Virus record (IMG/VR): IMGVR_UViG_3300032116_015770
DNA: 64,000 nt
DNA from: a virus
Strand: one strand, 5' to 3'
The translations under genes and the position numbers were made by a program. Below the pieces are notes generated by a model. That model had not been told where the DNA came from. It made no database searches and saw nothing but the letters and a program-made list of their open reading frames with translations. Shown piece after piece: positions 1-64,000 of the stretch. Positions within the stretch are counted from its first letter, which is position 1, and the number at the start of each line of letters is the position of its first letter.

Positions 1-33
1 AGATTTTTTTATGTCTTCTATTGCTTTTTTCAT
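1..33 (-). CDS. 5' end of a gene running off the window (MKKAIEDIKKS...), possibly tape measure/hub gp29-like
   Basis: ATG at 33..31 overlaps the gp51 stop (TAATG coupling); product guessed only from position downstream of gp26/gp51. Confidence 0.35.
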   Translation of the reverse strand, partial: MKKAIEDIKKS

Positions 34-230
34 TATAGGTGCTTACTATTCTGTTGAAGAATTTTTAATTTATCGTTTTCTTTTTTAACATGATCAACCA
101 GAAGAGCTACGTAAATTTCCCTTTCCCAGGGTAACATATTTTCTAATTCTGTCAACGAGTACTTGTGATGTTGCATTAACGCAAAATTTAAAGTATAATA
201 ATTAAGTAAGTTATCTTGAGAAAGGGTTAT
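33..230 (-). CDS. gp51: baseplate hub assembly catalyst gp51-like; not in the ORF track; probably reached by -1 frameshift from gp26
   Basis: Manual translation ITLSQDNLLNYYTLNFALMQHHKYSLTELENMLPWEREIYVALLVDHVKKENDKLKILQQNSKHL*; NFALMQHHKYSLTELENM.PWER.IY is the gp51 signature of aquatic T4-likes; first ATG only at 176. Confidence 0.85.
   Translation of the reverse strand: MTLSQDNLLNYYTLNFALMQHHKYSLTELENMLPWEREIYVALLVDHVKKENDKLKILQQNSKHL
171..199 (+). promoter_or_regulatory. candidate sigma70 promoter antisense to gp26
   Basis: TTGCAT(171-176)-N17-TATAAT(194-199). Confidence 0.4.
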
Positions 231-922
231 ACGAAAAAATTTTGTAATCCGGTTAATTTAGTAACATTATGCTTACCACACTCATTACAATCTGCTTCTA
301 TAGTCTGTACAACTTTAGGAGAAGTTGTAAAAAACTTCTCTATTTTTTCGAACTGAGATTTTGTAAAAGATTCAACAAACTCTCTTAATTCGTTTTTAGT
401 CTGATCCTGTGCTTCATAGTATTCATCATTACTATAAACACCTTTAATACTGTTAGCAATTAACTCAATAATATCATCTGTACTACCATCTCCGATAACA
501 TTTACCACATCATCAAATACTGGATAATTCATCTCAATACTATACATATCCGTTAACTTTATAATATTAGAGTGATCAGGTTCTTTTTCAATACTAACAT
601 TTTCAATATTATAAGTTGCATCGATCTTATTTCCACATTCACAATTTACAATTACTTCTACTATTTCACTAATAGATTTTGCCCTTAAGTGTAAAAAGAT
701 GTACTCTACATCGAAATGCGGCAGTTTATTAACTTGTAACTTATTAAAGGTACAAACATCTACTAATTCTCTTACAACTCTAGAAACTTCTTCTTCATTA
801 GCGTCAGTTAGTGTTAATAAAATCTTATGTTCTTTTACTAGAAAAGGTCTATATGAAATTGGTTTATTGGTTGAAGGTAAAATCAATTCATACGTTGGTG
901 TATCTAATTTTGGTAAAGCCAT
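227..922 (-). CDS. gp26: baseplate hub assembly protein gp26
   Basis: MALPKLDTPTYEL.LPS...YRPFLVKE.KILL, LRAKSI, two CxC/CxxC motifs, C-terminal GLQNFF. Confidence 0.9.
   Translation of the reverse strand: MALPKLDTPTYELILPSTNKPISYRPFLVKEHKILLTLTDANEEEVSRVVRELVDVCTFNKLQVNKLPHFDVEYIFLHLRAKSISEIVEVIVNCECGNKIDATYNIENVSIEKEPDHSNIIKLTDMYSIEMNYPVFDDVVNVIGDGSTDDIIELIANSIKGVYSNDEYYEAQDQTKNELREFVESFTKSQFEKIEKFFTTSPKVVQTIEADCNECGKHNVTKLTGLQNFFV
233..239 (-). other. putative -1 ribosomal frameshift slippery heptamer T TTT TTC
   Basis: Minus strand AAT TTT TTC GTA TAA at the end of gp26; the -1 frame continues into gp51. Confidence 0.65.
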
Positions 923-934
923 TATATCTCCTAA

Positions 935-1636
935 TTAACCAAATGATCCTGCTCCTACTTGTTGTCCGTTTTGATTATCTAAACCATCCGCCAGTCTAGG
1001 GGAAGGGCTTTGGATAGGCTTATTCGAAACGCTCTTATTAGCAGCTGCAGTAGTAACTGTCTTATTAACAAATATAGGTGTGGGTACGTCAGCTACTCTT
1101 GTAGTGCTTAAGTCTCTCCAATAACGATATGCAAATAAAACATTTAATCTATGTGTTTGATTAGTTGAGTTGTGATTAAGATCTAATAAATTTGCATTTC
1201 TAGGAAATGCATCTATTAACTCAACTTCATACGTAATATTTTCTTCTTCATCTAACTGTCTTATAATAACAGTGCCTTTATAATCATTTAACCAACCTAC
1301 AGTATAGCTATCTTTATCTACTACGGAATGCAACCAAGAATCAAAAAACCTTTTAATTTTCATCTCTCTGTCTAGATGAAAAACAATAGATGTACCTTCA
1401 CCACCATAATCACTTGTGATTGGTTTTTGGTATGCAGGTCCAAATATCTTAAATGGTTTAGTTTGAATATTAAGAATAGGGAAAGAAGCCTGCTCAGCAA
1501 ATAAACTTACTAAATCTGAACTCTGTCTAAGAGCAGCAGGGGGAATAATTTGAATTTCAAAACGATTAGTTCTAGCTAGACTTTTAGCTAAAAGAGTGGC
1601 TCTAAAATCCGCAATTTTAAAATGTGCTTTATTCAT
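935..1636 (-). CDS. gp54: tail-tube-fold baseplate protein (gp54 / gp19 paralog)
   Basis: LARTNRFEI...FFDSW...IRQLD...ELIDAFP...LNVLFAYRYW tube fold; position next to gp2. Confidence 0.7.
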   Translation of the reverse strand: MNKAHFKIADFRATLLAKSLARTNRFEIQIIPPAALRQSSDLVSLFAEQASFPILNIQTKPFKIFGPAYQKPITSDYGGEGTSIVFHLDREMKIKRFFDSWLHSVVDKDSYTVGWLNDYKGTVIIRQLDEEENITYEVELIDAFPRNANLLDLNHNSTNQTHRLNVLFAYRYWRDLSTTRVADVPTPIFVNKTVTTAAANKSVSNKPIQSPSPRLADGLDNQNGQQVGAGSFG

Positions 1637-2205
1637 TAGTATTTTTTCCTGGTCTCTCTCCAGACCGTTTCTTTAGTAGCACCTACAAAACGCTCTACTG
1701 GTAATTGAGATGCTGTTATCCAATCAGGATATTTAATTTTTAAAAAACGTGATTCTACATGATCATACAGATAATGTTTTACACACGCTCTTGCTGGCTC
1801 AAGTTTTGATACTGATTCTACAATCTGCCAATTTATTCTTACTTTTGTATCATCACCTATCTTCTCACTTGCTGTGTAATTATGCATTGCACCTAGTACT
1901 TTAAATCTTACCATATAGGGTAGATAATGAAGATTGATTCCATAGAATCCATTCTCAACTCGGCGAAATGCTAATATTAAAGGAAACTTATCCCAGTATG
2001 GTAAAGAGTCTTTAAGTTTCGCTTCATAAAAAAACATATACATGTTACCAGGTATAATTTGCGAAACTAGCTCTCCACCTCTGGACATTAAGCTTTCAGG
2101 TCTAGTACTCGCAAGAACTTTAAGGTTATCGCGATACCATCTAAGTGAGCGATCAAGCTGCTGATTATTTGCTGCTTGACGAATGTTTTCGAAAGGATTT
2201 GCCAT
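1636..2205 (-). CDS. gp2: DNA end protector protein
   Basis: PGNMYMFFY.AKLK..LPYWDKFPL, GINLHYLP, CVKHYL; start moved to MANPF (2205), 5 nt after a late promoter. Confidence 0.9.
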   Translation of the reverse strand: MANPFENIRQAANNQQLDRSLRWYRDNLKVLASTRPESLMSRGGELVSQIIPGNMYMFFYEAKLKDSLPYWDKFPLILAFRRVENGFYGINLHYLPYMVRFKVLGAMHNYTASEKIGDDTKVRINWQIVESVSKLEPARACVKHYLYDHVESRFLKIKYPDWITASQLPVERFVGATKETVWRETRKKY

Positions 2206-2210
2206 GGTAA

Positions 2211-2218
2211 TATTTATC
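2211..2218 (-). promoter_or_regulatory. T4-type late promoter (GATAAATA) for gp2
   Basis: Minus strand GATAAATA TTACC ATG. Confidence 0.7.
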
Positions 2219-2665
2219 CTAACCAATTCCAAGGTCTTTTTCAGTTAACACTAAAAATTTCATTCCTCTATCTTGGCAGAATTCACCAGCGGCTTTCCAT
2301 TTAGCCTGATTAGTGCCGTAATTAAAAACCTCCTCTATGAATCTTTTGGTTTTACGTTTAGGTATTTCAGGAGGTTTTGTGAATTTTTCCGGTTTAATTT
2401 CTATTAAATACTTGGTTACTTTATTGGAAGAATCTCTTATTTTTACATAAAAATCAACAAAATATCTATGTACCTTATTATCTACTGGTGAGCGATAAGG
2501 TATAATAATTGTCTCAGAACCCCATTCCACTACAGCATCATTAAAATCACAATACTTCATGAACCTAAGCTCCCACGAAGATCTGTATATTACTTCCTGT
2601 AAGTCTCCACGGTACTTGGAAGGGTTAGAGATACGATAGTAACCTTTGTAGGTTGATTTATACAT
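2219..2665 (-). CDS. gp4: head completion nuclease (TnsA-like)
   Basis: NPSKYRGD..YRSSWE..FM..CD...WGSE, HRYFVDF, LIEIKP, NQAKW.AA, LTEKDL; start at MYKST (2665). Confidence 0.92.
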   Translation of the reverse strand: MYKSTYKGYYRISNPSKYRGDLQEVIYRSSWELRFMKYCDFNDAVVEWGSETIIIPYRSPVDNKVHRYFVDFYVKIRDSSNKVTKYLIEIKPEKFTKPPEIPKRKTKRFIEEVFNYGTNQAKWKAAGEFCQDRGMKFLVLTEKDLGIG

Positions 2666-2669
2666 ACGA

Positions 2670-2677
2670 GATAAATA
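2670..2677 (+). promoter_or_regulatory. late promoter (GATAAATA) for the gp48 operon
   Basis: Motif ends 27 nt upstream of the gp48 ATG. Confidence 0.65.
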
Positions 2678-2691
2678 TAGTACATTTTCAC

Positions 2692-2699
2692 TATTTATA
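2692..2699 (-). promoter_or_regulatory. late promoter (TATAAATA) for gp4
   Basis: Perfect T4 late consensus on the minus strand, upstream of the gp4 start. Confidence 0.75.
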
Positions 2700-2704
2700 A
2701 CAAA

Positions 2705-3802
2705 ATGCCAACACAAGACCGCCCTAGTACCAGCTCAATAAGCAACCTAAAACCAGGTAAAGATGCAAGCACATCAAAAAATAGGTATCAGGCTGGTCCT
2801 ATTTTTCAGTACCCTGTAGATCTTAATAATAATGAACTTAAGCATTACATAACATTTGAATTGGTTTCGCGTGGTAAATCTGAGGCTGTAAAAGGTAAAA
2901 AAGTACAAGAAATAAGAAACAATCCAGATAGCGCAAATCTATCTAGAGAGCAACTATCGGGTCTAGGAACTGGTGCAGTAGGGGCAGGGGCTGTTACATC
3001 TGGTGGTGCAGTTTATGCGCTAACAAAAAAATTATTTGATACTGTAGGTAAAACTGGAGATCAACAAAAAGGCGCACCTGGTGTAAGTATACCGGGAGTT
3101 GTTGCAGGTGGTGTTGCAGGTGTTGCTGTAGGTAAAGCTATGGCTGATTTCTTGACACCTGATGTCAAATACAAGCTGGAACAAGTAATAGCTTTGTATG
3201 TAGACGGGCCTCCTACAGTTCGCTATGGTATGAACTACACAAATAAAGAGCTAGGTAACTTAGCAGGGTTGATTGGTGGAGCTATCGGGGACACTTATAA
3301 AAATTTAAATTCTGCAGAGGCTTTATCTGCTATAGGTCTTCAGGCTGCAAAATTACCAGGTATATTTTCTGGTGTGGATATATCTACAGCTGCTCAAAAA
3401 GGAGCAGGTGTAGCTCTGAACCCGTTTAAAGAAGTAGTATTTGAATCGGTAGATTTTAGAACATTCCAATTTAAGTATAGATTTTTTCCTAGAAGCCCTG
3501 AAGAATCCAGAAGAGCAAAAGATATAATTAGCTTATTTAAATACCATATGCACCCGGAGATGTCGGATAATAGGTTATTCTTTAAATATCCATCAGAGTT
3601 TATAATTACTTACAATTATAATAGCGGGCGTAATACCTATTTTCATAAATTTGCAAACTGTGTATTAGAGACTATGGATTTAAGTTATGGTGGTGAACAG
3701 TTCTCTTCATTTAGTGATGGCAGCCCTACAGAAATTAACATGAGTCTTACATTCCGTGAAATCGAATTGTTAACTAAGAAGATGATCGATCAGGGGTACT
3801 AA
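2705..3802 (+). CDS. gp48: baseplate tail tube cap
   Basis: QYPVDL, NPFKEVVFESVDFRTFQFKYRFFPRS, FKYHMHP, YPSEF, CVL..M, LTFREIELLTK. Confidence 0.88.
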   Translation: MPTQDRPSTSSISNLKPGKDASTSKNRYQAGPIFQYPVDLNNNELKHYITFELVSRGKSEAVKGKKVQEIRNNPDSANLSREQLSGLGTGAVGAGAVTSGGAVYALTKKLFDTVGKTGDQQKGAPGVSIPGVVAGGVAGVAVGKAMADFLTPDVKYKLEQVIALYVDGPPTVRYGMNYTNKELGNLAGLIGGAIGDTYKNLNSAEALSAIGLQAAKLPGIFSGVDISTAAQKGAGVALNPFKEVVFESVDFRTFQFKYRFFPRSPEESRRAKDIISLFKYHMHPEMSDNRLFFKYPSEFIITYNYNSGRNTYFHKFANCVLETMDLSYGGEQFSSFSDGSPTEINMSLTFREIELLTKKMIDQGY

Positions 3803-4293
3803 TGTATTTCGAACAGTTTCCAAAAACGTTTTATTCGTTAGATGACAATAAGAGCGTTCAGCTAGTTACCAATATTTTCTTACGTGTTATTCTTAGTGAC
3901 GAGATTAAAAATAATCTCACCTTGTATGAGCTATATGATATAAAAGAAGGGGAGACACCTGAAATTATTGCAGATCAGTTTTATGGCGATCCAAAATTAC
4001 ACTGGGTTATTTGCCACTTAAATGAGATAATTGACCCTAGATTTGACTGGCCTTTATCAACAAAAAATTTGAAAAGCTATTGTGAGACCAAATACGATAA
4101 TATTTTTGGTATTCATCATTACATTAATTCAGAAGGTTATATAGTAAATAGTACTGTTCCAGGTGCAACTTCAGTTTCTAATTTTCAATACGAAGAGCAG
4201 TTAAATGAAAAGAAGAGAAGAATACGTTTATTAAAACCTGAGTTTATTCGTAATGTAGTTAATGACTTTAAAAATATAGTGAGTAGTGTCTAA
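3802..4293 (+). CDS. gp53: baseplate wedge subunit (LysM-like)
   Basis: MYFEQFP, YDIKEGETPEIIADQFYGD..LHWVI, DWPL, YEEQLNEKKRRIRLLKP. Confidence 0.92.
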   Translation: MYFEQFPKTFYSLDDNKSVQLVTNIFLRVILSDEIKNNLTLYELYDIKEGETPEIIADQFYGDPKLHWVICHLNEIIDPRFDWPLSTKNLKSYCETKYDNIFGIHHYINSEGYIVNSTVPGATSVSNFQYEEQLNEKKRRIRLLKPEFIRNVVNDFKNIVSSV

Positions 4294-5651
4294 TGGTAGA
4301 TAGCGTTCAAAGAGCAGGTGCAGTAGATATTAGAACTTTAAAATTAATTACCACTGAAAATGTTGTAATTAATTTAAAGGAGTTTTTTGTTGAGCTTAAT
4401 ATTTACGAAGATATCTTTTCACCATGTATGAAAGGTGATATTGTTTTATCTGATAGTAGAAATATTATTGATTTAGGTAATTTAGTTGGTGAAGAATTAA
4501 TTAATATCGAATTTGTCACACCATCCTTCGAACATGTAATAAAAAAGACGTTTAGAGTATATCAAATCTCCGATCGCGCTATTGTAAGAGATAATAATAC
4601 GCAATTATTTACATTACATTTTGCATCAGTAGAATTTTTTTATGATATTAACCTACCATTATTCAGACCATTTGAGGGTGAAATAACAGATGTAGTTAAA
4701 GAAATATTTGGTCAATACATCGCTACGGGTAGAAATTATGATGCAAACCCTGATGATAAAGGTGCGAAAGAAGAAACCGAAATAATTACACCACTAGTTA
4801 TTTTAAACCCCACAACTAATAAAGTTAAATTTATTTCTCCTGGATGGACCCCTTTCAAATGCTTAACCTGGTTAGCCTCTAAATCTATACCTAAAGAAGG
4901 TAAAGCTAAAAATTATTTGTTTTTTGAATCTAATAAATCATTTTACTTTGGATCTTTAGAATATATTTTTAAAGAAACATTACAAAATAAAGAAACTATA
5001 GGTACATACTTTAAGTCAGCTGCAAACTTTAAAGAAGGTATGTTAGATTCTACTCATCTAAATCGAGAATATTTTATCGCTAAAGATGTTACTATGGTTG
5101 AAAATATCGACCATATTAAAAATTATACTAACGGGTATCTAGCTAATAGACTGTATTTTTTAGATGTAATGAATAAAACCTATGATGTAATTAATTATGA
5201 TTACGTTGAAGAATATAAGAACCAATGGCATACAGCAGGCTTTGGAGATTATGCCGTACCCATTTTCTCTAAGAATGCTTTTAGAAATTCAGCTTCACAC
5301 ATTAGTTATTACCCAAAAAATCCTAAACTGTTTGATAATTTTAAAGATAATATTAATGAAAAAATGGGTGAGATATATGGAAATAGATTGTCAAGTTTAT
5401 TGGATTTAACTAACATTAAATTGAATTTAACAATACCAGGAAGAACCGATGTAGAGGTAGGAAAGATGTTATACTTTTCTTATCCAAGTCTTGGTGGTAA
5501 AGATGATAGTAATAACGCTGATCCTTCTAAATCAGAAGATCCCAGTTACTCAGGTTACTATTTTATTACCGCAATTCGTCATAAACTTAACTTTAACGAA
5601 CATAACATGACTATGGAATGTGTTAAAGATTCATTATATACTCAGAGCTAA
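4293..5651 (+). CDS. baseplate hub protein (gp27-like)
   Basis: ELNIYEDIF, G.E.I.IEF.TP, YLFFE, SGYY.ITAIRH; lies between gp53 and gp5. Confidence 0.7.
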   Translation: MVDSVQRAGAVDIRTLKLITTENVVINLKEFFVELNIYEDIFSPCMKGDIVLSDSRNIIDLGNLVGEELINIEFVTPSFEHVIKKTFRVYQISDRAIVRDNNTQLFTLHFASVEFFYDINLPLFRPFEGEITDVVKEIFGQYIATGRNYDANPDDKGAKEETEIITPLVILNPTTNKVKFISPGWTPFKCLTWLASKSIPKEGKAKNYLFFESNKSFYFGSLEYIFKETLQNKETIGTYFKSAANFKEGMLDSTHLNREYFIAKDVTMVENIDHIKNYTNGYLANRLYFLDVMNKTYDVINYDYVEEYKNQWHTAGFGDYAVPIFSKNAFRNSASHISYYPKNPKLFDNFKDNINEKMGEIYGNRLSSLLDLTNIKLNLTIPGRTDVEVGKMLYFSYPSLGGKDDSNNADPSKSEDPSYSGYYFITAIRHKLNFNEHNMTMECVKDSLYTQS

Positions 5652-6748
5652 TGCAAAGAATATTCAACAAAGATGGTTTTAATTGGTGGATAGGGGTTGT
5701 TGAAGATAGAAACGACCCTGAAAAAATGGGTCGTTGTAAGGTAAGAATTTTTGGTTATCATACAGAAGTTAAAGAAGTTTTAGATACTAAAGATCTACCC
5801 TGGGCAATTCCAATTCAACCTATTACATCAGCTGCTACTTCAGGTAAAGGATCCTCACCTTTAGGACCTTTACCAGGTACTTGGGTCCTTGGTTTCTTTT
5901 TAGATGGTACCGACATGCAGCAACCTGCTATGTTAGGTACGATTGCCTCTAGTACCGTGACATCAGGATTTGAAGAGACACCAGATCCTGAATATAATAC
6001 TAACCCTAATGATGGTGTTCTTAGAGATGGAACAGGTAAAGAAGTTCTTGATGAAAAAGGCGAACCGGTTAGATCAGGTACACCAGATATACCTGGGTGG
6101 AAGTTAGGACAGACATCAGAGAAGTATGAAGTAGGATCTGGCGGTCCAGGTACCATAAATGATTACAACGGTGCAGCAGCAGGAGACTTTGGAGGTGCAT
6201 CGTATGGTATCTATCAAATGTATTCTGGTTTACCTGTAAGTAGCCCTAGACTTAGCAAGCCAAGAGATGGAAGCGGGGGTACTGTTAAGTCATATGTTAG
6301 AGATCCTAACTGTAAATTTAGAGATAAGTTTGCTGGTTTAACTCCTGCAACTCCTGAATTTGATAGAGCGTGGAGAGCCTGTGCCTCTAGTAATGCAGCC
6401 GCTTTTAGAGAAGATCAACACGATTTTATAGAAAGAACTATCTATAATAAAGCAGTAAATATTTTAAAACGTCTTCAACTATGCGATGTAGATAAGTACG
6501 GCCCAGCAGTCAAAGATCTTGTATGGTCGACAGCAGTACAATGGGGCCCGGATAGAATTGATGATGCATTTAGAATTTTAGCAGATAAGAGTGTAATTAC
6601 AGAAAGAGAAATTGTTGATTTAGTCACTCAACATAAAATTAGCTTAATACCGAGAATGTTTGCAAGAAGTAGTGAAGCTACAAAAACGGGTGTACGAAAC
6701 CGTTACATTGCAGAGAAAGCTGACTTATATAAACTTATAAAATCATGA
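5651..6748 (+). CDS. gp5: gp5 N-terminal OB-fold fused to a lysozyme-like (VgrG3-C-type) muramidase domain
   Basis: WWIGVVEDRNDP..GRCKVRI.GYH, LPWA, GTWVLGFFLDG..MQQP; then LG..SEKYE...GDFGGASYGIYQ...WSTAVQWG. Confidence 0.85.
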   Translation: MQRIFNKDGFNWWIGVVEDRNDPEKMGRCKVRIFGYHTEVKEVLDTKDLPWAIPIQPITSAATSGKGSSPLGPLPGTWVLGFFLDGTDMQQPAMLGTIASSTVTSGFEETPDPEYNTNPNDGVLRDGTGKEVLDEKGEPVRSGTPDIPGWKLGQTSEKYEVGSGGPGTINDYNGAAAGDFGGASYGIYQMYSGLPVSSPRLSKPRDGSGGTVKSYVRDPNCKFRDKFAGLTPATPEFDRAWRACASSNAAAFREDQHDFIERTIYNKAVNILKRLQLCDVDKYGPAVKDLVWSTAVQWGPDRIDDAFRILADKSVITEREIVDLVTQHKISLIPRMFARSSEATKTGVRNRYIAEKADLYKLIKS

Positions 6749-9177
6749 GTAATCCTATTTTTGCTTCACAACTAAAAGGCATTTTTGAAAATCAAGTTTT
6801 TAATGCTATGAATGGTGTTGTCTCTAATATTCCAAATGAGACACTTAGAAAAATTGCTTCTAGAGTAGCTGAGACTACCGCTACACAAACCATTAGATTA
6901 GTATCTCAAAACGCCAACAAAAACATAACAGATATACCTAAAGCCTTAGTTGGACAATTTAACCCAGTTAATTTAGTAACAGGTAATCTAGGTAGCGCGG
7001 GTGTATCTAATAATTTAAATAATCTTTTAGGTACACAAGTTACTCAACAAATTAACAATTTAATTATTAATGAGCTATCTAGAGAATTAAGAACTATATT
7101 ACCACCTGGGGTTGGTGGAATAGTTAATACATCAGCTATTGTAGGTCGTATTGCAGAAATACTAGCTCCTACAGTATCTACGGGTATTACCTCCTCGCTT
7201 AAAAACTTTACCGACTCTATTTTTGGTGTAGGAGGCAAAACTCCTGCTACTGTAAATGGATTAACTACAATCTTAAGTTCAATTACTTCACCTTTCTTAG
7301 GTATTTTAGAATCTAACAAAGTCTTTTCTACAAGCATTGCTTTAAAAGGTTTAACTCAATCTAGAAATTTTAATGTAAATTCTACCGATAATAAAAACAA
7401 GTTAGCTGTTACTAAGCAAGGATTTACAGATCCAACTGCTAACTATCCAACTAAAGAGTATGCAAAAGGACCTGAGACTAATAAATTAGCTAGAGGTGAA
7501 ATTCAAGGTACTATTATACAAAAGAAAAATGACGAACGTATGATAGGTGCCCCTTTACCTAATGGTTCGACATGGGAACAACCTATATCTCCTTATAAAG
7601 GTGAATACCCTTATAATAAAGTAACTGAAACAGAAGCCGGGCATATTATCGAGGTAGATGATACCCCTGGTGCAGAAAGAATTCACGTATTTCACAAATC
7701 AGGTACGTTTGTAGAAATAGACAATACTGGCTCTTTGGTGCAGAGAATCAAAGGTTCTTCCTACACTATTGTAGATAGAAATGGAAAGATTTTTATTCAA
7801 GGTACCGCGGATGTATCTGTTAAAGGTGCTATTAACGTTTACGTAGCACAAGATGCAACAGTGGAAGTTAAAGGTAATGCTAGTATTGCAGTTTATCAAG
7901 ACATTAATGCAAGAGCCGGTGGTAATGTAAATATATCTGCACAAGATAATCTTAACTTAATATCTGCTAATGTTTACATCGAAGCACTAGAAAACTTTAA
8001 TATTAAGTCTAATGCTCTTCTAAGCATGCATGTATCTAAAGATTTGCATGTTAGATCTAATGCTAACGCATATGTTCAAGCTACTACTTATTATCAAAAT
8101 ACAACTAACAGTTACAATCAAACCATAGAGAATTCATATGAAAAACATGGTAAGTCCAGGTTTATTCAATCAGCAGAAAATATTCATGTAAAGAGTACAG
8201 GTACATATAATACTCAATCTGGTGGAGTAATGAACTTTAAATCGGGCAGTACATATAACATGCAATCAGCTGCTGCTATGAATCTCAAGGCTGGTGGTAA
8301 TATTAATGAAGATGGTGCGTTGATTTATTTAAATTCCGGTACAGCGGGCACTGCTGGGGATACTACTGACTCTAAAGATAGTAAACCAGCAAGAATTGCT
8401 GATCGTTCTCTTGCTGGTATGTTGAATACAAAAGTACTTGCTGGTAGTGCTGATGATGTGCTTGCTCCTAATGAAACTGAAGTAAAAGATCCTGTGGCTG
8501 CTAATTTAGGAGACTCCTACTCAGTCTTGTTAGATGAAGAAATTCAAACTTCCAAAGAGTATAACGCTCATAAAGATAAAATTGTATTATCAGGTATTAC
8601 TACAAATAGTGATTTTTCAAGAGCACCTGTCGTAGCTAGAAGTGAATCGGTTTCCTCGCAACAAACCAACACTGTATCTGCAAGTAATGATTTAAAGAGT
8701 TACAATGTACTACCAGGCAACTTTAATTTGTCTCCAAACTTTACAGTAGAAATGCTCTCGGATAAAACTAGCTATACTAAGAGTATAATTAAAACAACTA
8801 ATAATATTAAGTATGGTACTGTTATATTTAATTTAAGTAGTCTTGCATTAAATATATTAGAACCAATTTTATTAGTATATCCAGATTTGCAAATTGTTTC
8901 TGCATATAGAACACCTAACTTGGCACCAGCATCTTCATTACATACACAAGGTAAAGCTGTGGACATTCAGTTCCAAGGTTTATCCTATGAAGAATATTTT
9001 GATAGATCTATTCAATTAGCAAGAGTATTAAACTACGATCAATTTATTTTACATTATTGTAGCTATGCTAAATCACCCTGGATTCATATTTCATATCAAG
9101 GTTCGAATAATAGAAGACAAATATCTACATTCTGGAATAACAAAAAACACTCTTCTGGTTTAAAGGAGCTTAGATAA
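6745..9177 (+). CDS. gp5: gp5 C-terminal half: beta-helix spike plus C-terminal peptidase M15 domain
   Basis: YPYNKVTETEAGHIIEVDDTPGAERIHVFHKSGTF, VxG beta-helix repeats ending IYLN; LSPNFT...SAYR...SLHTQGKAVDI...WIHISY. Confidence 0.85.
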   Translation: MSNPIFASQLKGIFENQVFNAMNGVVSNIPNETLRKIASRVAETTATQTIRLVSQNANKNITDIPKALVGQFNPVNLVTGNLGSAGVSNNLNNLLGTQVTQQINNLIINELSRELRTILPPGVGGIVNTSAIVGRIAEILAPTVSTGITSSLKNFTDSIFGVGGKTPATVNGLTTILSSITSPFLGILESNKVFSTSIALKGLTQSRNFNVNSTDNKNKLAVTKQGFTDPTANYPTKEYAKGPETNKLARGEIQGTIIQKKNDERMIGAPLPNGSTWEQPISPYKGEYPYNKVTETEAGHIIEVDDTPGAERIHVFHKSGTFVEIDNTGSLVQRIKGSSYTIVDRNGKIFIQGTADVSVKGAINVYVAQDATVEVKGNASIAVYQDINARAGGNVNISAQDNLNLISANVYIEALENFNIKSNALLSMHVSKDLHVRSNANAYVQATTYYQNTTNSYNQTIENSYEKHGKSRFIQSAENIHVKSTGTYNTQSGGVMNFKSGSTYNMQSAAAMNLKAGGNINEDGALIYLNSGTAGTAGDTTDSKDSKPARIADRSLAGMLNTKVLAGSADDVLAPNETEVKDPVAANLGDSYSVLLDEEIQTSKEYNAHKDKIVLSGITTNSDFSRAPVVARSESVSSQQTNTVSASNDLKSYNVLPGNFNLSPNFTVEMLSDKTSYTKSIIKTTNNIKYGTVIFNLSSLALNILEPILLVYPDLQIVSAYRTPNLAPASSLHTQGKAVDIQFQGLSYEEYFDRSIQLARVLNYDQFILHYCSYAKSPWIHISYQGSNNRRQISTFWNNKKHSSGLKELR

Positions 9178-9404
9178 TGGCACATGAGTTCGTAGTAATG
9201 AGAAATGGGGTACTAGAAACTTATCACAACTATGATGACATACCGGATGATTTTCAACATGTCATTAAATTTATTCCCGAGGCACCTCCACCTCCCCATA
9301 CACACGAACAACATGAAGAGTTAGATTCTTGGTTAGGTAGACTTAACAGGCTTATGGAGATAGAAAAGAAAAATGCCGCTAAGTACTTACGGAACACAGT
9401 TTAG
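9177..9404 (+). CDS. conserved small His/Pro-rich protein of the spike cluster
   Basis: Coupled to the gp5C stop with a GGAG SD; YDDIP..F.HVIKF.P.PPPPHTHEQH motif recalled from aquatic T4-likes. Confidence 0.7.
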   Translation: MAHEFVVMRNGVLETYHNYDDIPDDFQHVIKFIPEAPPPPHTHEQHEELDSWLGRLNRLMEIEKKNAAKYLRNTV

Positions 9405-9975
9405 AACAATACCAGGTGAAACTGAGACTTTTAATTCTATATCACCTACAGGGGGTGTTGTATTTGTGGATGTAAAAGTTGACGGTATTGTAATATCTGG
9501 GCCTATAGTTACATTAACTTCTATTACACCCGGGCCAGGAGCTCCACCTGCATATTATACCTACCTATTTACATTTACAGGTAAGTATTGTACGGATATT
9601 GCAACAAACAATACTTTTATAGGTTATAATTCAGTAAACAAGACGACACATACTTACTCTTCAGCATCTGGAGGTGAATCGTTATATGCTACTTTTGAAA
9701 ACGATGTCGGTACTGTATTTGACAAATTAATTAGCTTTCAACCAGATATGTCAGATGAAAAAACAGCCATTTATACTTTTTTAGTAGATGGTGCACCTAC
9801 AACAAGATCTCAAAAAATACATCTAATTCCTACTAGGTGGTACGAGAGATTACAATTTATTTGTAATCAATTACATAGTGGTAGAAATATGGCCGATGGA
9901 TCTGGTTCTACTATAAATCCAATCGGTTATTACACATCAGACCCAGCTGGCTGGGTCATTCCTTCTAACTGTTAA
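9373..9975 (+). CDS. hypothetical protein
   Basis: 200-aa ORF filling the gap in the operon; GGAG upstream. Confidence 0.65.
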   Translation: MPLSTYGTQFRTIPGETETFNSISPTGGVVFVDVKVDGIVISGPIVTLTSITPGPGAPPAYYTYLFTFTGKYCTDIATNNTFIGYNSVNKTTHTYSSASGGESLYATFENDVGTVFDKLISFQPDMSDEKTAIYTFLVDGAPTTRSQKIHLIPTRWYERLQFICNQLHSGRNMADGSGSTINPIGYYTSDPAGWVIPSNC

Positions 9976-9984
9976 GGAACTAAT

Positions 9985-10278
9985 ATGCCTGCTGCAACTA
10001 GAATTGGTGATTTAGATATAACCCATTGCTCAACTCCTGCTAGAGCACAAGGAGCAACCAGAACCTATGTAAACGGTATTCCGTGGAGTTGCCAGGGGCA
10101 TATTAATACCCCACATCTTATTCCAAATGATGATCCATGTTCTATTCACGTGGCTGGAATATCGTCTGGCTCTTCTTCTGTAAAAGTAGAAAACCTAGGA
10201 GCCGGGCGAGTTGGTGATTCTATTTCAGGGTGTACCTCTGTAGCAACCGGATCTCCTAATGTTTTTGCAGGCGGTTAA
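9985..10278 (+). CDS. PAAR spike tip protein (gp5.4-like)
   Basis: MPAATRIGD...HC, GSSSV, GRVGD, GSPNVFAGG; His/Cys metal ligands. Confidence 0.93.
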   Translation: MPAATRIGDLDITHCSTPARAQGATRTYVNGIPWSCQGHINTPHLIPNDDPCSIHVAGISSGSSSVKVENLGAGRVGDSISGCTSVATGSPNVFAGG

Positions 10279-10291
10279 CGTAAAAATTTAA

Positions 10292-10299
10292 GATAAATA
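10292..10299 (+). promoter_or_regulatory. late promoter (GATAAATA) for gp25
   Basis: GATAAATA TTACT ATG. Confidence 0.7.
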
Positions 10300-10304
10300 T
10301 TACT

Positions 10305-10703
10305 ATGGCCACCTTAAAAACACATAGAAGATACTCAGATATTAATCTGTTATTTTCGAGACATCCTACAACCGGGGATGTTACAAAGAAAACTGATGTC
10401 GAAGCTATCAAGGCTTCGGTGCGTAATATTATTCTGACTAAAAATTATGAAAGACCTTTTCATCCGGAAATAGGTTGCCAAGTACACAGCTTATTATTTG
10501 AAAATGTAACTCCGGTTACTATTCAAGTAATGCAAAGAACTATCGCTCAGGCTTTAGAAAAATTTGAGCCTAGAGTAACATTAGACAACGTTGTAATTGA
10601 TCCTGATATTGATAATAATGGAATTAGAGTAGATGTATATTTTACAATTAATAATACACAGGAACCTGTAGTCATAAGTACAACTCTAACAAGAATAAGA
10701 TAA
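10305..10703 (+). CDS. gp25: baseplate wedge subunit
   Basis: YSDINL.F, AIKASVRNIILT...ERPF.PEIG, FEPRV. Confidence 0.93.
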   Translation: MATLKTHRRYSDINLLFSRHPTTGDVTKKTDVEAIKASVRNIILTKNYERPFHPEIGCQVHSLLFENVTPVTIQVMQRTIAQALEKFEPRVTLDNVVIDPDIDNNGIRVDVYFTINNTQEPVVISTTLTRIR

Positions 10704-12545
10704 ATGGCAAATTTACGAATTGCAGAGCTTGATTTTGATACTATCAAAACCAACCTAAAAACTTTTCTTCAAAGTCAATCTGAATTTTCAGATTACGATT
10801 TTGAAGGTTCGGGTCTATCAATATTGTTAGATGTACTAGCTTACAACACTCATTACAATGCTTATTTGGCAAATATGGTAATGAATGAAATGTTTCTTGA
10901 TTCAGCTGTCAAAAGAGCATCAGCAGTATCTATTGCAAAACATTTAGGTTATACTCCTACGTCTGTAACAGGAGCGGTCGCTAAAGTAGATATTGTAGTA
11001 ACCAACCCGGTTGGATTTCCTGTAACACTTACTCTAGAACGTTATACTCCTTTTACCTGTTTAATAGACGGCTCTCCATTCACATTCTTAAATATTGAAC
11101 CTGTATCTATCTCACCGGTTAATGGTGTTTACTTATTTTCAGATGTTAGTATAAAAGAAGGTAAATTATTAGAATACTCTTATGTCGTACAAACAGGAAA
11201 TCCATCAGAAAAATTTGTAATACCTAACTCCGATGTTGATATTTCTACGTTATATGTTACCGTTCAAAAATCTAATAATGATGCTACGTTAGAATCTTTT
11301 ATTCGAGCTACCGACATTTCAAATTATGACGGGGATTCTAATATCTTTTTTATAGAAGAAAATGCACTGGGCAATTACGAATTGTTTTTTGGTGACGGTA
11401 TTTTAGGTAAAAAGCTAGTAGCAGGTAATATTGTAACAATAAGATATCTGGTTAGCTCGGGTACAAATGGAAATGTATCTAATGTCATCGATCAATCGTT
11501 TACTGCAGCAGCTCCTATAGGTGGTTCCACTACAGTAGCTGTTACTACAGTTCAAAATTCTAATGGTGGTACAGCTAGAGAATCTATCGACTCTATTCGC
11601 TTCAATGCACCTCGAGCTAATTTAGCTAAAGATAGAGCAGTTAATAAATCCGATTATCAAACATTAATAAAAACATACTACCCAGGGATTAAATCTGTAT
11701 CAGTATGGGGTGGTGAGGAAAATGTTCCCCCAGCATATGGTAAAGTTTTTATTACTCTTGCTCCTGAACCTGGGTTTGTTATTGATACAGGTACAAAAGA
11801 AAGTATTAAAAATGATTTGCTCAAAGACAGGCAAATTCTAGTAGTCACTCCTGAGTTTATAGATCCTGAATATACATATCTTAATTTAGAAGTTGTTTTA
11901 AAATATAATAAAAATTTAACAACTTTACCAGTAACATCTATTGAAAGTCTAGCAAGAACCACTGTTAACAACTTCTTTGTAAACAATGTTCAAGCTTTTG
12001 GTAAAAATTTCTATTACTCACAGCTGTTAGAAGAATTGAATAACTGTAATCCTTCTATTGTTAGTTCTAACGCTGAAATAGCCATACAAAAAAGAATTAT
12101 ACCCATATTGAATGTTTCTAATGCATATACTGATGAAAATACTCTAAACTTTAATAATCGACTTCACCCAGGTGAAATTGAATCTACGAGATTTTTTATT
12201 AGTATAGGTGGCGATCTTATTCCAGTTAGATTGAGAGACGCCCCCGACACTATGCCTCCTAGTTATGATGGAACGGGTACCATTGTGATGTATAACCCTA
12301 TTACTATGGTAACTATTGATACTATTGGAACTGTAAATTATGCAACCGGTGAAATGAAGATTAACGGGTTTACCCCAGTAGGTTTTCCAACCGGTGTATT
12401 TGATATTAGGATAAATGCTAAGCTACAAGAAAATTCCACAGATGTTTCGGTATTAAGAAATCAAGTAATAGATCTGGATAATACTGTTGCGTTTGAAGAA
12501 GCAAATAGAGTCTCAGGTTTAACCATTCAGGTTACAGCAGTATAA
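10704..12545 (+). CDS. gp6: baseplate wedge subunit
   Basis: ELDFD.IK.NLK.FL..Q.EF.DYDFEGSGLS.LLD.LAYNTHYNA, FGDG..GK, WGGE...P.YGKVF. Confidence 0.95.
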   Translation: MANLRIAELDFDTIKTNLKTFLQSQSEFSDYDFEGSGLSILLDVLAYNTHYNAYLANMVMNEMFLDSAVKRASAVSIAKHLGYTPTSVTGAVAKVDIVVTNPVGFPVTLTLERYTPFTCLIDGSPFTFLNIEPVSISPVNGVYLFSDVSIKEGKLLEYSYVVQTGNPSEKFVIPNSDVDISTLYVTVQKSNNDATLESFIRATDISNYDGDSNIFFIEENALGNYELFFGDGILGKKLVAGNIVTIRYLVSSGTNGNVSNVIDQSFTAAAPIGGSTTVAVTTVQNSNGGTARESIDSIRFNAPRANLAKDRAVNKSDYQTLIKTYYPGIKSVSVWGGEENVPPAYGKVFITLAPEPGFVIDTGTKESIKNDLLKDRQILVVTPEFIDPEYTYLNLEVVLKYNKNLTTLPVTSIESLARTTVNNFFVNNVQAFGKNFYYSQLLEELNNCNPSIVSSNAEIAIQKRIIPILNVSNAYTDENTLNFNNRLHPGEIESTRFFISIGGDLIPVRLRDAPDTMPPSYDGTGTIVMYNPITMVTIDTIGTVNYATGEMKINGFTPVGFPTGVFDIRINAKLQENSTDVSVLRNQVIDLDNTVAFEEANRVSGLTIQVTAV

Positions 12546-14770
12546 TGTCACGAATAAAAGAAAGATTATCGAAACTGGTAGCAAGTCAGCTACCGGAATT
12601 CATCCAGTCAGACTATCCTACCTTCATAGCTTTTTTAGAAGCGTATTATGAATTTTTAGAGCAAGATCAAAATGCTCAAGAAATTCTACAAAACGCTGTT
12701 AGCTATAGAGATATTGATCGTACTACTACAGAATTCATTGAGTATTTTTTAAGAGAATATTGTGATAATATTCCAAGAGATGTACTTTCTGATAAAACAA
12801 TTCTAACCAAATATATTAAAGACCTTTATAACTTTAAAGGTAGTGAAAAGTCTTTTTATCTTCTATTTCAATTATTATACAAAGAGAAGGTAAATCTATA
12901 CTACCCTAGAGATGATATATTAATTCCATCTAGTGGTACATGGCAGCAGTCTACAATAATACAGCTTGAAACTTTAAACGGTAACCCTGATACAGCTGTT
13001 AATGTACCGGGTGTAATTTTATCTACATCTACAGTAAATCCTATAACTCTTAAGAGTAAAAAAACTGTCACAGCCGTTACTAATGTAGTAACTGGTGCTA
13101 TTAGTACGAGTACTACTATTTTTGATTTTGAAATTGACAGAATAGGAATACCGGTTAATATCGGTGATATTGTTGAAGTAGGAGGATACAGGGGTAAAGT
13201 TCTAGGGGTACCTAGTTCAGTTTCTGTTATTAAGCCAGGTATCGGGTTTAAAATTGGTGATACTTTTGAAGTCAAATCTTTTCCAAGAGGTATTGGAGCT
13301 TATGTAAAAGTTACTTCGGTTGATGAGAATGGTGGTGTTAAGAATGCAGAACTTTTAAGAGTTGGTTCTGGGTATGACATTAATTTTTTTGCCACTATTG
13401 TTTCACAGGTATTAATTACCCCGCCCACATTTCTATTTAACACTGCCACAGGCAATGTCTCGATTGTTGACCAATATGTCGGTCTTTCAGATTTTGGTAG
13501 AATAACTAAACCAACCTATGCTGATGGATCATATGTAGCTGGTGATTATTGTGACGAAGTTGTTAGAGTCTTTAATTACGGCCCAGTTAATCAAGGTGAT
13601 ATCTATTTCGGTGCAGAAGAAAAATACGAAGCGGTTCTAGATATAAAAGTTGGATCGAGAATTAACTACCCGGGTTATTACAAAACAAATAAAGGATTCT
13701 TAAGCGATAGTACAATTAATGTAGCTGATGCTAACTATTATACCCCATACACCTATGTAGTAGTTTCTAATAAACGTTTACAAGACTATAAGAGAGCAAT
13801 TTTAGATATTCTACACCCAGCAGGCACTAACCTGATTGGTGAATTAAGAATGCTAAATGAAATTGATGCTATTCCGACCGTTGGTACTACCTTCGACTTC
13901 TTACGTACTACTGTTCTGGATATTTTCAGCACTTCTGATATTGCTACTAAACAAGTAACAAAAGTTCGTAGTTCTAATACTACTCCAAGTGATAATGTAT
14001 TCTCTAAAGTCTTTGCCAAGGTTCTTACCACTAACCAAACAAGTTTTGCAAACGTAACATTAAGACACTTAACTAGATATCTTGCTAATATATCCAATAT
14101 TACTGTTAATGTTGAAAATATTATTTCTAACGTTAGCAAAGTTTTAAGCACCGTTAATGCATTAGATGATAATTCATCTGCTAATATTAATATAATTAGA
14201 GGTGATGCAGGTGATTTACTTGTTTCAAATGATCTAGCAATATTTAATATATCAACAGTTTATGAAAGTAACACGACTGTAGCATCTGCTAATACGATTG
14301 CCAACATAATCATAAACCCTGTTTCATTATCATCTCAGGTAGACGAGTTTCTTGCTAATGTAAATAAGGTACTAGGTAGTAATTCTAGTATAAATGATGA
14401 TATATTAAAAGATGTAACTATAGTAAAAGGTATAGGTGAGGATGAGGTATTTTCCAACGATTTAGCTACTATAAATTTTACATCTATTCAGTCTGATAAT
14501 CAATTTTTACTATCAGAAAATGCAATTTTTACTATAAATGCAGTATTAAATTCTGTCGATCAAGTTTTAGATAATCTTTCTAGCAACATAAATATTGTCA
14601 AGACTAATAATGTTGCTATACAAGATAACCTGGTAGTTTCAGTTGATAGTCTGGTTTTATCTAGTAACGTTAATAACTCTGATTCTGGTAGTATTTTTCT
14701 TTCCAATTACTCTAACATACCTAACGAATATTTTGCAGAGCAGTATGTTGGTGATTTAACAACGTTTTAA
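12545..14770 (+). CDS. gp7: baseplate wedge initiator (gp7-like) with an Asn/Ser/Val-rich C-terminal extension
   Basis: QLPEFI...YP.F..FLEAYYEFLE, LY..KGSEKS...LF, YY.PYTYV, LHPAG. Confidence 0.75.
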   Translation: MSRIKERLSKLVASQLPEFIQSDYPTFIAFLEAYYEFLEQDQNAQEILQNAVSYRDIDRTTTEFIEYFLREYCDNIPRDVLSDKTILTKYIKDLYNFKGSEKSFYLLFQLLYKEKVNLYYPRDDILIPSSGTWQQSTIIQLETLNGNPDTAVNVPGVILSTSTVNPITLKSKKTVTAVTNVVTGAISTSTTIFDFEIDRIGIPVNIGDIVEVGGYRGKVLGVPSSVSVIKPGIGFKIGDTFEVKSFPRGIGAYVKVTSVDENGGVKNAELLRVGSGYDINFFATIVSQVLITPPTFLFNTATGNVSIVDQYVGLSDFGRITKPTYADGSYVAGDYCDEVVRVFNYGPVNQGDIYFGAEEKYEAVLDIKVGSRINYPGYYKTNKGFLSDSTINVADANYYTPYTYVVVSNKRLQDYKRAILDILHPAGTNLIGELRMLNEIDAIPTVGTTFDFLRTTVLDIFSTSDIATKQVTKVRSSNTTPSDNVFSKVFAKVLTTNQTSFANVTLRHLTRYLANISNITVNVENIISNVSKVLSTVNALDDNSSANINIIRGDAGDLLVSNDLAIFNISTVYESNTTVASANTIANIIINPVSLSSQVDEFLANVNKVLGSNSSINDDILKDVTIVKGIGEDEVFSNDLATINFTSIQSDNQFLLSENAIFTINAVLNSVDQVLDNLSSNINIVKTNNVAIQDNLVVSVDSLVLSSNVNNSDSGSIFLSNYSNIPNEYFAEQYVGDLTTF

Positions 14771-14780
14771 GGAGATTTAA

Positions 14781-15230
14781 ATGAGTGGCTTAAATGAGAC
14801 ACTACAATTGAAAGGTACTCTGTTAATTACCAAAACAGATAAAGATGGTAATGTAACAAAAACCGAAGTACCAAATACTGTTGTTGCAAATGGTAAAACA
14901 TTTATTGCATCACGTATGGCTGCTAATACTACACCGGTTATGTCAACTATGGGTATTGGTACATCTTCAACCCCAGCAACTACATCAGATACGCAGTTAG
15001 GTGCTCAAGTACAATTAAATGCACTTTCACCTGTAGGTGGTTCACCATCAGCAAATACTGTTGTTTATACAGCAACATTTTTACCTAATGAACCAGGTAC
15101 AAGTGCAGCGTTAACTGAAGCCGGTGTTTTTAATTCGGCAAACACAATGCTATGCCGTACAGTATTTCCTGTAATTAACAAGCAAACCACTGACACCATT
15201 ACTATTTCTTGGACAGTATCGTTAATTTAA
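14781..15230 (+). CDS. tail/baseplate structural protein
   Basis: N.VV..GK..IASR, LTEAGVFN, MLCRTVFPVINK...DTITISWTV; AAGGAG SD. Confidence 0.7.
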   Translation: MSGLNETLQLKGTLLITKTDKDGNVTKTEVPNTVVANGKTFIASRMAANTTPVMSTMGIGTSSTPATTSDTQLGAQVQLNALSPVGGSPSANTVVYTATFLPNEPGTSAALTEAGVFNSANTMLCRTVFPVINKQTTDTITISWTVSLI

Positions 15231-15233
15231 AAT

Positions 15234-18212
15234 ATGTCAACACTAATTAAACCGCTGCTGCACGGCAGTGTTGCTGAATCTTTACTTAATGAAATTAATA
15301 CACGAGCAGGGAGATACTACTATTTCCTTGGTAAAGTATTAACATGGTCAGATGAAACAGACCCTCCGTTGCCGGTTGATAGTGTAGAATATGAAAGAGA
15401 AGTAAGAAGAAATATTGTTATTGTTAAAGAAATTAGACCAGGGGATGTTAGTTTAATTATTGATAGAGTTAATTGGACATCTGATACCGTTTATGACATG
15501 TATGATGATAGAATTTCTGATGAGTTAGACGGTATCAATTTGGTGTCAGGGGGTACAGGGTATTCTAATAACCCAACTGTAACTATTTCTGGTGGTGGGG
15601 GATTTGGTGCTAAAGCTAATGCACTAACTAACACCGGGATAATTACAAGTATTGTTATGACCGATAGGGGGTATGGTTATAATTCTACTCCTACAGTTAC
15701 TATTACTGATCCTTATGGAAGTAATGCAAATGCAATCGCCGTACTCTCTCGTGCCACTTCTGGGGCTGCTAACCTACAGTCCTCTAATTTTTATGTTGTC
15801 AATGATGAATTTAATATTTACAAATGTTTAGACAATAACAACGGTGGAAGATCAACATTTAAACCAACTGATACAGGATTTGATGCCTTCTCTCTGCCAG
15901 ACGGTTACGTTTGGAAATACATGGGTTCAGTTCCTCCTTCTTTAAGACATAAATTTGCTTCAAGAACAAAAGTACCTATTGTTAGAGCCGTAAATGAAGC
16001 GTTTTATTCCGGTGGTGAGATTAAAAAAATTAGTATATTAGACACTGGAAATAATTATAATACTGCTTCACTCACCATCACAGGTGATGGTTATCTAGCC
16101 GGTGATCAGTATTACTTGTCTACATTTACGATAACTAATAGCGGCTCAGGATACTCGACCGCTACGGTTTCTATTGACCCTCCTGTATTTGGTTCATCTA
16201 CATGGTTACCAAATCTCTTAGTGTATGTAGGTACGTATTTAAATTATGATAATAACTATTACATCGTTGTAAATGGAGGTACAACTTCTACACAACCTCC
16301 TGTTCACACGGTAGGTGTAGAAGCCAATGGGTCTACAGGTTTAAAATTCTTAGGCAAGCGTGCAACTGCTAATGCAGTAATTTCTAGCGGTCAAGTAACC
16401 TCTATCGTACCAGATGGTAGTTTAAGATCTATTACTGCTATCGATAGCGGTACTGGATACGCTTATGCTCCAACTATATCCTTTACTGGAGGTAGTGGGT
16501 CTGGAGCAAATGCATATGCAGTCGTTTCAAATGGATCAGTAGTTTCGTATGTTATAACGAATATTGGTTCTGGATATACTTCACCTCCTACGGTTGTGGT
16601 AGGGCGCCCATGGGTAGCAAATGCTAAAGTTGAACTTAATGAACAAATTTATAATGGTGAATATCTATACACTATTACAGATGTAGATATTGATGGTACT
16701 ATAAGAGAAGCTAATGTCACATATGGTGGTAGTGGTCTAGCTCTAGGAAATGGTTATATTAAAGCACCTAACGTAACATTTGTTGGTGGTGGGGGTAATA
16801 ACTTATCGGCTTTTGCTCAAATTCATAATAATGCTATTGCAAATATTTTCATAACTAATATTGGTAACGATTATACATCAGCACCAACGGTAGTTATTGG
16901 AGATCAATGGGCAGCTAATTTAAATGTTATAGCAAATACTCAAATATTCTATTTAAGTAACTTATACACCGTTTTAAATACAGGTAACTTAAATACCACA
17001 GCTCCATTACATGTATCCGGTACACAACAATTAGGTACTTCCAACTTAAGGTTTGAAGGAAATATTGCTACAGCTACGGTAAGTTTATATAGATCAAATT
17101 TCCTAAACACCACAGCCCCTACCCATGTAGTAGGTACAGTTAAATTAGGTGGAGCTAATGTCACAATAGCTGGTACTCACGCCGAAGCTACTGCAGTGTT
17201 AAAGTATGGTTCTGGGTATAATTATACTCCTAACTTAACTATTTCCGGTAATGGAACCAACGCTGCTGGCTCAATTGCAGTTACAAAATCAGAAGCTCTA
17301 ATTAGACCAATTTTAGATAACGGTAGAATTGTTAGAGTAGCTATAGATGACGGTGGTACAGGATATACATATGCAGTTATAAATGTTATTGGTGACGGGT
17401 CTAATGCAAAATTCTTCATAGATTTTTCACCTGGAGATCTTATATCACTACAATCTTCTATTGAACTATTAGCTAACGAGGGCGGCATTCACGCGGCAAA
17501 AGTTATATCCGGGGGGTACAGCTACCCTGGTACTACCGCCAATGTTACTATTACTGGAGATGGTACAGGTGCTACCGCCACAGCGTCAGTGTTAGGTGGT
17601 AAGGTAACTAAAATAAACATAATTACCCCGGGCACAGGGTACTCCAAAGCTAACGTTAATATTATTTCAGAAGTTGGAAGAGGTGCGTCCGCTCGCGCTA
17701 TTTACCCTCCTAAAGGAGGGCACGGTAAAGATATTGTTCAAGAATTATTTGCAAGAGCTATAGCTTTTTATAGTAATGTTTCTGACGATACTAATCAAGG
17801 GTTTGATGTAGATAACGACTATCGTCAATTTGGTATCATAAAATCTATTTCAAATTATGATGATCCAAGGTATTTTAATGAATCTATCGGTTCTGCATGC
17901 TGGGTAATTTCGGGAGTGATGAGTCCTAGTGTTTTTGCACCAGATAGAATAATTACTAGTACATTCTCCGGTGGTAAGTTTCTCATAGTAGCTTCTACTA
18001 CTACTGGCGTTTTAGTACAAGCATTAGATAATATTGATCCAACTGTGGGTGAAAATTTCTTTACTGACACAGGTGAGGCCTTTGTAGCCACTGGAATTAC
18101 TAAACCAGCCGTGGATAAATATTCCGGAGATTTAATGTACATAGACAATCGTCTTGCATTTACCCCTTCTACAGAACAAGCAGTTTCATTGTTAACAGTA
18201 TTTACATTCTAA
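15234..18212 (+). CDS. gp8: baseplate wedge subunit with large inserted repeat domains
   Basis: YDMYDD, FYVVND.FNIYKCLDNN, DGYVWKY, PKGGHG, DYRQFGII, VDKYSGDLMYIDNR. Confidence 0.85.
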   Translation: MSTLIKPLLHGSVAESLLNEINTRAGRYYYFLGKVLTWSDETDPPLPVDSVEYEREVRRNIVIVKEIRPGDVSLIIDRVNWTSDTVYDMYDDRISDELDGINLVSGGTGYSNNPTVTISGGGGFGAKANALTNTGIITSIVMTDRGYGYNSTPTVTITDPYGSNANAIAVLSRATSGAANLQSSNFYVVNDEFNIYKCLDNNNGGRSTFKPTDTGFDAFSLPDGYVWKYMGSVPPSLRHKFASRTKVPIVRAVNEAFYSGGEIKKISILDTGNNYNTASLTITGDGYLAGDQYYLSTFTITNSGSGYSTATVSIDPPVFGSSTWLPNLLVYVGTYLNYDNNYYIVVNGGTTSTQPPVHTVGVEANGSTGLKFLGKRATANAVISSGQVTSIVPDGSLRSITAIDSGTGYAYAPTISFTGGSGSGANAYAVVSNGSVVSYVITNIGSGYTSPPTVVVGRPWVANAKVELNEQIYNGEYLYTITDVDIDGTIREANVTYGGSGLALGNGYIKAPNVTFVGGGGNNLSAFAQIHNNAIANIFITNIGNDYTSAPTVVIGDQWAANLNVIANTQIFYLSNLYTVLNTGNLNTTAPLHVSGTQQLGTSNLRFEGNIATATVSLYRSNFLNTTAPTHVVGTVKLGGANVTIAGTHAEATAVLKYGSGYNYTPNLTISGNGTNAAGSIAVTKSEALIRPILDNGRIVRVAIDDGGTGYTYAVINVIGDGSNAKFFIDFSPGDLISLQSSIELLANEGGIHAAKVISGGYSYPGTTANVTITGDGTGATATASVLGGKVTKINIITPGTGYSKANVNIISEVGRGASARAIYPPKGGHGKDIVQELFARAIAFYSNVSDDTNQGFDVDNDYRQFGIIKSISNYDDPRYFNESIGSACWVISGVMSPSVFAPDRIITSTFSGGKFLIVASTTTGVLVQALDNIDPTVGENFFTDTGEAFVATGITKPAVDKYSGDLMYIDNRLAFTPSTEQAVSLLTVFTF

Positions 18213-18222
18213 TAGGTAAAAA

Positions 18223-21200
18223 ATGGCAATTGATTTTAATGTAGCTCCTTACCATGATGATTTTTCACCGAGCTCAAGATATTATCGCATATTATATAAA
18301 CCTAGTCGTTCAGTTCAAGCTCGTGAATTAACTCAAATGCAATCGATTCTTCAGAATCAGATTGCAGCAATGGGTACTAATGTATTCAAAGAAGGAACTA
18401 TAATTTTAGGTGGTAAAACATTTTTTTACGTTATAGATTATGTAACTATCACAGGGACCTCTACCCCTACCGAATTTGTAGATAAAGTTATTGTAGGTGT
18501 AACTTCAGGTGCGAGAGCTCGAGTTATTCAGGTAACCCCATATGAAGTTTTCGATAGCGTAACATACCCACCTGCCCTCCATTTTCAATACATTGATGGT
18601 ACCGAAACATTTCAGGCCGGTGAAGCGATTGTTATTGAGGGAACCACTACCACAGTAACTTTAACTGACAATGCATTGTTCTCTGGTAAGTCCAAAGTTT
18701 ACAACATCCAAGATTCTGTTTTTTTTACTAACGGTTTTTTTGTATTTTGCCCTTCACAAACTGCAGTAGTAGGTCGATTAACTTCGGTACCTTCAGCAAT
18801 CATTGGTTTAAAAATAAAAGAGGGTATAGCTAACTCTGACGATGATCCGTCTTTATTAGATCCTGCAGTTGGTTCTAATAATTACTTTGCACCCGGTGCA
18901 GACCGTTATTTTATTGACTTAGAATTATCTGTTATTAATTTTGATCCAGATGTAGAAGGCTCTGAAGATCAAGAAATTCCTAACTTTATTCAGCTTGCAA
19001 AATGTTACTACGGTGACTTATTAAATCCTCCATTAAAAACAGATTTTAATGAAGTTGAAAGTATGATGGCGCGTAGAACTTACGATGAATCTGGTGATTA
19101 TACAGTAAGACCGTTTATTGCGCAAGTAGTTAATCATAGATACGGAAGTAATTTAGCTCATTCTATTAAAGTATCTACAGGTAAAGCTTATGTTCGTGGT
19201 TATGAATTTGAAACTACAGCTCCACTTTATTTAACTTTAGATAGAGCATTAGACACAGCAAGAGACTCCGACTTCCCTGTAGTACTGTCTTATGGTAATT
19301 ATATACAAATAAATGAACCTACGGGGATGTTTTATCCTACCAAGGCTGAATTAGTTTACTTAAGTAGAAGTACTGCACCTAATGTTAGTTATTCAAGCAA
19401 TGCAGCTTTTCAAGCTAATGTAGTCGGTACAGCCCGAGTAAGATATGTTGACTGGTCCGGTACGGGTAATGTTTATAATATGTACCTGTACAACATTGCC
19501 ATGAAAACAGATAATGTTACCGGCGCTAGTAACGTATTTTCAGAAACTAACAGTATTATTTCAGCCACTATTAGTGGAGCTTCTGTAACTCCTCTAGCTA
19601 ATAGTAATGTATTAAGTTTTGGTAATGCTGCTATTATATCACCGCAAAGAGATAATACCTCTTTATTCCTAATACCTCAGAGATTTGTTAAAACCTTAAC
19701 ACCAAACGCAGTTTCAAATATTTCGTTTTTAGGCGGGACATTATTTGAAGACGTTCAATTTACATCTGTAGGTGGTGGAAAATCTTCCGGTCAGATTGAG
19801 GTTGGTTTACCTAATAGATTTACTGGAACAGGTGAATTATCTGCTACTTTATCTAATTCATACTATCAAGGTGTAGTAGTTACATCTGCATCTGGTCCTC
19901 CGGTAGGTACCAGATTAATATTTGGTGTAACAGGTAAGTCTAATGTCGTGGTATCTTCTACAAGTTCTTTATCCAGAAGTACGCTTACTGTAACCGATGG
20001 TGGGTCGTTCACAGCAAATATTTTTGCTGTTGTAAATTATAGACAAGGCTCGGCTGGTAGTAAATTAAAAAATGCAAATACCAGAGTCAAAGTAGTTACG
20101 GCAGATCCAGACGGAAACGTTACAGGCAATCTTTTAGCCGTTATTTCTTTAGATTATCCTGATGTATCAGCTATTAATAGTGTTATTGATGCCACAGGTA
20201 ATTCTGCCGCATCCTTTTTTACTTTGGATACAGGTTTGCGTGATGATTATTATGAGCACGCTACTTTAAGAGCTCTTCCAGGTAATAACATTCCATTACT
20301 TAATGTTACAACTAACCCTAATCTTACAATTACTTATACAGTTTTAGAACATACTGATGTAAATCAAACCGGTTATTTTACTGTCGATTCCTATCAAAAT
20401 CTTGATTTTGCTGATATACCTACCTACACAAACGCACAAGGTAGAAAAGTAAATCTTTCAGACGTATTAGATTTTAGAGCAGTGAGATTACCAAATAGCA
20501 ATACATTTGTTTCACCTGTAGTTCCAGTTCCAGATTCCACATTTACTACAACTGTAGATTATTACTTACCTAGAAAAGATAAAATTGTAATTACTAAAGA
20601 TAGAAAGATGAAGGTCATAAAAGGTGTTCCTGCAAAAACACCTACCTTACCTTCTGATCTAACTGATGCAATGACAATTTATACCATCACTCTTGCACCG
20701 TATACTGCTAGACCTGAGGATGTAAAGTTAGTATATAATGAGAACAAGCGTTATACAATGCGCGATATAGGTAAATTAGAAAGAAGAATTAATAAACTAG
20801 AATATTATACTGCACTAAGTTTCTTAGAGAAAATTGCAGCTGATGAAAAAGTACCAAGCGCTCTTCCAGGTATCGATAGATTTAAAAATGGAATTATGGT
20901 AGATTCATTTGCTGGTCACTCGGTAAGTGATGTAGGTAATAAAGATCTAAGATGCTCCATTGATTACGAACGTAGATTACTACGACCAATGTTCGTAGCT
21001 GATTCCTATCTATACTCGGTATTACCTCAATCAAATAATTTTAAGTTAAGTGGTGATATTTTAACAATAGATTATAGAGAAGCTATTGGAGTTGTGGATC
21101 AAACTTTAGCATCCAACACTGTACCACTAATGCCTTTTGCTGTATTCAATTGGGTAGGTACAATGAAGTTAAGCCCTCAAACTGACTTCTGGAAGGATAC

Positions 21201-24200
21201 CAAAACTAACCCAGCGGTTATTTTTAATTTAAATGGTGAGAATGATCCGTTTACTATTATTGAACCTAAAAACGGATTTAATGCCACTGCATCTCAGATG
21301 AAATTCTCCAACTGGGAGAACACTGGTATTACAGATTTACAAGTAACAGGTTCTACTGAAGTAAGAGTTGATAACAATTTAGAGTTAAAGACCGATGGTC
21401 TTAATTTATCAGCGGGGATTACCTCACAAGCCACAGCTACAACTACAGTTAATACATCTTATAAACAAGTTCAAGGTAGAGTAGGATTAGAAATTAACTC
21501 GGCTGAACGTGTTATTAATGCAAGTATAGGTAATAGAATCGTTGATTCTAGTTTATTACCTTATATCCGCCCAAGAACTATTGAATTTGTAGCTCAACAG
21601 TTAAAACCTAATACTAAATTATTTGCTACTTTTGATAATATAGATGTTTCTGATTATGTTTTCCCTGCTGCGCGTATTAGAATTAACTCTAATTTAAATA
21701 ATGCAAACGTACGTTATTTGTCAAACACTATGTCTGGTGGTGGGCTTTATGCAAATGCAAGCGTTATTTTCCAAAGAAAAGATGGTCCTAATGTTACCGT
21801 ATTATTTGTAAGACATTCTGGACAATCTAATGTATTTGCTGTAGGTAACGTAGCTACTCTTTACCTAGATACAGGTGTAACGGCTACTCATGCTGTTACA
21901 GGGGTTACCTTCCCGTCCACAGAAGATGGATTAATAACCACTGAAAGAGGGGAAGCTGTTGGTGTATTTGCAATTCCAAATAATGACGCTATGAGATTTA
22001 ATGTAGGTGAACGTGCATTTAGACTATCCAATAGTTTGAATAGAGATTTAGAAGAGACAGTAGCAGAAACAATTTATCTTGCTCAAGGTATTACCCAAAC
22101 AAGAGAAGAAGCTATAGTTGCTACCCGAGTAAAAGATGTAAGTATTAATCCCGTGTTCCAGACTAAAGCTGGAGCAACAGTAAACAAAACTACCTCAACA
22201 ACAGTTACTGGGCCGGCGACATCCGCTGAATCTAATTCTGTAGCACTACCTGGGGGATCTTCTCGTACTTTATTTTGCGGTGAAGGAGCTAAAGCATCTG
22301 GTGGTATTGGATCCGCTGTCGGAAATCCGAACAACCCTGGTTCCGCCCCAGGGACTGGAATTGGGGTAGATGTAGGTACAGGGCAAGGTGTCCATGATTT
22401 TAGAATTAATCTTGGTGTAAAAACAGGACTAGTTAGAATTAGATGCTGGCACACTCCAGCAATAATTAATACCTATACAACAGGTGTCATGGGTGGTTTT
22501 ATGAGTTGGACATCAGTTAAGGCTTCTGATTCCGGGCAACCTGAAAAATTTACCGTAAGGTACAGAGGTGAAGAATATACTACAGGGTTTATTGGTAATC
22601 GTAATTTTAATCAAAGATTGTTAGATTTAGGTTATGAAGATGTGTTTAGTGCACCTCCAGGGGGATTTGCTGACATTACTTTCTTTAAACACGATATAGG
22701 TGAAGAGTTTTGTCATATAACAGTTGATGCTCCTATGCCAGGAACAGGGTGGCAATTTGCTGCTATTGCCTGCCCTAATACACTACCAGAGACAGCACCA
22801 GGTCAATGTTCAATTAGAGCAGCAGATGCACACGCATTCTTTATTGAAGAAGACGCTAGAAGAACTCTTCAAACCGTACATGGTATTTCTGGTGTAGTTC
22901 TTAGTGAAGTGGACCGTGAGGTTATTAGAACTTCTAGGTCTAAAGGTGATTATAAGTTTACAATTTCTAATCCTTCACAAGCTCGAACTTCTAGAACATA
23001 TAAAGCTGAGGACGATAGCGTCTACACGGATAGATCTATTACTATTAATTCTATTTCTGTAGATACTAGTAAGATGACTGCCCTAGATAATTTCTCTTAT
23101 GAAATTATTACAACTGGAGAATCCAAAGGTAACGACGATGCAGAAGGGCTTAATCCTGATAGAACAGATGCAAGACTAGGTGGTAGGTGGACCAATACTT
23201 TAGGTTCTTTACCAGTTACACTTTTACCTGGTCAATCTAGAACATTCTCTTTAAGACTATTTAAAGATAGCCCTAGACCATCTGTAGGTCGCTCAAAAGG
23301 GCCTAAAGGTAGATTAATTGTAACCGCTGATGTTGAAGGACCTACCGGCCCGGCAACACTTGCAAAAGTAAATGCAATTACAGGTAAACTTGAAATTGAT
23401 ACCGTGGTAGGTAGTTCTGCTAGATCCACAACAGTTCAGTACTATGACCCTGTTGCTCAAACTTTTATCGTTGATGCAAGATCTTTCCCAGATGGTTACT
23501 TCTTAAGCTCAATTGATCTATGGTTCCAATCTAAAGACCCTGTACAACCGGTTCAAATTCAAATTAGACCAGCTATCGAAGGTAGACCAAGTGCAGATAT
23601 AGTTTTACCTTTCGGGACTAAAACTTTAGCTGCAGAGGATATTGTAGCTTCAACTACATTTGATCAAAGTAAATTTACAAGATTTAAATTTGACACACCA
23701 GTATACTTAACACCTCAAGAATACGCTGTAGTTGTTTTATGTATGTCTACTGAAGCCAGACTATACATCTCAACATTGGGTCAATTTAAACTTGGTACTA
23801 CTACCCCTGAGAGAATTAGAGAACAGCCGTATCTAGGTGAATTGTTCTTATCTCAAAATGCTCGTTCATGGGTACCTGAACCATTATCTGATTTAACTAT
23901 CAGAGTTAACAGAGCTAGATTCTTGACAGAAAATACAGCTAATGTTACAATGGCTTCAACTACACCGGTAGCTAATACTGAATATGATCTATTCTATACT
24001 CAGGGTGATTTAATTGAATTCGCTGATACATTTACATCCTATGCTTTCTTAACCTCAACACCTAGTTATGATGGTGGAGGTAATATTATCGGGGCGTTAT
24101 CTGATATTCAATACTTACGCTATAATTTAGGTACTAATTACCCTCTTAATACTAGAAAAGTGGTATTGAGAGCAAGCGGTGAAACATTGAAGCTTAATTT

Positions 24201-24705
24201 ATTAATGGCATCTACAAGTGATTATATTTCCCCGGTAATTGATATGGGTAGATTAGGTTCCGTTCTTGTACGTAACATTATTAACAATGATGCAACTGGT
24301 GAAGATGGTATAGCAGGAGGAAATGCTCAAGCCCGCTATATCACTAGAAAGGTTGTTTTAAATCCGGACTTCGAATCACAAGATATTAAAGTCTATTTAA
24401 ACGCATTCTTACCTAAGAACTCAAGTATTAAAGTATATTATAAAGTTAATGCTCCAGGTACTACTAACTTTGAGTTAGAAAATAGATGGACATTGATGTA
24501 TGAAACAAATAAGGTGGGTAACGAAAGAGAAGGTTTTGCGGAATTTATTTTTGAAACATCACCTACTCTAAATGATCCATTTACAACAGCATTACCGGAC
24601 GGTGCTAAGTTTAGTATTTTCCAGATTAAGATTGTTATGTTATCGGATGATACTACCAAGGTACCGATTATTAGAGATTTGAGAGCTATTGCATTCGATG
24701 AGTGA
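18223..24705 (+). CDS. large virion protein, DUF4815/VrlC-like
   Basis: FNVAPYHDDF, VQARELTQMQSILQNQ, APGADR, ARRTYDESGDY, RYTMRDIG.LE.RI..LEYYT.LS, DRFKNG, DPVAQTF, VPIIRDLRAIA. Confidence 0.85.
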   Translation: MAIDFNVAPYHDDFSPSSRYYRILYKPSRSVQARELTQMQSILQNQIAAMGTNVFKEGTIILGGKTFFYVIDYVTITGTSTPTEFVDKVIVGVTSGARARVIQVTPYEVFDSVTYPPALHFQYIDGTETFQAGEAIVIEGTTTTVTLTDNALFSGKSKVYNIQDSVFFTNGFFVFCPSQTAVVGRLTSVPSAIIGLKIKEGIANSDDDPSLLDPAVGSNNYFAPGADRYFIDLELSVINFDPDVEGSEDQEIPNFIQLAKCYYGDLLNPPLKTDFNEVESMMARRTYDESGDYTVRPFIAQVVNHRYGSNLAHSIKVSTGKAYVRGYEFETTAPLYLTLDRALDTARDSDFPVVLSYGNYIQINEPTGMFYPTKAELVYLSRSTAPNVSYSSNAAFQANVVGTARVRYVDWSGTGNVYNMYLYNIAMKTDNVTGASNVFSETNSIISATISGASVTPLANSNVLSFGNAAIISPQRDNTSLFLIPQRFVKTLTPNAVSNISFLGGTLFEDVQFTSVGGGKSSGQIEVGLPNRFTGTGELSATLSNSYYQGVVVTSASGPPVGTRLIFGVTGKSNVVVSSTSSLSRSTLTVTDGGSFTANIFAVVNYRQGSAGSKLKNANTRVKVVTADPDGNVTGNLLAVISLDYPDVSAINSVIDATGNSAASFFTLDTGLRDDYYEHATLRALPGNNIPLLNVTTNPNLTITYTVLEHTDVNQTGYFTVDSYQNLDFADIPTYTNAQGRKVNLSDVLDFRAVRLPNSNTFVSPVVPVPDSTFTTTVDYYLPRKDKIVITKDRKMKVIKGVPAKTPTLPSDLTDAMTIYTITLAPYTARPEDVKLVYNENKRYTMRDIGKLERRINKLEYYTALSFLEKIAADEKVPSALPGIDRFKNGIMVDSFAGHSVSDVGNKDLRCSIDYERRLLRPMFVADSYLYSVLPQSNNFKLSGDILTIDYREAIGVVDQTLASNTVPLMPFAVFNWVGTMKLSPQTDFWKDTKTNPAVIFNLNGENDPFTIIEPKNGFNATASQMKFSNWENTGITDLQVTGSTEVRVDNNLELKTDGLNLSAGITSQATATTTVNTSYKQVQGRVGLEINSAERVINASIGNRIVDSSLLPYIRPRTIEFVAQQLKPNTKLFATFDNIDVSDYVFPAARIRINSNLNNANVRYLSNTMSGGGLYANASVIFQRKDGPNVTVLFVRHSGQSNVFAVGNVATLYLDTGVTATHAVTGVTFPSTEDGLITTERGEAVGVFAIPNNDAMRFNVGERAFRLSNSLNRDLEETVAETIYLAQGITQTREEAIVATRVKDVSINPVFQTKAGATVNKTTSTTVTGPATSAESNSVALPGGSSRTLFCGEGAKASGGIGSAVGNPNNPGSAPGTGIGVDVGTGQGVHDFRINLGVKTGLVRIRCWHTPAIINTYTTGVMGGFMSWTSVKASDSGQPEKFTVRYRGEEYTTGFIGNRNFNQRLLDLGYEDVFSAPPGGFADITFFKHDIGEEFCHITVDAPMPGTGWQFAAIACPNTLPETAPGQCSIRAADAHAFFIEEDARRTLQTVHGISGVVLSEVDREVIRTSRSKGDYKFTISNPSQARTSRTYKAEDDSVYTDRSITINSISVDTSKMTALDNFSYEIITTGESKGNDDAEGLNPDRTDARLGGRWTNTLGSLPVTLLPGQSRTFSLRLFKDSPRPSVGRSKGPKGRLIVTADVEGPTGPATLAKVNAITGKLEIDTVVGSSARSTTVQYYDPVAQTFIVDARSFPDGYFLSSIDLWFQSKDPVQPVQIQIRPAIEGRPSADIVLPFGTKTLAAEDIVASTTFDQSKFTRFKFDTPVYLTPQEYAVVVLCMSTEARLYISTLGQFKLGTTTPERIREQPYLGELFLSQNARSWVPEPLSDLTIRVNRARFLTENTANVTMASTTPVANTEYDLFYTQGDLIEFADTFTSYAFLTSTPSYDGGGNIIGALSDIQYLRYNLGTNYPLNTRKVVLRASGETLKLNLLMASTSDYISPVIDMGRLGSVLVRNIINNDATGEDGIAGGNAQARYITRKVVLNPDFESQDIKVYLNAFLPKNSSIKVYYKVNAPGTTNFELENRWTLMYETNKVGNEREGFAEFIFETSPTLNDPFTTALPDGAKFSIFQIKIVMLSDDTTKVPIIRDLRAIAFDE

Positions 24706-24925
24706 TCCTGAACAACTTGAAGTTATTGATAGACCTGACTTAGTTAGAGATACTCGTTCTAAAGCTATTTTATCTAGGGATGTCCAGAAACTACAGGATC
24801 ATCGTAGAAAAGTAGCTTTAATGAGATCATTAATAAATAACACCAACGATATTAATGAGCTTAAACAGGAAATTTCAGAAATTAAAGATTTGCTCCGAGA
24901 GCTCATAAAAGAAAAAAATAAATAA
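24698..24925 (+). CDS. small coiled-coil protein conserved downstream of the VrlC-like gene
   Basis: LVRDTRSKAIL...INELKQEISEIKDLL; start taken at MSDPE. Confidence 0.7.
   Translation: MSDPEQLEVIDRPDLVRDTRSKAILSRDVQKLQDHRRKVALMRSLINNTNDINELKQEISEIKDLLRELIKEKNK
24917..24924 (+). promoter_or_regulatory. late promoter (AATAAATA) for the fibre island
   Basis: Motif upstream of 24951, which has an AAGG SD. Confidence 0.5.
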
Positions 24926-24950
24926 TAAATGATTTTAACAAGGTAAACAA

Positions 24951-25487
24951 ATGGCAATTTTAACGCTGCGATTAGTTAAAGGTACACCACTTACTAACTT
25001 AGAAGTGGATAATAACTTTTCTAATCTTCTATCTGATATTAATTCAATAGAAGCAAACTCAGGTGTATTATCACAGCTAACCACTTTTAATAAATCTAAC
25101 CTGGTTTCGGCTATTAATGAAATTGCCAGCGAAAGTACCAGTAATGTTACTATTACTGGTGGTACTATTTCCGGGGTTTCTATTTCGAGTGTTAGCTTAA
25201 CTAGTAACATTTCCTTAAGAGGTAACATTTCAGACTCTTTTGGTTCTAACGTTACAATAAGTAACTCGACATTAACAGGTATTACATTACTATCCTCTGT
25301 CTTTACGGGTAATGTTATATCATCTAATGTAGAGATTTCAGGTGGAAATATCACTGCACTTACTACCCCTCTACCAGTATCTTCAGGTGGTACTGGGGCT
25401 ACTAACGGAACCCAGGCTCTTTTAAATTTAGGGCTTGATGTAGGAGCTTTTGCAGACCCAATTCCATTCGCTATAGCCTTAGGATAA
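24951..25487 (+). CDS. tail fibre anchor/adaptor protein
   Basis: LRLVKGTPLT..EVDNNF N-terminus, L.T..K..LVSAINE repeat, SGGTGA, C-terminal AIALG. Confidence 0.7.
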   Translation: MAILTLRLVKGTPLTNLEVDNNFSNLLSDINSIEANSGVLSQLTTFNKSNLVSAINEIASESTSNVTITGGTISGVSISSVSLTSNISLRGNISDSFGSNVTISNSTLTGITLLSSVFTGNVISSNVEISGGNITALTTPLPVSSGGTGATNGTQALLNLGLDVGAFADPIPFAIALG

Positions 25488-25499
25488 CAGGAGAAAAAA

Positions 25500-25838
25500 G
25501 TGGCTAATATTTTTAATCGCAAACTATCAAATAGTGTAGGGACTGCAAATACTATAATTGGTTCATATACTACTGGTGCAGGTGTTCGAACAGTTATTAT
25601 CGGTCTAACCATAGCAAACACATCTGCAGCTTCAATTACAGCAAGTATTATGTTTTCGGATAATACTGCAGGAAACACCTATATTGTTAAAGACGCACCA
25701 GTTCCAGCCGGAGGTTCTTTAGTAGCCGTAGGTGGGGATCAAAAGATTGTTCTAACAGAAGGTGACAAGATTATGGTAAGGTCATCAGCTGCATCTTCAT
25801 TAGATGCAATTATGTCTATACTAGAACAAACACCATAA
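25500..25838 (+). CDS. small beta-rich fibre-associated virion protein
   Basis: GTG start with AGGAG SD; VIIGLTIAN, YIVKDAPVPAGGSL, KIVL..GD. Confidence 0.7.
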   Translation: MANIFNRKLSNSVGTANTIIGSYTTGAGVRTVIIGLTIANTSAASITASIMFSDNTAGNTYIVKDAPVPAGGSLVAVGGDQKIVLTEGDKIMVRSSAASSLDAIMSILEQTP

Positions 25839-25847
25839 GAGGTTGAA

Positions 25848-26309
25848 ATGCCTTTAACTAAACTTAGAAATTTTAGTATAGAAGATAACAATATTACTTC
25901 AAATAAATTAGCGTCTGTTAATAGAATTATTAGCACAGCTAATATTGTATCTACGGCAGGTATTATTGGTTCCCAAAATATTGATGTTTTATCTAACGCT
26001 ACCTACCTATTTACAGGTACTACCAGTGGTAATGTTACTTTAAATTTAAGAGGTAATTCTACTACAACACTTAATGCATCTTTAGCTACCGGTGAATCAG
26101 TAGAGATTATAGCTGGAATTACTAACGGATTAACTGGTTATGTCGCTAATGTTGCTATTGATGGTGTTGTTCAAAGTACTTTATGGTCAGGTAATACCAG
26201 ACCTTCAGGAAGCTCATATAACACGGATTTATATCACTTAAGAGTATTTAAAACTGGAAGTGCCACTTATAATGTATACGGTGAAAAGGTAAATTTTGGT
26301 ACCGGTTAA
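25848..26309 (+). CDS. fibre-associated protein
   Basis: C-terminal domain paralogous to that of 26330..27106 (NIDV...N.RG.S.TTLN..L..G). Confidence 0.7.
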   Translation: MPLTKLRNFSIEDNNITSNKLASVNRIISTANIVSTAGIIGSQNIDVLSNATYLFTGTTSGNVTLNLRGNSTTTLNASLATGESVEIIAGITNGLTGYVANVAIDGVVQSTLWSGNTRPSGSSYNTDLYHLRVFKTGSATYNVYGEKVNFGTG

Positions 26310-26329
26310 TGTTTAACATAGGAATTTAA

Positions 26330-27106
26330 ATGACTTACTTAGGCGCAACAACCGTTTCAGATAAATCGGTTGCAAAGCTCGATGACATATCGAGTTCATT
26401 TGACGGTGTATCTGTCAACTTTACCTTAAGAATTAATGGAACAGAAGTGTTTCCTGGTAGCAGTGTTAGTGTCAATATATCTTTAGATGGTGTATGGCAA
26501 GAGCCCTTATCTGCTTACTCTATTAACGGGTCTACCATTACTTTTGATACCCCACCTAGAGCAGGTGTTAAGTTTTTCGGGGCAGCCACTTACTATGGTG
26601 GTTCTGCTTCAGCGGTATCACCTGATGCAGTAAACACAACACAATTAGTTAACAGTGCTGTAACTACGAATAAGCTTGCTGATGGTGCTGTTACTGCTGC
26701 TAAGCTAAGCTCTTTGACTTATTTAATTGAAACAGCTAATGTAATTAACTCTGCTCCTCCTCTACAAGCTAATATCGACGTTAAAAATAATTCATTTGTC
26801 TACTACACCGGTAATAATCCTGGTACTATAACTATTAACGTACGTGGTGATTCCTCGACAACATTAAATTCGATGCTTGCTAATGGTCAAATACTTACTT
26901 CGGTAGTAGCTTTAACTAATGGAAGTACTGGGTATGGTGTAAATATTAGAGTGGATAATGTTACTCAAACTCCAAGATGGTTAGGTAATGTTGCACCTAC
27001 TGGTGGTAACTCAAATAGTATAGATCTTTACAATATTTCTGTACTTAAAACAGACGTAAATACATATACAGTTCTTGCTTCACAATCGCAATTTGGAATA
27101 GGTTAA
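26330..27106 (+). CDS. tail fibre protein with VTxxKL repeats
   Basis: LDDISS.FDG, LDGVWQEP..AY.I.GS.I.F..PP, AVTTNKLADGAVTAAKL. Confidence 0.75.
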   Translation: MTYLGATTVSDKSVAKLDDISSSFDGVSVNFTLRINGTEVFPGSSVSVNISLDGVWQEPLSAYSINGSTITFDTPPRAGVKFFGAATYYGGSASAVSPDAVNTTQLVNSAVTTNKLADGAVTAAKLSSLTYLIETANVINSAPPLQANIDVKNNSFVYYTGNNPGTITINVRGDSSTTLNSMLANGQILTSVVALTNGSTGYGVNIRVDNVTQTPRWLGNVAPTGGNSNSIDLYNISVLKTDVNTYTVLASQSQFGIG

Positions 27107-27107
27107 T

Positions 27108-30100
27108 ATGCCAGTCTTACAGACACTTGCCTCAGCTTCTGCTAAATCGCTTGGGCAGGTAAAGAATACCTCGAAGAATTATTTAGTATCTGTTACATCT
27201 ACAGAGGATGGTGATCGTTATGTAAACAAGACTATATTTCATTTAGATCCTATTTTTGAGGATGGTACAAACTCCACGGCTAGTAGAACTGCAAACAACA
27301 TTGCAATTCCTGATATGGTCCTGACGGTCAGTGGTCGCCCATTTACAGGTACCTTCGGGCCATTAAGCGATCTAGGTTATAGTCTTGCTATTCAAAGATA
27401 TTCTAACGTAGGTTGGGGAGCTAATACCACTGCAGGAGCTCCTTCTGTAATCTATAGCGGAACACATAATAGATGGGATCTAGGATCAGGTGATTTTACT
27501 ATTGAATTCTGGATGTTTGTTAATAGGTTAGATATCGCACGTGCAAATGCTAATGCTCATATCCTATCTTCAGGTACGTTCGGTTCTGCAAACGGAACTA
27601 ATTTTTCTATTTCATTATTAGCTAATAATCAAATTAGATTTTTTAATAATGCTTTAGGACCTGTCACTACGTCAGCTACCAATGCATTTACACTTAATAA
27701 TTGGCATCATGTATTAATTACTCGTTCCGGTAACACTATTACTATGTATGTTGATGGTAAAGCTACTGGTTCAACATCTGGTTCAGTTACCGGGTCTACA
27801 ACCTACGGTGGTAATACAACACTTGCATTTAATAGATTATTAGATGATTCACCTATTAACTCAAGCGCTTTTAAAGGTTTTATTAGTGGTTGTAGAATTA
27901 TAAAAGGACAGGCTTTAGTCAGTGGTAACTTTACTCCATCTACAGTTCCTATTACTGATACAGTCATTGGTCATACAGGTGTAAACGTCGCCGGGTCAAT
28001 TACCGGAACTGCAACTACTTGGTTTACTTCACATGGTTCGATGAGCAGTTTTTCGGGAGATGGAATAGAACCACAAGGTAGATTTTTAGAACCAGTAATT
28101 ACCGCATTCACTCCTTTCTATAAAGATACTGCAGCTAATGCTAATGTAAAAGCAAGAACCTATAGCATTTACAATGATGGAACAACTCGACTTTCCTATG
28201 TTGAAACTACATCTAATGTTAGCTTGTTCAGATTCGATAGAGCCTTTACTATTGAAGGTTGGTGTTACATGTCTTCCAATGCAGCATCAGTTGGAGCCGT
28301 TTTTGAATTAGGACAGTACACCGATGGAATATTATTTAGACCAACTACAGGTGCTGGTGATCTTTGGATTAACAACACAAACCGTGGTGAAGCAAATTCA
28401 GTAGTTCATTTAAATCAATGGTATCATTATGCAGTTACTAGAGATAATGCAAACATAGCTAATCTTTATATAAATGGTAGAAGAATTTTATCTGCTACTT
28501 TTGCTGGTAATATTAATACTACAGGAGCTCCTTTACGAATTGGTGACGCAAGACACACCACAGGTCAAACAGCTTTTGCACATCATTCTCAAGTTAGAGT
28601 AGTTAGAGGTGACGCAGTTTACACAGGTAATTTTATACCCCCTATTTTAGGGCCCTTGCAGCTAGATGGTGCAAATTCGGCTGCTAGTTATACTTCTACA
28701 GCAAATGTAAACACTACATTTCCTGGATCTAATACAGTACTTTTGTTACATTTTGACAATCCAGATATCATTGATAGATCTGGTAATATGAGCATCTCTA
28801 TTGTAGGTGATGCTAGACCAAAGAGATTTGGACCACTTGATAATACTGTAAACAGTGTATTTGTAAATGGATCTTCTGGTTCGAGAGTGGAGGTAAAAGC
28901 AGCTGGTAATGCTATACCTTTACCTATAGAATGGATGTCTAATGCAAGTTCGTTAGTTGGAAGAATAGATTTTTGGGTATATCCATTATCTCTTACCACA
29001 GGATTGCCATTTAATACTGCCGAAAGTATTTTATCCGTAGGTCAAACTTTATTAAATGTAGGTATTTACAATAGAAACTTAAGTCTTTTTGTTGCACAAA
29101 ATACAACCTCTAACTCGTTTATTACTGGTTCACGTATAGTACCAGAATATCAATGGACACATGTCTCAGTAATTTTATCTGACAGAGATGGTGCAACTAA
29201 TGCAAGAATACTTCAAGATGGCATAGAAGTGGCTAATGGTAATGTTTCCAGAATGAACTGGGCGCACACCACATCAGGAAATGCATTATTAATTGGTACA
29301 GAATTTTCTAATCAAGCTAATTCAGGATTTAATGGTTACGTATCTGATTTAAGAATAACTTATGGGGATGAAAGACGTGAAGAGTTAACCGTTCCTACGG
29401 CACCTTATCCTCATCACTATTCTGGGTTAGCAGCTAACATTATTAGTAGTGCTACAGGTAATATTACTTCATCTCAATCAGAAGTACTGATTGTAGCCGG
29501 GGGAGGTGGAGGTGGAGCTACTAATGCTGCTAATACTAGTAGTATTCATGCAACAGGCGCTGGTGGTGGTGGAATTTTACATACTACATCCCTTTCCTTA
29601 CAAAAAGGTACATATACAGTCGTAGTCGGTGCGGGTGGAGCAAGATCTCAATACGGTGTCGATACCACTGCATTTAGTGAAGCTACAGTAGGTAGACCTA
29701 GACGTTCTACAGCAACTAACGGATCAAACTCATATATTATTACCCCTGGTAATGTTACTTACACAGCTATAGGGGGTGGAAGAGGTACAGGTTCAGATAC
29801 AGGAACACCGGCTGATGGTGGTTCTGGAGGTGGCGGTAATGCCTTCTCTAATATTTTTGGTTTTAGTAATCAAAATAGTATCCCTCCTTTTATAGGGTAT
29901 GGGAACAACGGTAATAATGGAAATATTTTTAGTAGTGGTAGGATTGTAGTATCTGGTGGGGGTGGAGGTGCCGGGGCTCCTGGTGGTAATAATTTTAATA
30001 TTGCCGGATTTACAGGTACCGGTCCATTTACTCCCGGTGCTGGAGGAGATGGTAGAGCATTCTTTACCGATGGATTAGATATACCTATTTACTATGGTGG

Positions 30101-30437
30101 AGGGGGAGCAGGATCGAGTGTTAATGGTGCTGGAACTGTTAGATTATACGGTTTACAACCTGGTGGTCAAGGCGGAGGGGCTTATACCCGTAATACAGAA
30201 ACGTATTTTTATTTAACACAATTCGATGGAGAGCCTAACTCTGGAGGCGGCGGCGCCGGATTTACTGGAATTAATAATAACTCGGTAGCAGGAGGAGCTG
30301 GAGGATCGGGTGTGGTAATATTTAGATACTCAGATCAGTATCCTCGTGCAATAAGCACCACAGGTAGAGTGATTTATAGACAAAGAAAAGGTTCACACAT
30401 TTATAAATTCTTAAGTTCAGGGACGATTACATTCTAA
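27108..30437 (+). CDS. tail fibre/adhesin: LamG (ConA-like) domains plus Gly-rich C-terminal domain
   Basis: GDFTIEFW, WHHV..TR, FTIEGW, WYHYAVTR; LIVAGGGGGG...YYGGGGAG...GGSGVVIFRY. Confidence 0.8.
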   Translation: MPVLQTLASASAKSLGQVKNTSKNYLVSVTSTEDGDRYVNKTIFHLDPIFEDGTNSTASRTANNIAIPDMVLTVSGRPFTGTFGPLSDLGYSLAIQRYSNVGWGANTTAGAPSVIYSGTHNRWDLGSGDFTIEFWMFVNRLDIARANANAHILSSGTFGSANGTNFSISLLANNQIRFFNNALGPVTTSATNAFTLNNWHHVLITRSGNTITMYVDGKATGSTSGSVTGSTTYGGNTTLAFNRLLDDSPINSSAFKGFISGCRIIKGQALVSGNFTPSTVPITDTVIGHTGVNVAGSITGTATTWFTSHGSMSSFSGDGIEPQGRFLEPVITAFTPFYKDTAANANVKARTYSIYNDGTTRLSYVETTSNVSLFRFDRAFTIEGWCYMSSNAASVGAVFELGQYTDGILFRPTTGAGDLWINNTNRGEANSVVHLNQWYHYAVTRDNANIANLYINGRRILSATFAGNINTTGAPLRIGDARHTTGQTAFAHHSQVRVVRGDAVYTGNFIPPILGPLQLDGANSAASYTSTANVNTTFPGSNTVLLLHFDNPDIIDRSGNMSISIVGDARPKRFGPLDNTVNSVFVNGSSGSRVEVKAAGNAIPLPIEWMSNASSLVGRIDFWVYPLSLTTGLPFNTAESILSVGQTLLNVGIYNRNLSLFVAQNTTSNSFITGSRIVPEYQWTHVSVILSDRDGATNARILQDGIEVANGNVSRMNWAHTTSGNALLIGTEFSNQANSGFNGYVSDLRITYGDERREELTVPTAPYPHHYSGLAANIISSATGNITSSQSEVLIVAGGGGGGATNAANTSSIHATGAGGGGILHTTSLSLQKGTYTVVVGAGGARSQYGVDTTAFSEATVGRPRRSTATNGSNSYIITPGNVTYTAIGGGRGTGSDTGTPADGGSGGGGNAFSNIFGFSNQNSIPPFIGYGNNGNNGNIFSSGRIVVSGGGGGAGAPGGNNFNIAGFTGTGPFTPGAGGDGRAFFTDGLDIPIYYGGGGAGSSVNGAGTVRLYGLQPGGQGGGAYTRNTETYFYLTQFDGEPNSGGGGAGFTGINNNSVAGGAGGSGVVIFRYSDQYPRAISTTGRVIYRQRKGSHIYKFLSSGTITF

Positions 30438-30841
30438 TGGCACATTTTGCAAGACTTAATAGTGATAACATTGTAACCGAAGTAGTTGTTGTTGATGATA
30501 GTATCATCAGGAATAGCGGTGGTGAGTTTGAAGAAGTAGGTGAAATTTATCTACAAAATCTTTTAAAAACTACTGATAGATGGAAGCAAACATCTTATAA
30601 TAATAGAATTAGAAACAAGTTTGCTGCTATTGGTTATAGATATGATGAGGAAAAAGATGCTTTTATAGATCCTTCGCCTTACCCTTCTTGGATTTTAAAC
30701 CGCGAAGAGTTAATCTGGGAAGCGCCAACACCTTATCCTATTGACGATAAATACTATTATAATTGGAACGAAGATTCGCTATCGTGGGAAATTGCTGGTG
30801 AAAAAGAAGTTCCTGAACAAAATAACACATTACCGATCTAA
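30437..30841 (+). CDS. conserved protein accompanying Gly-rich fibre (possible chaperone)
   Basis: MAHFA.L, WKQTSYN..IR.KFA.IGY.YD...DAF..P.PYPSW.L...WEAP.P.P. Confidence 0.75.
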   Translation: MAHFARLNSDNIVTEVVVVDDSIIRNSGGEFEEVGEIYLQNLLKTTDRWKQTSYNNRIRNKFAAIGYRYDEEKDAFIDPSPYPSWILNREELIWEAPTPYPIDDKYYYNWNEDSLSWEIAGEKEVPEQNNTLPI

Positions 30842-30850
30842 AGGTTTTAC

Positions 30851-31096
30851 ATGGCATACATAGGATCTAAACCAGCAGAAAATGTTGTTGAAAACGATAG
30901 CATTGATACTGCTAAATTAGCTAATAATTCGGTGACAACAGATAAAATTGCCGCTGGTGCAGTAGCAACTGTTGACTTGCAAGATCAAGCTATTACCACG
31001 GATAAATTGGCTGATAATTCTGTTACAGGGCCTAAACTTAATGGAGGGGCTATCTTTGGTAGATTAACTGCCCTTTCCGTAATTTTTGGCCAATAA
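30851..31096 (+). CDS. short fibre adaptor with VTTDKL repeats
   Basis: MAYIGSKP, repeated (S/A)(V/I)T(T)xK(L/I), C-terminal ALSVIFG. Confidence 0.7.
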   Translation: MAYIGSKPAENVVENDSIDTAKLANNSVTTDKIAAGAVATVDLQDQAITTDKLADNSVTGPKLNGGAIFGRLTALSVIFGQ

Positions 31097-31105
31097 GGAG
31101 AAATA

Positions 31106-31462
31106 ATGAGTGCGTTAAATATCGCAAATTCTACCGTTATTATAGGTAGAACTAGTGTATCAAATATAACTACCTTAGCATCTACGGTCGTGTCTAACGC
31201 CGGTGATACTAATGCTTTATTAAAAATAAATACTATCTTTGCTCATAATAGAGGTAACTCTGCGGCAGATGTAACGGTGTTGTTTAATAGAGGGTCTAAT
31301 ACTGTAATTATGGCTAACACCATGACAGTTCCTACTAGAACTACATTAACTTTACTAGCAAAAGACATGTCGATGTATCTAGAGGAAAATGACACTATTT
31401 CAGCATTTGCTAGTGCAAACAACGCTATTAATATTTTTGTATCATACGAACAATTGAGCTAA
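31106..31462 (+). CDS. small beta-rich fibre-associated virion protein
   Basis: AAGGAG SD; LKINTI..N, MYLEEND, VSYE; related fold to 25500..25838. Confidence 0.7.
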   Translation: MSALNIANSTVIIGRTSVSNITTLASTVVSNAGDTNALLKINTIFAHNRGNSAADVTVLFNRGSNTVIMANTMTVPTRTTLTLLAKDMSMYLEENDTISAFASANNAINIFVSYEQLS

Positions 31463-31463
31463 T

Positions 31464-34400
31464 ATGAGTAGAAAAAATGGTGGTTATATCGGGTATCTAA
31501 GTGCTGACACTGTAGATAAAGAAGGTGCTTCCGGTGTTTATGATATATCCGATCAATTAGATTATAGTACTTCTGTGCCCTTCAATCAGCTTGGAGAACA
31601 GTTTGGTGCTGCTGTCTGGCCTCAAACAGACACTACTGAAGGTGACGACCCTTACCTAGGTGATGTTGTAGGGGGTATATATTCTCCACATATAGAAAAC
31701 ACCATTTTTACTGAAGCTTCTGGCAACTGGGATGAAGTATTTGATCCAAAAACTGGCCATCAAAATAGATTACCTACCCCTACTTTTTTACATCAAACCA
31801 ATAGATACTGGGCTTTAAAATTTTCTACTCATAGAAGAAATGCTATTGCTATAACCAATAAGCCAGAATTTAACTTTGGTGAAGGTAATTTTACTATTGA
31901 ATTCTGGTATAAACCAAATACCAGAGGTGACGGTCTCAGTACGAGTCCTCATTTTTATAATAAAACTATTTTAAGTTATGGTGAATCAGTTTCGAGTGTT
32001 ACACGTGGGTGGGAGATTTGCAGAAGATATACTTATGGAAACCAGGTATTTTTTACCGACCTTACAACTTATTACCCATTTCATGAAACTTTAACTAGTA
32101 CGTTATGGAGTTCTTTTGAGTGGGTTCATTATTGCTTCGTACGTGAAAATGGAATTTTAAAATTATACGAAAATGGTGTTTTAACTAAAAGTGTAGCTAG
32201 TACATCGAATGTAACTCCCACAGGGACAGTTACATTAAAAGTTGGTACTAACTATGCAAGTAATACTTCTCATTCTACCCATGGTTTATTAACAGATTTA
32301 AGAATTAGTAATACTGTGGAAAGAACAGGTCTTACTTTTGCTGTACCTAGTTTACCTATTACAGCTACTCCTAATACTGTATTGCTACTAGCTAGTGATA
32401 CATTATGTTATCATACCGGTTCTAATGTTGGTAATGACCAAAACATTGTAATAACAGATCTGAACGCTCACCATCAAAGATGGCCTGACGTGCCTTACAA
32501 TTACAAAGAACCTGCTAAAGAAACTGCTTATGGATTCAATTTTCCAGAACTTTATAACACACAATCACATCTCCAGTACTTAAGGGCAAATCTATACCCT
32601 CTGTTAAATGATACCTCGTTTACTTTAGAAACTTGGTTTATGTCCACAACAATCAGAGAGCGTAATGCTATAGTTCCATTAGTTGTCATCTCTAGCGATG
32701 AGGATAGTTATTCGTTTGAAACAACGTACAACAGAGGTAAAACGATCGGTTTATATTATAACTACCGTAGTACCGGGCCTGCAGCAATAGTACCTAATGC
32801 TTATAACACAAAAGATATATTAATGGGGTATCTAGCCGGGGGCAATGTTTTAGTTAAGCCAGGTTATCCTAGTTTAGGTAATGCTACACCTTATTTAGAG
32901 ACAGGTGAATGGCATCACATGGCTTTAACTTTTGACAAGGATTCAGGAAATATAGCGGTATACGTTGACGGGACATATAGAGACGGCACTAATGTAATAG
33001 GTGCTGATATGAGCAGGGTCGACCAGAAAATTTTTATAGGTATAAACCCACAAAATATTACACGACATAACGGAGATTATTATTATAAAGGTTGCATGCA
33101 GGACATTACTATTACAAAAAATGTAAAGTATACTGCTAATTTCACCCCTACAACTAGTGCAATACCGTTAGACAATAATATTTTATTTAAAACACTACAC
33201 GATAATACTTCTTCCTTTAGATATTTTACACCTTCAGGTAATGTTGAGTTTACAGTTAATAATATTTCATCTGCTACAATTAATAGAATTACTTATGAAA
33301 TTGGGGAATCTCGTTCAAGAGAACTCGGACCGGTATATTTTGATGACAAATACATACCTAATTTTATTGAAGAAGAAGGTGTTAAGAAGTATGAAAGACT
33401 AGCAAGTTTACATAATCGTTCTGATTACGGAGTAGTTTATCCTGATTTAAGCCCAAATAATAAATCTTTAGATTTTGAAACTGGGCCGTTTACTGCAGAG
33501 GCCTGGGTTTATGTTGTAGGGGGGGATGGAGATCAAGGAATTATTGGTAAAGGAACTGCTACAACAGGTTGGGGTCTGTCTGTTGTTAATAACCAGTTAG
33601 TATTTGAACATAATAACATAACTATTACAGGATCAGACCCTAGAGTTGAATATGGTTCATGGTGTCATATTGTAGCTCAAAGAAGTGGTACCGGTGCTAA
33701 CCTATTTCACATGTTTGTTAATGGGCGACTTGCAAGTGTAGATACAGTCACTAGTAACTTAACCACTACTAGTAGAAATCTTTATGTTTTAAATAAAAGA
33801 AATCCAGAAACTACAAATAAAAATTTTATTGGTTTAATTAACAACTTAAGATTAAGTAATGTTGCAAGATATCCAGTTCCAGTAACTAACACTATTGGGA
33901 CTGTGGCATTTACCCCTTCTATGGGGCCATATAATAATGACGCTAACACTGTATTTCTTGGTTATCAATATATGTGGAGTGATGCTGAGTCAGGGGGTAA
34001 GATTGACTTAGGGTCGCAAATGAACCCTATTACACATAATAGTGTACCTTATCTAAGAGGTGCACCACCAGCTACTCATAGAAATTGGAGTTATGTTACT
34101 AGAGATGGATCTACAGGGTTAAAATTATATGGAGTTAGTTGGAATGATGGAACGTTAACCGGGGGAAGCCCTCTTACATCAGATGATTTTTCTATTGAAT
34201 TCTTTTTACAACCACATAATAGATTAGTTGGTACAACTGAAACACGTTATATTATAGATGGTAGATGGAATGGAGAAGGTCCTTCTGCAGATGTAACCTC
34301 TTTAGATACTGGTGGGCTTTATATTCGACAAAATCCTTATGGGTATATTGAGGTAGGTTACAATTATGATGCAGGGCAGTTCGATGCTGTTGCTTTAGTA

Positions 34401-36380
34401 TCTAGAACTGCAATTGCACAACTACCCGTTTGGCATCATATTTGTGTACAAAGAGTAGATAATAACTGGGCTCTTTATATTAATGGTGTTAAAGAAGCAG
34501 AGCATTATTCTAATAGATCAACGTCTTCGCCATATACTTGGACTATATGGGAATCAGGTACGCTTGGATCTCGTACTGGGCAAGGATGGTATGGTTATTT
34601 TTATGGATTAAGAATTTGTAGAAGATCAACAGCCTACGGTACAGCTTCTAGAAGTAATCCAGAAAGAATTCCTGTTCCAAAAGAACCACTTACTAATATA
34701 CCTGGGTGTACGTTTTTAGGATTTGATAAACCATTTTTTGCTGACGTTACTACATCTTTAAATGGTAATGATGCAAACACTGGTAGTTTTGTGCCGGTTA
34801 AGGTGCATAGAGATCAAACTGTTAATACTGGTAGATGGGAATATGCCCCCTCACAATATACACCGTTTAAACCAGGACTTTTAGATTGGAAAAACACTTA
34901 TTTTAGTTTCGTAAATTCTATTACGACTACATATACAATAGAAAGTGCATTAAAAGACGGTGGGGGCATTGGAGATAATTTTTCTTATAATTCCTTATTT
35001 CATAAAACTTTTACTATGGAAGGGTGGCACTGGCTCGTTCAGTTTAATTCTCAAAATGTAATCCAAGGTAATTTTAGAAGCCAAGGTACTACGGTATTTT
35101 CCACTTTAAATACTAATACCGCTAACTCTGCTCTTGGTGGTGGCATATTATACACCACGCATTTTTATGACGGAGATGGTTATGGAGGTGCAGAGGCTTT
35201 TGGAAGAGTAGCTTTAAAATGGCATCATATTAGAACTACTAACCCGGGGTTTACTCAAAGATCATTTTTTTATTCTAATGATTGGGTAACTAACCCTGGT
35301 CATAATTATTCACATTTTATAATACAACATGACGCCGATTCTCATAGACTTACTATATGGGTAAACGGTATTAGAATAATGGATACAACAGGTAATTATG
35401 GTGCGGATGGACTTTATGTAATAGAAAATTATATTCTAGATGGTGCAATTAAAAGTTTAGAGTACCTATCTGGTTTAGACGCATTAAATGTAGAATTCAG
35501 AGCTAAATATCCTTTTTCTTTGCGAAGAATTCCAGTTGAAAAATGGAATAAACCTCCAAAAATAAATAAATTTACTGCATTGCGAGACACTACAAATGCA
35601 GCTGTAATACCAGTGGGTTTCTCATCGACTTATATGCGCCCTCAGGGTTACCCAAAAATTTCTAGAGGAGTAAGAAATTTAGGTAGACCAACTATATATC
35701 TAAATCAAAATAGTGTTACTGGAGCAGGTGGAGTTTGGACATCTACTACACCACCATGGGGTGCTCAAACAAATACCGCGTACCAGTTCACTGTTGGCGA
35801 CGCTAATGATTATAGACTGTTAGGTCCGTCTTATAATGACTTTACTATAGAAGGCTGGTTCGCCTGGGCTGGTGCGGCTTCACCTAATGATAAATATCTC
35901 TGGGAGTTATCAGACAATATTGGGTTAAGAACTGTAAGTGGGGCATACAGTCTACGATTTAATAATGTAGATACGCAGTCCTATACTAGTTCAGCAAACG
36001 TATCTGGAAACAGTTCTAACATTGTTTTTGATCATTTAGTAGTGCAGAGAAATGGTTCGGTATTAACATTATATGTTAACGGGGTCGAGCATTTAAGTAT
36101 ACCTATAGGTAATAACGCTACCAAGTACAGCCCTATTGCTCCTGCTACCGAATATAATCTAAACTTAAATTATAATAATGCTAGTATATGGGTTGGATCT
36201 GACAGTGAAAGAACGGGTAGTAAGAGCTGGTTAGGTTATTTTAGTGATTTTAGAATTACTAGATTGGCTAGATATGAAACTGCATTAGTTAATGGTGTAA
36301 ATACTATGGTTCATAGAGGAACTATAAGACCAGCATTACCAACAGCACCGTTTAAAGTACCAATTACAGAGATAAAATAA
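31464..36380 (+). CDS. multi-LamG tail fibre/receptor-binding protein (paralog A)
   Basis: About six FT(I/L/A/M)E.W...W.H...LY.NG LamG units. Confidence 0.8.
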   Translation: MSRKNGGYIGYLSADTVDKEGASGVYDISDQLDYSTSVPFNQLGEQFGAAVWPQTDTTEGDDPYLGDVVGGIYSPHIENTIFTEASGNWDEVFDPKTGHQNRLPTPTFLHQTNRYWALKFSTHRRNAIAITNKPEFNFGEGNFTIEFWYKPNTRGDGLSTSPHFYNKTILSYGESVSSVTRGWEICRRYTYGNQVFFTDLTTYYPFHETLTSTLWSSFEWVHYCFVRENGILKLYENGVLTKSVASTSNVTPTGTVTLKVGTNYASNTSHSTHGLLTDLRISNTVERTGLTFAVPSLPITATPNTVLLLASDTLCYHTGSNVGNDQNIVITDLNAHHQRWPDVPYNYKEPAKETAYGFNFPELYNTQSHLQYLRANLYPLLNDTSFTLETWFMSTTIRERNAIVPLVVISSDEDSYSFETTYNRGKTIGLYYNYRSTGPAAIVPNAYNTKDILMGYLAGGNVLVKPGYPSLGNATPYLETGEWHHMALTFDKDSGNIAVYVDGTYRDGTNVIGADMSRVDQKIFIGINPQNITRHNGDYYYKGCMQDITITKNVKYTANFTPTTSAIPLDNNILFKTLHDNTSSFRYFTPSGNVEFTVNNISSATINRITYEIGESRSRELGPVYFDDKYIPNFIEEEGVKKYERLASLHNRSDYGVVYPDLSPNNKSLDFETGPFTAEAWVYVVGGDGDQGIIGKGTATTGWGLSVVNNQLVFEHNNITITGSDPRVEYGSWCHIVAQRSGTGANLFHMFVNGRLASVDTVTSNLTTTSRNLYVLNKRNPETTNKNFIGLINNLRLSNVARYPVPVTNTIGTVAFTPSMGPYNNDANTVFLGYQYMWSDAESGGKIDLGSQMNPITHNSVPYLRGAPPATHRNWSYVTRDGSTGLKLYGVSWNDGTLTGGSPLTSDDFSIEFFLQPHNRLVGTTETRYIIDGRWNGEGPSADVTSLDTGGLYIRQNPYGYIEVGYNYDAGQFDAVALVSRTAIAQLPVWHHICVQRVDNNWALYINGVKEAEHYSNRSTSSPYTWTIWESGTLGSRTGQGWYGYFYGLRICRRSTAYGTASRSNPERIPVPKEPLTNIPGCTFLGFDKPFFADVTTSLNGNDANTGSFVPVKVHRDQTVNTGRWEYAPSQYTPFKPGLLDWKNTYFSFVNSITTTYTIESALKDGGGIGDNFSYNSLFHKTFTMEGWHWLVQFNSQNVIQGNFRSQGTTVFSTLNTNTANSALGGGILYTTHFYDGDGYGGAEAFGRVALKWHHIRTTNPGFTQRSFFYSNDWVTNPGHNYSHFIIQHDADSHRLTIWVNGIRIMDTTGNYGADGLYVIENYILDGAIKSLEYLSGLDALNVEFRAKYPFSLRRIPVEKWNKPPKINKFTALRDTTNAAVIPVGFSSTYMRPQGYPKISRGVRNLGRPTIYLNQNSVTGAGGVWTSTTPPWGAQTNTAYQFTVGDANDYRLLGPSYNDFTIEGWFAWAGAASPNDKYLWELSDNIGLRTVSGAYSLRFNNVDTQSYTSSANVSGNSSNIVFDHLVVQRNGSVLTLYVNGVEHLSIPIGNNATKYSPIAPATEYNLNLNYNNASIWVGSDSERTGSKSWLGYFSDFRITRLARYETALVNGVNTMVHRGTIRPALPTAPFKVPITEIK

Positions 36381-36386
36381 TTAGAT

Positions 36387-39300
36387 ATGAAGAATAGAAA
36401 AAATGGAGGTTTTATTGGGGTGAATGCCCCTTTAGACACGATTAGACCTGATGGATCGAAGGGTGTATTAAGCACTGATGAGTTGCTTACTGCTAGAAGT
36501 AAAGGGTTTAATTCTCCTGAATTTATTTCTAGATATCCAGAAACCATATCTACATCTCAGATTCCAGATTCTGAGGATCCTTATTATAATTATGTATTTA
36601 GTGGATTATATTCCCCTTTGGTTAATACATCTATTGTTACCGATCAAAGTAATAGATGGAATGCTTTTCTTGAACCATATTCAACTGCGAATGGTAGATT
36701 TGAAACTGCTACTATGCAACATCAGACCAATACTTTTTGGTCGAATAGATTTACTACTAGAAACCAGCAGGTTGTTACAGTAACAGATAGAGCTGACCTA
36801 AGGTTCGGTACCGGACCATTTACTATTGAATTTTGGTACAAAAGAACTCATCGTAATGCCGCTAACAGATTTTTCTTCAACAAAGGTAGCAGTACCGGGC
36901 CTACAGGGTGGCAGGTAGGTATTAACTCGTCATTTCAAATATTCTTTTCTGATGTAAATACTACAACAACCGCTGCTTATGCATTAAAACATGATCTATG
37001 GTATCATGTAGCTATTGTAAGAGAGGGCACAGGGTCTAATCAGTTAAAGATTTATATTAATGGTACTGTGATGGGTGTTGGTACCTCATCAAGTAACTTT
37101 ACTCAAACAGAAAATTTAGTTATTGGTCAAGATCGGGCCGGGACAGCTGCTAACCGTCTTGCTGGTTTTATTACAGATATTAGAATGAGTAATGTAGCTG
37201 TTTATACCAGCAACACATGCTCCCCTGTTGAGGTGTTAACTAATACAAGTAATACAGTTTTTTCTAGTCTAGCTACAGACTTAAATCTTGGATTTACTGG
37301 TAATTTATGGCAAGCTCAAGGCCACACAGTTACTGCAACTACAAGTGTGGTTTTTAGATTACCTGACGTTCCGATTAAGTATACCAATTCAGCATTATAC
37401 CCATCTCATTTTTTTGATACTGTAAGTCATCACTTTGCAAACACTGCACCTAATGTGTCCAGTCGTTCCTTTACTATGGAGACTTGGGTACAGACAGATA
37501 GTTTTGGTGGTAATACTACGCCTATATTTGTAGTAGGTACTACTGGTGCTGGTAGAAATTATGGAATATTTTTAAATCATGGGGGTGCGGGGTTAAGTAT
37601 TATGACCCCAAATATTACCAACACTGGTAACGTTATTACCGGGGGTCTGGGTGATTTAGGAAATGCAAATGCTCGCGGAAATTTATGGGTCGGTACTGGT
37701 CAACTAACTACCGGAAGTTGGCATCATATTGCATTTACTCATAGTAATGTAAATGGAAACCTAACAGTATTCTTGAATGGTAATGTGGTGAGAGAAGCCA
37801 ATATTGGTTTTGTCAATATGACCCCGGTTCTTACCCAAAACGTTTACATTGGTACAAGTCCAGACACATCAATTAATAACTTAAGAGGATGGGTATCTGG
37901 TGCCGCAATTACCGAGGGTTTAAAATATACATCTAATTTTACCCCTCTTCGTGAACCCTTCCCAATTGCTGGTAATACCTTATTTAATTTAAATTTAAAT
38001 AATAATGCCAGCTTCACAGCATATATTACACCAGCTAATGTCAGCATTTCTGCTGGTAATGTAGATATTATACCTAGAGTACCAGGAAGAGCTACCGGGG
38101 GATCACCTAGATTAGATGGTTATCATTCACCATTTACTTCTACTCAGTTAAGAGCTAACGTATCTCCTAACATGTATCATACGGGTAGAGCAGAAGAAAA
38201 TGGATTACTATCTTATCAAGGCCTGGCTAGTTACAATAACAGCGGTTTGGATACTGGTCGAATTTATACTACTCTTAAGCCTTCAGATACTTCTTTAGAT
38301 TTAGGTACCGACCCCTTTACAATAGAAGCATGGATATATCCAAATAGACAAAATAATGGTTATGGTCTTTGCGGTAAAGGTTCAACTACTACTGGGTTTA
38401 GTTTAGAAGTAGGTACTGTTACTACAAACTTATTGACATTTAGACATGGAAGCTCTGCAATAACAGCAACTACAGGGGCTATAAGTGTTTATTCTTGGCA
38501 GCATATTGTAATTCAAAGATCTAGTACAGGATCTAATGATTTTAGGATGTTTGTTAATGGTAGATTAGCTCATATTGATACTCTGTCAACAAATTTAACA
38601 GATGTAAATACCATATTCTATTTTCTTACTAATAGAACTAATTCTGGAATGGCTGTTGATGCCAATCTTTACATTAATAATTTTAGAATTAGTAAAGTAG
38701 CAAGGTATCCTACTACTGATACTATTGGTGCATTAGCCTTCACTCCATCTAGATTACCGCTAACTTCAGACAATGATACATCGTTATTATTATTTAATAA
38801 CTGGTGGACCGATATAACTATGTCACCCTATCTTGACGTAGGTCATCATCATTTTTATGCCCATGATCCTGGTAATGAAAATAAAACTGTTGGAGCTAAT
38901 CCGGTCTCTAATAAAAACTGGAGCGTATCATTTAACACTAATGCTGTAGGAATTAGAATTTACAACAGTACAACTAACACTGATGGTTTGAATGCAGATA
39001 GTAGTGATTTTGCATTTGGAACCGGTGATTTTACCTGGGAAATATTTGTAGCTAAAAAATCTCGCTTTAATAATGTAACTAGTACTACAGAAACAGGCTA
39101 CTTATGGAATTGTAAAAGAGTTAATACTCCAGATGATGATAGCTTGGCTATCTATGAAAATCACCAAGGAAAAATTTGTGTTGATTATGGTGATGGTACA
39201 AGATCCAGAATAATTCTAAGCTCAAGATCTAGTATAGCTGGTAGTATTGAAAAATGGTACCACATAGTTCTTCAACGTGTTAATAACAGACTTGCTTTGT

Positions 39301-41165
39301 ATATTAATGGTATAAGAGAAGCAGAGGTGTTGTTCAGCACAGATATGCTATGTAGAAACACCACACCATGTATAGGCACTCAAGGTTCCACAGGTGTAGT
39401 CACTCAACAAAATTCAAATTCTTTTAGAGGTTTCATGTCTAATTTACGAGTATTAAAAGGTAAAGCCTTTTATGCTGTAAATGGTGAAAATCCTATTAGA
39501 TTCGAAGTACCTTCAGATCCTCTAGCTAATGATCCTGCCTGTGTATTATTAACTTTTAATAACCCTGCATTAATTGATCAATCTTTAGGTGGTAAAAATA
39601 AAGGTCAAAAATTAATACATGCAGGAGCATTAACTGACGCTACCGCTTTTGTTCATGGGGACTATAGTATTACTGCCTTTTCTCCTTTTAAAGAGAAACC
39701 TAAATCTTGGAGACAATCTCAAGGTATAGTAGCTGGTTATAATTTTAATGGTATTTACGGTTATAGCACGGGCGCTGCATCACACGGCTGGCATGGCCAT
39801 GAGACATATTATCTAGGTATGGGTGAAACTCCATTCACTCTTGAATTCTGGTTCTATCTAGTTAAAGTTGCAGTATCCGGTAATACAACTTACCCCTATG
39901 TTTTCCGTAGTGGGTCCGAAAGCAGTGCATGGAGAGGTATACAGTTAGCTGTCCACTCTGTTGCAGCACAAAATGCAAATAGATACGGTGCTGTAAGTCT
40001 AAGAACATTCTCTGATACTGCAGCAAATAATATATTATCTGGTAACGAATATTCTATGTCTTTATCAGGTACTTATCATCATATTGCTTTGGTTTGTGAT
40101 CCAGAAGCAACTAATAATAAGTATGCAATATTCGTAGATGGTCAATTAAGGTCTTGGTCGGGGTTAGGTGCTCAATTTAGTACTGATGACTACGGTGGTA
40201 CACCATTAGAGTTTAGAGATGGGGCAAACGGTATTGTTCTTACAAGAAGAGCAAAGTACTCTACTTATCAACCAGTAATCACTGGTATATTTGATGAAAA
40301 ACCAATCGAAGCATTTACAGCGTTTCAACCTATCACCACAACCATTCACCCGGTGCCGGGAGTTTCCTCTACTTCTGGAGCGTATTGTTCTGGTACCAGT
40401 GTAAAATATGTTCCTGAAATTGGTAATTTCGGGCGAGGAAGCATAGCAATACAACAACAAAGTGTTCAAAACTCAGGGGGCTTTTGGAATACTACTACTC
40501 CCCCCTATGGGTTTCAAGGTACAGATAGAATATATTTTGGTTGGATAGATAACGATAATATGCCGGAAGATGGTTTTTCAGGTGATACATATGGAGATTT
40601 TACAGTAGAGGGATGGTTTGCCTGGAGAGGTGCAGCTAATCCTAACGACAGATATTTGTTTGAGTTAAGTAACTCTTTTGCTGTAAGGTTTGGAGGAGGT
40701 TCTAGAGGTGGTGAATATAGCATAAGATGGAATAATAATGACGCCTACATGTATAATGTTCCTACTGCTAAAAATGCATTCACAACAAGCACAGGATCTA
40801 GTATAAATTTTGATCATATAGTGCTTCAAATGCGGGGTGGTAATTTTATGCTATTCCTAAATGGAAGATTAGTTTATACCTATTCTGTAAGCAGAGTACA
40901 AACTGCATATAACCCTATTGCACCCGCTACAAGTTATACTATGCAAGATGATTATTCTAGTACAGGTGCTTATTTGCTTCTTGGAGGTGATAACGAACAA
41001 ACTGGTGCTAAGTCATTTAGAGGATATATACAAGACATCAGATTATCCAGACTTGCAAGATATGATGTAAAAGTTATTAATGGTGTAAGTGTTATGGTTC
41101 ATAGAGGTACTAATACACCTGCCCTTCCAACTAAACCGTTCATACCACCTGTTTTAGTAAACTAA
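36387..41165 (+). CDS. multi-LamG tail fibre/receptor-binding protein (paralog B)
   Basis: Collinear with 31464..36380 from RKNGG.IG to MVHRGT..PALPT.PF. Confidence 0.8.
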   Translation: MKNRKNGGFIGVNAPLDTIRPDGSKGVLSTDELLTARSKGFNSPEFISRYPETISTSQIPDSEDPYYNYVFSGLYSPLVNTSIVTDQSNRWNAFLEPYSTANGRFETATMQHQTNTFWSNRFTTRNQQVVTVTDRADLRFGTGPFTIEFWYKRTHRNAANRFFFNKGSSTGPTGWQVGINSSFQIFFSDVNTTTTAAYALKHDLWYHVAIVREGTGSNQLKIYINGTVMGVGTSSSNFTQTENLVIGQDRAGTAANRLAGFITDIRMSNVAVYTSNTCSPVEVLTNTSNTVFSSLATDLNLGFTGNLWQAQGHTVTATTSVVFRLPDVPIKYTNSALYPSHFFDTVSHHFANTAPNVSSRSFTMETWVQTDSFGGNTTPIFVVGTTGAGRNYGIFLNHGGAGLSIMTPNITNTGNVITGGLGDLGNANARGNLWVGTGQLTTGSWHHIAFTHSNVNGNLTVFLNGNVVREANIGFVNMTPVLTQNVYIGTSPDTSINNLRGWVSGAAITEGLKYTSNFTPLREPFPIAGNTLFNLNLNNNASFTAYITPANVSISAGNVDIIPRVPGRATGGSPRLDGYHSPFTSTQLRANVSPNMYHTGRAEENGLLSYQGLASYNNSGLDTGRIYTTLKPSDTSLDLGTDPFTIEAWIYPNRQNNGYGLCGKGSTTTGFSLEVGTVTTNLLTFRHGSSAITATTGAISVYSWQHIVIQRSSTGSNDFRMFVNGRLAHIDTLSTNLTDVNTIFYFLTNRTNSGMAVDANLYINNFRISKVARYPTTDTIGALAFTPSRLPLTSDNDTSLLLFNNWWTDITMSPYLDVGHHHFYAHDPGNENKTVGANPVSNKNWSVSFNTNAVGIRIYNSTTNTDGLNADSSDFAFGTGDFTWEIFVAKKSRFNNVTSTTETGYLWNCKRVNTPDDDSLAIYENHQGKICVDYGDGTRSRIILSSRSSIAGSIEKWYHIVLQRVNNRLALYINGIREAEVLFSTDMLCRNTTPCIGTQGSTGVVTQQNSNSFRGFMSNLRVLKGKAFYAVNGENPIRFEVPSDPLANDPACVLLTFNNPALIDQSLGGKNKGQKLIHAGALTDATAFVHGDYSITAFSPFKEKPKSWRQSQGIVAGYNFNGIYGYSTGAASHGWHGHETYYLGMGETPFTLEFWFYLVKVAVSGNTTYPYVFRSGSESSAWRGIQLAVHSVAAQNANRYGAVSLRTFSDTAANNILSGNEYSMSLSGTYHHIALVCDPEATNNKYAIFVDGQLRSWSGLGAQFSTDDYGGTPLEFRDGANGIVLTRRAKYSTYQPVITGIFDEKPIEAFTAFQPITTTIHPVPGVSSTSGAYCSGTSVKYVPEIGNFGRGSIAIQQQSVQNSGGFWNTTTPPYGFQGTDRIYFGWIDNDNMPEDGFSGDTYGDFTVEGWFAWRGAANPNDRYLFELSNSFAVRFGGGSRGGEYSIRWNNNDAYMYNVPTAKNAFTTSTGSSINFDHIVLQMRGGNFMLFLNGRLVYTYSVSRVQTAYNPIAPATSYTMQDDYSSTGAYLLLGGDNEQTGAKSFRGYIQDIRLSRLARYDVKVINGVSVMVHRGTNTPALPTKPFIPPVLVN

Positions 41166-41166
41166 A

Positions 41167-41433
41167 ATGGAAGAATATTTAATAGTTAGAGATTATTTAC
41201 TAGAGAGAATGCCGGAGGACTACACTATGTTCACTCCGTATCTTGAACCACTAGAAGCATGTTATCAAAGATATATTGAAAACAGACTAACAGAAAATTT
41301 TGTTAATTTTAATTTTAACCGCATACCTTATTTTAATAATGAGTTAAGATTTATGCCAGAAGGTTTAGAGGATAAAATAGATAATATGTATGCACTTTTT
41401 TTAGAGAAGGCTAGGGAACAATCTAATGTCTAA
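41167..41433 (+). CDS. hypothetical protein
   Basis: 88-aa ORF coupled between fibre B and gp13. Confidence 0.6.
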   Translation: MEEYLIVRDYLLERMPEDYTMFTPYLEPLEACYQRYIENRLTENFVNFNFNRIPYFNNELRFMPEGLEDKIDNMYALFLEKAREQSNV

Positions 41434-42376
41434 TCCATCATCCAGACAGGGTTTAATTGATTACTGCTTAAGAGAGCTAGGTCACCCTGTTATTGAAATT
41501 AATGTTGATGATGATCAGATAGAAGATAGAATCGACGAAGCTTTTCAATTCTACCGAGAGTTTCATTATGATTCGGTAGAAATGGTTTATCTATCTGAAA
41601 AGGTGGTTGCTTCGAACGCTACTGTGTCAGGTAATGCAACAGTATTTACAGGTGGTGAATTAATTACCGGTAACATATCTAATGCTACTGCTTTCGTACA
41701 TCAGGCACCTAACTCCACTCTATTAAATATCTACGATATCACCGGTACATTTACTGATGGTGAATTAATTACAGGTAACAAATCAGGTACTATTGCAACT
41801 ATATCCAACGTCAATAAAAATAATTACGATAACAGATACTTCAATTTAACTGATTTAATTACCGGTGTTTCAAAGGTACTGCAGTTGTCCAATAAATCAT
41901 CTGGTACTAGCATGTTTGACGTTCAGTATCAGCTTATGTTAAATAATATTCAATCTCTAACTAATACAGACATTATATATTATACCCAGCTCAAAACCCA
42001 TTTTAATCTTATTAATGATTTAATGACCGGTCAAAAACCAGTACGTTTTAATCGTCATATGAATAGATTATTTGTGGATATGAACTGGAGAAAAGACATT
42101 GCAATCGGTGACCATATCATCGTAGAAGCATTTAGAATTCTAGATCCTAATACCTTTACAGATGTTTACAACGATTACTTTTTAAAGAAATACGCTACTG
42201 CTTTAATTAAGAAACAGTGGGGATCTAATCTTAAGAAGTTCGAAGGTGTACAAATGCCTGGAGGGGTAACACTTAATGGCCAGAAAATATACGATGAAGC
42301 TGTAGATGAAATAAAGCAACTTCAATTAGACGCTCAATCAATCTATCAGCTACCTGTTGATTTCTTTGTCGGATAA
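41426..42376 (+). CDS. gp13: neck protein
   Basis: LIDYCLRELGHPVIEINVDDDQ, RFNRH..RL, LKKYATALIKKQWG.NL.KF.G.Q.PGGVTLNG. Confidence 0.95.
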   Translation: MSNPSSRQGLIDYCLRELGHPVIEINVDDDQIEDRIDEAFQFYREFHYDSVEMVYLSEKVVASNATVSGNATVFTGGELITGNISNATAFVHQAPNSTLLNIYDITGTFTDGELITGNKSGTIATISNVNKNNYDNRYFNLTDLITGVSKVLQLSNKSSGTSMFDVQYQLMLNNIQSLTNTDIIYYTQLKTHFNLINDLMTGQKPVRFNRHMNRLFVDMNWRKDIAIGDHIIVEAFRILDPNTFTDVYNDYFLKKYATALIKKQWGSNLKKFEGVQMPGGVTLNGQKIYDEAVDEIKQLQLDAQSIYQLPVDFFVG

Positions 42377-42379
42377 ATA
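42372..42379 (+). promoter_or_regulatory. late promoter (GATAAATA) for gp14
   Basis: Overlaps the gp13 stop codon. Confidence 0.55.
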
Positions 42380-42400
42380 CCTTCAAGGGACCACATATGG

Positions 42401-42429
42401 ATTTTATGTGTTAATCAACTAAAAATCAA
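42401..42429 (-). promoter_or_regulatory. candidate sigma70 promoter antisense to gp13
   Basis: Minus strand TTGATT(42429-42424)-N17-TAAAAT(42406-42401) in a 68-bp intergenic gap. Confidence 0.5.
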
Positions 42430-42444
42430 TAGCAGTTTACCAAA

Positions 42445-43185
42445 ATGGCCACAAATCATTATTTTCAATCAGGTAGGAACATAGGAAGAGCCTCAGAACA
42501 ATTTCTGATGGAAGATCTTACTATTGAGTGTTTGAAAATATATGGTTTTGATGTCTTTTATATACCTAGAAAATCAGTAAATTTTGATAATATTTTTACA
42601 GAAGATGCTCTTAATAAGTATGAGCATGCTTATCCTTTAGAAATGTACTTACAAAACGTTACAGGTTTTGAAGGTGAGGGTGATCTATTATCTAAGTTTG
42701 GTGTTGAGATCAGAGACACAGCTACGTTCATTGTAGCAAGACGTCGCTGGGATGAAGTAGTAGCCAGAACTGGTAACGTACAATTAGAGAAAAGACCTGC
42801 TGAAGGTGATGTAATCTATTTCCCTTTAACAAAAGGTTACTTTGAAATTCGTAGAGTAGAAACAAAAGAACCTTTCTTCCAGGTTGGCCAGTTATATGTT
42901 TATAAACTAGAGTGTGAATTAATGCAGTACTCTGGTGAGAGATTTGATACTGGTGATGGAGAAATTGATTCTATTGAAGAAATCTCATTAGATATTAAAT
43001 CACATGAGCTATTGTTAGAAGACGGTGGATCATTACAACTAGAATATTTTACTCCTTCTAGTATGATATTAGAGGGTTATACTATGGTTAATATAGATCC
43101 AGAATCTCAAAACGAGGCATTTTATAATAACATAGATATTCTTGACTTTACAGAACGCAATCCATTTGGTGAGGTAATTGCGTAA
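42445..43185 (+). CDS. gp14: neck protein (head closure)
   Basis: EQ.L.EDL.IE.LKIYG.DV.Y.PR, SKFG.EIRD, RP.EGD.IYFP, DFTE.NPFG. Confidence 0.95.
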   Translation: MATNHYFQSGRNIGRASEQFLMEDLTIECLKIYGFDVFYIPRKSVNFDNIFTEDALNKYEHAYPLEMYLQNVTGFEGEGDLLSKFGVEIRDTATFIVARRRWDEVVARTGNVQLEKRPAEGDVIYFPLTKGYFEIRRVETKEPFFQVGQLYVYKLECELMQYSGERFDTGDGEIDSIEEISLDIKSHELLLEDGGSLQLEYFTPSSMILEGYTMVNIDPESQNEAFYNNIDILDFTERNPFGEVIA

Positions 43186-43940
43186 TGTTAAACCAAAAAT
43201 TTTATTGGGGAACTACCCGCAAAGCAATTATTGCTTTCGGCAACATGTTTAATAACATTCATATAGATAGAAGAAATGCTGCCGGGCAAGTTATTCAAAC
43301 ATTAAAAGTACCTTTATCATATGCTCCTAAGCAAAAATTTATTGCTAGAATTACAGCGCAACCCGGAGACCCGATTCAAAGGGATCAAGTAGTAATACCT
43401 AGAATGGCTTTTGAAATTGTAGGTATTCAGTACGACCCTAATAGAAGAATAAGCCTTGTACAGCAAAACCGTGGTACAAATAATACAGCAGATACTTTAA
43501 ATTCACAATACGCACCTACGCCATATAATATTAATATGGCTTTATACTCATATACAAAAAATCAAGACGATGGTTTACAAATCGTCGAACAAATACTTCC
43601 ATACTTTAATCCTGATTTTAATTTATCCCTTAATGCTATTCCTCAGCTCGGAATTAAAAATGACTTACCTATCATTCTAGATTCCGTATCTTACGAGGAT
43701 GATTATGAAGGAGACTTTAGAAATAGAAGAGCTATTATTTGGACATTAAATTTTACTATGAAGCTTAACTACTTCGGTCCGATTAGTAAGCAAGGCATTA
43801 TACGATCTACAAACGTCAATACATTTTCAAATCCTGAACTTACACAAAGACAGCAAGCATACAACGTTACAGTTACACCTAACACAGCTGTTCCAGGCGA
43901 TACATTTGATTTTGTTGAAACGTTTGAGGATTTTGAATGA
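43185..43940 (+). CDS. gp15: tail sheath stabilizer/terminator
   Basis: RKAIIAFG.MFN.I, KVPLSYAPKQKF, PRMAFE, QIVEQILPYF.P. Confidence 0.95.
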   Translation: MLNQKFYWGTTRKAIIAFGNMFNNIHIDRRNAAGQVIQTLKVPLSYAPKQKFIARITAQPGDPIQRDQVVIPRMAFEIVGIQYDPNRRISLVQQNRGTNNTADTLNSQYAPTPYNINMALYSYTKNQDDGLQIVEQILPYFNPDFNLSLNAIPQLGIKNDLPIILDSVSYEDDYEGDFRNRRAIIWTLNFTMKLNYFGPISKQGIIRSTNVNTFSNPELTQRQQAYNVTVTPNTAVPGDTFDFVETFEDFE

Positions 43941-44341
43941 AAATGGAAAAAAAACTAAATGACCTTTTTAACATTTCCATAAAACCTGTTGATGTAGTAG
44001 ATGTTAAAGAAGGTAAGTCTGAAGATAAAGACGACTTTACGGTTGCAAGAGAAACCTTGCGCGATATGATTACAAAAAATGAAGATGTGATTAATGATCT
44101 AGTATCTATTGCTAAGCAATCAGAACACCCGAGAGCGTTTGAAGTAGTAGCAGAACTAGTCAAAGCTCAAACAGGTCTTGCAAAAGAGTTAATGACGCTT
44201 CATAAGATTAAAAAAGATGTAGATGGTGAACAGGAACCTTCAAAAATAGGTACTCAAAACAATATTGTATTTGCAGGTTCCACCGCTGACTTAATGAAAA
44301 TGATCTCAGCAGAAAGAGCAAAAATAATTGACTCAAAGTAA
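43937..44341 (+). CDS. gp16: terminase small subunit
   Basis: DDF..ARE.L, SEHPRAFEV, NNIVFAGSTADL.KM. Confidence 0.92.
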   Translation: MKMEKKLNDLFNISIKPVDVVDVKEGKSEDKDDFTVARETLRDMITKNEDVINDLVSIAKQSEHPRAFEVVAELVKAQTGLAKELMTLHKIKKDVDGEQEPSKIGTQNNIVFAGSTADLMKMISAERAKIIDSK

Positions 44342-45989
44342 AAATTCTTATAACGGTAACAGGTCGTTAAAGCAGATTGGTTATGCAATTCCATATACTC
44401 AAGAACAAGTATATGAGCTCTTAAAATGTAAAGATGATCCAATCTACTTTATAAAGACCCATTGTAAAATCGTATCTCTAGACTCAGAGATGCTGGTTCC
44501 GTTTGAGCTATACGGTTATCAAGAAAAATTTATTAATATTATTCAAGATAACAGACGAGTAATTAGTATGCAGCCTCGTCAAATGGGTAAATCCCAAGTG
44601 GTAGCTGCTTACATTTTATGGTATACTCTATTCAACAATAATAAAACGGTTGCAATATTAGGTAACAAATCAGATGCGGCTATGGAAATTCTTGGCCGTT
44701 ATCAGTTAATGTATGAAAATGTACCTATATGGATGCAACAAGGAATTAAGACATGGAACAAAGGTGATGTGGAACTGGAAAACGGGTCTTCTGTTTTTAC
44801 TGCCGCTACTTCTTCTGCTGGTATTAGAGGTAAGTCTGTTAATATACTTTATGTTGACGAAGTAGCTATTATTCCAAACAATGTAGCTGAAAGCTTCTTT
44901 ACATCTGTTTACCCTGTTGTATCTGCTGGTGAAACCACTAAGATTATTCTTACCTCTACCCCGCTAGGTTATAATCACTTCTGGAAATTCTGGAATGATG
45001 CAGAGAATAATGCTAATGGTTTTGTACCATTAAGAGTAGAATATTGGGAACATCCAAAGCGAGATGCTAAATGGGCTGAAGAACAAAAACGTATACTTGG
45101 TGAGATTAAATTTAATCAAGAAGTCTTATGTGCATTCCTTGGTTCGTCTAATACACTAATTAATGCAGATACAATTGCAAGATTATCTCCAGTTCCTTAT
45201 GTATATTCTAAAGAAAATATTGATATACTAGAAGAACCAAAACCAGAACACCTTTACTTTATTACAGTAGATACATCAAGAGGAGTTGGAGGTGATTACT
45301 CAGCCTTCACTGTAGTAGATTGTACAGATTATCCATTTACTGTAGTAGCTAAATATCGGGATAATAAAATTAGTCCTTTATTGTATCCTAATATTATTCA
45401 TAAGATTGCTAAGGACTATAACAGTGCATATATTTTAGTAGAAATAAATGATATCGGTCAACAAGTAGCTGATATCATTCATAATGATTTAGAGTATGAA
45501 AATATGCTTTGGGTAGGTAGTGATCCAAAGTATGGTCAATTTTTATCTACATCAGGAAGAAGCGCAGTTCTTGGTGTTAGAACTACCAAACAAATTAAAC
45601 GAATTGGATGCGCATCATTAAAAACGTTAGTAGAAAATAATAAATTATTAGTATTTGATAAGGATATTATATCTGAATTTTCAACCTTTATCGAGCATAA
45701 CGGATCGTTTGAAGCTGATGAGGGTTATCATGATGATTTAACCATGACATTGGTTTTATTTGCGTGGGCGTCTAACGATATCTTGTTTAAAGATCTGATG
45801 AACGCTAACAATAGAAAGGCGTTGTTCAGCTCGCAAATGAAATCCATCGAAGAGGATTTAACTCCTTTTGGATTCGTAGATAACGGAATTTTACCAGAAG
45901 AAAAAGCTGAAGTTATCGATGGAGACTTATGGTTAACAGACAAATATCATAAAGATTTAAGCGATTTTTTGCGTGATAGGTCATGGTAA
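44328..45989 (+). CDS. gp17: terminase large subunit (TTG start)
   Basis: Walker A PRQMGKS, Walker B ILYVDE, TSTP.G, nuclease VDTSRGVGGDYSAF, HDDL. Confidence 0.97.
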   Translation: MTQSKNSYNGNRSLKQIGYAIPYTQEQVYELLKCKDDPIYFIKTHCKIVSLDSEMLVPFELYGYQEKFINIIQDNRRVISMQPRQMGKSQVVAAYILWYTLFNNNKTVAILGNKSDAAMEILGRYQLMYENVPIWMQQGIKTWNKGDVELENGSSVFTAATSSAGIRGKSVNILYVDEVAIIPNNVAESFFTSVYPVVSAGETTKIILTSTPLGYNHFWKFWNDAENNANGFVPLRVEYWEHPKRDAKWAEEQKRILGEIKFNQEVLCAFLGSSNTLINADTIARLSPVPYVYSKENIDILEEPKPEHLYFITVDTSRGVGGDYSAFTVVDCTDYPFTVVAKYRDNKISPLLYPNIIHKIAKDYNSAYILVEINDIGQQVADIIHNDLEYENMLWVGSDPKYGQFLSTSGRSAVLGVRTTKQIKRIGCASLKTLVENNKLLVFDKDIISEFSTFIEHNGSFEADEGYHDDLTMTLVLFAWASNDILFKDLMNANNRKALFSSQMKSIEEDLTPFGFVDNGILPEEKAEVIDGDLWLTDKYHKDLSDFLRDRSW

Positions 45990-46005
45990 TTAAAAATTTT
46001 AAAAG

Positions 46006-46013
46006 TATAAATA
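46006..46013 (+). promoter_or_regulatory. late promoter (TATAAATA) for gp18
   Basis: Perfect consensus in an intergenic region. Confidence 0.85.
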
Positions 46014-46064
46014 TCCTAGTAGACAATATTTGTTATGAAATACTAACATCATAAGGAGAATAAG

Positions 46065-47738
46065 ATGGCATTTCAGCTTTCACCAGGCGTGCTAGTTACA
46101 GAGAAGGACCTAACTTCGGTCGTTCCTTCCGTTGCTACTACAGCCGGCGGCTTTGCTGGCGCCTTCCAATGGGGACCTGCTGAGCAGGTTGTGACCGTAG
46201 ATTCTGAAAATATGCTTGTAGAGAGATTTGGTGTACCTGACGATAACACGTACGAGTCATTCTTTACTGCTGCAAACTTCCTATCATACGGTAACAATCT
46301 ACAAGTGGTTAGAGCAGTTCCTGCTGGCGCACGAAATGCAGTTGCTAATGCATCTGCTACAGCCGTATTAATTAAAAACGAAGATCAATATGTTGGATCA
46401 TATCAAGATGGTGCAGGAAATGTAGGAGAGTTCGCAGCTAAGTATCCTGGTACCCTAGGTAATGGAATTAAAATTTCCATGGCTGATGGAGACACATATA
46501 GCACCTGGGCATATAAAGATTTATTCGACGCAGCACCTAATGTATCACCTTACGCATCAAGCTTTGGTGCAACTCGTGATGAGATGCATATCATTGTTAT
46601 TGATGCTGATGGTAAGTGGACAGGTCAAAAAGATACTGTTCTAGAAAAATTCCCATTTGTTTCTAAAGCTAAAGACGCAAAAAGATCAGACGGTACATCT
46701 ATCTATTACAAGAACGTAATTAACGACCAGTCTAAGTATATTTGGTGGATGGATCATCCAGCTAATATGACTAACTGGAATACCGCAGCTGATGGTGGTA
46801 CAGTGTATGATGTTTTAGCTTCTAACGTTACTGTAACATTAAGTAACGGTACTACATCTACCACACCAGTAGATGCTAATATTATTTCAGCAATCAATCT
46901 ATTCAGCAACAGTGAAAAGTTTGACATCTCCTTATTCCCTGTAGGCCCTGCCTCTTCAGCAGTAGCAGCTGCTGCTATTGCAATGGCAGAAACTCGTAAA
47001 GATTGTATCGTGTTCTTATCACCTGAAAAGTCTGATGTAGTAAACAATATTGGAAGTGAAGCAACAGATTCAATTGCATTTAGAAATCTACTCTCATCTT
47101 CCTCGTATGCTTCTATAGACTCGGGTTGGAAGTATCAATACGATAGATATAACGATGTATATCGCTGGGTACCATTAAACGGAGATACAGCCGGTCTATG
47201 TGTAAGAACTGACTTTACTGCTGATCCATGGTTCTCACCAGGTGGGTTTAACAGAGGACAAGTTAAGAATGTTGTTAAGCTAGCTTTCTCCCCAAGTGCT
47301 ACTGAAAGAGATAGCTTATACAAAGCAGGAATAAACCCAATTGTTACTTTCCCAGGTCAGGGTACTGTCTTGTTTGGTGATAAGACAATGCTATCAAGAC
47401 CTTCAGCGTTTGATAGAATTAATGTACGTAGATTGTTTATCGTACTTGAAAAAGCTATCGCTGTGGCTGCTAAGTACCAACTGTTTGAATTCAACGATGC
47501 GTTCACAAGAGCACAGTTTAGAAATCTTGTTGAGCCATTCTTGAGAGATGTTCAGGGTCGTCGTGGTATTGTTGAGTTTAAGGTAGTATGCGATGACACA
47601 AATAACACTTCGGCAGTAATTGATAGAAATGAGTTTGTTGCTGACATCTTTGTCAAACCAGCTCGTTCAATCAACTTTATCCAGTTGAATTTTATTGCAA
47701 CTAGATCAGGTATTTCGTTCGAAGAAGTTGGAGCCTAA
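46065..47738 (+). CDS. gp18: tail sheath protein
   Basis: FQLSPGVLVTEKDLT, F.WGP, PWFSPGG..RG, GDKT, FDRINVRRLF, KPARSINFI.L.F. Confidence 0.97.
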   Translation: MAFQLSPGVLVTEKDLTSVVPSVATTAGGFAGAFQWGPAEQVVTVDSENMLVERFGVPDDNTYESFFTAANFLSYGNNLQVVRAVPAGARNAVANASATAVLIKNEDQYVGSYQDGAGNVGEFAAKYPGTLGNGIKISMADGDTYSTWAYKDLFDAAPNVSPYASSFGATRDEMHIIVIDADGKWTGQKDTVLEKFPFVSKAKDAKRSDGTSIYYKNVINDQSKYIWWMDHPANMTNWNTAADGGTVYDVLASNVTVTLSNGTTSTTPVDANIISAINLFSNSEKFDISLFPVGPASSAVAAAAIAMAETRKDCIVFLSPEKSDVVNNIGSEATDSIAFRNLLSSSSYASIDSGWKYQYDRYNDVYRWVPLNGDTAGLCVRTDFTADPWFSPGGFNRGQVKNVVKLAFSPSATERDSLYKAGINPIVTFPGQGTVLFGDKTMLSRPSAFDRINVRRLFIVLEKAIAVAAKYQLFEFNDAFTRAQFRNLVEPFLRDVQGRRGIVEFKVVCDDTNNTSAVIDRNEFVADIFVKPARSINFIQLNFIATRSGISFEEVGA

Positions 47739-47752
47739 TAGGGAGAGAATAA

Positions 47753-48325
47753 ATGACAACATTTAATATAGAGCGTTTTAAATCTGCTCTTACCAATGGT
47801 GGCGCTCGCCCTAATCAGTTTGCAGTTCAGTTATCATACCCTACGTATGTAACTAACCAAAGCTTAGCTGTAGCGCGTTCACCGTTCTTAGTTAGTGTAG
47901 CAGAATTACCAGGTCAGACTGTTAATCCTGCGGTAGTGCAGTATAGAGGTCGTGAAGTTAAGTTTGTAGGTGATCGTATCTACGCACCATGGACCATTAC
48001 AGTTCTAAACGATTCTGAAATGTCCATTAGAACAGCCATCGAGCAGTGGATGGGAGGTATGGAAGACTATGCGTCTAAGATTGGTCGTATGGAACCTTCT
48101 ACATACATGCGTGACTTCGATGTATTCCAACTAGATAGAAATGGAAACATTTTAAAGTCATACAAGCTTGTAAATGCATTCCCAATTGAATTATCTCCTG
48201 TTGGTCTAGACTTCGGTGCTAATGATCAGATCTCGTCCTTTACAGTGACTTGGACTTATCAGCACTTTACCACATCGAGCAATCCATTGGGTAGCATTAT
48301 TGATTTTGGTAGAATTTTTAGATAA
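47753..48325 (+). CDS. gp19: tail tube protein
   Basis: GGARPNQF.V, YRGR.VK..GDR...WTITV.ND, QLDRNG. Confidence 0.95.
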   Translation: MTTFNIERFKSALTNGGARPNQFAVQLSYPTYVTNQSLAVARSPFLVSVAELPGQTVNPAVVQYRGREVKFVGDRIYAPWTITVLNDSEMSIRTAIEQWMGGMEDYASKIGRMEPSTYMRDFDVFQLDRNGNILKSYKLVNAFPIELSPVGLDFGANDQISSFTVTWTYQHFTTSSNPLGSIIDFGRIFR

Positions 48326-48343
48326 TATTTTTTATATAATTTA

Positions 48344-49888
48344 ATGGCTATTACACTATTTGGCTTTACTATTGGTCGTGACAATAGGCAGCAGGAGTTA
48401 AAGAATCAATCTTATATAACTCCTGTTGCTGAAGATGGTGCTTCTACTGTATCTGCAGGGGGCTATTATGGCACGTATGTAGATATCGACGCATCTGCGA
48501 GATCCGAGTCTGAATTAATAACACGTTATAGAGATATAGCTAACTACCCTGATGTAGATACGGCGGTAGAAGAAATTGTTGCAGAGGCTATCGCCGCTGT
48601 TGACGACGAGCCGCCAGTATCTATTAATATAGATAATTTAGATTTAGATGAAAGTATTAAAGATACTATTAAAGAAGAGTTTGATGAAATACTAAGCTTA
48701 CTTGACTTCAATGATAAAGGTCATGATATTTTTAGAAGATGGTATATTGATGGAAGAGTATATTATCAAAAAGTAATCAATACAGCTCAACCTAAAAAAG
48801 GTATTCAAGAGTTAAGATATATTGACCCGCGTAAGATTAGAAAAGTACGTGAGGTACAAAAAGAAAAAACAAAAGACGGGGTAGAGTTAGTTAAGAAGAT
48901 CGATGAGTTCTTCGTCTACAACGAAAAAGGAATTAGTGTAACACCTGGTTATGCTCCATCTAACAACCAAGGTGCGGGTATTAGAATTTCTGTAGATGCT
49001 ATTGCATTCTGTCCTTCAGGTCTTTTAGATCTAGATAGGAATGTAGTCTTAGGTTATTTGAACAAAGCAATTAAACCTGTGAATCAGCTAAAGATGATGG
49101 CTGATTCTCTTGTCATTTATAGACTAGCAAGAGCTCCGGAAAGAAGAATATTTTATATCGATATCGGTAACCTTCCAAAGCAGAAGGCCGAGCAGTACAT
49201 GAAAGATATCATGAATCGATATAGAAACAAAATCGTCTATGATTCTACTACAGGTGAGATTAAAGACGATCGTAAGTTTATGACCATGTTAGAAGATTTT
49301 TGGCTTCCCCGAAGAGAGGGTGGTCGAGGTACCGAGATCACCACTTTACCGGGTGGTGAAAATCTCGGTCAGATACAAGACATTGAGTTCTTCCAAAATA
49401 AAGTTTATCAAGCATTGAATGTACCTGCTTCAAGATTTAAAGAAGGTAATGGTTTTAATTTCGGTCGTCAGGCTGAAATTAGTAGAGACGAATTAAAGTT
49501 CTCTAAATTTGTAAATCGTCTACGCAAAAAGTTTAATGAGTTGTTTGACGACTTACTTAAGACCCAATTACTTCTTAAAGGTGTTATTGTAGAAGAAGAT
49601 TGGCAGACGATAAAAGAAAAAATTCAATATCGTTATGCACAAGATCAGTATTATCAAGAAATGAAAGATGCTGAAAATCTTCGCAATAGAATGGACGTAT
49701 TAAATCAAATGACACCTTATGTTGGTACATATTATAGTATGCAGTATGTACGTAAAAAAGTTTTACGTTTAACTGATGAAGAGATTGATAATATTAAACA
49801 ACAAAATATGGAAGAACCTCCATCAGTTATGCCTGGTGCACCAGGTTCAGAACAAGCCGCCGCATTAAGCGGCGAAGTAAATCAGTAA
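48344..49888 (+). CDS. gp20: portal protein
   Basis: WYIDGR, IYRLARAPERRIFYID.GNLPK.KAEQY, EDFWLPRREGGRGTEITTLPGG. Confidence 0.97.
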   Translation: MAITLFGFTIGRDNRQQELKNQSYITPVAEDGASTVSAGGYYGTYVDIDASARSESELITRYRDIANYPDVDTAVEEIVAEAIAAVDDEPPVSINIDNLDLDESIKDTIKEEFDEILSLLDFNDKGHDIFRRWYIDGRVYYQKVINTAQPKKGIQELRYIDPRKIRKVREVQKEKTKDGVELVKKIDEFFVYNEKGISVTPGYAPSNNQGAGIRISVDAIAFCPSGLLDLDRNVVLGYLNKAIKPVNQLKMMADSLVIYRLARAPERRIFYIDIGNLPKQKAEQYMKDIMNRYRNKIVYDSTTGEIKDDRKFMTMLEDFWLPRREGGRGTEITTLPGGENLGQIQDIEFFQNKVYQALNVPASRFKEGNGFNFGRQAEISRDELKFSKFVNRLRKKFNELFDDLLKTQLLLKGVIVEEDWQTIKEKIQYRYAQDQYYQEMKDAENLRNRMDVLNQMTPYVGTYYSMQYVRKKVLRLTDEEIDNIKQQNMEEPPSVMPGAPGSEQAAALSGEVNQ

Positions 49889-49896
49889 TATAAATA
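49889..49896 (+). promoter_or_regulatory. late promoter (TATAAATA) for the core genes
   Basis: Immediately after the gp20 stop. Confidence 0.85.
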
Positions 49897-49921
49897 TTAT
49901 ATAATTTTTCAAGGAGTTATT

Positions 49922-50155
49922 GTGGAAAACGCAGACATTATTAACAAAATGATTGATGACATCCTTAACGGTGATAACGTTGAAGCAGAGCAAGGTGTTA
50001 ATGCCGTTCTTGCTAGTAAGATTTCAAGTGCATTAGATGACCGTAAGGTAGAAATTGCACAATCAATTTACGGAAAAAAAGACGATGAAGTTTCGCAGGA
50101 AGACTTACCTGAAGAAGAAATTGATGTTGAAGAAGATACGACAGAGGTCGAGTAA
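49922..50155 (+). CDS. gp67: prohead core protein (gp67-like)
   Basis: GTG start with AAGGAG SD; AL..RK.EIAQS and acidic tail; position after gp20. Confidence 0.65.
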   Translation: MENADIINKMIDDILNGDNVEAEQGVNAVLASKISSALDDRKVEIAQSIYGKKDDEVSQEDLPEEEIDVEEDTTEVE

Positions 50156-50163
50156 AGGCTAAC

Positions 50164-51849
50164 ATGGCAATTAATTTTCTAAACCTTAGAGCATCGCTGG
50201 AAGAAAAAACATTAACACCAGCAGAAAAGAAAAAGCGCGAAGAAGTAGCTAAGGCTATTGAGCGTGAAAATCCAAACATGCCTATGGGTATGAAAATGGC
50301 TATTGCTACAAAGACAGCCAAGCGTGTTGCAGAAGAGACAAAATATTATTCTTTAGTACATAAAGCTACTAATAAGGTTTTAAGTACCCATAAAGATCTA
50401 GAATCCGCTAAAGACGAACACCGAGGTATGGATCAAGGTGAGCGAGCTCACTATCGTATTGCCACGTCAACTAAAGAACCAAAGACATGGAATATGAAAG
50501 AAGAGTTAGATGAATTAAATCAAATGACTCTCCAGCGTTATGCATCTAAAGCTTATAGAGTTGGTATGCAAGGTGGTCCTAAATCAGCTAAGCATTTAGC
50601 TGGTGCACAAAGAGCAAAAGAAAAATTAAAGTATGGTGATTATAGCGAAGAAGTTGAACAAGTTGACGAGTTAAAACAGTCTACTGTTAAAAGTTATATG
50701 AACAAATCTATTTCAGACTTTGGTCATCAAAACTTTATGAGCCGTGTTGGTAAAGGCTCCGATAAAGAAACTGCTACCAGAAAAGCCAAGAATAGATCCC
50801 TAGGTATCGAACGAGCAAATAAAAAAGTTGTCGGCGAAGATTTAGAACAAGTCGATGAAGTCTCTAAGAAGACAGCCTTAAGTTATATTCAAAAGAAAGT
50901 ATCTCAGATTGCAAAACGGCCTGGTGAAGCTATGTTATATACCACCAAGATGACCGGTAAAGATTATTCGAATTTAAAAAAAGCATATAAGCGTGCTGGA
51001 GTTAAAGAAGAATTTGAAATTTCTGAAGCTTATACTGAAGACGATATTGCCAATGGTGGTACAGTCATATACAAGCACCAAGGCAAACATTATATGAGCA
51101 AAGTTTCTCATAAAACAGGTGGTGGTGCCGGCACCAAAATTCATACTACATCATCCTTAGGTCATGTAGTACCTTTACATAACGTAGTTTCCACAGACGC
51201 TTCAGATTGGAACACTTATAAAAACAGACCTGTTAAAGAAGAATTTGAACTTGACGAAGCCAGTCAGTTTCCATCTAAAGAGCATGCTATTAAATATGCT
51301 AAAGAAAAAGTAAAGACACATAAGGACTCCGACGATGGCATTGAAGTATATTCTATGCCTAGTGGTGGAGCTAGAGTAGTACATACTATGAATAGTCAAG
51401 GCCGTCAACAGGTATTAAAAGGTGGCGGTAAAAAAGTAACTACAGTTACACGCGAACAAGTTGAGTTAGATGAAGCTGGACCTTTTTCTTATGGTATGAA
51501 GCCTCCTAGAAAAGGTACCATAGCTTATAATGCTATGATGAAGCGTAAAGAGCAAGAAAAAGGTAAACAACCTATTGAACCAAAAGATCAAATGGTTGGT
51601 ATAGCTAAAAAATTAACTAAAGAAGAAGACACTCACTATTGTGCCAAGCATGTATACTCAGAGCTGTTTGGTGAAGGTCAAGTTGTTGAAGGTGATCATG
51701 CTGAGCCAAATGAAGACGGTCACGTAGAGTGGTACAACGTACAATTCGAACATGGTATTGAAAAAGTATTTACTGAAGATATCGAAATTATGATGGCAGA
51801 ATATCATGCTAATCATAAACGCAAAAAGAGAATGACAAATGGCAGATAA
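50164..51849 (+). CDS. prohead core/internal polyprotein (gp68 position) with repeated EExExxDE linkers
   Basis: About nine basic modules separated by EELDE, EEVEQVDE, EDLEQVDE, EEFEISE, EEFELDE, EQVELDE. Confidence 0.65.
   Translation: MAINFLNLRASLEEKTLTPAEKKKREEVAKAIERENPNMPMGMKMAIATKTAKRVAEETKYYSLVHKATNKVLSTHKDLESAKDEHRGMDQGERAHYRIATSTKEPKTWNMKEELDELNQMTLQRYASKAYRVGMQGGPKSAKHLAGAQRAKEKLKYGDYSEEVEQVDELKQSTVKSYMNKSISDFGHQNFMSRVGKGSDKETATRKAKNRSLGIERANKKVVGEDLEQVDEVSKKTALSYIQKKVSQIAKRPGEAMLYTTKMTGKDYSNLKKAYKRAGVKEEFEISEAYTEDDIANGGTVIYKHQGKHYMSKVSHKTGGGAGTKIHTTSSLGHVVPLHNVVSTDASDWNTYKNRPVKEEFELDEASQFPSKEHAIKYAKEKVKTHKDSDDGIEVYSMPSGGARVVHTMNSQGRQQVLKGGGKKVTTVTREQVELDEAGPFSYGMKPPRKGTIAYNAMMKRKEQEKGKQPIEPKDQMVGIAKKLTKEEDTHYCAKHVYSELFGEGQVVEGDHAEPNEDGHVEWYNVQFEHGIEKVFTEDIEIMMAEYHANHKRKKRMTNGR
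51001..51249 (+). repeat. 18-bp direct repeat GTTAAAGAAGAATTTGAA flanking one polyprotein module
   Basis: Copies at 51001-51018 and 51232-51249; GAGTTAGATGAA also occurs at 50503-50514 and 51463-51474. Confidence 0.8.
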
Positions 51850-52231
51850 ACATATTTTAAAAAATACTCGCAGACAAGCTGCGGTAAAAGTATCTGGCAC
51901 CGGTAGTGCAACTATCAGTGTCCAAGAACTAGCGTATGGTGATCAAACTATCACTACAGCTAATCTTCAGTTAATGCTAACCGATGCGTCTTTTATGACA
52001 TTAGCTAACGGTAATGTTACACGCAACGGTAACTTAATTTTAGTTATGCCAGCCGGTTCTGCTGATACTCTCACATTTACAAATGACCTAGGGGTTCATC
52101 TTAACGAACAAGCAAATGCTAACGTTGTAGTTAACCTAGGTGCGTCTGAAGGTGTCGTTATTCTTCAATTCTCTAAGGGTGATGGATACAACGATCCTAA
52201 CAGACAAAATCAAGGACCAGGCTCACTATGA
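51839..52231 (+). CDS. hypothetical head-region protein
   Basis: 130-aa ORF overlapping both neighbours; ILKNT...A.VKV and QFSK.DGY. Confidence 0.7.
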   Translation: MADKHILKNTRRQAAVKVSGTGSATISVQELAYGDQTITTANLQLMLTDASFMTLANGNVTRNGNLILVMPAGSADTLTFTNDLGVHLNEQANANVVVNLGASEGVVILQFSKGDGYNDPNRQNQGPGSL

Positions 52232-52875
52232 AACTAATTACTGAAACAGTTCAGGACGTTAAGTTCCTTACCGAAGCTAGAGAAGACGGTAGAAAGAATT
52301 TTTACATCGAAGGTATCTTCGGTCAGTCCGATAAAGAAAATAAAAACGGTAGAATCTATGGCTCTAACTTAATGGAGCGTGAGGTCGGTAAGTATCAAGA
52401 CCTTATTAACGAAAGACGTTCATTAGGTGAATTAGGTCATCCTCCTAATCCTTCCGTTAATTTAGATAAAGTATCACATTTAATTACCAAGTTAGAAATG
52501 AATGGTAAAGATGTGTATGGTAAGGCAAAAATTTTAGAAACTCCTATGGGTAATATTGCTCGTAATCTAATTGAGAACGAGGTTCGTTTAGGAGTATCTA
52601 CGCGTGGTCTGGGTTCATTAAAAGCTAATAAACAAGGCGTTAATGAAGTACAAGACGATTTTCATTTAGTTACAGTGGATATCGTTGCTGATCCTTCTGC
52701 ACCAGATGCTTTTGTACAAGGCATTATGGAGTCTGCAGAGTGGATTTTAGAAAACGGAGTTTGGAAAGCTGTACAAGTTGAACAAGCTCAGAAGGCGATT
52801 AAAAAGGCTTCAAAAACCGAATTAGCAGATACAAAATTGCGTGTTTTTGAATCATTTTTAAGAACTATCAAGTAA
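52228..52875 (+). CDS. gp21: prohead protease
   Basis: MKLITE, N.NGRIY, LGELGHP, ILETPMG, LGVSTRGLGSL, DIVADPSAPDAFV. Confidence 0.97.
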   Translation: MKLITETVQDVKFLTEAREDGRKNFYIEGIFGQSDKENKNGRIYGSNLMEREVGKYQDLINERRSLGELGHPPNPSVNLDKVSHLITKLEMNGKDVYGKAKILETPMGNIARNLIENEVRLGVSTRGLGSLKANKQGVNEVQDDFHLVTVDIVADPSAPDAFVQGIMESAEWILENGVWKAVQVEQAQKAIKKASKTELADTKLRVFESFLRTIK

Positions 52876-52883
52876 CTAATCTT

Positions 52884-52891
52884 TATAAATA
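52884..52891 (+). promoter_or_regulatory. late promoter (TATAAATA) for gp22
   Basis: Perfect consensus. Confidence 0.85.
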
Positions 52892-52924
52892 TTAATTGTT
52901 AAAACAAACTCTTAGGAGATCAGG

Positions 52925-54028
52925 ATGTCAGTCGAAGCTAAAATTAAAGAATTGCTATCTCGTGCAAACGAGCAGAAGCAATTGACTGAAGAGTCTGCAG
53001 AAAACCTAAATGCAGCTGGCTATGGTGATGCCGGCAGCAAAGCAGCTAGTAGCGCGAAGAAAGACACTTCTAAAGCTGGTCAGGCTGCCATTGCTGGTGA
53101 TACCACTCAACCTAAGCAAGGTTCATCTGAAGATCCTTCCATGGAAAAACTAGACGATTTAGAGCCAGGTAAAACTGCTTCTTCTAAAATGTCTAAAGAG
53201 CCAAACACTCTTAACACAAAGGGTGATGCTAAGTCTGTAAAGACTCAAGCAATGGAAGAAGAAGAACATGACGAAGAAGTTATCGTTGAAGAAGAGGAAG
53301 AAGCACTAGATGTTAGTGCTGAACTAAACTCTATCTTCGGTGAAGAACTATCAGAAGAATTTAAATCAAAAGCTACTTCTATTTTCGAAGCAGCAGTTAT
53401 TGCAAGAGTTAATTCCGAAATGGATAAAGTAGTTGCAAAGCTAGAAGAGCAAGCAGCTGCTGAATTAGCAACATTTAAAGAGACAATCGTTGAGAAGGTT
53501 GACGGTTATCTTAATTATGTTGTTGAGCAATGGATGGAAGAAAACCAAGTTGCTATTGACTCTGGTTTAAGAACAGAGATTGCTGAAGACTTTATTTCTG
53601 GTCTTAAGAACTTATTTGTTGAACATTACATCGAAGTACCTGAAGAGAAGTATGATGTGATGGATGAACTTCAGACTAAGACTGAAGAACTAGAAAGCAA
53701 GTTAAATGAATCTATTGATGCAAATATTGAGCTCGCAAAAGAATTAGAAGAACTAAAAGCTTCTAAGATTTTTGAAGAGCAAACCAAAGGTTTAGCCGAC
53801 ACTGAAGTTGCAAAACTTAAGAAGTTAGTGGAAGGTATTGACTTTGGTTCAGAAGATCTCTACCGTGAGAAAATTTCAGTTATTAAAGAAAATTATTTCC
53901 CTAAAGCTGCAAAGAATTCTCCAGAGAAAATGCTCGTTGAAGAAAGTGGTACAACACCTACTTTCAACAGTAACGATCCAATGGCTAAGTACGTTCAGAG
54001 CTTATCAAGAACCGTCAAGTCACGTTAA
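52925..54028 (+). CDS. gp22: prohead scaffold protein
   Basis: LSEEFK.KA..IFEAAV, VDGYLNYVVEQWMEEN..AI..GLR.EIAE.F..GLK.LF.EHYI.VP, IKENYF. Confidence 0.95.
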   Translation: MSVEAKIKELLSRANEQKQLTEESAENLNAAGYGDAGSKAASSAKKDTSKAGQAAIAGDTTQPKQGSSEDPSMEKLDDLEPGKTASSKMSKEPNTLNTKGDAKSVKTQAMEEEEHDEEVIVEEEEEALDVSAELNSIFGEELSEEFKSKATSIFEAAVIARVNSEMDKVVAKLEEQAAAELATFKETIVEKVDGYLNYVVEQWMEENQVAIDSGLRTEIAEDFISGLKNLFVEHYIEVPEEKYDVMDELQTKTEELESKLNESIDANIELAKELEELKASKIFEEQTKGLADTEVAKLKKLVEGIDFGSEDLYREKISVIKENYFPKAAKNSPEKMLVEESGTTPTFNSNDPMAKYVQSLSRTVKSR

Positions 54029-54030
54029 TT

Positions 54031-54038
54031 TATAAATA
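54031..54038 (+). promoter_or_regulatory. late promoter (TATAAATA) for gp23
   Basis: Perfect consensus upstream of the AGGAG SD. Confidence 0.88.
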
Positions 54039-54067
54039 ATAAAACATTTCCATAAAAGGAGAAGGTA

Positions 54068-55399
54068 ATGTACCTATCAGAACAACTTCAGGAAAAGTGG
54101 GGCAAGATCCTAAACCACGAAGATCTTCCTGAAATTAAAGATCAATATAAGAAGTCGGTTACCGCCGTTCTTCTTGAAAACCAAGAGAAAGCTCTTCGTG
54201 AAGAGCGTGCAATGTTGCAAGAAGCAGCACCTGCAAACAACATTTCTGACACAGCTGGTATCGACAAGTATGACCCAATTCTTATTGGTCTAGTTCGTCG
54301 TGCAATGCCTAACTTAATGGCATATGACATTTGCGGTGTTCAGCCAATGACTGGTCCTACAGGTCTAATTTTTGCAATGCGTTCCGTATACGGTAACGTT
54401 CGTACAGATTCAGGTCTAACTGAAGCTCTATACAACGAAGCTGATACCGACTTCTCGTCTTCAGGTTACGATACAGCATACGCTGGTACAGCTAAGAACG
54501 GTTCACACACTGGTTCAAACCCAGTTGATGGTTCTTACACAACTGGTGGTGGTATGACCACAGCTGAAGCAGAAGCTTTAGGTGATGCTTCTACTAACAA
54601 CTTCGGTTCAATGGCATTTGCTATTGACAAGACAACTGTTACAGCTCGTTCACGTGCTCTAAAAGCTGAGTACACTCTAGAATTAGCACAAGACTTAAAA
54701 GCAGTTCATGGTCTTGACGCTGAGTCAGAGTTATCAAACATTCTTTCACAAGAAATTATGTTTGAAATCAACCGTGAAGTAGTTCGTACAATCTACAAAG
54801 TTGCTAAGCCAGGTTCACCTGCTACAGCAACAGCTGGTACCTTTAACCTAGATGTTGACTCAAATGGCCGTTGGTCTGTTGAGCGCTTCAAGGGTCTCTT
54901 ATTCAACATCGAGCGTGATGCTAATCACATCGGTCAAGACACCCGTAGAGGGAAAGGTAACTTCATCGTATGTTCAGCTGACGTAGCTTCTGCATTGTCA
55001 ATGGCTGGCGTACTTGACTACGCACCTGCTCTATCAACTAACTTAAACGTTGATGACACAGGTAACACTTTTGCTGGTATCCTAAACGGTCGTTATCGTG
55101 TCTACATCGACCCATATTCAGCTAACCTAGGTGCTGCATCGCAGTTCTACGTTGTTGGTTATAAGGGTACTTCACCATATGACGCAGGTATGTTCTACTG
55201 CCCATATGTTCCTCTACAGATGGTTCGTGCAGTTGATCCTAGCAGCTTCCAGCCAAAGATTGGCTTCAAGACTCGTTACGGTATGATTGCTAACCCATAT
55301 GTAACAACTAACGCTAATAGTGCAGTTGCAGATACAGATACATTTACTGCAAACCGTAACCAGTACTATCGTCGTACTAAGGTTGTAAACTTAATGTAA
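54068..55399 (+). CDS. gp23: major capsid protein
   Basis: LVRRAMPNL.AYDICGVQPMTGPTGLIFAMR, ELAQDLKAVHGLDAE.EL, YCPYVPLQM, FQPKIGFKTRYG. Confidence 0.98.
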   Translation: MYLSEQLQEKWGKILNHEDLPEIKDQYKKSVTAVLLENQEKALREERAMLQEAAPANNISDTAGIDKYDPILIGLVRRAMPNLMAYDICGVQPMTGPTGLIFAMRSVYGNVRTDSGLTEALYNEADTDFSSSGYDTAYAGTAKNGSHTGSNPVDGSYTTGGGMTTAEAEALGDASTNNFGSMAFAIDKTTVTARSRALKAEYTLELAQDLKAVHGLDAESELSNILSQEIMFEINREVVRTIYKVAKPGSPATATAGTFNLDVDSNGRWSVERFKGLLFNIERDANHIGQDTRRGKGNFIVCSADVASALSMAGVLDYAPALSTNLNVDDTGNTFAGILNGRYRVYIDPYSANLGAASQFYVVGYKGTSPYDAGMFYCPYVPLQMVRAVDPSSFQPKIGFKTRYGMIANPYVTTNANSAVADTDTFTANRNQYYRRTKVVNLM

Positions 55400-55443
55400 T
55401 CTAGCTCTGCGGGGCTAGAAAGTAACCGACATAGATCGGGTTT

Positions 55444-55470
55444 AAGAGGGCCTTCGGGCCCTCTTTTTTT
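55444..55470 (+). terminator. rho-independent terminator after gp23
   Basis: AAGAGGGCC-TTCG-GGCCCTCTT followed by a T run; cUUCGg tetraloop. Confidence 0.92.
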
Positions 55471-55473
55471 ATG

Positions 55474-55481
55474 GATAAATA
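55474..55481 (+). promoter_or_regulatory. late promoter (GATAAATA) for gp3
   Basis: Directly after the terminator. Confidence 0.7.
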
Positions 55482-55513
55482 TATAAAAGTACTAAAAAGG
55501 ATGGATTTTTTTC

Positions 55514-56101
55514 ATGTTTACTACTAATATAGCAGAGTTAAAAGAGTCTATTAGTTCCGGTCCTCCGGTAGTATATAATTACTTACGTCCTAATGCGTTT
55601 AGATTCGTAATTAAGGATTTACCCAGAGTGGCTTACACTTGTCAATCGGCTAATTTACCGCAACTGGCATTAGGTTCAGCAATTCAACCTACACCTTTTG
55701 TAGACGTTCCTGTTTTTGGTGATAAGTTAGGTTACGGTGATTTTGCTATTAGGTTCCTAATTGCAGAAGATATGTCAAATTATCTGGAATTATTGGAATG
55801 GATGATTGCACTTGGCTTCCCTAACAACTATAATGATTATAGTGCATTTGTAGGTGAAAGGCTAAACCGTTTTCCATTTGTTTCAGCAGATGGTACTAGA
55901 TCAACTGGAGGTATAGCTTATTCTGATGCAACGTTAACTATCTTAGATAGTAATAATATACCAAAAACAGAAATATTATTTAAGGACACATTCCCAGTTT
56001 CAGTTGAAGCATTAGATTTTGATATAACGTCGAGTAGTGTAGAATATTTTGTAGGAATCGCTTCATTTAAATATACGACATTTGAAGTGAAAACACTTTA
56101 A
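55514..56101 (+). CDS. gp3: tail tube terminator / tail completion protein
   Basis: NYLRPN.FRF, Q.ANLP, GDKL.Y, EDMSNY.E...W, SDATLTIL.S, F.D.FPVS. Confidence 0.9.
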   Translation: MFTTNIAELKESISSGPPVVYNYLRPNAFRFVIKDLPRVAYTCQSANLPQLALGSAIQPTPFVDVPVFGDKLGYGDFAIRFLIAEDMSNYLELLEWMIALGFPNNYNDYSAFVGERLNRFPFVSADGTRSTGGIAYSDATLTILDSNNIPKTEILFKDTFPVSVEALDFDITSSSVEYFVGIASFKYTTFEVKTL

Positions 56102-56119
56102 TTTTTTATTGGAGTTATT

Positions 56120-57031
56120 ATGGAAGTAGAAAATATGAGTAAGAATCAAAGACAAATTCAGATCAACGTTGAAGAATTGCGTAAGAATAAATTCTTCATC
56201 GCCACTCCTTGTTATGGTGGTCAGTTAAACGAACCGTACTTCCGTTCTGTCATCAAGATGATGACATTCTTTAATCAGCATCAAGTACCTCTAGCATTTG
56301 GTACTATTGCTAACGAATCGCTAGTAACACGCGCACGTAATGTGCTAGTAGCTTACTTCCTTAACTCCGATTATACACATCTACTCTTCATCGATGCTGA
56401 TATTGAGTTTCAAGTAGAAGATGTTCTTAAACTATACTACCATGATAGAGATGTAGTGGTTGGTGCTTATCCTAAAAAGGGTGTTGCATGGCAGCGTATT
56501 AAAGAAACCATGCAGGATAGTAATTTTAAAGACAAGCAATTGTCTGATAAAGAGATTGCTGCCTTTGGTTCTGACTATGCTATTAACTTCAAGTTTGTAG
56601 ATAAAGAGGCAAAGTCTGTTGCTGTAGATCGTGGAGTAATTAAACTACATGATGCAGGGACCGGCTTTATGATGATTAAGAGAGACGCAATTCTTAAAAT
56701 GATCAAAGCCTATCCTGAGCTAAGATACAACAACGATGTTGCTCTAGGTAATACTGATCTAGGTGATAATTTCTATGCCTTATTCGATACTATGATCGAT
56801 CCTATTGATCGTCGTTATCTATCAGAAGATTATACCTTCTGTCGTCGTTGGCAAGAACTAGGTGGTGATATCTGGCTTGACCCTTCTATCTCGCTTAACC
56901 ACTATGGTCACTTCTGCTTCCAGGGTAATCCTCAGGCTATCATTCAATTCGGGCCTCCTATTGAGACAACACAACCTGTTCGTCAAGATATTAAGACCAT
57001 TGACCTCCCTGACGAGCTAGAGCGCGCTTAA
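56120..57031 (+). CDS. GT-A fold glycosyltransferase-like protein
   Basis: IATPCYGG, ESLVTRARN, HLLFIDADI (DxD), GAYPKK, GTGFMMIKR, YLSEDY.FC. Confidence 0.75.
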   Translation: MEVENMSKNQRQIQINVEELRKNKFFIATPCYGGQLNEPYFRSVIKMMTFFNQHQVPLAFGTIANESLVTRARNVLVAYFLNSDYTHLLFIDADIEFQVEDVLKLYYHDRDVVVGAYPKKGVAWQRIKETMQDSNFKDKQLSDKEIAAFGSDYAINFKFVDKEAKSVAVDRGVIKLHDAGTGFMMIKRDAILKMIKAYPELRYNNDVALGNTDLGDNFYALFDTMIDPIDRRYLSEDYTFCRRWQELGGDIWLDPSISLNHYGHFCFQGNPQAIIQFGPPIETTQPVRQDIKTIDLPDELERA

Positions 57032-57045
57032 TAACACCTTATATT

Positions 57046-57486
57046 ATGAAATTAAGTGAATTACAAGAAGAGTGGAAAAGGGACTCTGTTATAGATGAAC
57101 TTAATCTAGGTAGAGAATCTACTAAGGTTCCCACTCTTCACTCCAAATATATTACCTTTCTATCTAATGCGAAATTAAAACTTCGCAAAGCTGAGTCAGA
57201 GTATTATAATACCCGAAGAATGAAGTATCGTTATTATCGAGGTGAGCTATCGCAGGAAGAACTCATCCAGTATGGTTGGGAACAGTGGCAAGGTAATAAA
57301 CCACTTAAAAACGAGATGGACGAGTTTCTTAACTGTGATAAAGATCTTATAGAATTTGAAGATAAAATAGAATACTTTAGAACTATAGTGTATACGTTAG
57401 AACAAATTATTCGTTCACTTAACTCTAGAACTTGGGATATAAAATCGGCTATAGAATGGCATAAGTTTTCTAATGGTATGATTTAA
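57046..57486 (+). CDS. uvsY: recombination mediator
   Basis: W..D..ID, P.LHSKY, YYRG, R.W.IK.AIEW.KF..G. Confidence 0.92.
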   Translation: MKLSELQEEWKRDSVIDELNLGRESTKVPTLHSKYITFLSNAKLKLRKAESEYYNTRRMKYRYYRGELSQEELIQYGWEQWQGNKPLKNEMDEFLNCDKDLIEFEDKIEYFRTIVYTLEQIIRSLNSRTWDIKSAIEWHKFSNGMI

Positions 57487-58973
57487 TGTCGGTAATCAAA
57501 TTAATAAAGAAAAATGATGTATACTTAAGTGTGCATACAGATCCTTCTACATCACAGGAGATATCTGATCATTTTACTTTTGAAGTACCTGGCGCTAAAT
57601 TCAGTCCATTATACAGAAACAAGATGTGGGATGGAAAGATAAGATTATTTTCTATGCTAACTCGAGAGTTATATGTTGGGTTAAAATCTTATCTAGAGCA
57701 TTTCGCGCAAGTAAACGGTTATACTGTAGATAACTCTGAATATGTAGAGACAAGCGATAGTGTTACATACGAGATAGTTGAAAAGTTTTGTAAAGAGTTA
57801 GATTTATCTTTACCTGGCAATGAGACTATTCGAGACTATCAAATCGACGCAGTATTCAGAGCTATACAAGACGGAAGACGTTTACTCCTATCACCTACCG
57901 GGTCAGGTAAATCTCTAATCATATATTGTCTTCTTAGATGGAATGAGTTGTTTAAAAGAAAGCAGCTCATTTTAGTTCCTACTACATCTCTAGTTGAACA
58001 GATGTATTCAGACTTTCAATCCTATTCAAAGAATAACGAATGGAAAGTATCTAGACATTGTGCAAAGATATATTCAGGGTTTGAGAAGTCTAATGAATCA
58101 GAGATAGTTATATCTACTTGGCAGTCAGTATATGAACTTCCTAAGCAATTCTTTGCCCCATTTCAAGTAGTCTATGGTGACGAAGCACATACATTCAAGG
58201 CTAAGTCGTTAACTAGTATTATGCATAAGATGGTTAACTCCCCTTATAGAGTTGGAACTACAGGTACACTAGACGGCACAAAGACACACAAGTTAGTTCT
58301 AGAAGGCTTGTTTGGACCGGTATATAAGGTCACAACAACTAAAGAGCTCATGGATCGTGAGCAATTGGCAGAACTAAAAATCAAAGGTATTGTTTTACAG
58401 TATGAAGATAGTATAAGAAAACAATGCAAAGAATATACTTATGCAGAGGAAATGGAGTTTTTATGCACGTTTCCCCCTAGAAATAAGTTTATTCGCAACC
58501 TAGCTTTAGCACAGACAGGAAACACACTAGTACTATATCAATTCGTAGAAAAACACGGTAAAATACTGAATGATTTAATTCAAGCAAAAGCTCAAGATAG
58601 AAAAGTATTTTTTGTCCATGGTGGTGTAGAGACTCAAATTAGAGAAGATATTAGGAAGATTACAGAAGAGGAAACAGATGCTATTATTGTAGCTTCTTAC
58701 GGTACATTTTCCACAGGGATAAATATAAGAAACCTACACAATGTTATATTTGCATCACCTACCAAGTCAAGAATTCGAAATCTTCAATCTATAGGTAGAG
58801 GATTAAGAAAAAGTGATACTAAGAATACCTGTACACTCTTCGACATTGGTGATGATTTAACCTGGAAGACAAGGAAGAATTATACTCTACTACATATGAT
58901 TGAAAGAGTCAAGATTTACAATGATGAGCATTTTGAGTATAAACTTATAAAGGTAGATATTAATGCAATGTAA
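57486..58973 (+). CDS. uvsW: SF2 DNA helicase
   Basis: WDGKIRLF, RDYQ, SPTGSGKS, DEAH, GTTGT, STGINI.NLHN, QSIGRGLR. Confidence 0.96.
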   Translation: MSVIKLIKKNDVYLSVHTDPSTSQEISDHFTFEVPGAKFSPLYRNKMWDGKIRLFSMLTRELYVGLKSYLEHFAQVNGYTVDNSEYVETSDSVTYEIVEKFCKELDLSLPGNETIRDYQIDAVFRAIQDGRRLLLSPTGSGKSLIIYCLLRWNELFKRKQLILVPTTSLVEQMYSDFQSYSKNNEWKVSRHCAKIYSGFEKSNESEIVISTWQSVYELPKQFFAPFQVVYGDEAHTFKAKSLTSIMHKMVNSPYRVGTTGTLDGTKTHKLVLEGLFGPVYKVTTTKELMDREQLAELKIKGIVLQYEDSIRKQCKEYTYAEEMEFLCTFPPRNKFIRNLALAQTGNTLVLYQFVEKHGKILNDLIQAKAQDRKVFFVHGGVETQIREDIRKITEEETDAIIVASYGTFSTGINIRNLHNVIFASPTKSRIRNLQSIGRGLRKSDTKNTCTLFDIGDDLTWKTRKNYTLLHMIERVKIYNDEHFEYKLIKVDINAM

Positions 58974-59403
58974 ATTTTTAAAGCTAACTAATGGTGAGGA
59001 TGTTATAGCTATGGTGAGTGATGATTATTTACCCGGTGCTACTATCTCCTTTATACAAATACAAGACCCTGTACTGATTAGATCCGCAAGATTTCCTCGG
59101 GGTAATATGGTAATTGAAACTTATATTATGCAACCATGGATTAAGATATCTAAATCTAACATCATGGTTATACCTACTTCTTCTATACTAACTGCTGTAG
59201 ATATTACGGATAGTGCTGTAGAGCAGTATAATGAGTTTTTACAAATGAAACACGATCAAGAATTTCAAGAGAGTCAAGAAGCATCACCTGAAGCTTTATC
59301 AGAAAGTGACATCTTGCAACAATTAATGGAAGCAGTATCAGCTCGTGATGAGTTGTATGATGAAGAGGAAGAAGATGATGGAGCAACAAGAACATACCAC
59401 TGA
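58963..59403 (+). CDS. Sm-like fold hypothetical protein with acidic tail
   Basis: KLTNGEDVIA N-terminus; conserved position between uvsW and gp55. Confidence 0.65.
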   Translation: MQCKFLKLTNGEDVIAMVSDDYLPGATISFIQIQDPVLIRSARFPRGNMVIETYIMQPWIKISKSNIMVIPTSSILTAVDITDSAVEQYNEFLQMKHDQEFQESQEASPEALSESDILQQLMEAVSARDELYDEEEEDDGATRTYH

Positions 59404-59953
59404 ACAAAAAAAGGTTCCTGCTCATTACGTAGATAACAAAAAATTTTTTGAAGCGCTAGTTGAGTATAAGAAGCAGGTGGATCACGCAGTAGCTAATGGT
59501 TTAGAAAAGCCTAGAGTTAGTAATTACTTAGGAGAATGTTTTTTAAAAATTGCAACTCACTTATCCTATAAAGCTAATTTTATAAACTATTCCTACAAAG
59601 ACGATATGATATCGGACGGTATCGAAAATTGTCTTACTGCTGTAGAAAAATTTGACCCTACTCGATCTACAAACCCATTTGCATATTATACACAGATTAT
59701 TTACTTTGCGTTTGTAAGGCGTATTCAGAAAGAAAAGAAACAACAAGCAACAAAATATAAGTTACTAGAAAATATTGACTTTGAACAGTTACTTGAACAT
59801 TCTTCGGATAACGAAGAATATACAAATCACATTATAGAACTTATGCGTAAACAAGTAGATACTATAGAGCCTGAGCGAAGAGAAGTAACTACTAAAAAGA
59901 AAAAGAAAGAAAAAGAAGAAAATATACCAAACTTTCTTGATGATTTAGAATAA
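59375..59953 (+). CDS. gp55: late transcription sigma factor
   Basis: HYVDNKKF, YLGECFLKIA..LS...NF.NY, MISDGIENC, NPFAYYTQIIY.AF.RRI.KEKKQ; start at 59375 or 59378. Confidence 0.96.
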   Translation: MMEQQEHTTEQKKVPAHYVDNKKFFEALVEYKKQVDHAVANGLEKPRVSNYLGECFLKIATHLSYKANFINYSYKDDMISDGIENCLTAVEKFDPTRSTNPFAYYTQIIYFAFVRRIQKEKKQQATKYKLLENIDFEQLLEHSSDNEEYTNHIIELMRKQVDTIEPERREVTTKKKKKEKEENIPNFLDDLE

Positions 59954-59965
59954 ATAATATATTAT
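59937..59965 (+). promoter_or_regulatory. sigma70-type early promoter for the que/dpd island
   Basis: TTGATG(59937-42)-N17-TATTAT(59960-65); a late-type AATAAATA (59949-56) is nested in it. Confidence 0.55.
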
Positions 59966-59976
59966 ATCATGTACGT

Positions 59977-60014
59977 GTGATCGGGTGCCCTTCCACCCGT
60001 CATCTAACTAGGAG
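59977..60014 (+). promoter_or_regulatory. structured 5' leader of queE (hairpin, possible SD-sequestering pseudoknot)
   Basis: TGA-t-CGGGTG / CACCCG-TCA stem with loop CCCTTC, followed by AACTAGGAG. Confidence 0.45.
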
Positions 60015-60019
60015 CATTA

Positions 60020-60853
60020 ATGTCAAAGATTAAAGTCGCGGAGTTATTTTACTCCATTCAAGGTGAAGGTCGCTATATGGGCGTACCTTCTGTCTTCCTA
60101 AGAACCTTCGGATGTAACTTCAAATGTGAAGGTTTCGGTATGCCTAAAGGTGAAAGGACCGATGAGTATCTTAAAGTTAACCCTGATAGTTACAAATCTT
60201 ACCAGGATCTTCCTCTTGTATCTACTGGCTGTGATTCTTACGCTTCTTGGGATCCTCGCTTTAAGCACTTATCCCCTGTTCTGGATAGTGAAGCAATTGC
60301 ACAAGCCATTATCGAAATGCTTCCGCATAAAAGATGGAAAGATGAACATCTAGTTATTACTGGTGGTGAGCCTCTATTAGGATGGCAAAAAGCTTATCCT
60401 GATTTACTAAGCCATAGACTTATGTTAGGTCTTAAAGAAGTTACTTTTGAGACTAACGGTACTCAAGAGCTGTCTAGCGAGTTTAGAAAATATCTAACTA
60501 ACTCTTTTAATTACGACGAAATAACTTTTTCAGTTTCACCTAAACTATCTGTATCAGGTGAGAAGTGGGAAGAGGCTATCAAGCCAGAAGTTGTTCGTGA
60601 ATATGAAAAGGTTGGTTACACCTATCTTAAGTTTGTCGTTGCTACAGAAGAAGACGCGGAAGAAGCGCAAAAGGCTGTCTTCCAATATCAAAGTGCAGGT
60701 TTTAGTGGCCCGGTTTATTTAATGCCTGTAGGTGGTGTAGAATCTGTATACCACATGAATAATAGAAAAGTAGCTGAATTAGCTATGAATAAGGGTTTTA
60801 GGTACTCAGATAGATTACAGGTACCTCTTTTTAAAAATGAATGGGGTACATAA
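60020..60853 (+). CDS. queE: 7-carboxy-7-deazaguanine synthase (radical SAM)
   Basis: ELFYSIQGEG...G.PSVFLR..GCN..C...CDS, ITGGEP, ETNGT, SPKL, RLQV. Confidence 0.9.
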   Translation: MSKIKVAELFYSIQGEGRYMGVPSVFLRTFGCNFKCEGFGMPKGERTDEYLKVNPDSYKSYQDLPLVSTGCDSYASWDPRFKHLSPVLDSEAIAQAIIEMLPHKRWKDEHLVITGGEPLLGWQKAYPDLLSHRLMLGLKEVTFETNGTQELSSEFRKYLTNSFNYDEITFSVSPKLSVSGEKWEEAIKPEVVREYEKVGYTYLKFVVATEEDAEEAQKAVFQYQSAGFSGPVYLMPVGGVESVYHMNNRKVAELAMNKGFRYSDRLQVPLFKNEWGT

Positions 60854-61038
60854 TGTCAGAGACACATAGAAGGACTATAGTAAGAGCTATTACATGGCGA
60901 ATTGTTGCTACTTTGGTAACAGCTGTATGGACAGGTTTGTCGGGAGCTATCATAATTAATATCTTCATGACAATAGCTCATTACATACATGAAAGAGCTT
61001 GGTTAAAAATTAAATGGGATACGGAAACGGAGAACTAA
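60853..61038 (+). CDS. DUF2061-like small membrane protein
   Basis: ETHRRT.VRAITWR..AT...YIHERAW.KI.W. Confidence 0.8.
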   Translation: MSETHRRTIVRAITWRIVATLVTAVWTGLSGAIIINIFMTIAHYIHERAWLKIKWDTETEN

Positions 61039-61716
61039 ATGTCATTACAAGTCGGTAAAACAGATCCAGAGCTAGGTTATAAGATTGAGGAATATCTTCG
61101 TGAGAAGGGTGTACATACACCTACTATCATCGATAAGCTTAATGTAAAAGAAAAGTCGAAGATTAACAAGATCGAAAAGCACTTTGCTGCTATTATGGAT
61201 ATTCTTGGTCTTGATCGTGAAGATGACTCATTGACTGATACTCCTCTGCGAGTAGCTAAGATGTATGTAAATGAAATCTTCTGGGGTTTGAAACCAGAGA
61301 ACTTTCCTAAATGTACTGTCATCGAGAACAAGATGGGGTACGATGAAATGGTTATCGAGAAGGACATTACACTAATGTCTAACTGTGAACACCATTTTGT
61401 TACTATTGATGGTAAGGCCCATGTGGCTTATATTCCTAAAGGTAAAGTATTAGGTTTATCTAAACTTAATCGTATCGTTGAATATTTTGCACGTAGACCT
61501 CAAGTACAGGAACGTATTGCAGAACAAATCTATCATGCACTAGCGTTTATTCTGGGTACAGATGATATTGCTGTTGTAATTGAAGGTACACACTACTGTG
61601 TAAAGAGCAGAGGTGTAGAAGATCATTCGTCTTATACCTACACAGCTAAGCTTGGTGGTTGTTTTAGAAGTGAACCAGAAGCACGTGCTGAGTTTATGAC
61701 CTTGATTAAAAAATAA
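61039..61716 (+). CDS. folE: GTP cyclohydrolase I
   Basis: [39 protein letters not shown]. Confidence 0.96.
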
Positions 61717-61718
61717 TT

Positions 61719-62087
61719 ATGAATCGATATATGAGGGGTGCTAAGATATACTTAGCAGAATTCACCGATAAGGTAAATGGTGATACATTTTTAAAATTTG
61801 GTTACACAGGTTATAAAGATGCTGCTGATAGATTTCGTTTTGAGCCAGAGCAATACTCAAAGTGGGATATACGTATTCTTTGCACCGCTTATCATCCAGA
61901 CAAAAGTGTTATTGAGCAAACAGAAGAGAGATTGAAGAAAAAATATCCTAAGAATTTTTGGTTAGAAGAAAAAATTGTAGGGGTAACTGAAATAGTTAAG
62001 ATGAGCAAATCTACTAGATACGCAGCTATTCAGGAAGTTCGTAATCTTAATGAGCAATGGAAAAAAATATATGTTAATCAGCCATGA
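61719..62087 (+). CDS. T5orf172/GIY-YIG-like nuclease domain protein
   Basis: KIYL...FLKFGYT.....DRF...E..L......GVTE pattern. Confidence 0.55.
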   Translation: MNRYMRGAKIYLAEFTDKVNGDTFLKFGYTGYKDAADRFRFEPEQYSKWDIRILCTAYHPDKSVIEQTEERLKKKYPKNFWLEEKIVGVTEIVKMSKSTRYAAIQEVRNLNEQWKKIYVNQP

Positions 62088-62865
62088 AGTACCACTATCT
62101 TTACTAGGAAAATCTATAGCATTTAATGATTATGACTATGCTCTAGTTCATCTGTTTGAAACAGAGCCACTATACTATAAGTTTTTTGAGGAGTCACTAG
62201 CTCAAGGAAGAAAAGTTATCTTAGATAACTCGGTGTTTGAATTAGGTGAAGCTTTTAACATGAATACGTTTGCAAAATATGTTAACCAGCTTAAACCTAC
62301 AGAGTATATTATACCAGATGTTCTAGAGAATATGGAAAGAACAATTGGTAATGCTATGATGTTTAAAGAGCTATTCCCTGATCTACCAGGAAAATCTATT
62401 GGTGTCGTTCAAGGCAAAAATTATAGGGATCTAGTTACATGTTATGAGGAACTAGATATACTAGGTGTAGATAAAATTGCTTTTTCATTTGACTATAGTT
62501 ATTATGAAGATTTATATAAGCACCCTAACAAATGGATGTCCTTTACACTAGGTAGAGTACAAACACTAACGAGAATGTTAAATGAAGGAATTATTAACAA
62601 GGATAAACCACATCACCTACTGGGTTGTTCACTACCTATCGAATTCTTGTTTTATAGACAAGGGTTCGAATGGATTGAGACCATGGATACTTCCAGCCCT
62701 GTGGTTCATGGGCTTCTTAATACTCTTTACGAGCCTGGTGGTTTGGTTGATAAGCAGTCCATTAAACTGGTCGACTTATTATATTCCGTACCCGATCATG
62801 AGCAGATGAGTTTTATTCAAGCAAACATTAATTACTTTAGATCGTATGTAAAAGGTACAGAGTAA
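62071..62865 (+). CDS. dpdA: TGT-fold 7-deazaguanine transglycosylase (DpdA-like, probably DpdA3 type)
   Basis: TGT motifs LDNS, IPDVL, VVQG, HLLG, DTSSP; no CxCxxC zinc site; context within que genes; start at MLISHEVP. Confidence 0.65.
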   Translation: MLISHEVPLSLLGKSIAFNDYDYALVHLFETEPLYYKFFEESLAQGRKVILDNSVFELGEAFNMNTFAKYVNQLKPTEYIIPDVLENMERTIGNAMMFKELFPDLPGKSIGVVQGKNYRDLVTCYEELDILGVDKIAFSFDYSYYEDLYKHPNKWMSFTLGRVQTLTRMLNEGIINKDKPHHLLGCSLPIEFLFYRQGFEWIETMDTSSPVVHGLLNTLYEPGGLVDKQSIKLVDLLYSVPDHEQMSFIQANINYFRSYVKGTE

Positions 62866-63428
62866 TGTACTGGATTGCTTTTTTTAGTCAAACAGGATCA
62901 GAGATAGTTCATCTATCTAAAGAACTAGGTCGCTCACCTGATTTAATTCTTACTAATAACAAAGATGTTTCAACATATCACCCTGATATGGTACTTCTAA
63001 GTATACCAATGTACGTAGCAGGGCATGATGGTCTAATGCAATTTCTTCGTGATAATTATAATAACCCTAAAGAAGTACTGATTACTCTACACGGGTATTT
63101 AAGAATTATACCACCAGACGTTTGTGAACGATTTGAAATCTATAACGGCCATCCCGGCTACATTACAGCATACCCTGAACTTAAAGGTAAAGACCCACAA
63201 GTAAAAGCTTGGGAAGCCAGGCATCGTTGGGTAGGTTGCGTTATACACAAAGTAACAGCAGGTGTAGATGAAGGTCCTATTGTCGACCAGACAGGCGTAC
63301 CGAATACAGCTAATTCATTAGACGAATTGTATAGCCTATTAAAGAGAAAATCGCTATACTTATGGGAAAAGTTTATGTGGGGAAAGTTAAATGAAAATAG
63401 CGATAAGCGGCGCTCAATCAGTAGGTAA
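62865..63428 (+). CDS. PurN-fold formyltransferase (DpdN-like preQ1 formyltransferase)
   Basis: FSQTGS, GYLRII, NGHPG, IHKV..GVDEGPI (catalytic Asn, His and Asp retained). Confidence 0.8.
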   Translation: MYWIAFFSQTGSEIVHLSKELGRSPDLILTNNKDVSTYHPDMVLLSIPMYVAGHDGLMQFLRDNYNNPKEVLITLHGYLRIIPPDVCERFEIYNGHPGYITAYPELKGKDPQVKAWEARHRWVGCVIHKVTAGVDEGPIVDQTGVPNTANSLDELYSLLKRKSLYLWEKFMWGKLNENSDKRRSISR

Positions 63429-63948
63429 GACTACATTAATTAATGCTTTACGTTCTGAAGAAGCATTAAAGCAGTATACCTTTTGTACCGAAGTGACTAG
63501 ACGTGTTAAGGGTTATGGGTTAAACATAAATGAAGAAGGTGATGACATTACGCAGAGATTGATAATGCAAGAACATATTGTTAATGTCTTTATGAACGAC
63601 AATATGATATCAGATAGATGTGCATTAGACGGTATTGTTTACTCTCACTACTTAGCAGAAAATAAAAAAATAACTCAGAAGACATATGATTTTGCTGATA
63701 ACATATTCAACAAACTCATGCCAAAGTATGACCTAGTCTTTTATATTCCACCAGAATTTGAAATAGAAGATGACGGAACAAGAAGTATTAATAGGCATTT
63801 TAGAGATAGAATTGTAACATTATTTGATAGTTATATTAAAGAAAAACAATTAACTACCGTCTACCTAGTAGGTTCAGTTAGAGAAAGAGTAGATACGGTA
63901 CTTAAATATATAAAGGATGTTGAGCATGAGCAATCAAGAAGAACTTAA
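63391..63948 (+). CDS. P-loop nucleotide monophosphate kinase (AAA_28/dNMP kinase-like)
   Basis: ISGAQSVGKTTL, ISDRCALD, YIPPEF.IEDDG.R. Confidence 0.75.
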   Translation: MKIAISGAQSVGKTTLINALRSEEALKQYTFCTEVTRRVKGYGLNINEEGDDITQRLIMQEHIVNVFMNDNMISDRCALDGIVYSHYLAENKKITQKTYDFADNIFNKLMPKYDLVFYIPPEFEIEDDGTRSINRHFRDRIVTLFDSYIKEKQLTTVYLVGSVRERVDTVLKYIKDVEHEQSRRT

Positions 63949-64000
63949 TAAGCTAGTATCAGTTCACTTAGGTAAGGCAGGTGACGGTACGGTTGTAAAA
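63926..64000 (+). CDS. queF: probable preQ0 reductase QueF, truncated by the window end
   Basis: MSNQEELNKLVSVHLGKAGDGTVVK; LGK N-terminal motif of bimodular QueF plus operon context; only 25 codons visible. Confidence 0.45.
   Translation, partial: MSNQEELNKLVSVHLGKAGDGTVVK

Follow-up and report, generated by a model that had tools for sequence, protein, structure and literature searches.

The 64,000-nt stretch of DNA from a T4-like lake phage analyzed here (the window; IMG/VR record IMGVR_UViG_3300032116_015770) begins with a minus-strand locus in which a T4-like gp26 gene is followed by a short open frame for gp51 that has no evident start codon, and the question raised by this locus is how the gp51 part is translated. 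The gp26 ORF (227..922, stop included) encodes 231 aa. Inspection of the sequence reveals a Shine-Dalgarno (SD) sequence AGGAG (928..932) 5 nt before its ATG, and its 3' end reads CAA AAT TTT TTC GTA TAA, with the stop codon at 229-227. This end contains a slippery heptamer, T_TTT_TTC (233..239), recognized both from the sequence and by comparison with relatives. In the -1 frame, a stop at 260-258 is followed by an open stretch (257 to 36) and a second stop at 35-33; the part of this frame that starts with the two Phe codons (36..239; 68 aa, the gp51 tail) was delineated by profile matches, alignment, codon periodicity and a structural model. The first ATG of this frame, at 174..176, corresponds to Met22 of the tail.

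The first-pass annotation had proposed that a programmed -1 frameshift at this heptamer fuses gp26 to gp51. We re-read the minus strand of positions 1-1200, listed its ORFs and translated the segment 260..33, and the coordinates, the peptide and the product lengths (231 and 296 aa) were all found to be correct. The heptamer is present and lies in the X_XXY_YYZ phase, no ATG, GTG or TTG precedes position 176 in the -1 frame, and the ATG of the downstream gene (33-31) overlaps the gp51 stop as TAATG, in agreement with the claimed coupling at 33. Sequence inspection also confirmed that there is no AGGAG-like SD sequence before ATG 176, in contrast to gp26 with its own AGGAG. The predicted fusion consists of gp26 residues 1-228 and the 68 aa of the tail, 296 aa in total, with C233 read twice; its predicted tryptic junction peptide is LTGLQNFFR, followed by ITLSQDNLLNYYTLNFALMQHHK. 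The heptamer of this window is extended at its 5' side to A_AAT_TTT_TTC. A second in-phase heptamer, A_AAT_TTT (236-242, minus strand), thus overlaps the first one directly 5' of it, and the same is seen in approximately one third of the relatives.

Both parts of the predicted fusion belong to known protein families. The gp26 protein matches the Pfam family PF12322 (T4_baseplate; E 1.3e-58, 198.7 bits with a gathering cut-off of 24.5) and phrog_150 'baseplate hub' (E 1.8e-64), and the -1-frame peptide matches phrog_634 'baseplate hub assembly catalyst', that is, gp51 (E 1.7e-27). The same peptide also matches positions 226-280 of the 282 positions of the phrog_150 profile, hence some members of the gp26 family carry the tail in one continuous frame. 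The complete genome of this phage (165,076 bp, with direct terminal repeats) encodes a single PF12322 protein and a single gp51 tail; a separate long gp51, i.e., a second full-length PF12322 gene with the tail in one frame, is absent from it, and the two-gene arrangement of the T4 type was not encountered. No similarity of gp26 to lambda G/T or to the tail assembly chaperone (TAC) families of Pfam was found, and profile searches with gp26 and the tail against PDB sequences gave no matches.

To compare the junction among T4-like genomes, we used 80 IMG/VR loci with 45-67% gp26 identity, six annotated phages (Pelagibacter phage Mosig, P-SSM2, P-RSM6, S-SSM4, Cronobacter S13 and Vibrio KVP40) and the window. 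One IMG/VR locus, truncated before the junction, was dropped, leaving 86 usable loci, and Synechococcus phage Sf-FR1, Vibrio phage D486 and Aeromonas phage PX29 were added to give 89; lake and marine phages from IMG/VR and cyanophages are among them. This alignment was the check suggested by the first-pass annotation. The offset turned out to be invariant: gp51 is in the -1 frame in all 86 loci and likewise in the 89. The heptamer occupies the identical position in 89/89 loci, as T_TTT_TTC in 88 and T_TTT_TTT in one, and gp51 lacks a conserved start across the set. In nearly all of the 86 loci, the distance from the heptamer start to the gp26 stop is 10 nt. In seven loci, a -1-frame stop stands immediately 5' of the heptamer, which confines the frame change to the approximately 10 nt that contain it. 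A tblastn search with the 68-aa tail retrieved 571 phage records; these matches nearly always begin with the Phe-Phe pair and lie partly within the annotated gp26.

The conservation of the heptamer is far above chance. Among 79 unique gp26 coding sequences, its wobble positions are T (79/79), T (79/79) and C (78/79). The codon preceding the Phe-Phe pair is AAT, GAT or AGT, thus specifying three amino acids with an invariable T as third base; all 79 sequences have TTT for the first Phe and 78 have TTC for the second, the share of TTT among all Phe codons of these genes being 80%. The commonest base at 16 other conserved two-fold sites in these genes accounts for only 51-93%. A homopolymeric run of this kind (6 T, and 7 T in one relative) could also act at the level of transcription, when RNA polymerase adds one U in the T6 run and the extra U puts gp51 in frame with no ribosomal slip. 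In bacteria, runs of some 8-9 or more are as a rule required for efficient transcriptional slippage, and the conserved entity here is not run length but the in-phase X_XXY_YYZ pattern, including its 3' C and the preceding NNT codon; we consider this explanation highly improbable.

The stretch behind the heptamer behaves as coding sequence in the -1 frame. From the gp26 stop to the first conserved ATG (50 nt, +13 to +63), the entropy at the three codon positions of the -1 frame is 0.64, 0.55 and 1.14, and stops are found in 0/69 unique sequences in this frame versus 68/69 and 65/69 in the other two. Amino acid conservation and codon periodicity start directly after the heptamer, and the tail alignment is conserved from its first residues, with R3, L6, L11, N13, N18, F19 and L21 at 90% or more. 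Both frames are under purifying selection, which speaks against a decaying pseudogene. An assembly error that splits one gene in the T run might be imagined, given that some sequencing chemistries tend to misread homopolymers; however, 89 independent assemblies and isolate genomes, which come from several families, all share this split, the length of the run and the in-frame stop one codon further on. We regard the chance that the locus is an artefact or a pseudogene as negligible.

The remaining alternative is that no frameshift occurs and that gp51 is made solely as a free small protein. Its translation could then begin at ATG 176 (47 aa) or at a non-canonical codon, or result from termination-reinitiation behind gp26. 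In the tail, Met22 is conserved in at least 90% of the sequences, and in some relatives an ATG or TTG does occur 9-18 nt 3' of the heptamer: in KVP40, D486, Sf-FR1, P-SSM2 and P-RSM6, an ATG is located 12-18 nt after it, sometimes as TAATG over the gp26 stop. Free gp51 produced by coupled re-initiation is possible in those ATG-bearing lineages. The GenBank records that we checked show separate CDSs, and a joined (ribosomal-slippage) CDS was present in no inspected record, those of 2025 included; two inspected records annotate no gp51. However, the annotated starts (ATG at +12, +15, +18 or +63, or TTG at +9) are at differing, non-homologous positions, and the ATGs at +12, +15 and +18 fall in a Leu/Met column of the alignment. 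In most loci the first start codon does not appear until +63, and in the clade of the window the region from the heptamer to +63 contains no ATG, GTG or TTG and yet is conserved, periodic and free of stops. In the predicted structure of the tail (pLDDT 82), which comprises three helices (residues 8-24, 29-33 and 37-67), a start at Met22 would delete helix 1; lying inside this conserved helix, ATG 176 is not credible as the sole start, as far as the model is right. Free gp51 would also leave unexplained the fixed heptamer, the invariant -1 offset and the continuous gp51 of T4. We thus hold an exclusively free gp51 to be very unlikely, and ribosomal -1 frameshifting, as judged from sequence comparison, very probably makes the gp26-gp51 long form.

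The T4 genome offers a natural version of the predicted 296-aa fusion, since its gp51 combines a domain of the gp26 family with the same tail in one frame. Of its 249 aa, residues 1-201 match PF12322 (E 3.9e-52) and residues 147-246 match phrog_634 (E 1.2e-23). T4 gp51 is continuous across the equivalent junction, where the fusion of the window reads NFFRITLSQDNLLNYYTLNFAL. By sequence, T4 gp51 is the counterpart of the long form and T4 gp26 that of the short form. The two arrangements differ in that the long form of T4 is encoded by a separate gene 51, divergent from gene 26 and devoid of the heptamer, whereas this phage has the single-locus frameshift form. At the end of gp26, the heptamer was found in 0/4 two-gene phages (T4, RB69, Ac42 and GAP161) versus 89/89 loci of the frameshift form; gp26 of T4 and RB69 ends with GLKEFFELL, in which Phe-Phe is encoded by TTC TTT.

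A long gp51 in one frame, of the T-even type, was found in approximately 1,375 records, and the frameshift form was found in Kyanoviridae and several genera of Straboviridae. The gp51 of cyanophages has been described as missing about 200 N-terminal residues (Sullivan et al. 2010, PMC3037559); these residues would be missing because the short gp51 is a frameshift extension of gp26. The 'mini-gp51' puzzle of cyanophages and of marine and lake T4-like phages would thereby be settled, with this protein being an extension of gp26 and not a stand-alone 'hub assembly catalyst'. Cronobacter phage GAP161 has separate, co-directional genes for gp54, a long gp51, gp26 and gp25, and Cronobacter phage S13 has gp26 with the tail in the -1 frame. 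This difference indicates that the switch between the two forms happened within Straboviridae. An extended scenario, in which the tail is additionally made as a free protein of 47-57 aa (three products in total) and the frameshift form is ancestral, the two-gene form of T-even phages being derived from it by duplication, seems to us rather unlikely. In that case, translation of the free tail might begin with Met22, which is nearly invariant, or with an ATG coupled as TAATG, as in KVP40-like phages and some cyanophages.

The predicted structure of gp26 points to the function of the pair. The two parts were folded separately, and the AlphaFold2 model of gp26, built from the gp26 alignment (pLDDT 88, pTM 0.83), shows an N-terminal TAC-fold domain (approximately residues 1-90) and a C-terminal domain. 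In a VIA-align comparison with 48,161 chains, the top four hits all match residues 1-93 of the model: Rbstp2171 (3FGX, Z 7.0), the HK97 tail assembly chaperone (2OB9, Z 6.8), YqbN (3KLU, Z 6.5) and the PLE1 TAC (5IR0, Z 5.1); the next chain scores Z 4.3. The four matches comprise 79-85 aligned residues and cover most of each target, with sequence identity of 7-11%, and all four proteins are described as tail assembly chaperones (PMC9603447, PMC12987554). Although the Z scores are modest (about 7), it is unlikely that TACs would take all four top places by accident in a comparison based on a model. Foldseek found no match for the gp26 model in PDB at E <= 0.001, and showed the gp26/gp51 family to be widespread among predicted myovirus proteins. 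The four TACs are single-domain proteins of about 100 aa without a C-terminal Cys4 domain, whereas gp26 has one: the alignment contains four invariant cysteines, C94, C96, C212 and C215, in the C-terminal part of the protein. The sequence suggests that this Cys4 region is a zinc-binding domain appended to the TAC-fold domain. These cysteines form two CxC/CxxC knuckles, and similar motifs are kept in T4 gp26 and gp51.

The genomic context was also examined. Upstream of gp26 lies a tail-tube-like gene (935..1636, minus strand; 233 aa) of the gp48/gp54 tube initiator type (phrog_3629, E 3e-26; phrog_45, E 4e-25), and the syntenic gene of Mosig is annotated as tube initiator. Downstream, a minus-strand gene occupies window positions 1..33 and continues to G000:C1:62915 (G000:C1:62915-65089); it encodes a 724-aa candidate tape measure protein that is rich in A, K, E and G, has no Cys or Trp, and contains two Gly-zipper hydrophobic segments at approximately residues 410-430 and 485-530. 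It matches no Pfam family, shows no BLASTP similarity to T4 gp29 and has a weak phrog match to 'tail associated lysin'; its syntenic counterpart in S-SSM4 is annotated as 'endolysin'. On its identity as a tape measure, nothing decisive came from PHROGs, Pfam, the ESM Atlas or the genes at the syntenic position in relatives. By composition and position, it is plausibly the unrecognized tape measure of this phage group. The setting cited initially, chaperones upstream of a tape measure gene, would hold to the extent that this candidate is one. The sheath, tube (gp19) and portal genes are located at window positions 46065-49888, the major tube gene gp19 being approximately 47 kb from gp26. A complex prediction for the gp19 tube protein and the gp51 tail scored 0.00, which is evidence neither for nor against binding.

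The match of the gp26 N-terminal domain to TACs justifies a comparison with lambda G/GT. According to this comparison, gp26 and the short 'gp51' would constitute one translational unit encoding a tail assembly chaperone pair: (i) most ribosomes would terminate at 229-227 and release the 231-aa short form (TAC-N), (ii) a minority would move back one nucleotide on the heptamer (T_TTT_TTC, 239..233), where tRNA-Phe would re-pair from TTT/TTC to TTT/TTT, and (iii) the slipped ribosomes would read CGT ATA ACC and so on for 66 more codons, yielding the 296-aa TAC-NC with its three-helix C-terminal tail. By analogy with lambda, the N-terminal part common to both forms would coat the tape-measure-like product of the next gene downstream, with the tail serving to recruit tube subunits or partners in the hub. 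The data show how the sequence is built and conserved, that the -1 frame is coding, that T4 gp51 is a homologue and that the fold resembles that of TACs; the ribosomal nature of the slip, its efficiency and the binding partners are what we infer. The initial reading of gp26 and the fusion of about 296 aa as the G/GT equivalents of this phage is supported by the 89/89 loci, the -1-frame coding, T4 gp51 and the TAC match.

A tail-chaperone frameshift was reportedly found to be conserved in long-tailed phages by Xu, Hendrix and Duda, in Mol Cell in 2004. Features that the proposed pair has in common with lambda gpG/gpGT include the following: (i) a shared N-terminus and an X_XXY_YYZ heptamer for the -1 slip, located a few codons ahead of the stop of the first ORF, (ii) a locus flanked by a tube-like gene and a long gene for a candidate tape measure, and (iii) the absence of a strong RNA stimulator, together with a TAC-like N-terminal fold that is predicted for gp26. 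The differences are the heptamer, which is T_TTT_TTC here and G_GGA_AAG in lambda, and the size of gp26, which is about 100 aa longer, with an added Cys4 domain. Lambda G/GT works without a strong stimulator. In the window, no 3' RNA stimulator was detected in the 93 nt after the heptamer (MFE -6.9, z +0.42 versus shuffled sequences); over 84 loci, the mean z of 3' folding is -0.8, and notable hairpins were found in P-SSM2 and KVP40 only. Most relatives have an SD-like GGAGG or GAAGG 9-10 nt 5' of the heptamer, a spacing known from dnaX, while the window has ACCGGA (240-262 region, minus strand). This motif coincides with conserved Leu-Glu-Gly-Leu codons, which read Leu-Thr-Gly-Leu in the window, and we do not claim it as a stimulator. 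With neither a 3' structure nor an upstream SD-like motif in the window, the efficiency of the slip may be low.

The first-pass annotation did not recall such a frameshift as described for T4-like baseplate hub genes. However, gp26 and gp51 were reportedly identified as the tail assembly chaperones of T4-like phages by Vladimirov, Gautam and Davidson (Virology 2022, 566:9-15, PMID 34826709), and according to papers that cite this work the frameshift arrangement is already known for these phages. The PRFect paper summarizes it to the effect that, in place of a frameshift, a short gene and a longer fusion gene are found in some T4-like phages, and a 2025 paper (PMC12846349) cites it for poly-T -1 slippery sequences in T4-like TAC-N genes. 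Judged by these citing papers, the locus of the window has the same family (PF12322 with the phrog_634 tail), the same proposed role and the same poly-T -1 site as the TACs of 2022, and our result confirms the published idea and opens no new one. The arrangement occurs in the 571 phage records retrieved with the tail. The annotations inspected show a pair of CDSs with arbitrary starts or leave gp51 out, and a ribosomal-slippage join could be entered in their place. One GenBank record names gp51 'tape measure protein assembly chaperone'.

Follow-up and report, generated by a model that had tools for sequence, protein, structure and literature searches.

Genomic Context of the Probable Polyprotein Gene

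In phage T4, the head genes follow the order gp20-67-68-21-22-23. What, then, does a T4-like phage encode when the interval between gp67 and gp21 holds an ORF of 561 codons with no Pfam or PHROG family? The DNA analyzed here (the window, a stretch of 64,000 nucleotides from a virus record of 165,076 bp, in which it spans bases 65057-129056) belongs to a T4-like myovirus. Among cultured phages, those nearest to it are Methylophilales phage Melnitz (portal 58% identical), Pelagibacter phage Mosig, and the cyanomyoviruses, all of them Kyanoviridae. Judging from its sequence, the ORF probably encodes a polyprotein of internal head proteins that is directed into the capsid and cleaved by gp21.

The polyprotein ORF (50164-51849, plus strand) lies within a block of head genes. 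Upstream are gp18 (46065-47738), gp19 (47753-48325), and gp20 (48344-49888), followed by the gene for a gp67-like prohead core protein of 77 aa (49922..50155, plus strand), which matches phrog_1064 ("prohead"; E 2e-6) and is conserved in syntenic loci. Downstream are orf130 (51839-52231, plus strand; 130 aa), which overlaps both the polyprotein ORF and gp21, the gene for the gp21 prohead protease of MEROPS/Pfam family S77 (52228-52875, plus strand; PF03420 Peptidase_S77, E 6e-34; phrog_207, E 1e-75), gp22 (52925-54028; PF25623), and gp23 (54068-55399; PF07068). Gp21 of the window is 40% identical to T4 gp21 and is the presumed processing enzyme of the polyprotein. A preliminary description of this DNA had placed the ORF at the gp68 position, between gp67 and gp21. 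The ORF does lie in the gp67-gp21 interval, but orf130 intervenes before gp21, and the comparison with gp68 holds by position only, as neither product resembles T4 gp68: BLASTP of the polyprotein and orf130 against T4 gp67, gp68, gp21, gp22, and gp23 gave no gp68 match at E <= 1. Orf130 had no match in Pfam and PHROG searches and is present in most syntenic loci (25-82% identity). About 60 fetched loci show the arrangement gp20-gp67-X-orf130-gp21.

A T4-type late promoter consensus, TATAAATA, is located at 49889..49896 on the plus strand, upstream of gp67. On the plus strand of the 64 kb it has only four matches, directly before gp18, gp67, gp22, and gp23; its role as a late promoter is one that we assume from T4. 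Because of this placement, gp67, the polyprotein gene, orf130, and gp21 look like one late unit, which is likely to start from the motif at 49889.

Anatomy of the 561-Residue Protein

The protein is composed of a 14-aa leader and nine modules (A-I) of 43-77 aa, as delimited by predicted cuts after E14, E57, E117, E169, E232, E288, E365, and E437, a further cut after E488 being less certain. All modules are encoded on the plus strand. Module A (aa 15-57, KTLTPAE...RVAE; 50206..50334) is a predicted helical hairpin with a net charge of +5 and ends in V-A-E, and module B (aa 58-117; 50335..50514) closes with the paired sites M-K-E113 and L-D-E117. Module C (aa 118-169; 50515..50670), which ends in V-D-E169, belongs to the L-x3-T-x3-Y-x2-K family (f0), of which module D (aa 170-232; 50671..50859) is a second copy with the paired terminal sites V-G-E225 and V-D-E232. 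Module E (aa 233-288; 50860..51027; family f8) has a core net charge of +10 and the paired sites V-K-E282 and I-S-E288, the His-rich module F (aa 289-365; 51028..51258; family f4) ends with the pair V-K-E359 and L-D-E365, and module G (aa 366-437; 51259..51474; family f7) ends in L-D-E437. Module H (aa 438-488, AGPFSYG...; 51475..51627; family f6) is joined through a non-canonical junction to module I (aa 489-561; 51628..51846), an acidic, predicted five-stranded beta-barrel with a basic tail that is the C-terminal module as a rule.

Most features read from the letters alone in the preliminary description were borne out. The modules are indeed mostly basic, the cores of eight of the nine having a pI of 9.1-10.6 and module I (pI 5.4) being the exception; all the linker strings that it listed were found in the protein, and the three consecutive modules said to share a common start are C, D, and E, with L/V-x3-T-x3-Y-x2-K. 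Its acidic linkers are present at six of the eight junctions, but A|B consists of V-A-E alone, and the LTKEE of H|I is without an aliphatic residue at P3. With six acidic [LIVMF]-x-E sites, the polyprotein ORF exceeds all others among the 471 ORFs of the 165-kb genome. A second linker-rich ORF of the same genome lies outside the window, at genome positions 35472-36473.

Junction Motif and Leader

T4 gp21 cleaves after the Glu of L/I-X-E (PMC9026906). In the window protein, [LIVM]-x-E ends seven of the eight junctions as well as the leader, the motif being absent from the H|I junction. The proposal that the junctions resemble gp21 sites held when it was extended to the family: [LIVM]-x-E precedes 174 of the 178 unique internal junctions (97.8%) in 353 family proteins, with a background of 2.6%, which is the frequency of the motif within the same family proteins. 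The junctions were defined by homology, the starts of six module families being set by their own conserved sequence alone, which avoids circularity. The binomial P of about 1e-268 is an overstatement because the junction contexts share ancestry, and the counts are not phylogenetically independent; the enrichment of the motif at junctions is nonetheless very large. [LIVM]-x-E consists of three residues only and is also seen inside modules, as at E509 and E546 of module I.

Individual modules gave the same picture. Across relatives, module A is always preceded by [LIVM]-x-E, and its V-A-E ending is kept, though the acidic run after it is often absent. For the start of module H, 35 of the 35 unique upstream contexts in relatives end in [LIVM]-x-E. 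In gp23 of the window, L-Q-E|A aligns with L-T-E|A of T4 gp23. In addition, a second site was found 3-9 residues upstream (mostly 4-7) in 46% of 900 linkers, compared with 7% at control sites whose composition was not matched to that of the linkers; in the window protein, these paired sites are E113/E117, E225/E232, E282/E288, and E359/E365. When gp21 (17-row alignment) was modeled in complex with residues 343-386 of the polyprotein, the score was 0.01 (mark, 0.32), which weighs neither way as to binding.

The capsid targeting sequence of T4 is MKTYQEFIAE (PMC8442874), in which residues 4 and 7 are involved in targeting and residues 8 and 10 in processing (PMC9026906). Of 335 N-termini in the family, 186 contain an [LIVM]-x-E whose Glu falls at residues 8-14, and many leaders read MK[TS]F[KQ][ED][LIF][LIM]xE, e.g., MKTFKEIMAE| or MKTF..LRE|. 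The window protein begins with MAINFLNLRASLEE|K and its close homologues with MKTFKSFKANLEE|K, the leaders of the latter reading MKTF..F....LEE|K or MKTF..LRE|K. The leader of the window protein (aa 1-14; 50164..50205, plus strand) has F5, L8, and L12-E13-E14, ends in L-E-E, and resembles a capsid targeting sequence, F5 and E14 being nearly invariant; its likeness to T4 is one of pattern, with no statistical model behind it. By this pattern resemblance, the leaders look family-wide like the T4 capsid targeting sequence, as the T4 model predicts. The leader of the window protein is less like the T4 sequence than are those of its homologues. The resemblance of the leader was not part of the preliminary description. 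Scanning the entire genome with a regular expression for additional proteins bearing such leaders proved too unspecific to be of use.

Module Shuffling Among Relatives

A homology search for the polyprotein returned 519 near-length matches and 265 shorter ones with patchy coverage, and phmmer against 1.84 billion representatives gave 2051 cluster representatives at E <= 1e-3. The end-points of local alignments (>=55% identity) cluster at module borders or linkers. Splitting the proteins at linkers yielded 252 segment families, the commonest being f0 (182 segments). When the modules were compared separately, they were found to recur in other orders, as had been suggested: 245 architectures are present among 318 proteins, and 35 family pairs were seen in both orders. 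In 352 relatives, module A occurs in 235, often internally, module I in 168, module H in 59, and module B in 47, the last being inherited independently of A. Copies of module F that are 91% identical are present in unrelated architectures, for example in P0096 and in the 751-aa protein that occupies the same slot in L006. One relative (P0005) has A, B, C, D, H, and I in common with the window protein at 88-100% identity and is without E, F, and G, and others (P0002 to P0004) have C, E, F, and G in common at 89-100% and are without B and D.

The module content, which might have been invariant, differs widely. Among phages that match the window in gp23 at 66-90% identity, the slot gene encodes 78, 121, 129, 196, 259, 276, 340, 365, 396, 402, 513, 539, 563, 629, or 751 aa. 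The 78-aa form has a single module behind its leader, and in the 121-aa form module A is inserted exactly behind the leader. There is thus a continuum from the classical single internal-protein gene to the polyprotein, and it is strongly supported by these comparisons that the modules behave as independent, exchangeable cassettes. The small ORFs located in the same slot of Melnitz and Mosig were also compared with the modules; gp67 was the sole match, and these ORFs were set aside as module homologues.

The family extends beyond the head-gene slot. Modular proteins joined by the same linkers are encoded, at a distance from the head genes, on two other T4-like contigs, each of which also encodes an S77 protease and gp23; one of these modular proteins is fused behind a cytidylyltransferase domain. 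A 48% identical copy of module G is present in a modular protein of another T4-like phage (L020), away from the head genes. The gene was not found in the close cultured phages searched, and tblastn of the polyprotein against 50,697 phage records, including T4, gave no match. In Prochlorococcus phage P-TIM68 (KM359505), the interval 142404-145424 encodes a protein of 1006 aa that has the same linkers, of the EEVEKIDE type, and a module of type f0; 58 of the 353 family proteins match it.

How the modules are exchanged was considered from the linker DNA. The exact repeats reported earlier are real, with 18 identical bases inside a 29-nt match at 51001/51232 and 12 identical bases at 50503/51463. 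The longest run common to the linkers of one gene averages 6.7 nt, compared with 6.1 +/- 0.22 nt when synonymous codons were resampled, and runs of at least 12 nt amount to 4.7% observed versus 2.5% after resampling. A recurring peptide encoded with biased codons would thus give rise to DNA repeats of roughly this extent. The excess over the codon-bias expectation being small, the idea that recombination is driven by homology of the linker DNA was set aside. Of the earlier idea that modules are swapped by recombination at the linkers, the cassettes and the breakpoints at linkers stand, but guidance by linker DNA is weakened; selection for junctions that stay in frame and keep the modules intact would account for breakpoints at linkers just as well.

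Structure and Possible Functions of the Modules

AF2 modeled the whole chain with a mean pLDDT of 55, and the linkers, below 50, were modeled as disordered. Module A is predicted to be a helical hairpin (pLDDT about 82), while module F is poorly modeled (about 30). Module I is predicted as a beta-barrel with a pLDDT of 80-89 in the whole chain and, alone, as five strands with a mean of 80.5; H491, C493, H496, H512, and H548 are invariant in this module, and Foldseek gave generic weak SH3/Tudor-like matches alone (E >= 0.04). An ESM Atlas search with the leader plus module A returned viral hypotheticals only and a weak HMG-box structural look-alike, which was not relied upon.

Pfam and PHROG searches with the whole protein and with each module gave nothing above chance, and no more than scattered DUFs were seen among 85 relatives, the family being almost wholly unannotated. 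No module matches a known DNA-binding or anti-defense family, so that the DNA-binding and anti-defense roles suggested for the modules are guesses, based on their charge and on the T4 precedent, in which IPI* acts against GmrSD (PMC3012670).

Proposed Processing and Alternative Explanations

We propose that the polyprotein would be synthesized late, together with gp67 and gp21, and that its N-terminal leader would take it into the prohead core, where gp21 (S77) would cut, behind the Glu, wherever [LIVM]-x-E closes the leader or joins two modules. About half of the linkers have two such sites 4-7 residues apart; cutting at both would eliminate the acidic spacer, and the products would then be basic throughout. 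The yield would be some eight or nine small proteins (43-124 aa), most of them basic, which would stay with the packaged DNA and would probably enter the host with it. Over evolution, the gain, loss, replacement, and reordering of cassettes would lead related phages to load different cargo sets. Targeting, cleavage, retention, injection, an anti-defense role, and the action of each module are what we infer here. Retention of the pieces is not assured, because multiply cut T4 proteins are mostly expelled (PMC9026906), whereas the internal proteins of T4 are cut once each (PMC8442874).

The pieces might indeed leave. If the protein were an accessory prohead-core or scaffold protein like gp22, gp67, or gp68, its modules would be filler that exits before DNA packaging; the gene does sit among the core genes gp67, gp21, and gp22, and the gp23 propeptide of T4, a departing fragment of 65 aa, is of similar size. 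We nevertheless consider this explanation unlikely. If the modules were filler, one would not expect them to remain 88-100% identical across architectures, shared cassettes to be combined into 245 architectures, or the length to range between 78 and 751 aa in phages with 66-90% identity in gp23. Related modular proteins are encoded elsewhere than among the head genes, including the one with a cytidylyltransferase fusion, and the basic cores favor staying with the DNA, as T4 internal proteins do (PMC3012670).

Cutting at the junctions is itself a prediction, and the acidic segments between basic domains could simply balance charge in an uncut multidomain protein (e.g., a DNA-condensing or structural head protein), serving as flexible spacers in which hydrophobic-x-Glu is structural. 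This is more doubtful still: a spacer role explains neither the strict final Glu with an aliphatic residue two positions before it at 97.8% of the junctions, nor the same motif closing the N-terminal leaders, nor the bare V-A-E that ends module A without an acidic run. The association of the polyprotein with the capsid is likewise predicted, and some family proteins are without a recognizable leader, many of which may be truncated gene calls; a late cytoplasmic polyprotein might then never be packaged, being cut outside the capsid by gp21 or another protease into modules that act in the producing cell. However, T4 gp21 is incorporated into the prohead core and matures the head proteins there (PMC9026906), leaders resembling a targeting sequence are common in the family, and the gene is embedded in the head-core unit, so that we regard this explanation as very improbable. 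A capsid-targeted polyprotein cut by gp21 remains the reading that we prefer.

Comparison with Known Systems

The closest known system is that of the T4 internal proteins, with their targeting sequence and gp21 processing. IPI, IPII, IPIII, and Alt are likewise small basic proteins of a T4-like phage with an S77 protease, they have an N-terminal leader of ~10 aa closed by aliphatic-x-Glu, which the leader of the polyprotein may match in pattern, and they are highly variable among relatives, sharing the targeting sequence only (PMC3012670, PMC9026906). They differ in being encoded by separate genes at the ip loci and cut once each (PMC8442874), whereas here up to nine units with internal sites are carried by one chain, and the gene, known from sequence alone, is inside the gp67-gp21 core unit. 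No sequence similarity of the polyprotein to IPI, IPII, IPIII, Alt, or any other T4 protein was detected by tblastn or BLASTP; this is no argument against the mechanism, because the T4 internal proteins show no sequence relationship among themselves either (PMC9026906).

The T4 core proteins gp22, gp67, and gp68 share the same neighborhood and have several gp21 sites per chain, as is predicted for the polyprotein. They are conserved scaffold proteins whose fragments mostly leave the head (PMC9026906), in contrast to the slot gene, whose length and content are both hypervariable. Polyvalent proteins (Iyer et al., 2017; PMC5512222) resemble the polyprotein in that many unrelated domains are combined in one polypeptide with combinatorial architectures, and the predictions for them include packaging, injection along with the DNA, and, in some cases, separation by cutting (PMC5512222). 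Their several domains are largely recognizable enzymatic ones, and they have their own peptidase domains for the proposed processing (PMC5512222), whereas no Pfam domain was found in the polyprotein or in its separate modules; the modules (43-124 aa) belong to no known family, and they are predicted to be cut in trans, at a stereotyped linker, by the protease that matures the head. Inner-body and ejection proteins of phiKZ-like giant phages (201phi2-1, SPN3US) are similar in their post-Glu processing by a gp21-related protease at redundant sites (PMC9026906). These are separate large proteins from which propeptides are removed, rather than precursors releasing many products, and homology between them and the polyprotein was not found. 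No description of polyproteins of the present kind was found in the literature searched.

Implications

The proposed processing predicts neo-N-termini after each junction Glu. T4 loads separate internal-protein genes, each with its own leader; if the present reading is true, a whole cargo set would come from one chain with a single leader and be cut apart inside the capsid. [quoted passage not shown]

Hypervariability inside a conserved head-gene block is the pattern expected of arms-race genes. Tentatively, the slot may be a natural combinatorial cargo loader, its modules being injected defense or takeover effectors that are swapped among co-occurring T4-like phages, a possibility to which we give less credence than to the processing itself. 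If it is true, the roughly 250 segment families, nearly all unannotated, would be a large untapped pool of small counter-defense or DNA-handling proteins, loaded with one leader and released by one protease rule.

Modules of the polyprotein

Module A, as an exact unit, accounts for the difference between two related phages: it is missing from a 78-aa gene (locus L062, 6028-6264) and present in a 121-aa gene (locus L027, 4782-5147). In the longer gene it stands behind the leader and ahead of the following module, and the module common to both genes aligns almost base for base. The difference is a clean cassette indel.

Module I (window 51628-51846) is modelled as a small five-stranded barrel in which H491, C493, H496, H512, and H548 vary little or not at all among at least 30 homologues; these residues may form a metal site. 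Because module I is nearly always C-terminal in the clade of the window phage, it may serve assembly instead of being cargo.

Genomic setting

The polyprotein is followed by orf130 (window 51839-52231, + strand), which encodes a conserved, beta-rich protein of 130 aa and overlaps both the end of the polyprotein gene and the start of gp21. orf130 is kept in most syntenic relatives (25-82% identity). It matched no family in the Pfam and PHROG searches and bears no resemblance to T4 gp68.

The + strand of the 64 kb carries exactly four copies of TATAAATA (window 46006, 49889, 52884, and 54031), and directly 3' of these lie gp18, gp67, gp22, and gp23, respectively. The motif is rarer than expected, with five copies in total in the window versus a mean of 13 in shuffled sequence. 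Its placement and rarity are consistent with late promoters of the T4 type.

Related proteins in this and other phages

The full genome (G000) encodes a second linker-rich protein of 333 aa outside the window (35472-36473, + strand), with four acidic [LIVMF]-x-E sites and a middle module matching the family-2 modules of other polyproteins. The phage may thus package this protein as well.

In another T4-like lineage, the same linkers as in the polyprotein occur in modular tails that are fused to a cytidylyltransferase (812 aa; L020, 4417-6852) or adjacent to one (L019, 4722-7353). The "possible cytitidyltransferase" annotated in cultured cyanophages contains a module I-like domain (P-HM2). By eye, the very basic C-terminal domain of the 333-aa protein looks like the C-termini of the 812-aa protein and of a 615-aa protein of L019.

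In the cultured Methylophilales phage Melnitz-3, the equivalent slot between gp20 and gp21 holds a gene for a hypothetical protein of 82 aa (L001, 8693-8941), the leader of which resembles a capsid targeting sequence (..KTLSQFKQELPE|K). Because of this targeting-type leader, the slot may also be occupied by a gene for an internal protein in cultured relatives. The cultured cyanomyovirus Prochlorococcus phage P-TIM68 encodes a 1006-aa hypothetical protein (L109, 44-3064; KM359505, 142404-145424) with an f0-type module and EEVEKIDE and EETNLDE linkers, which is a possible laboratory model for cleavage and packaging.
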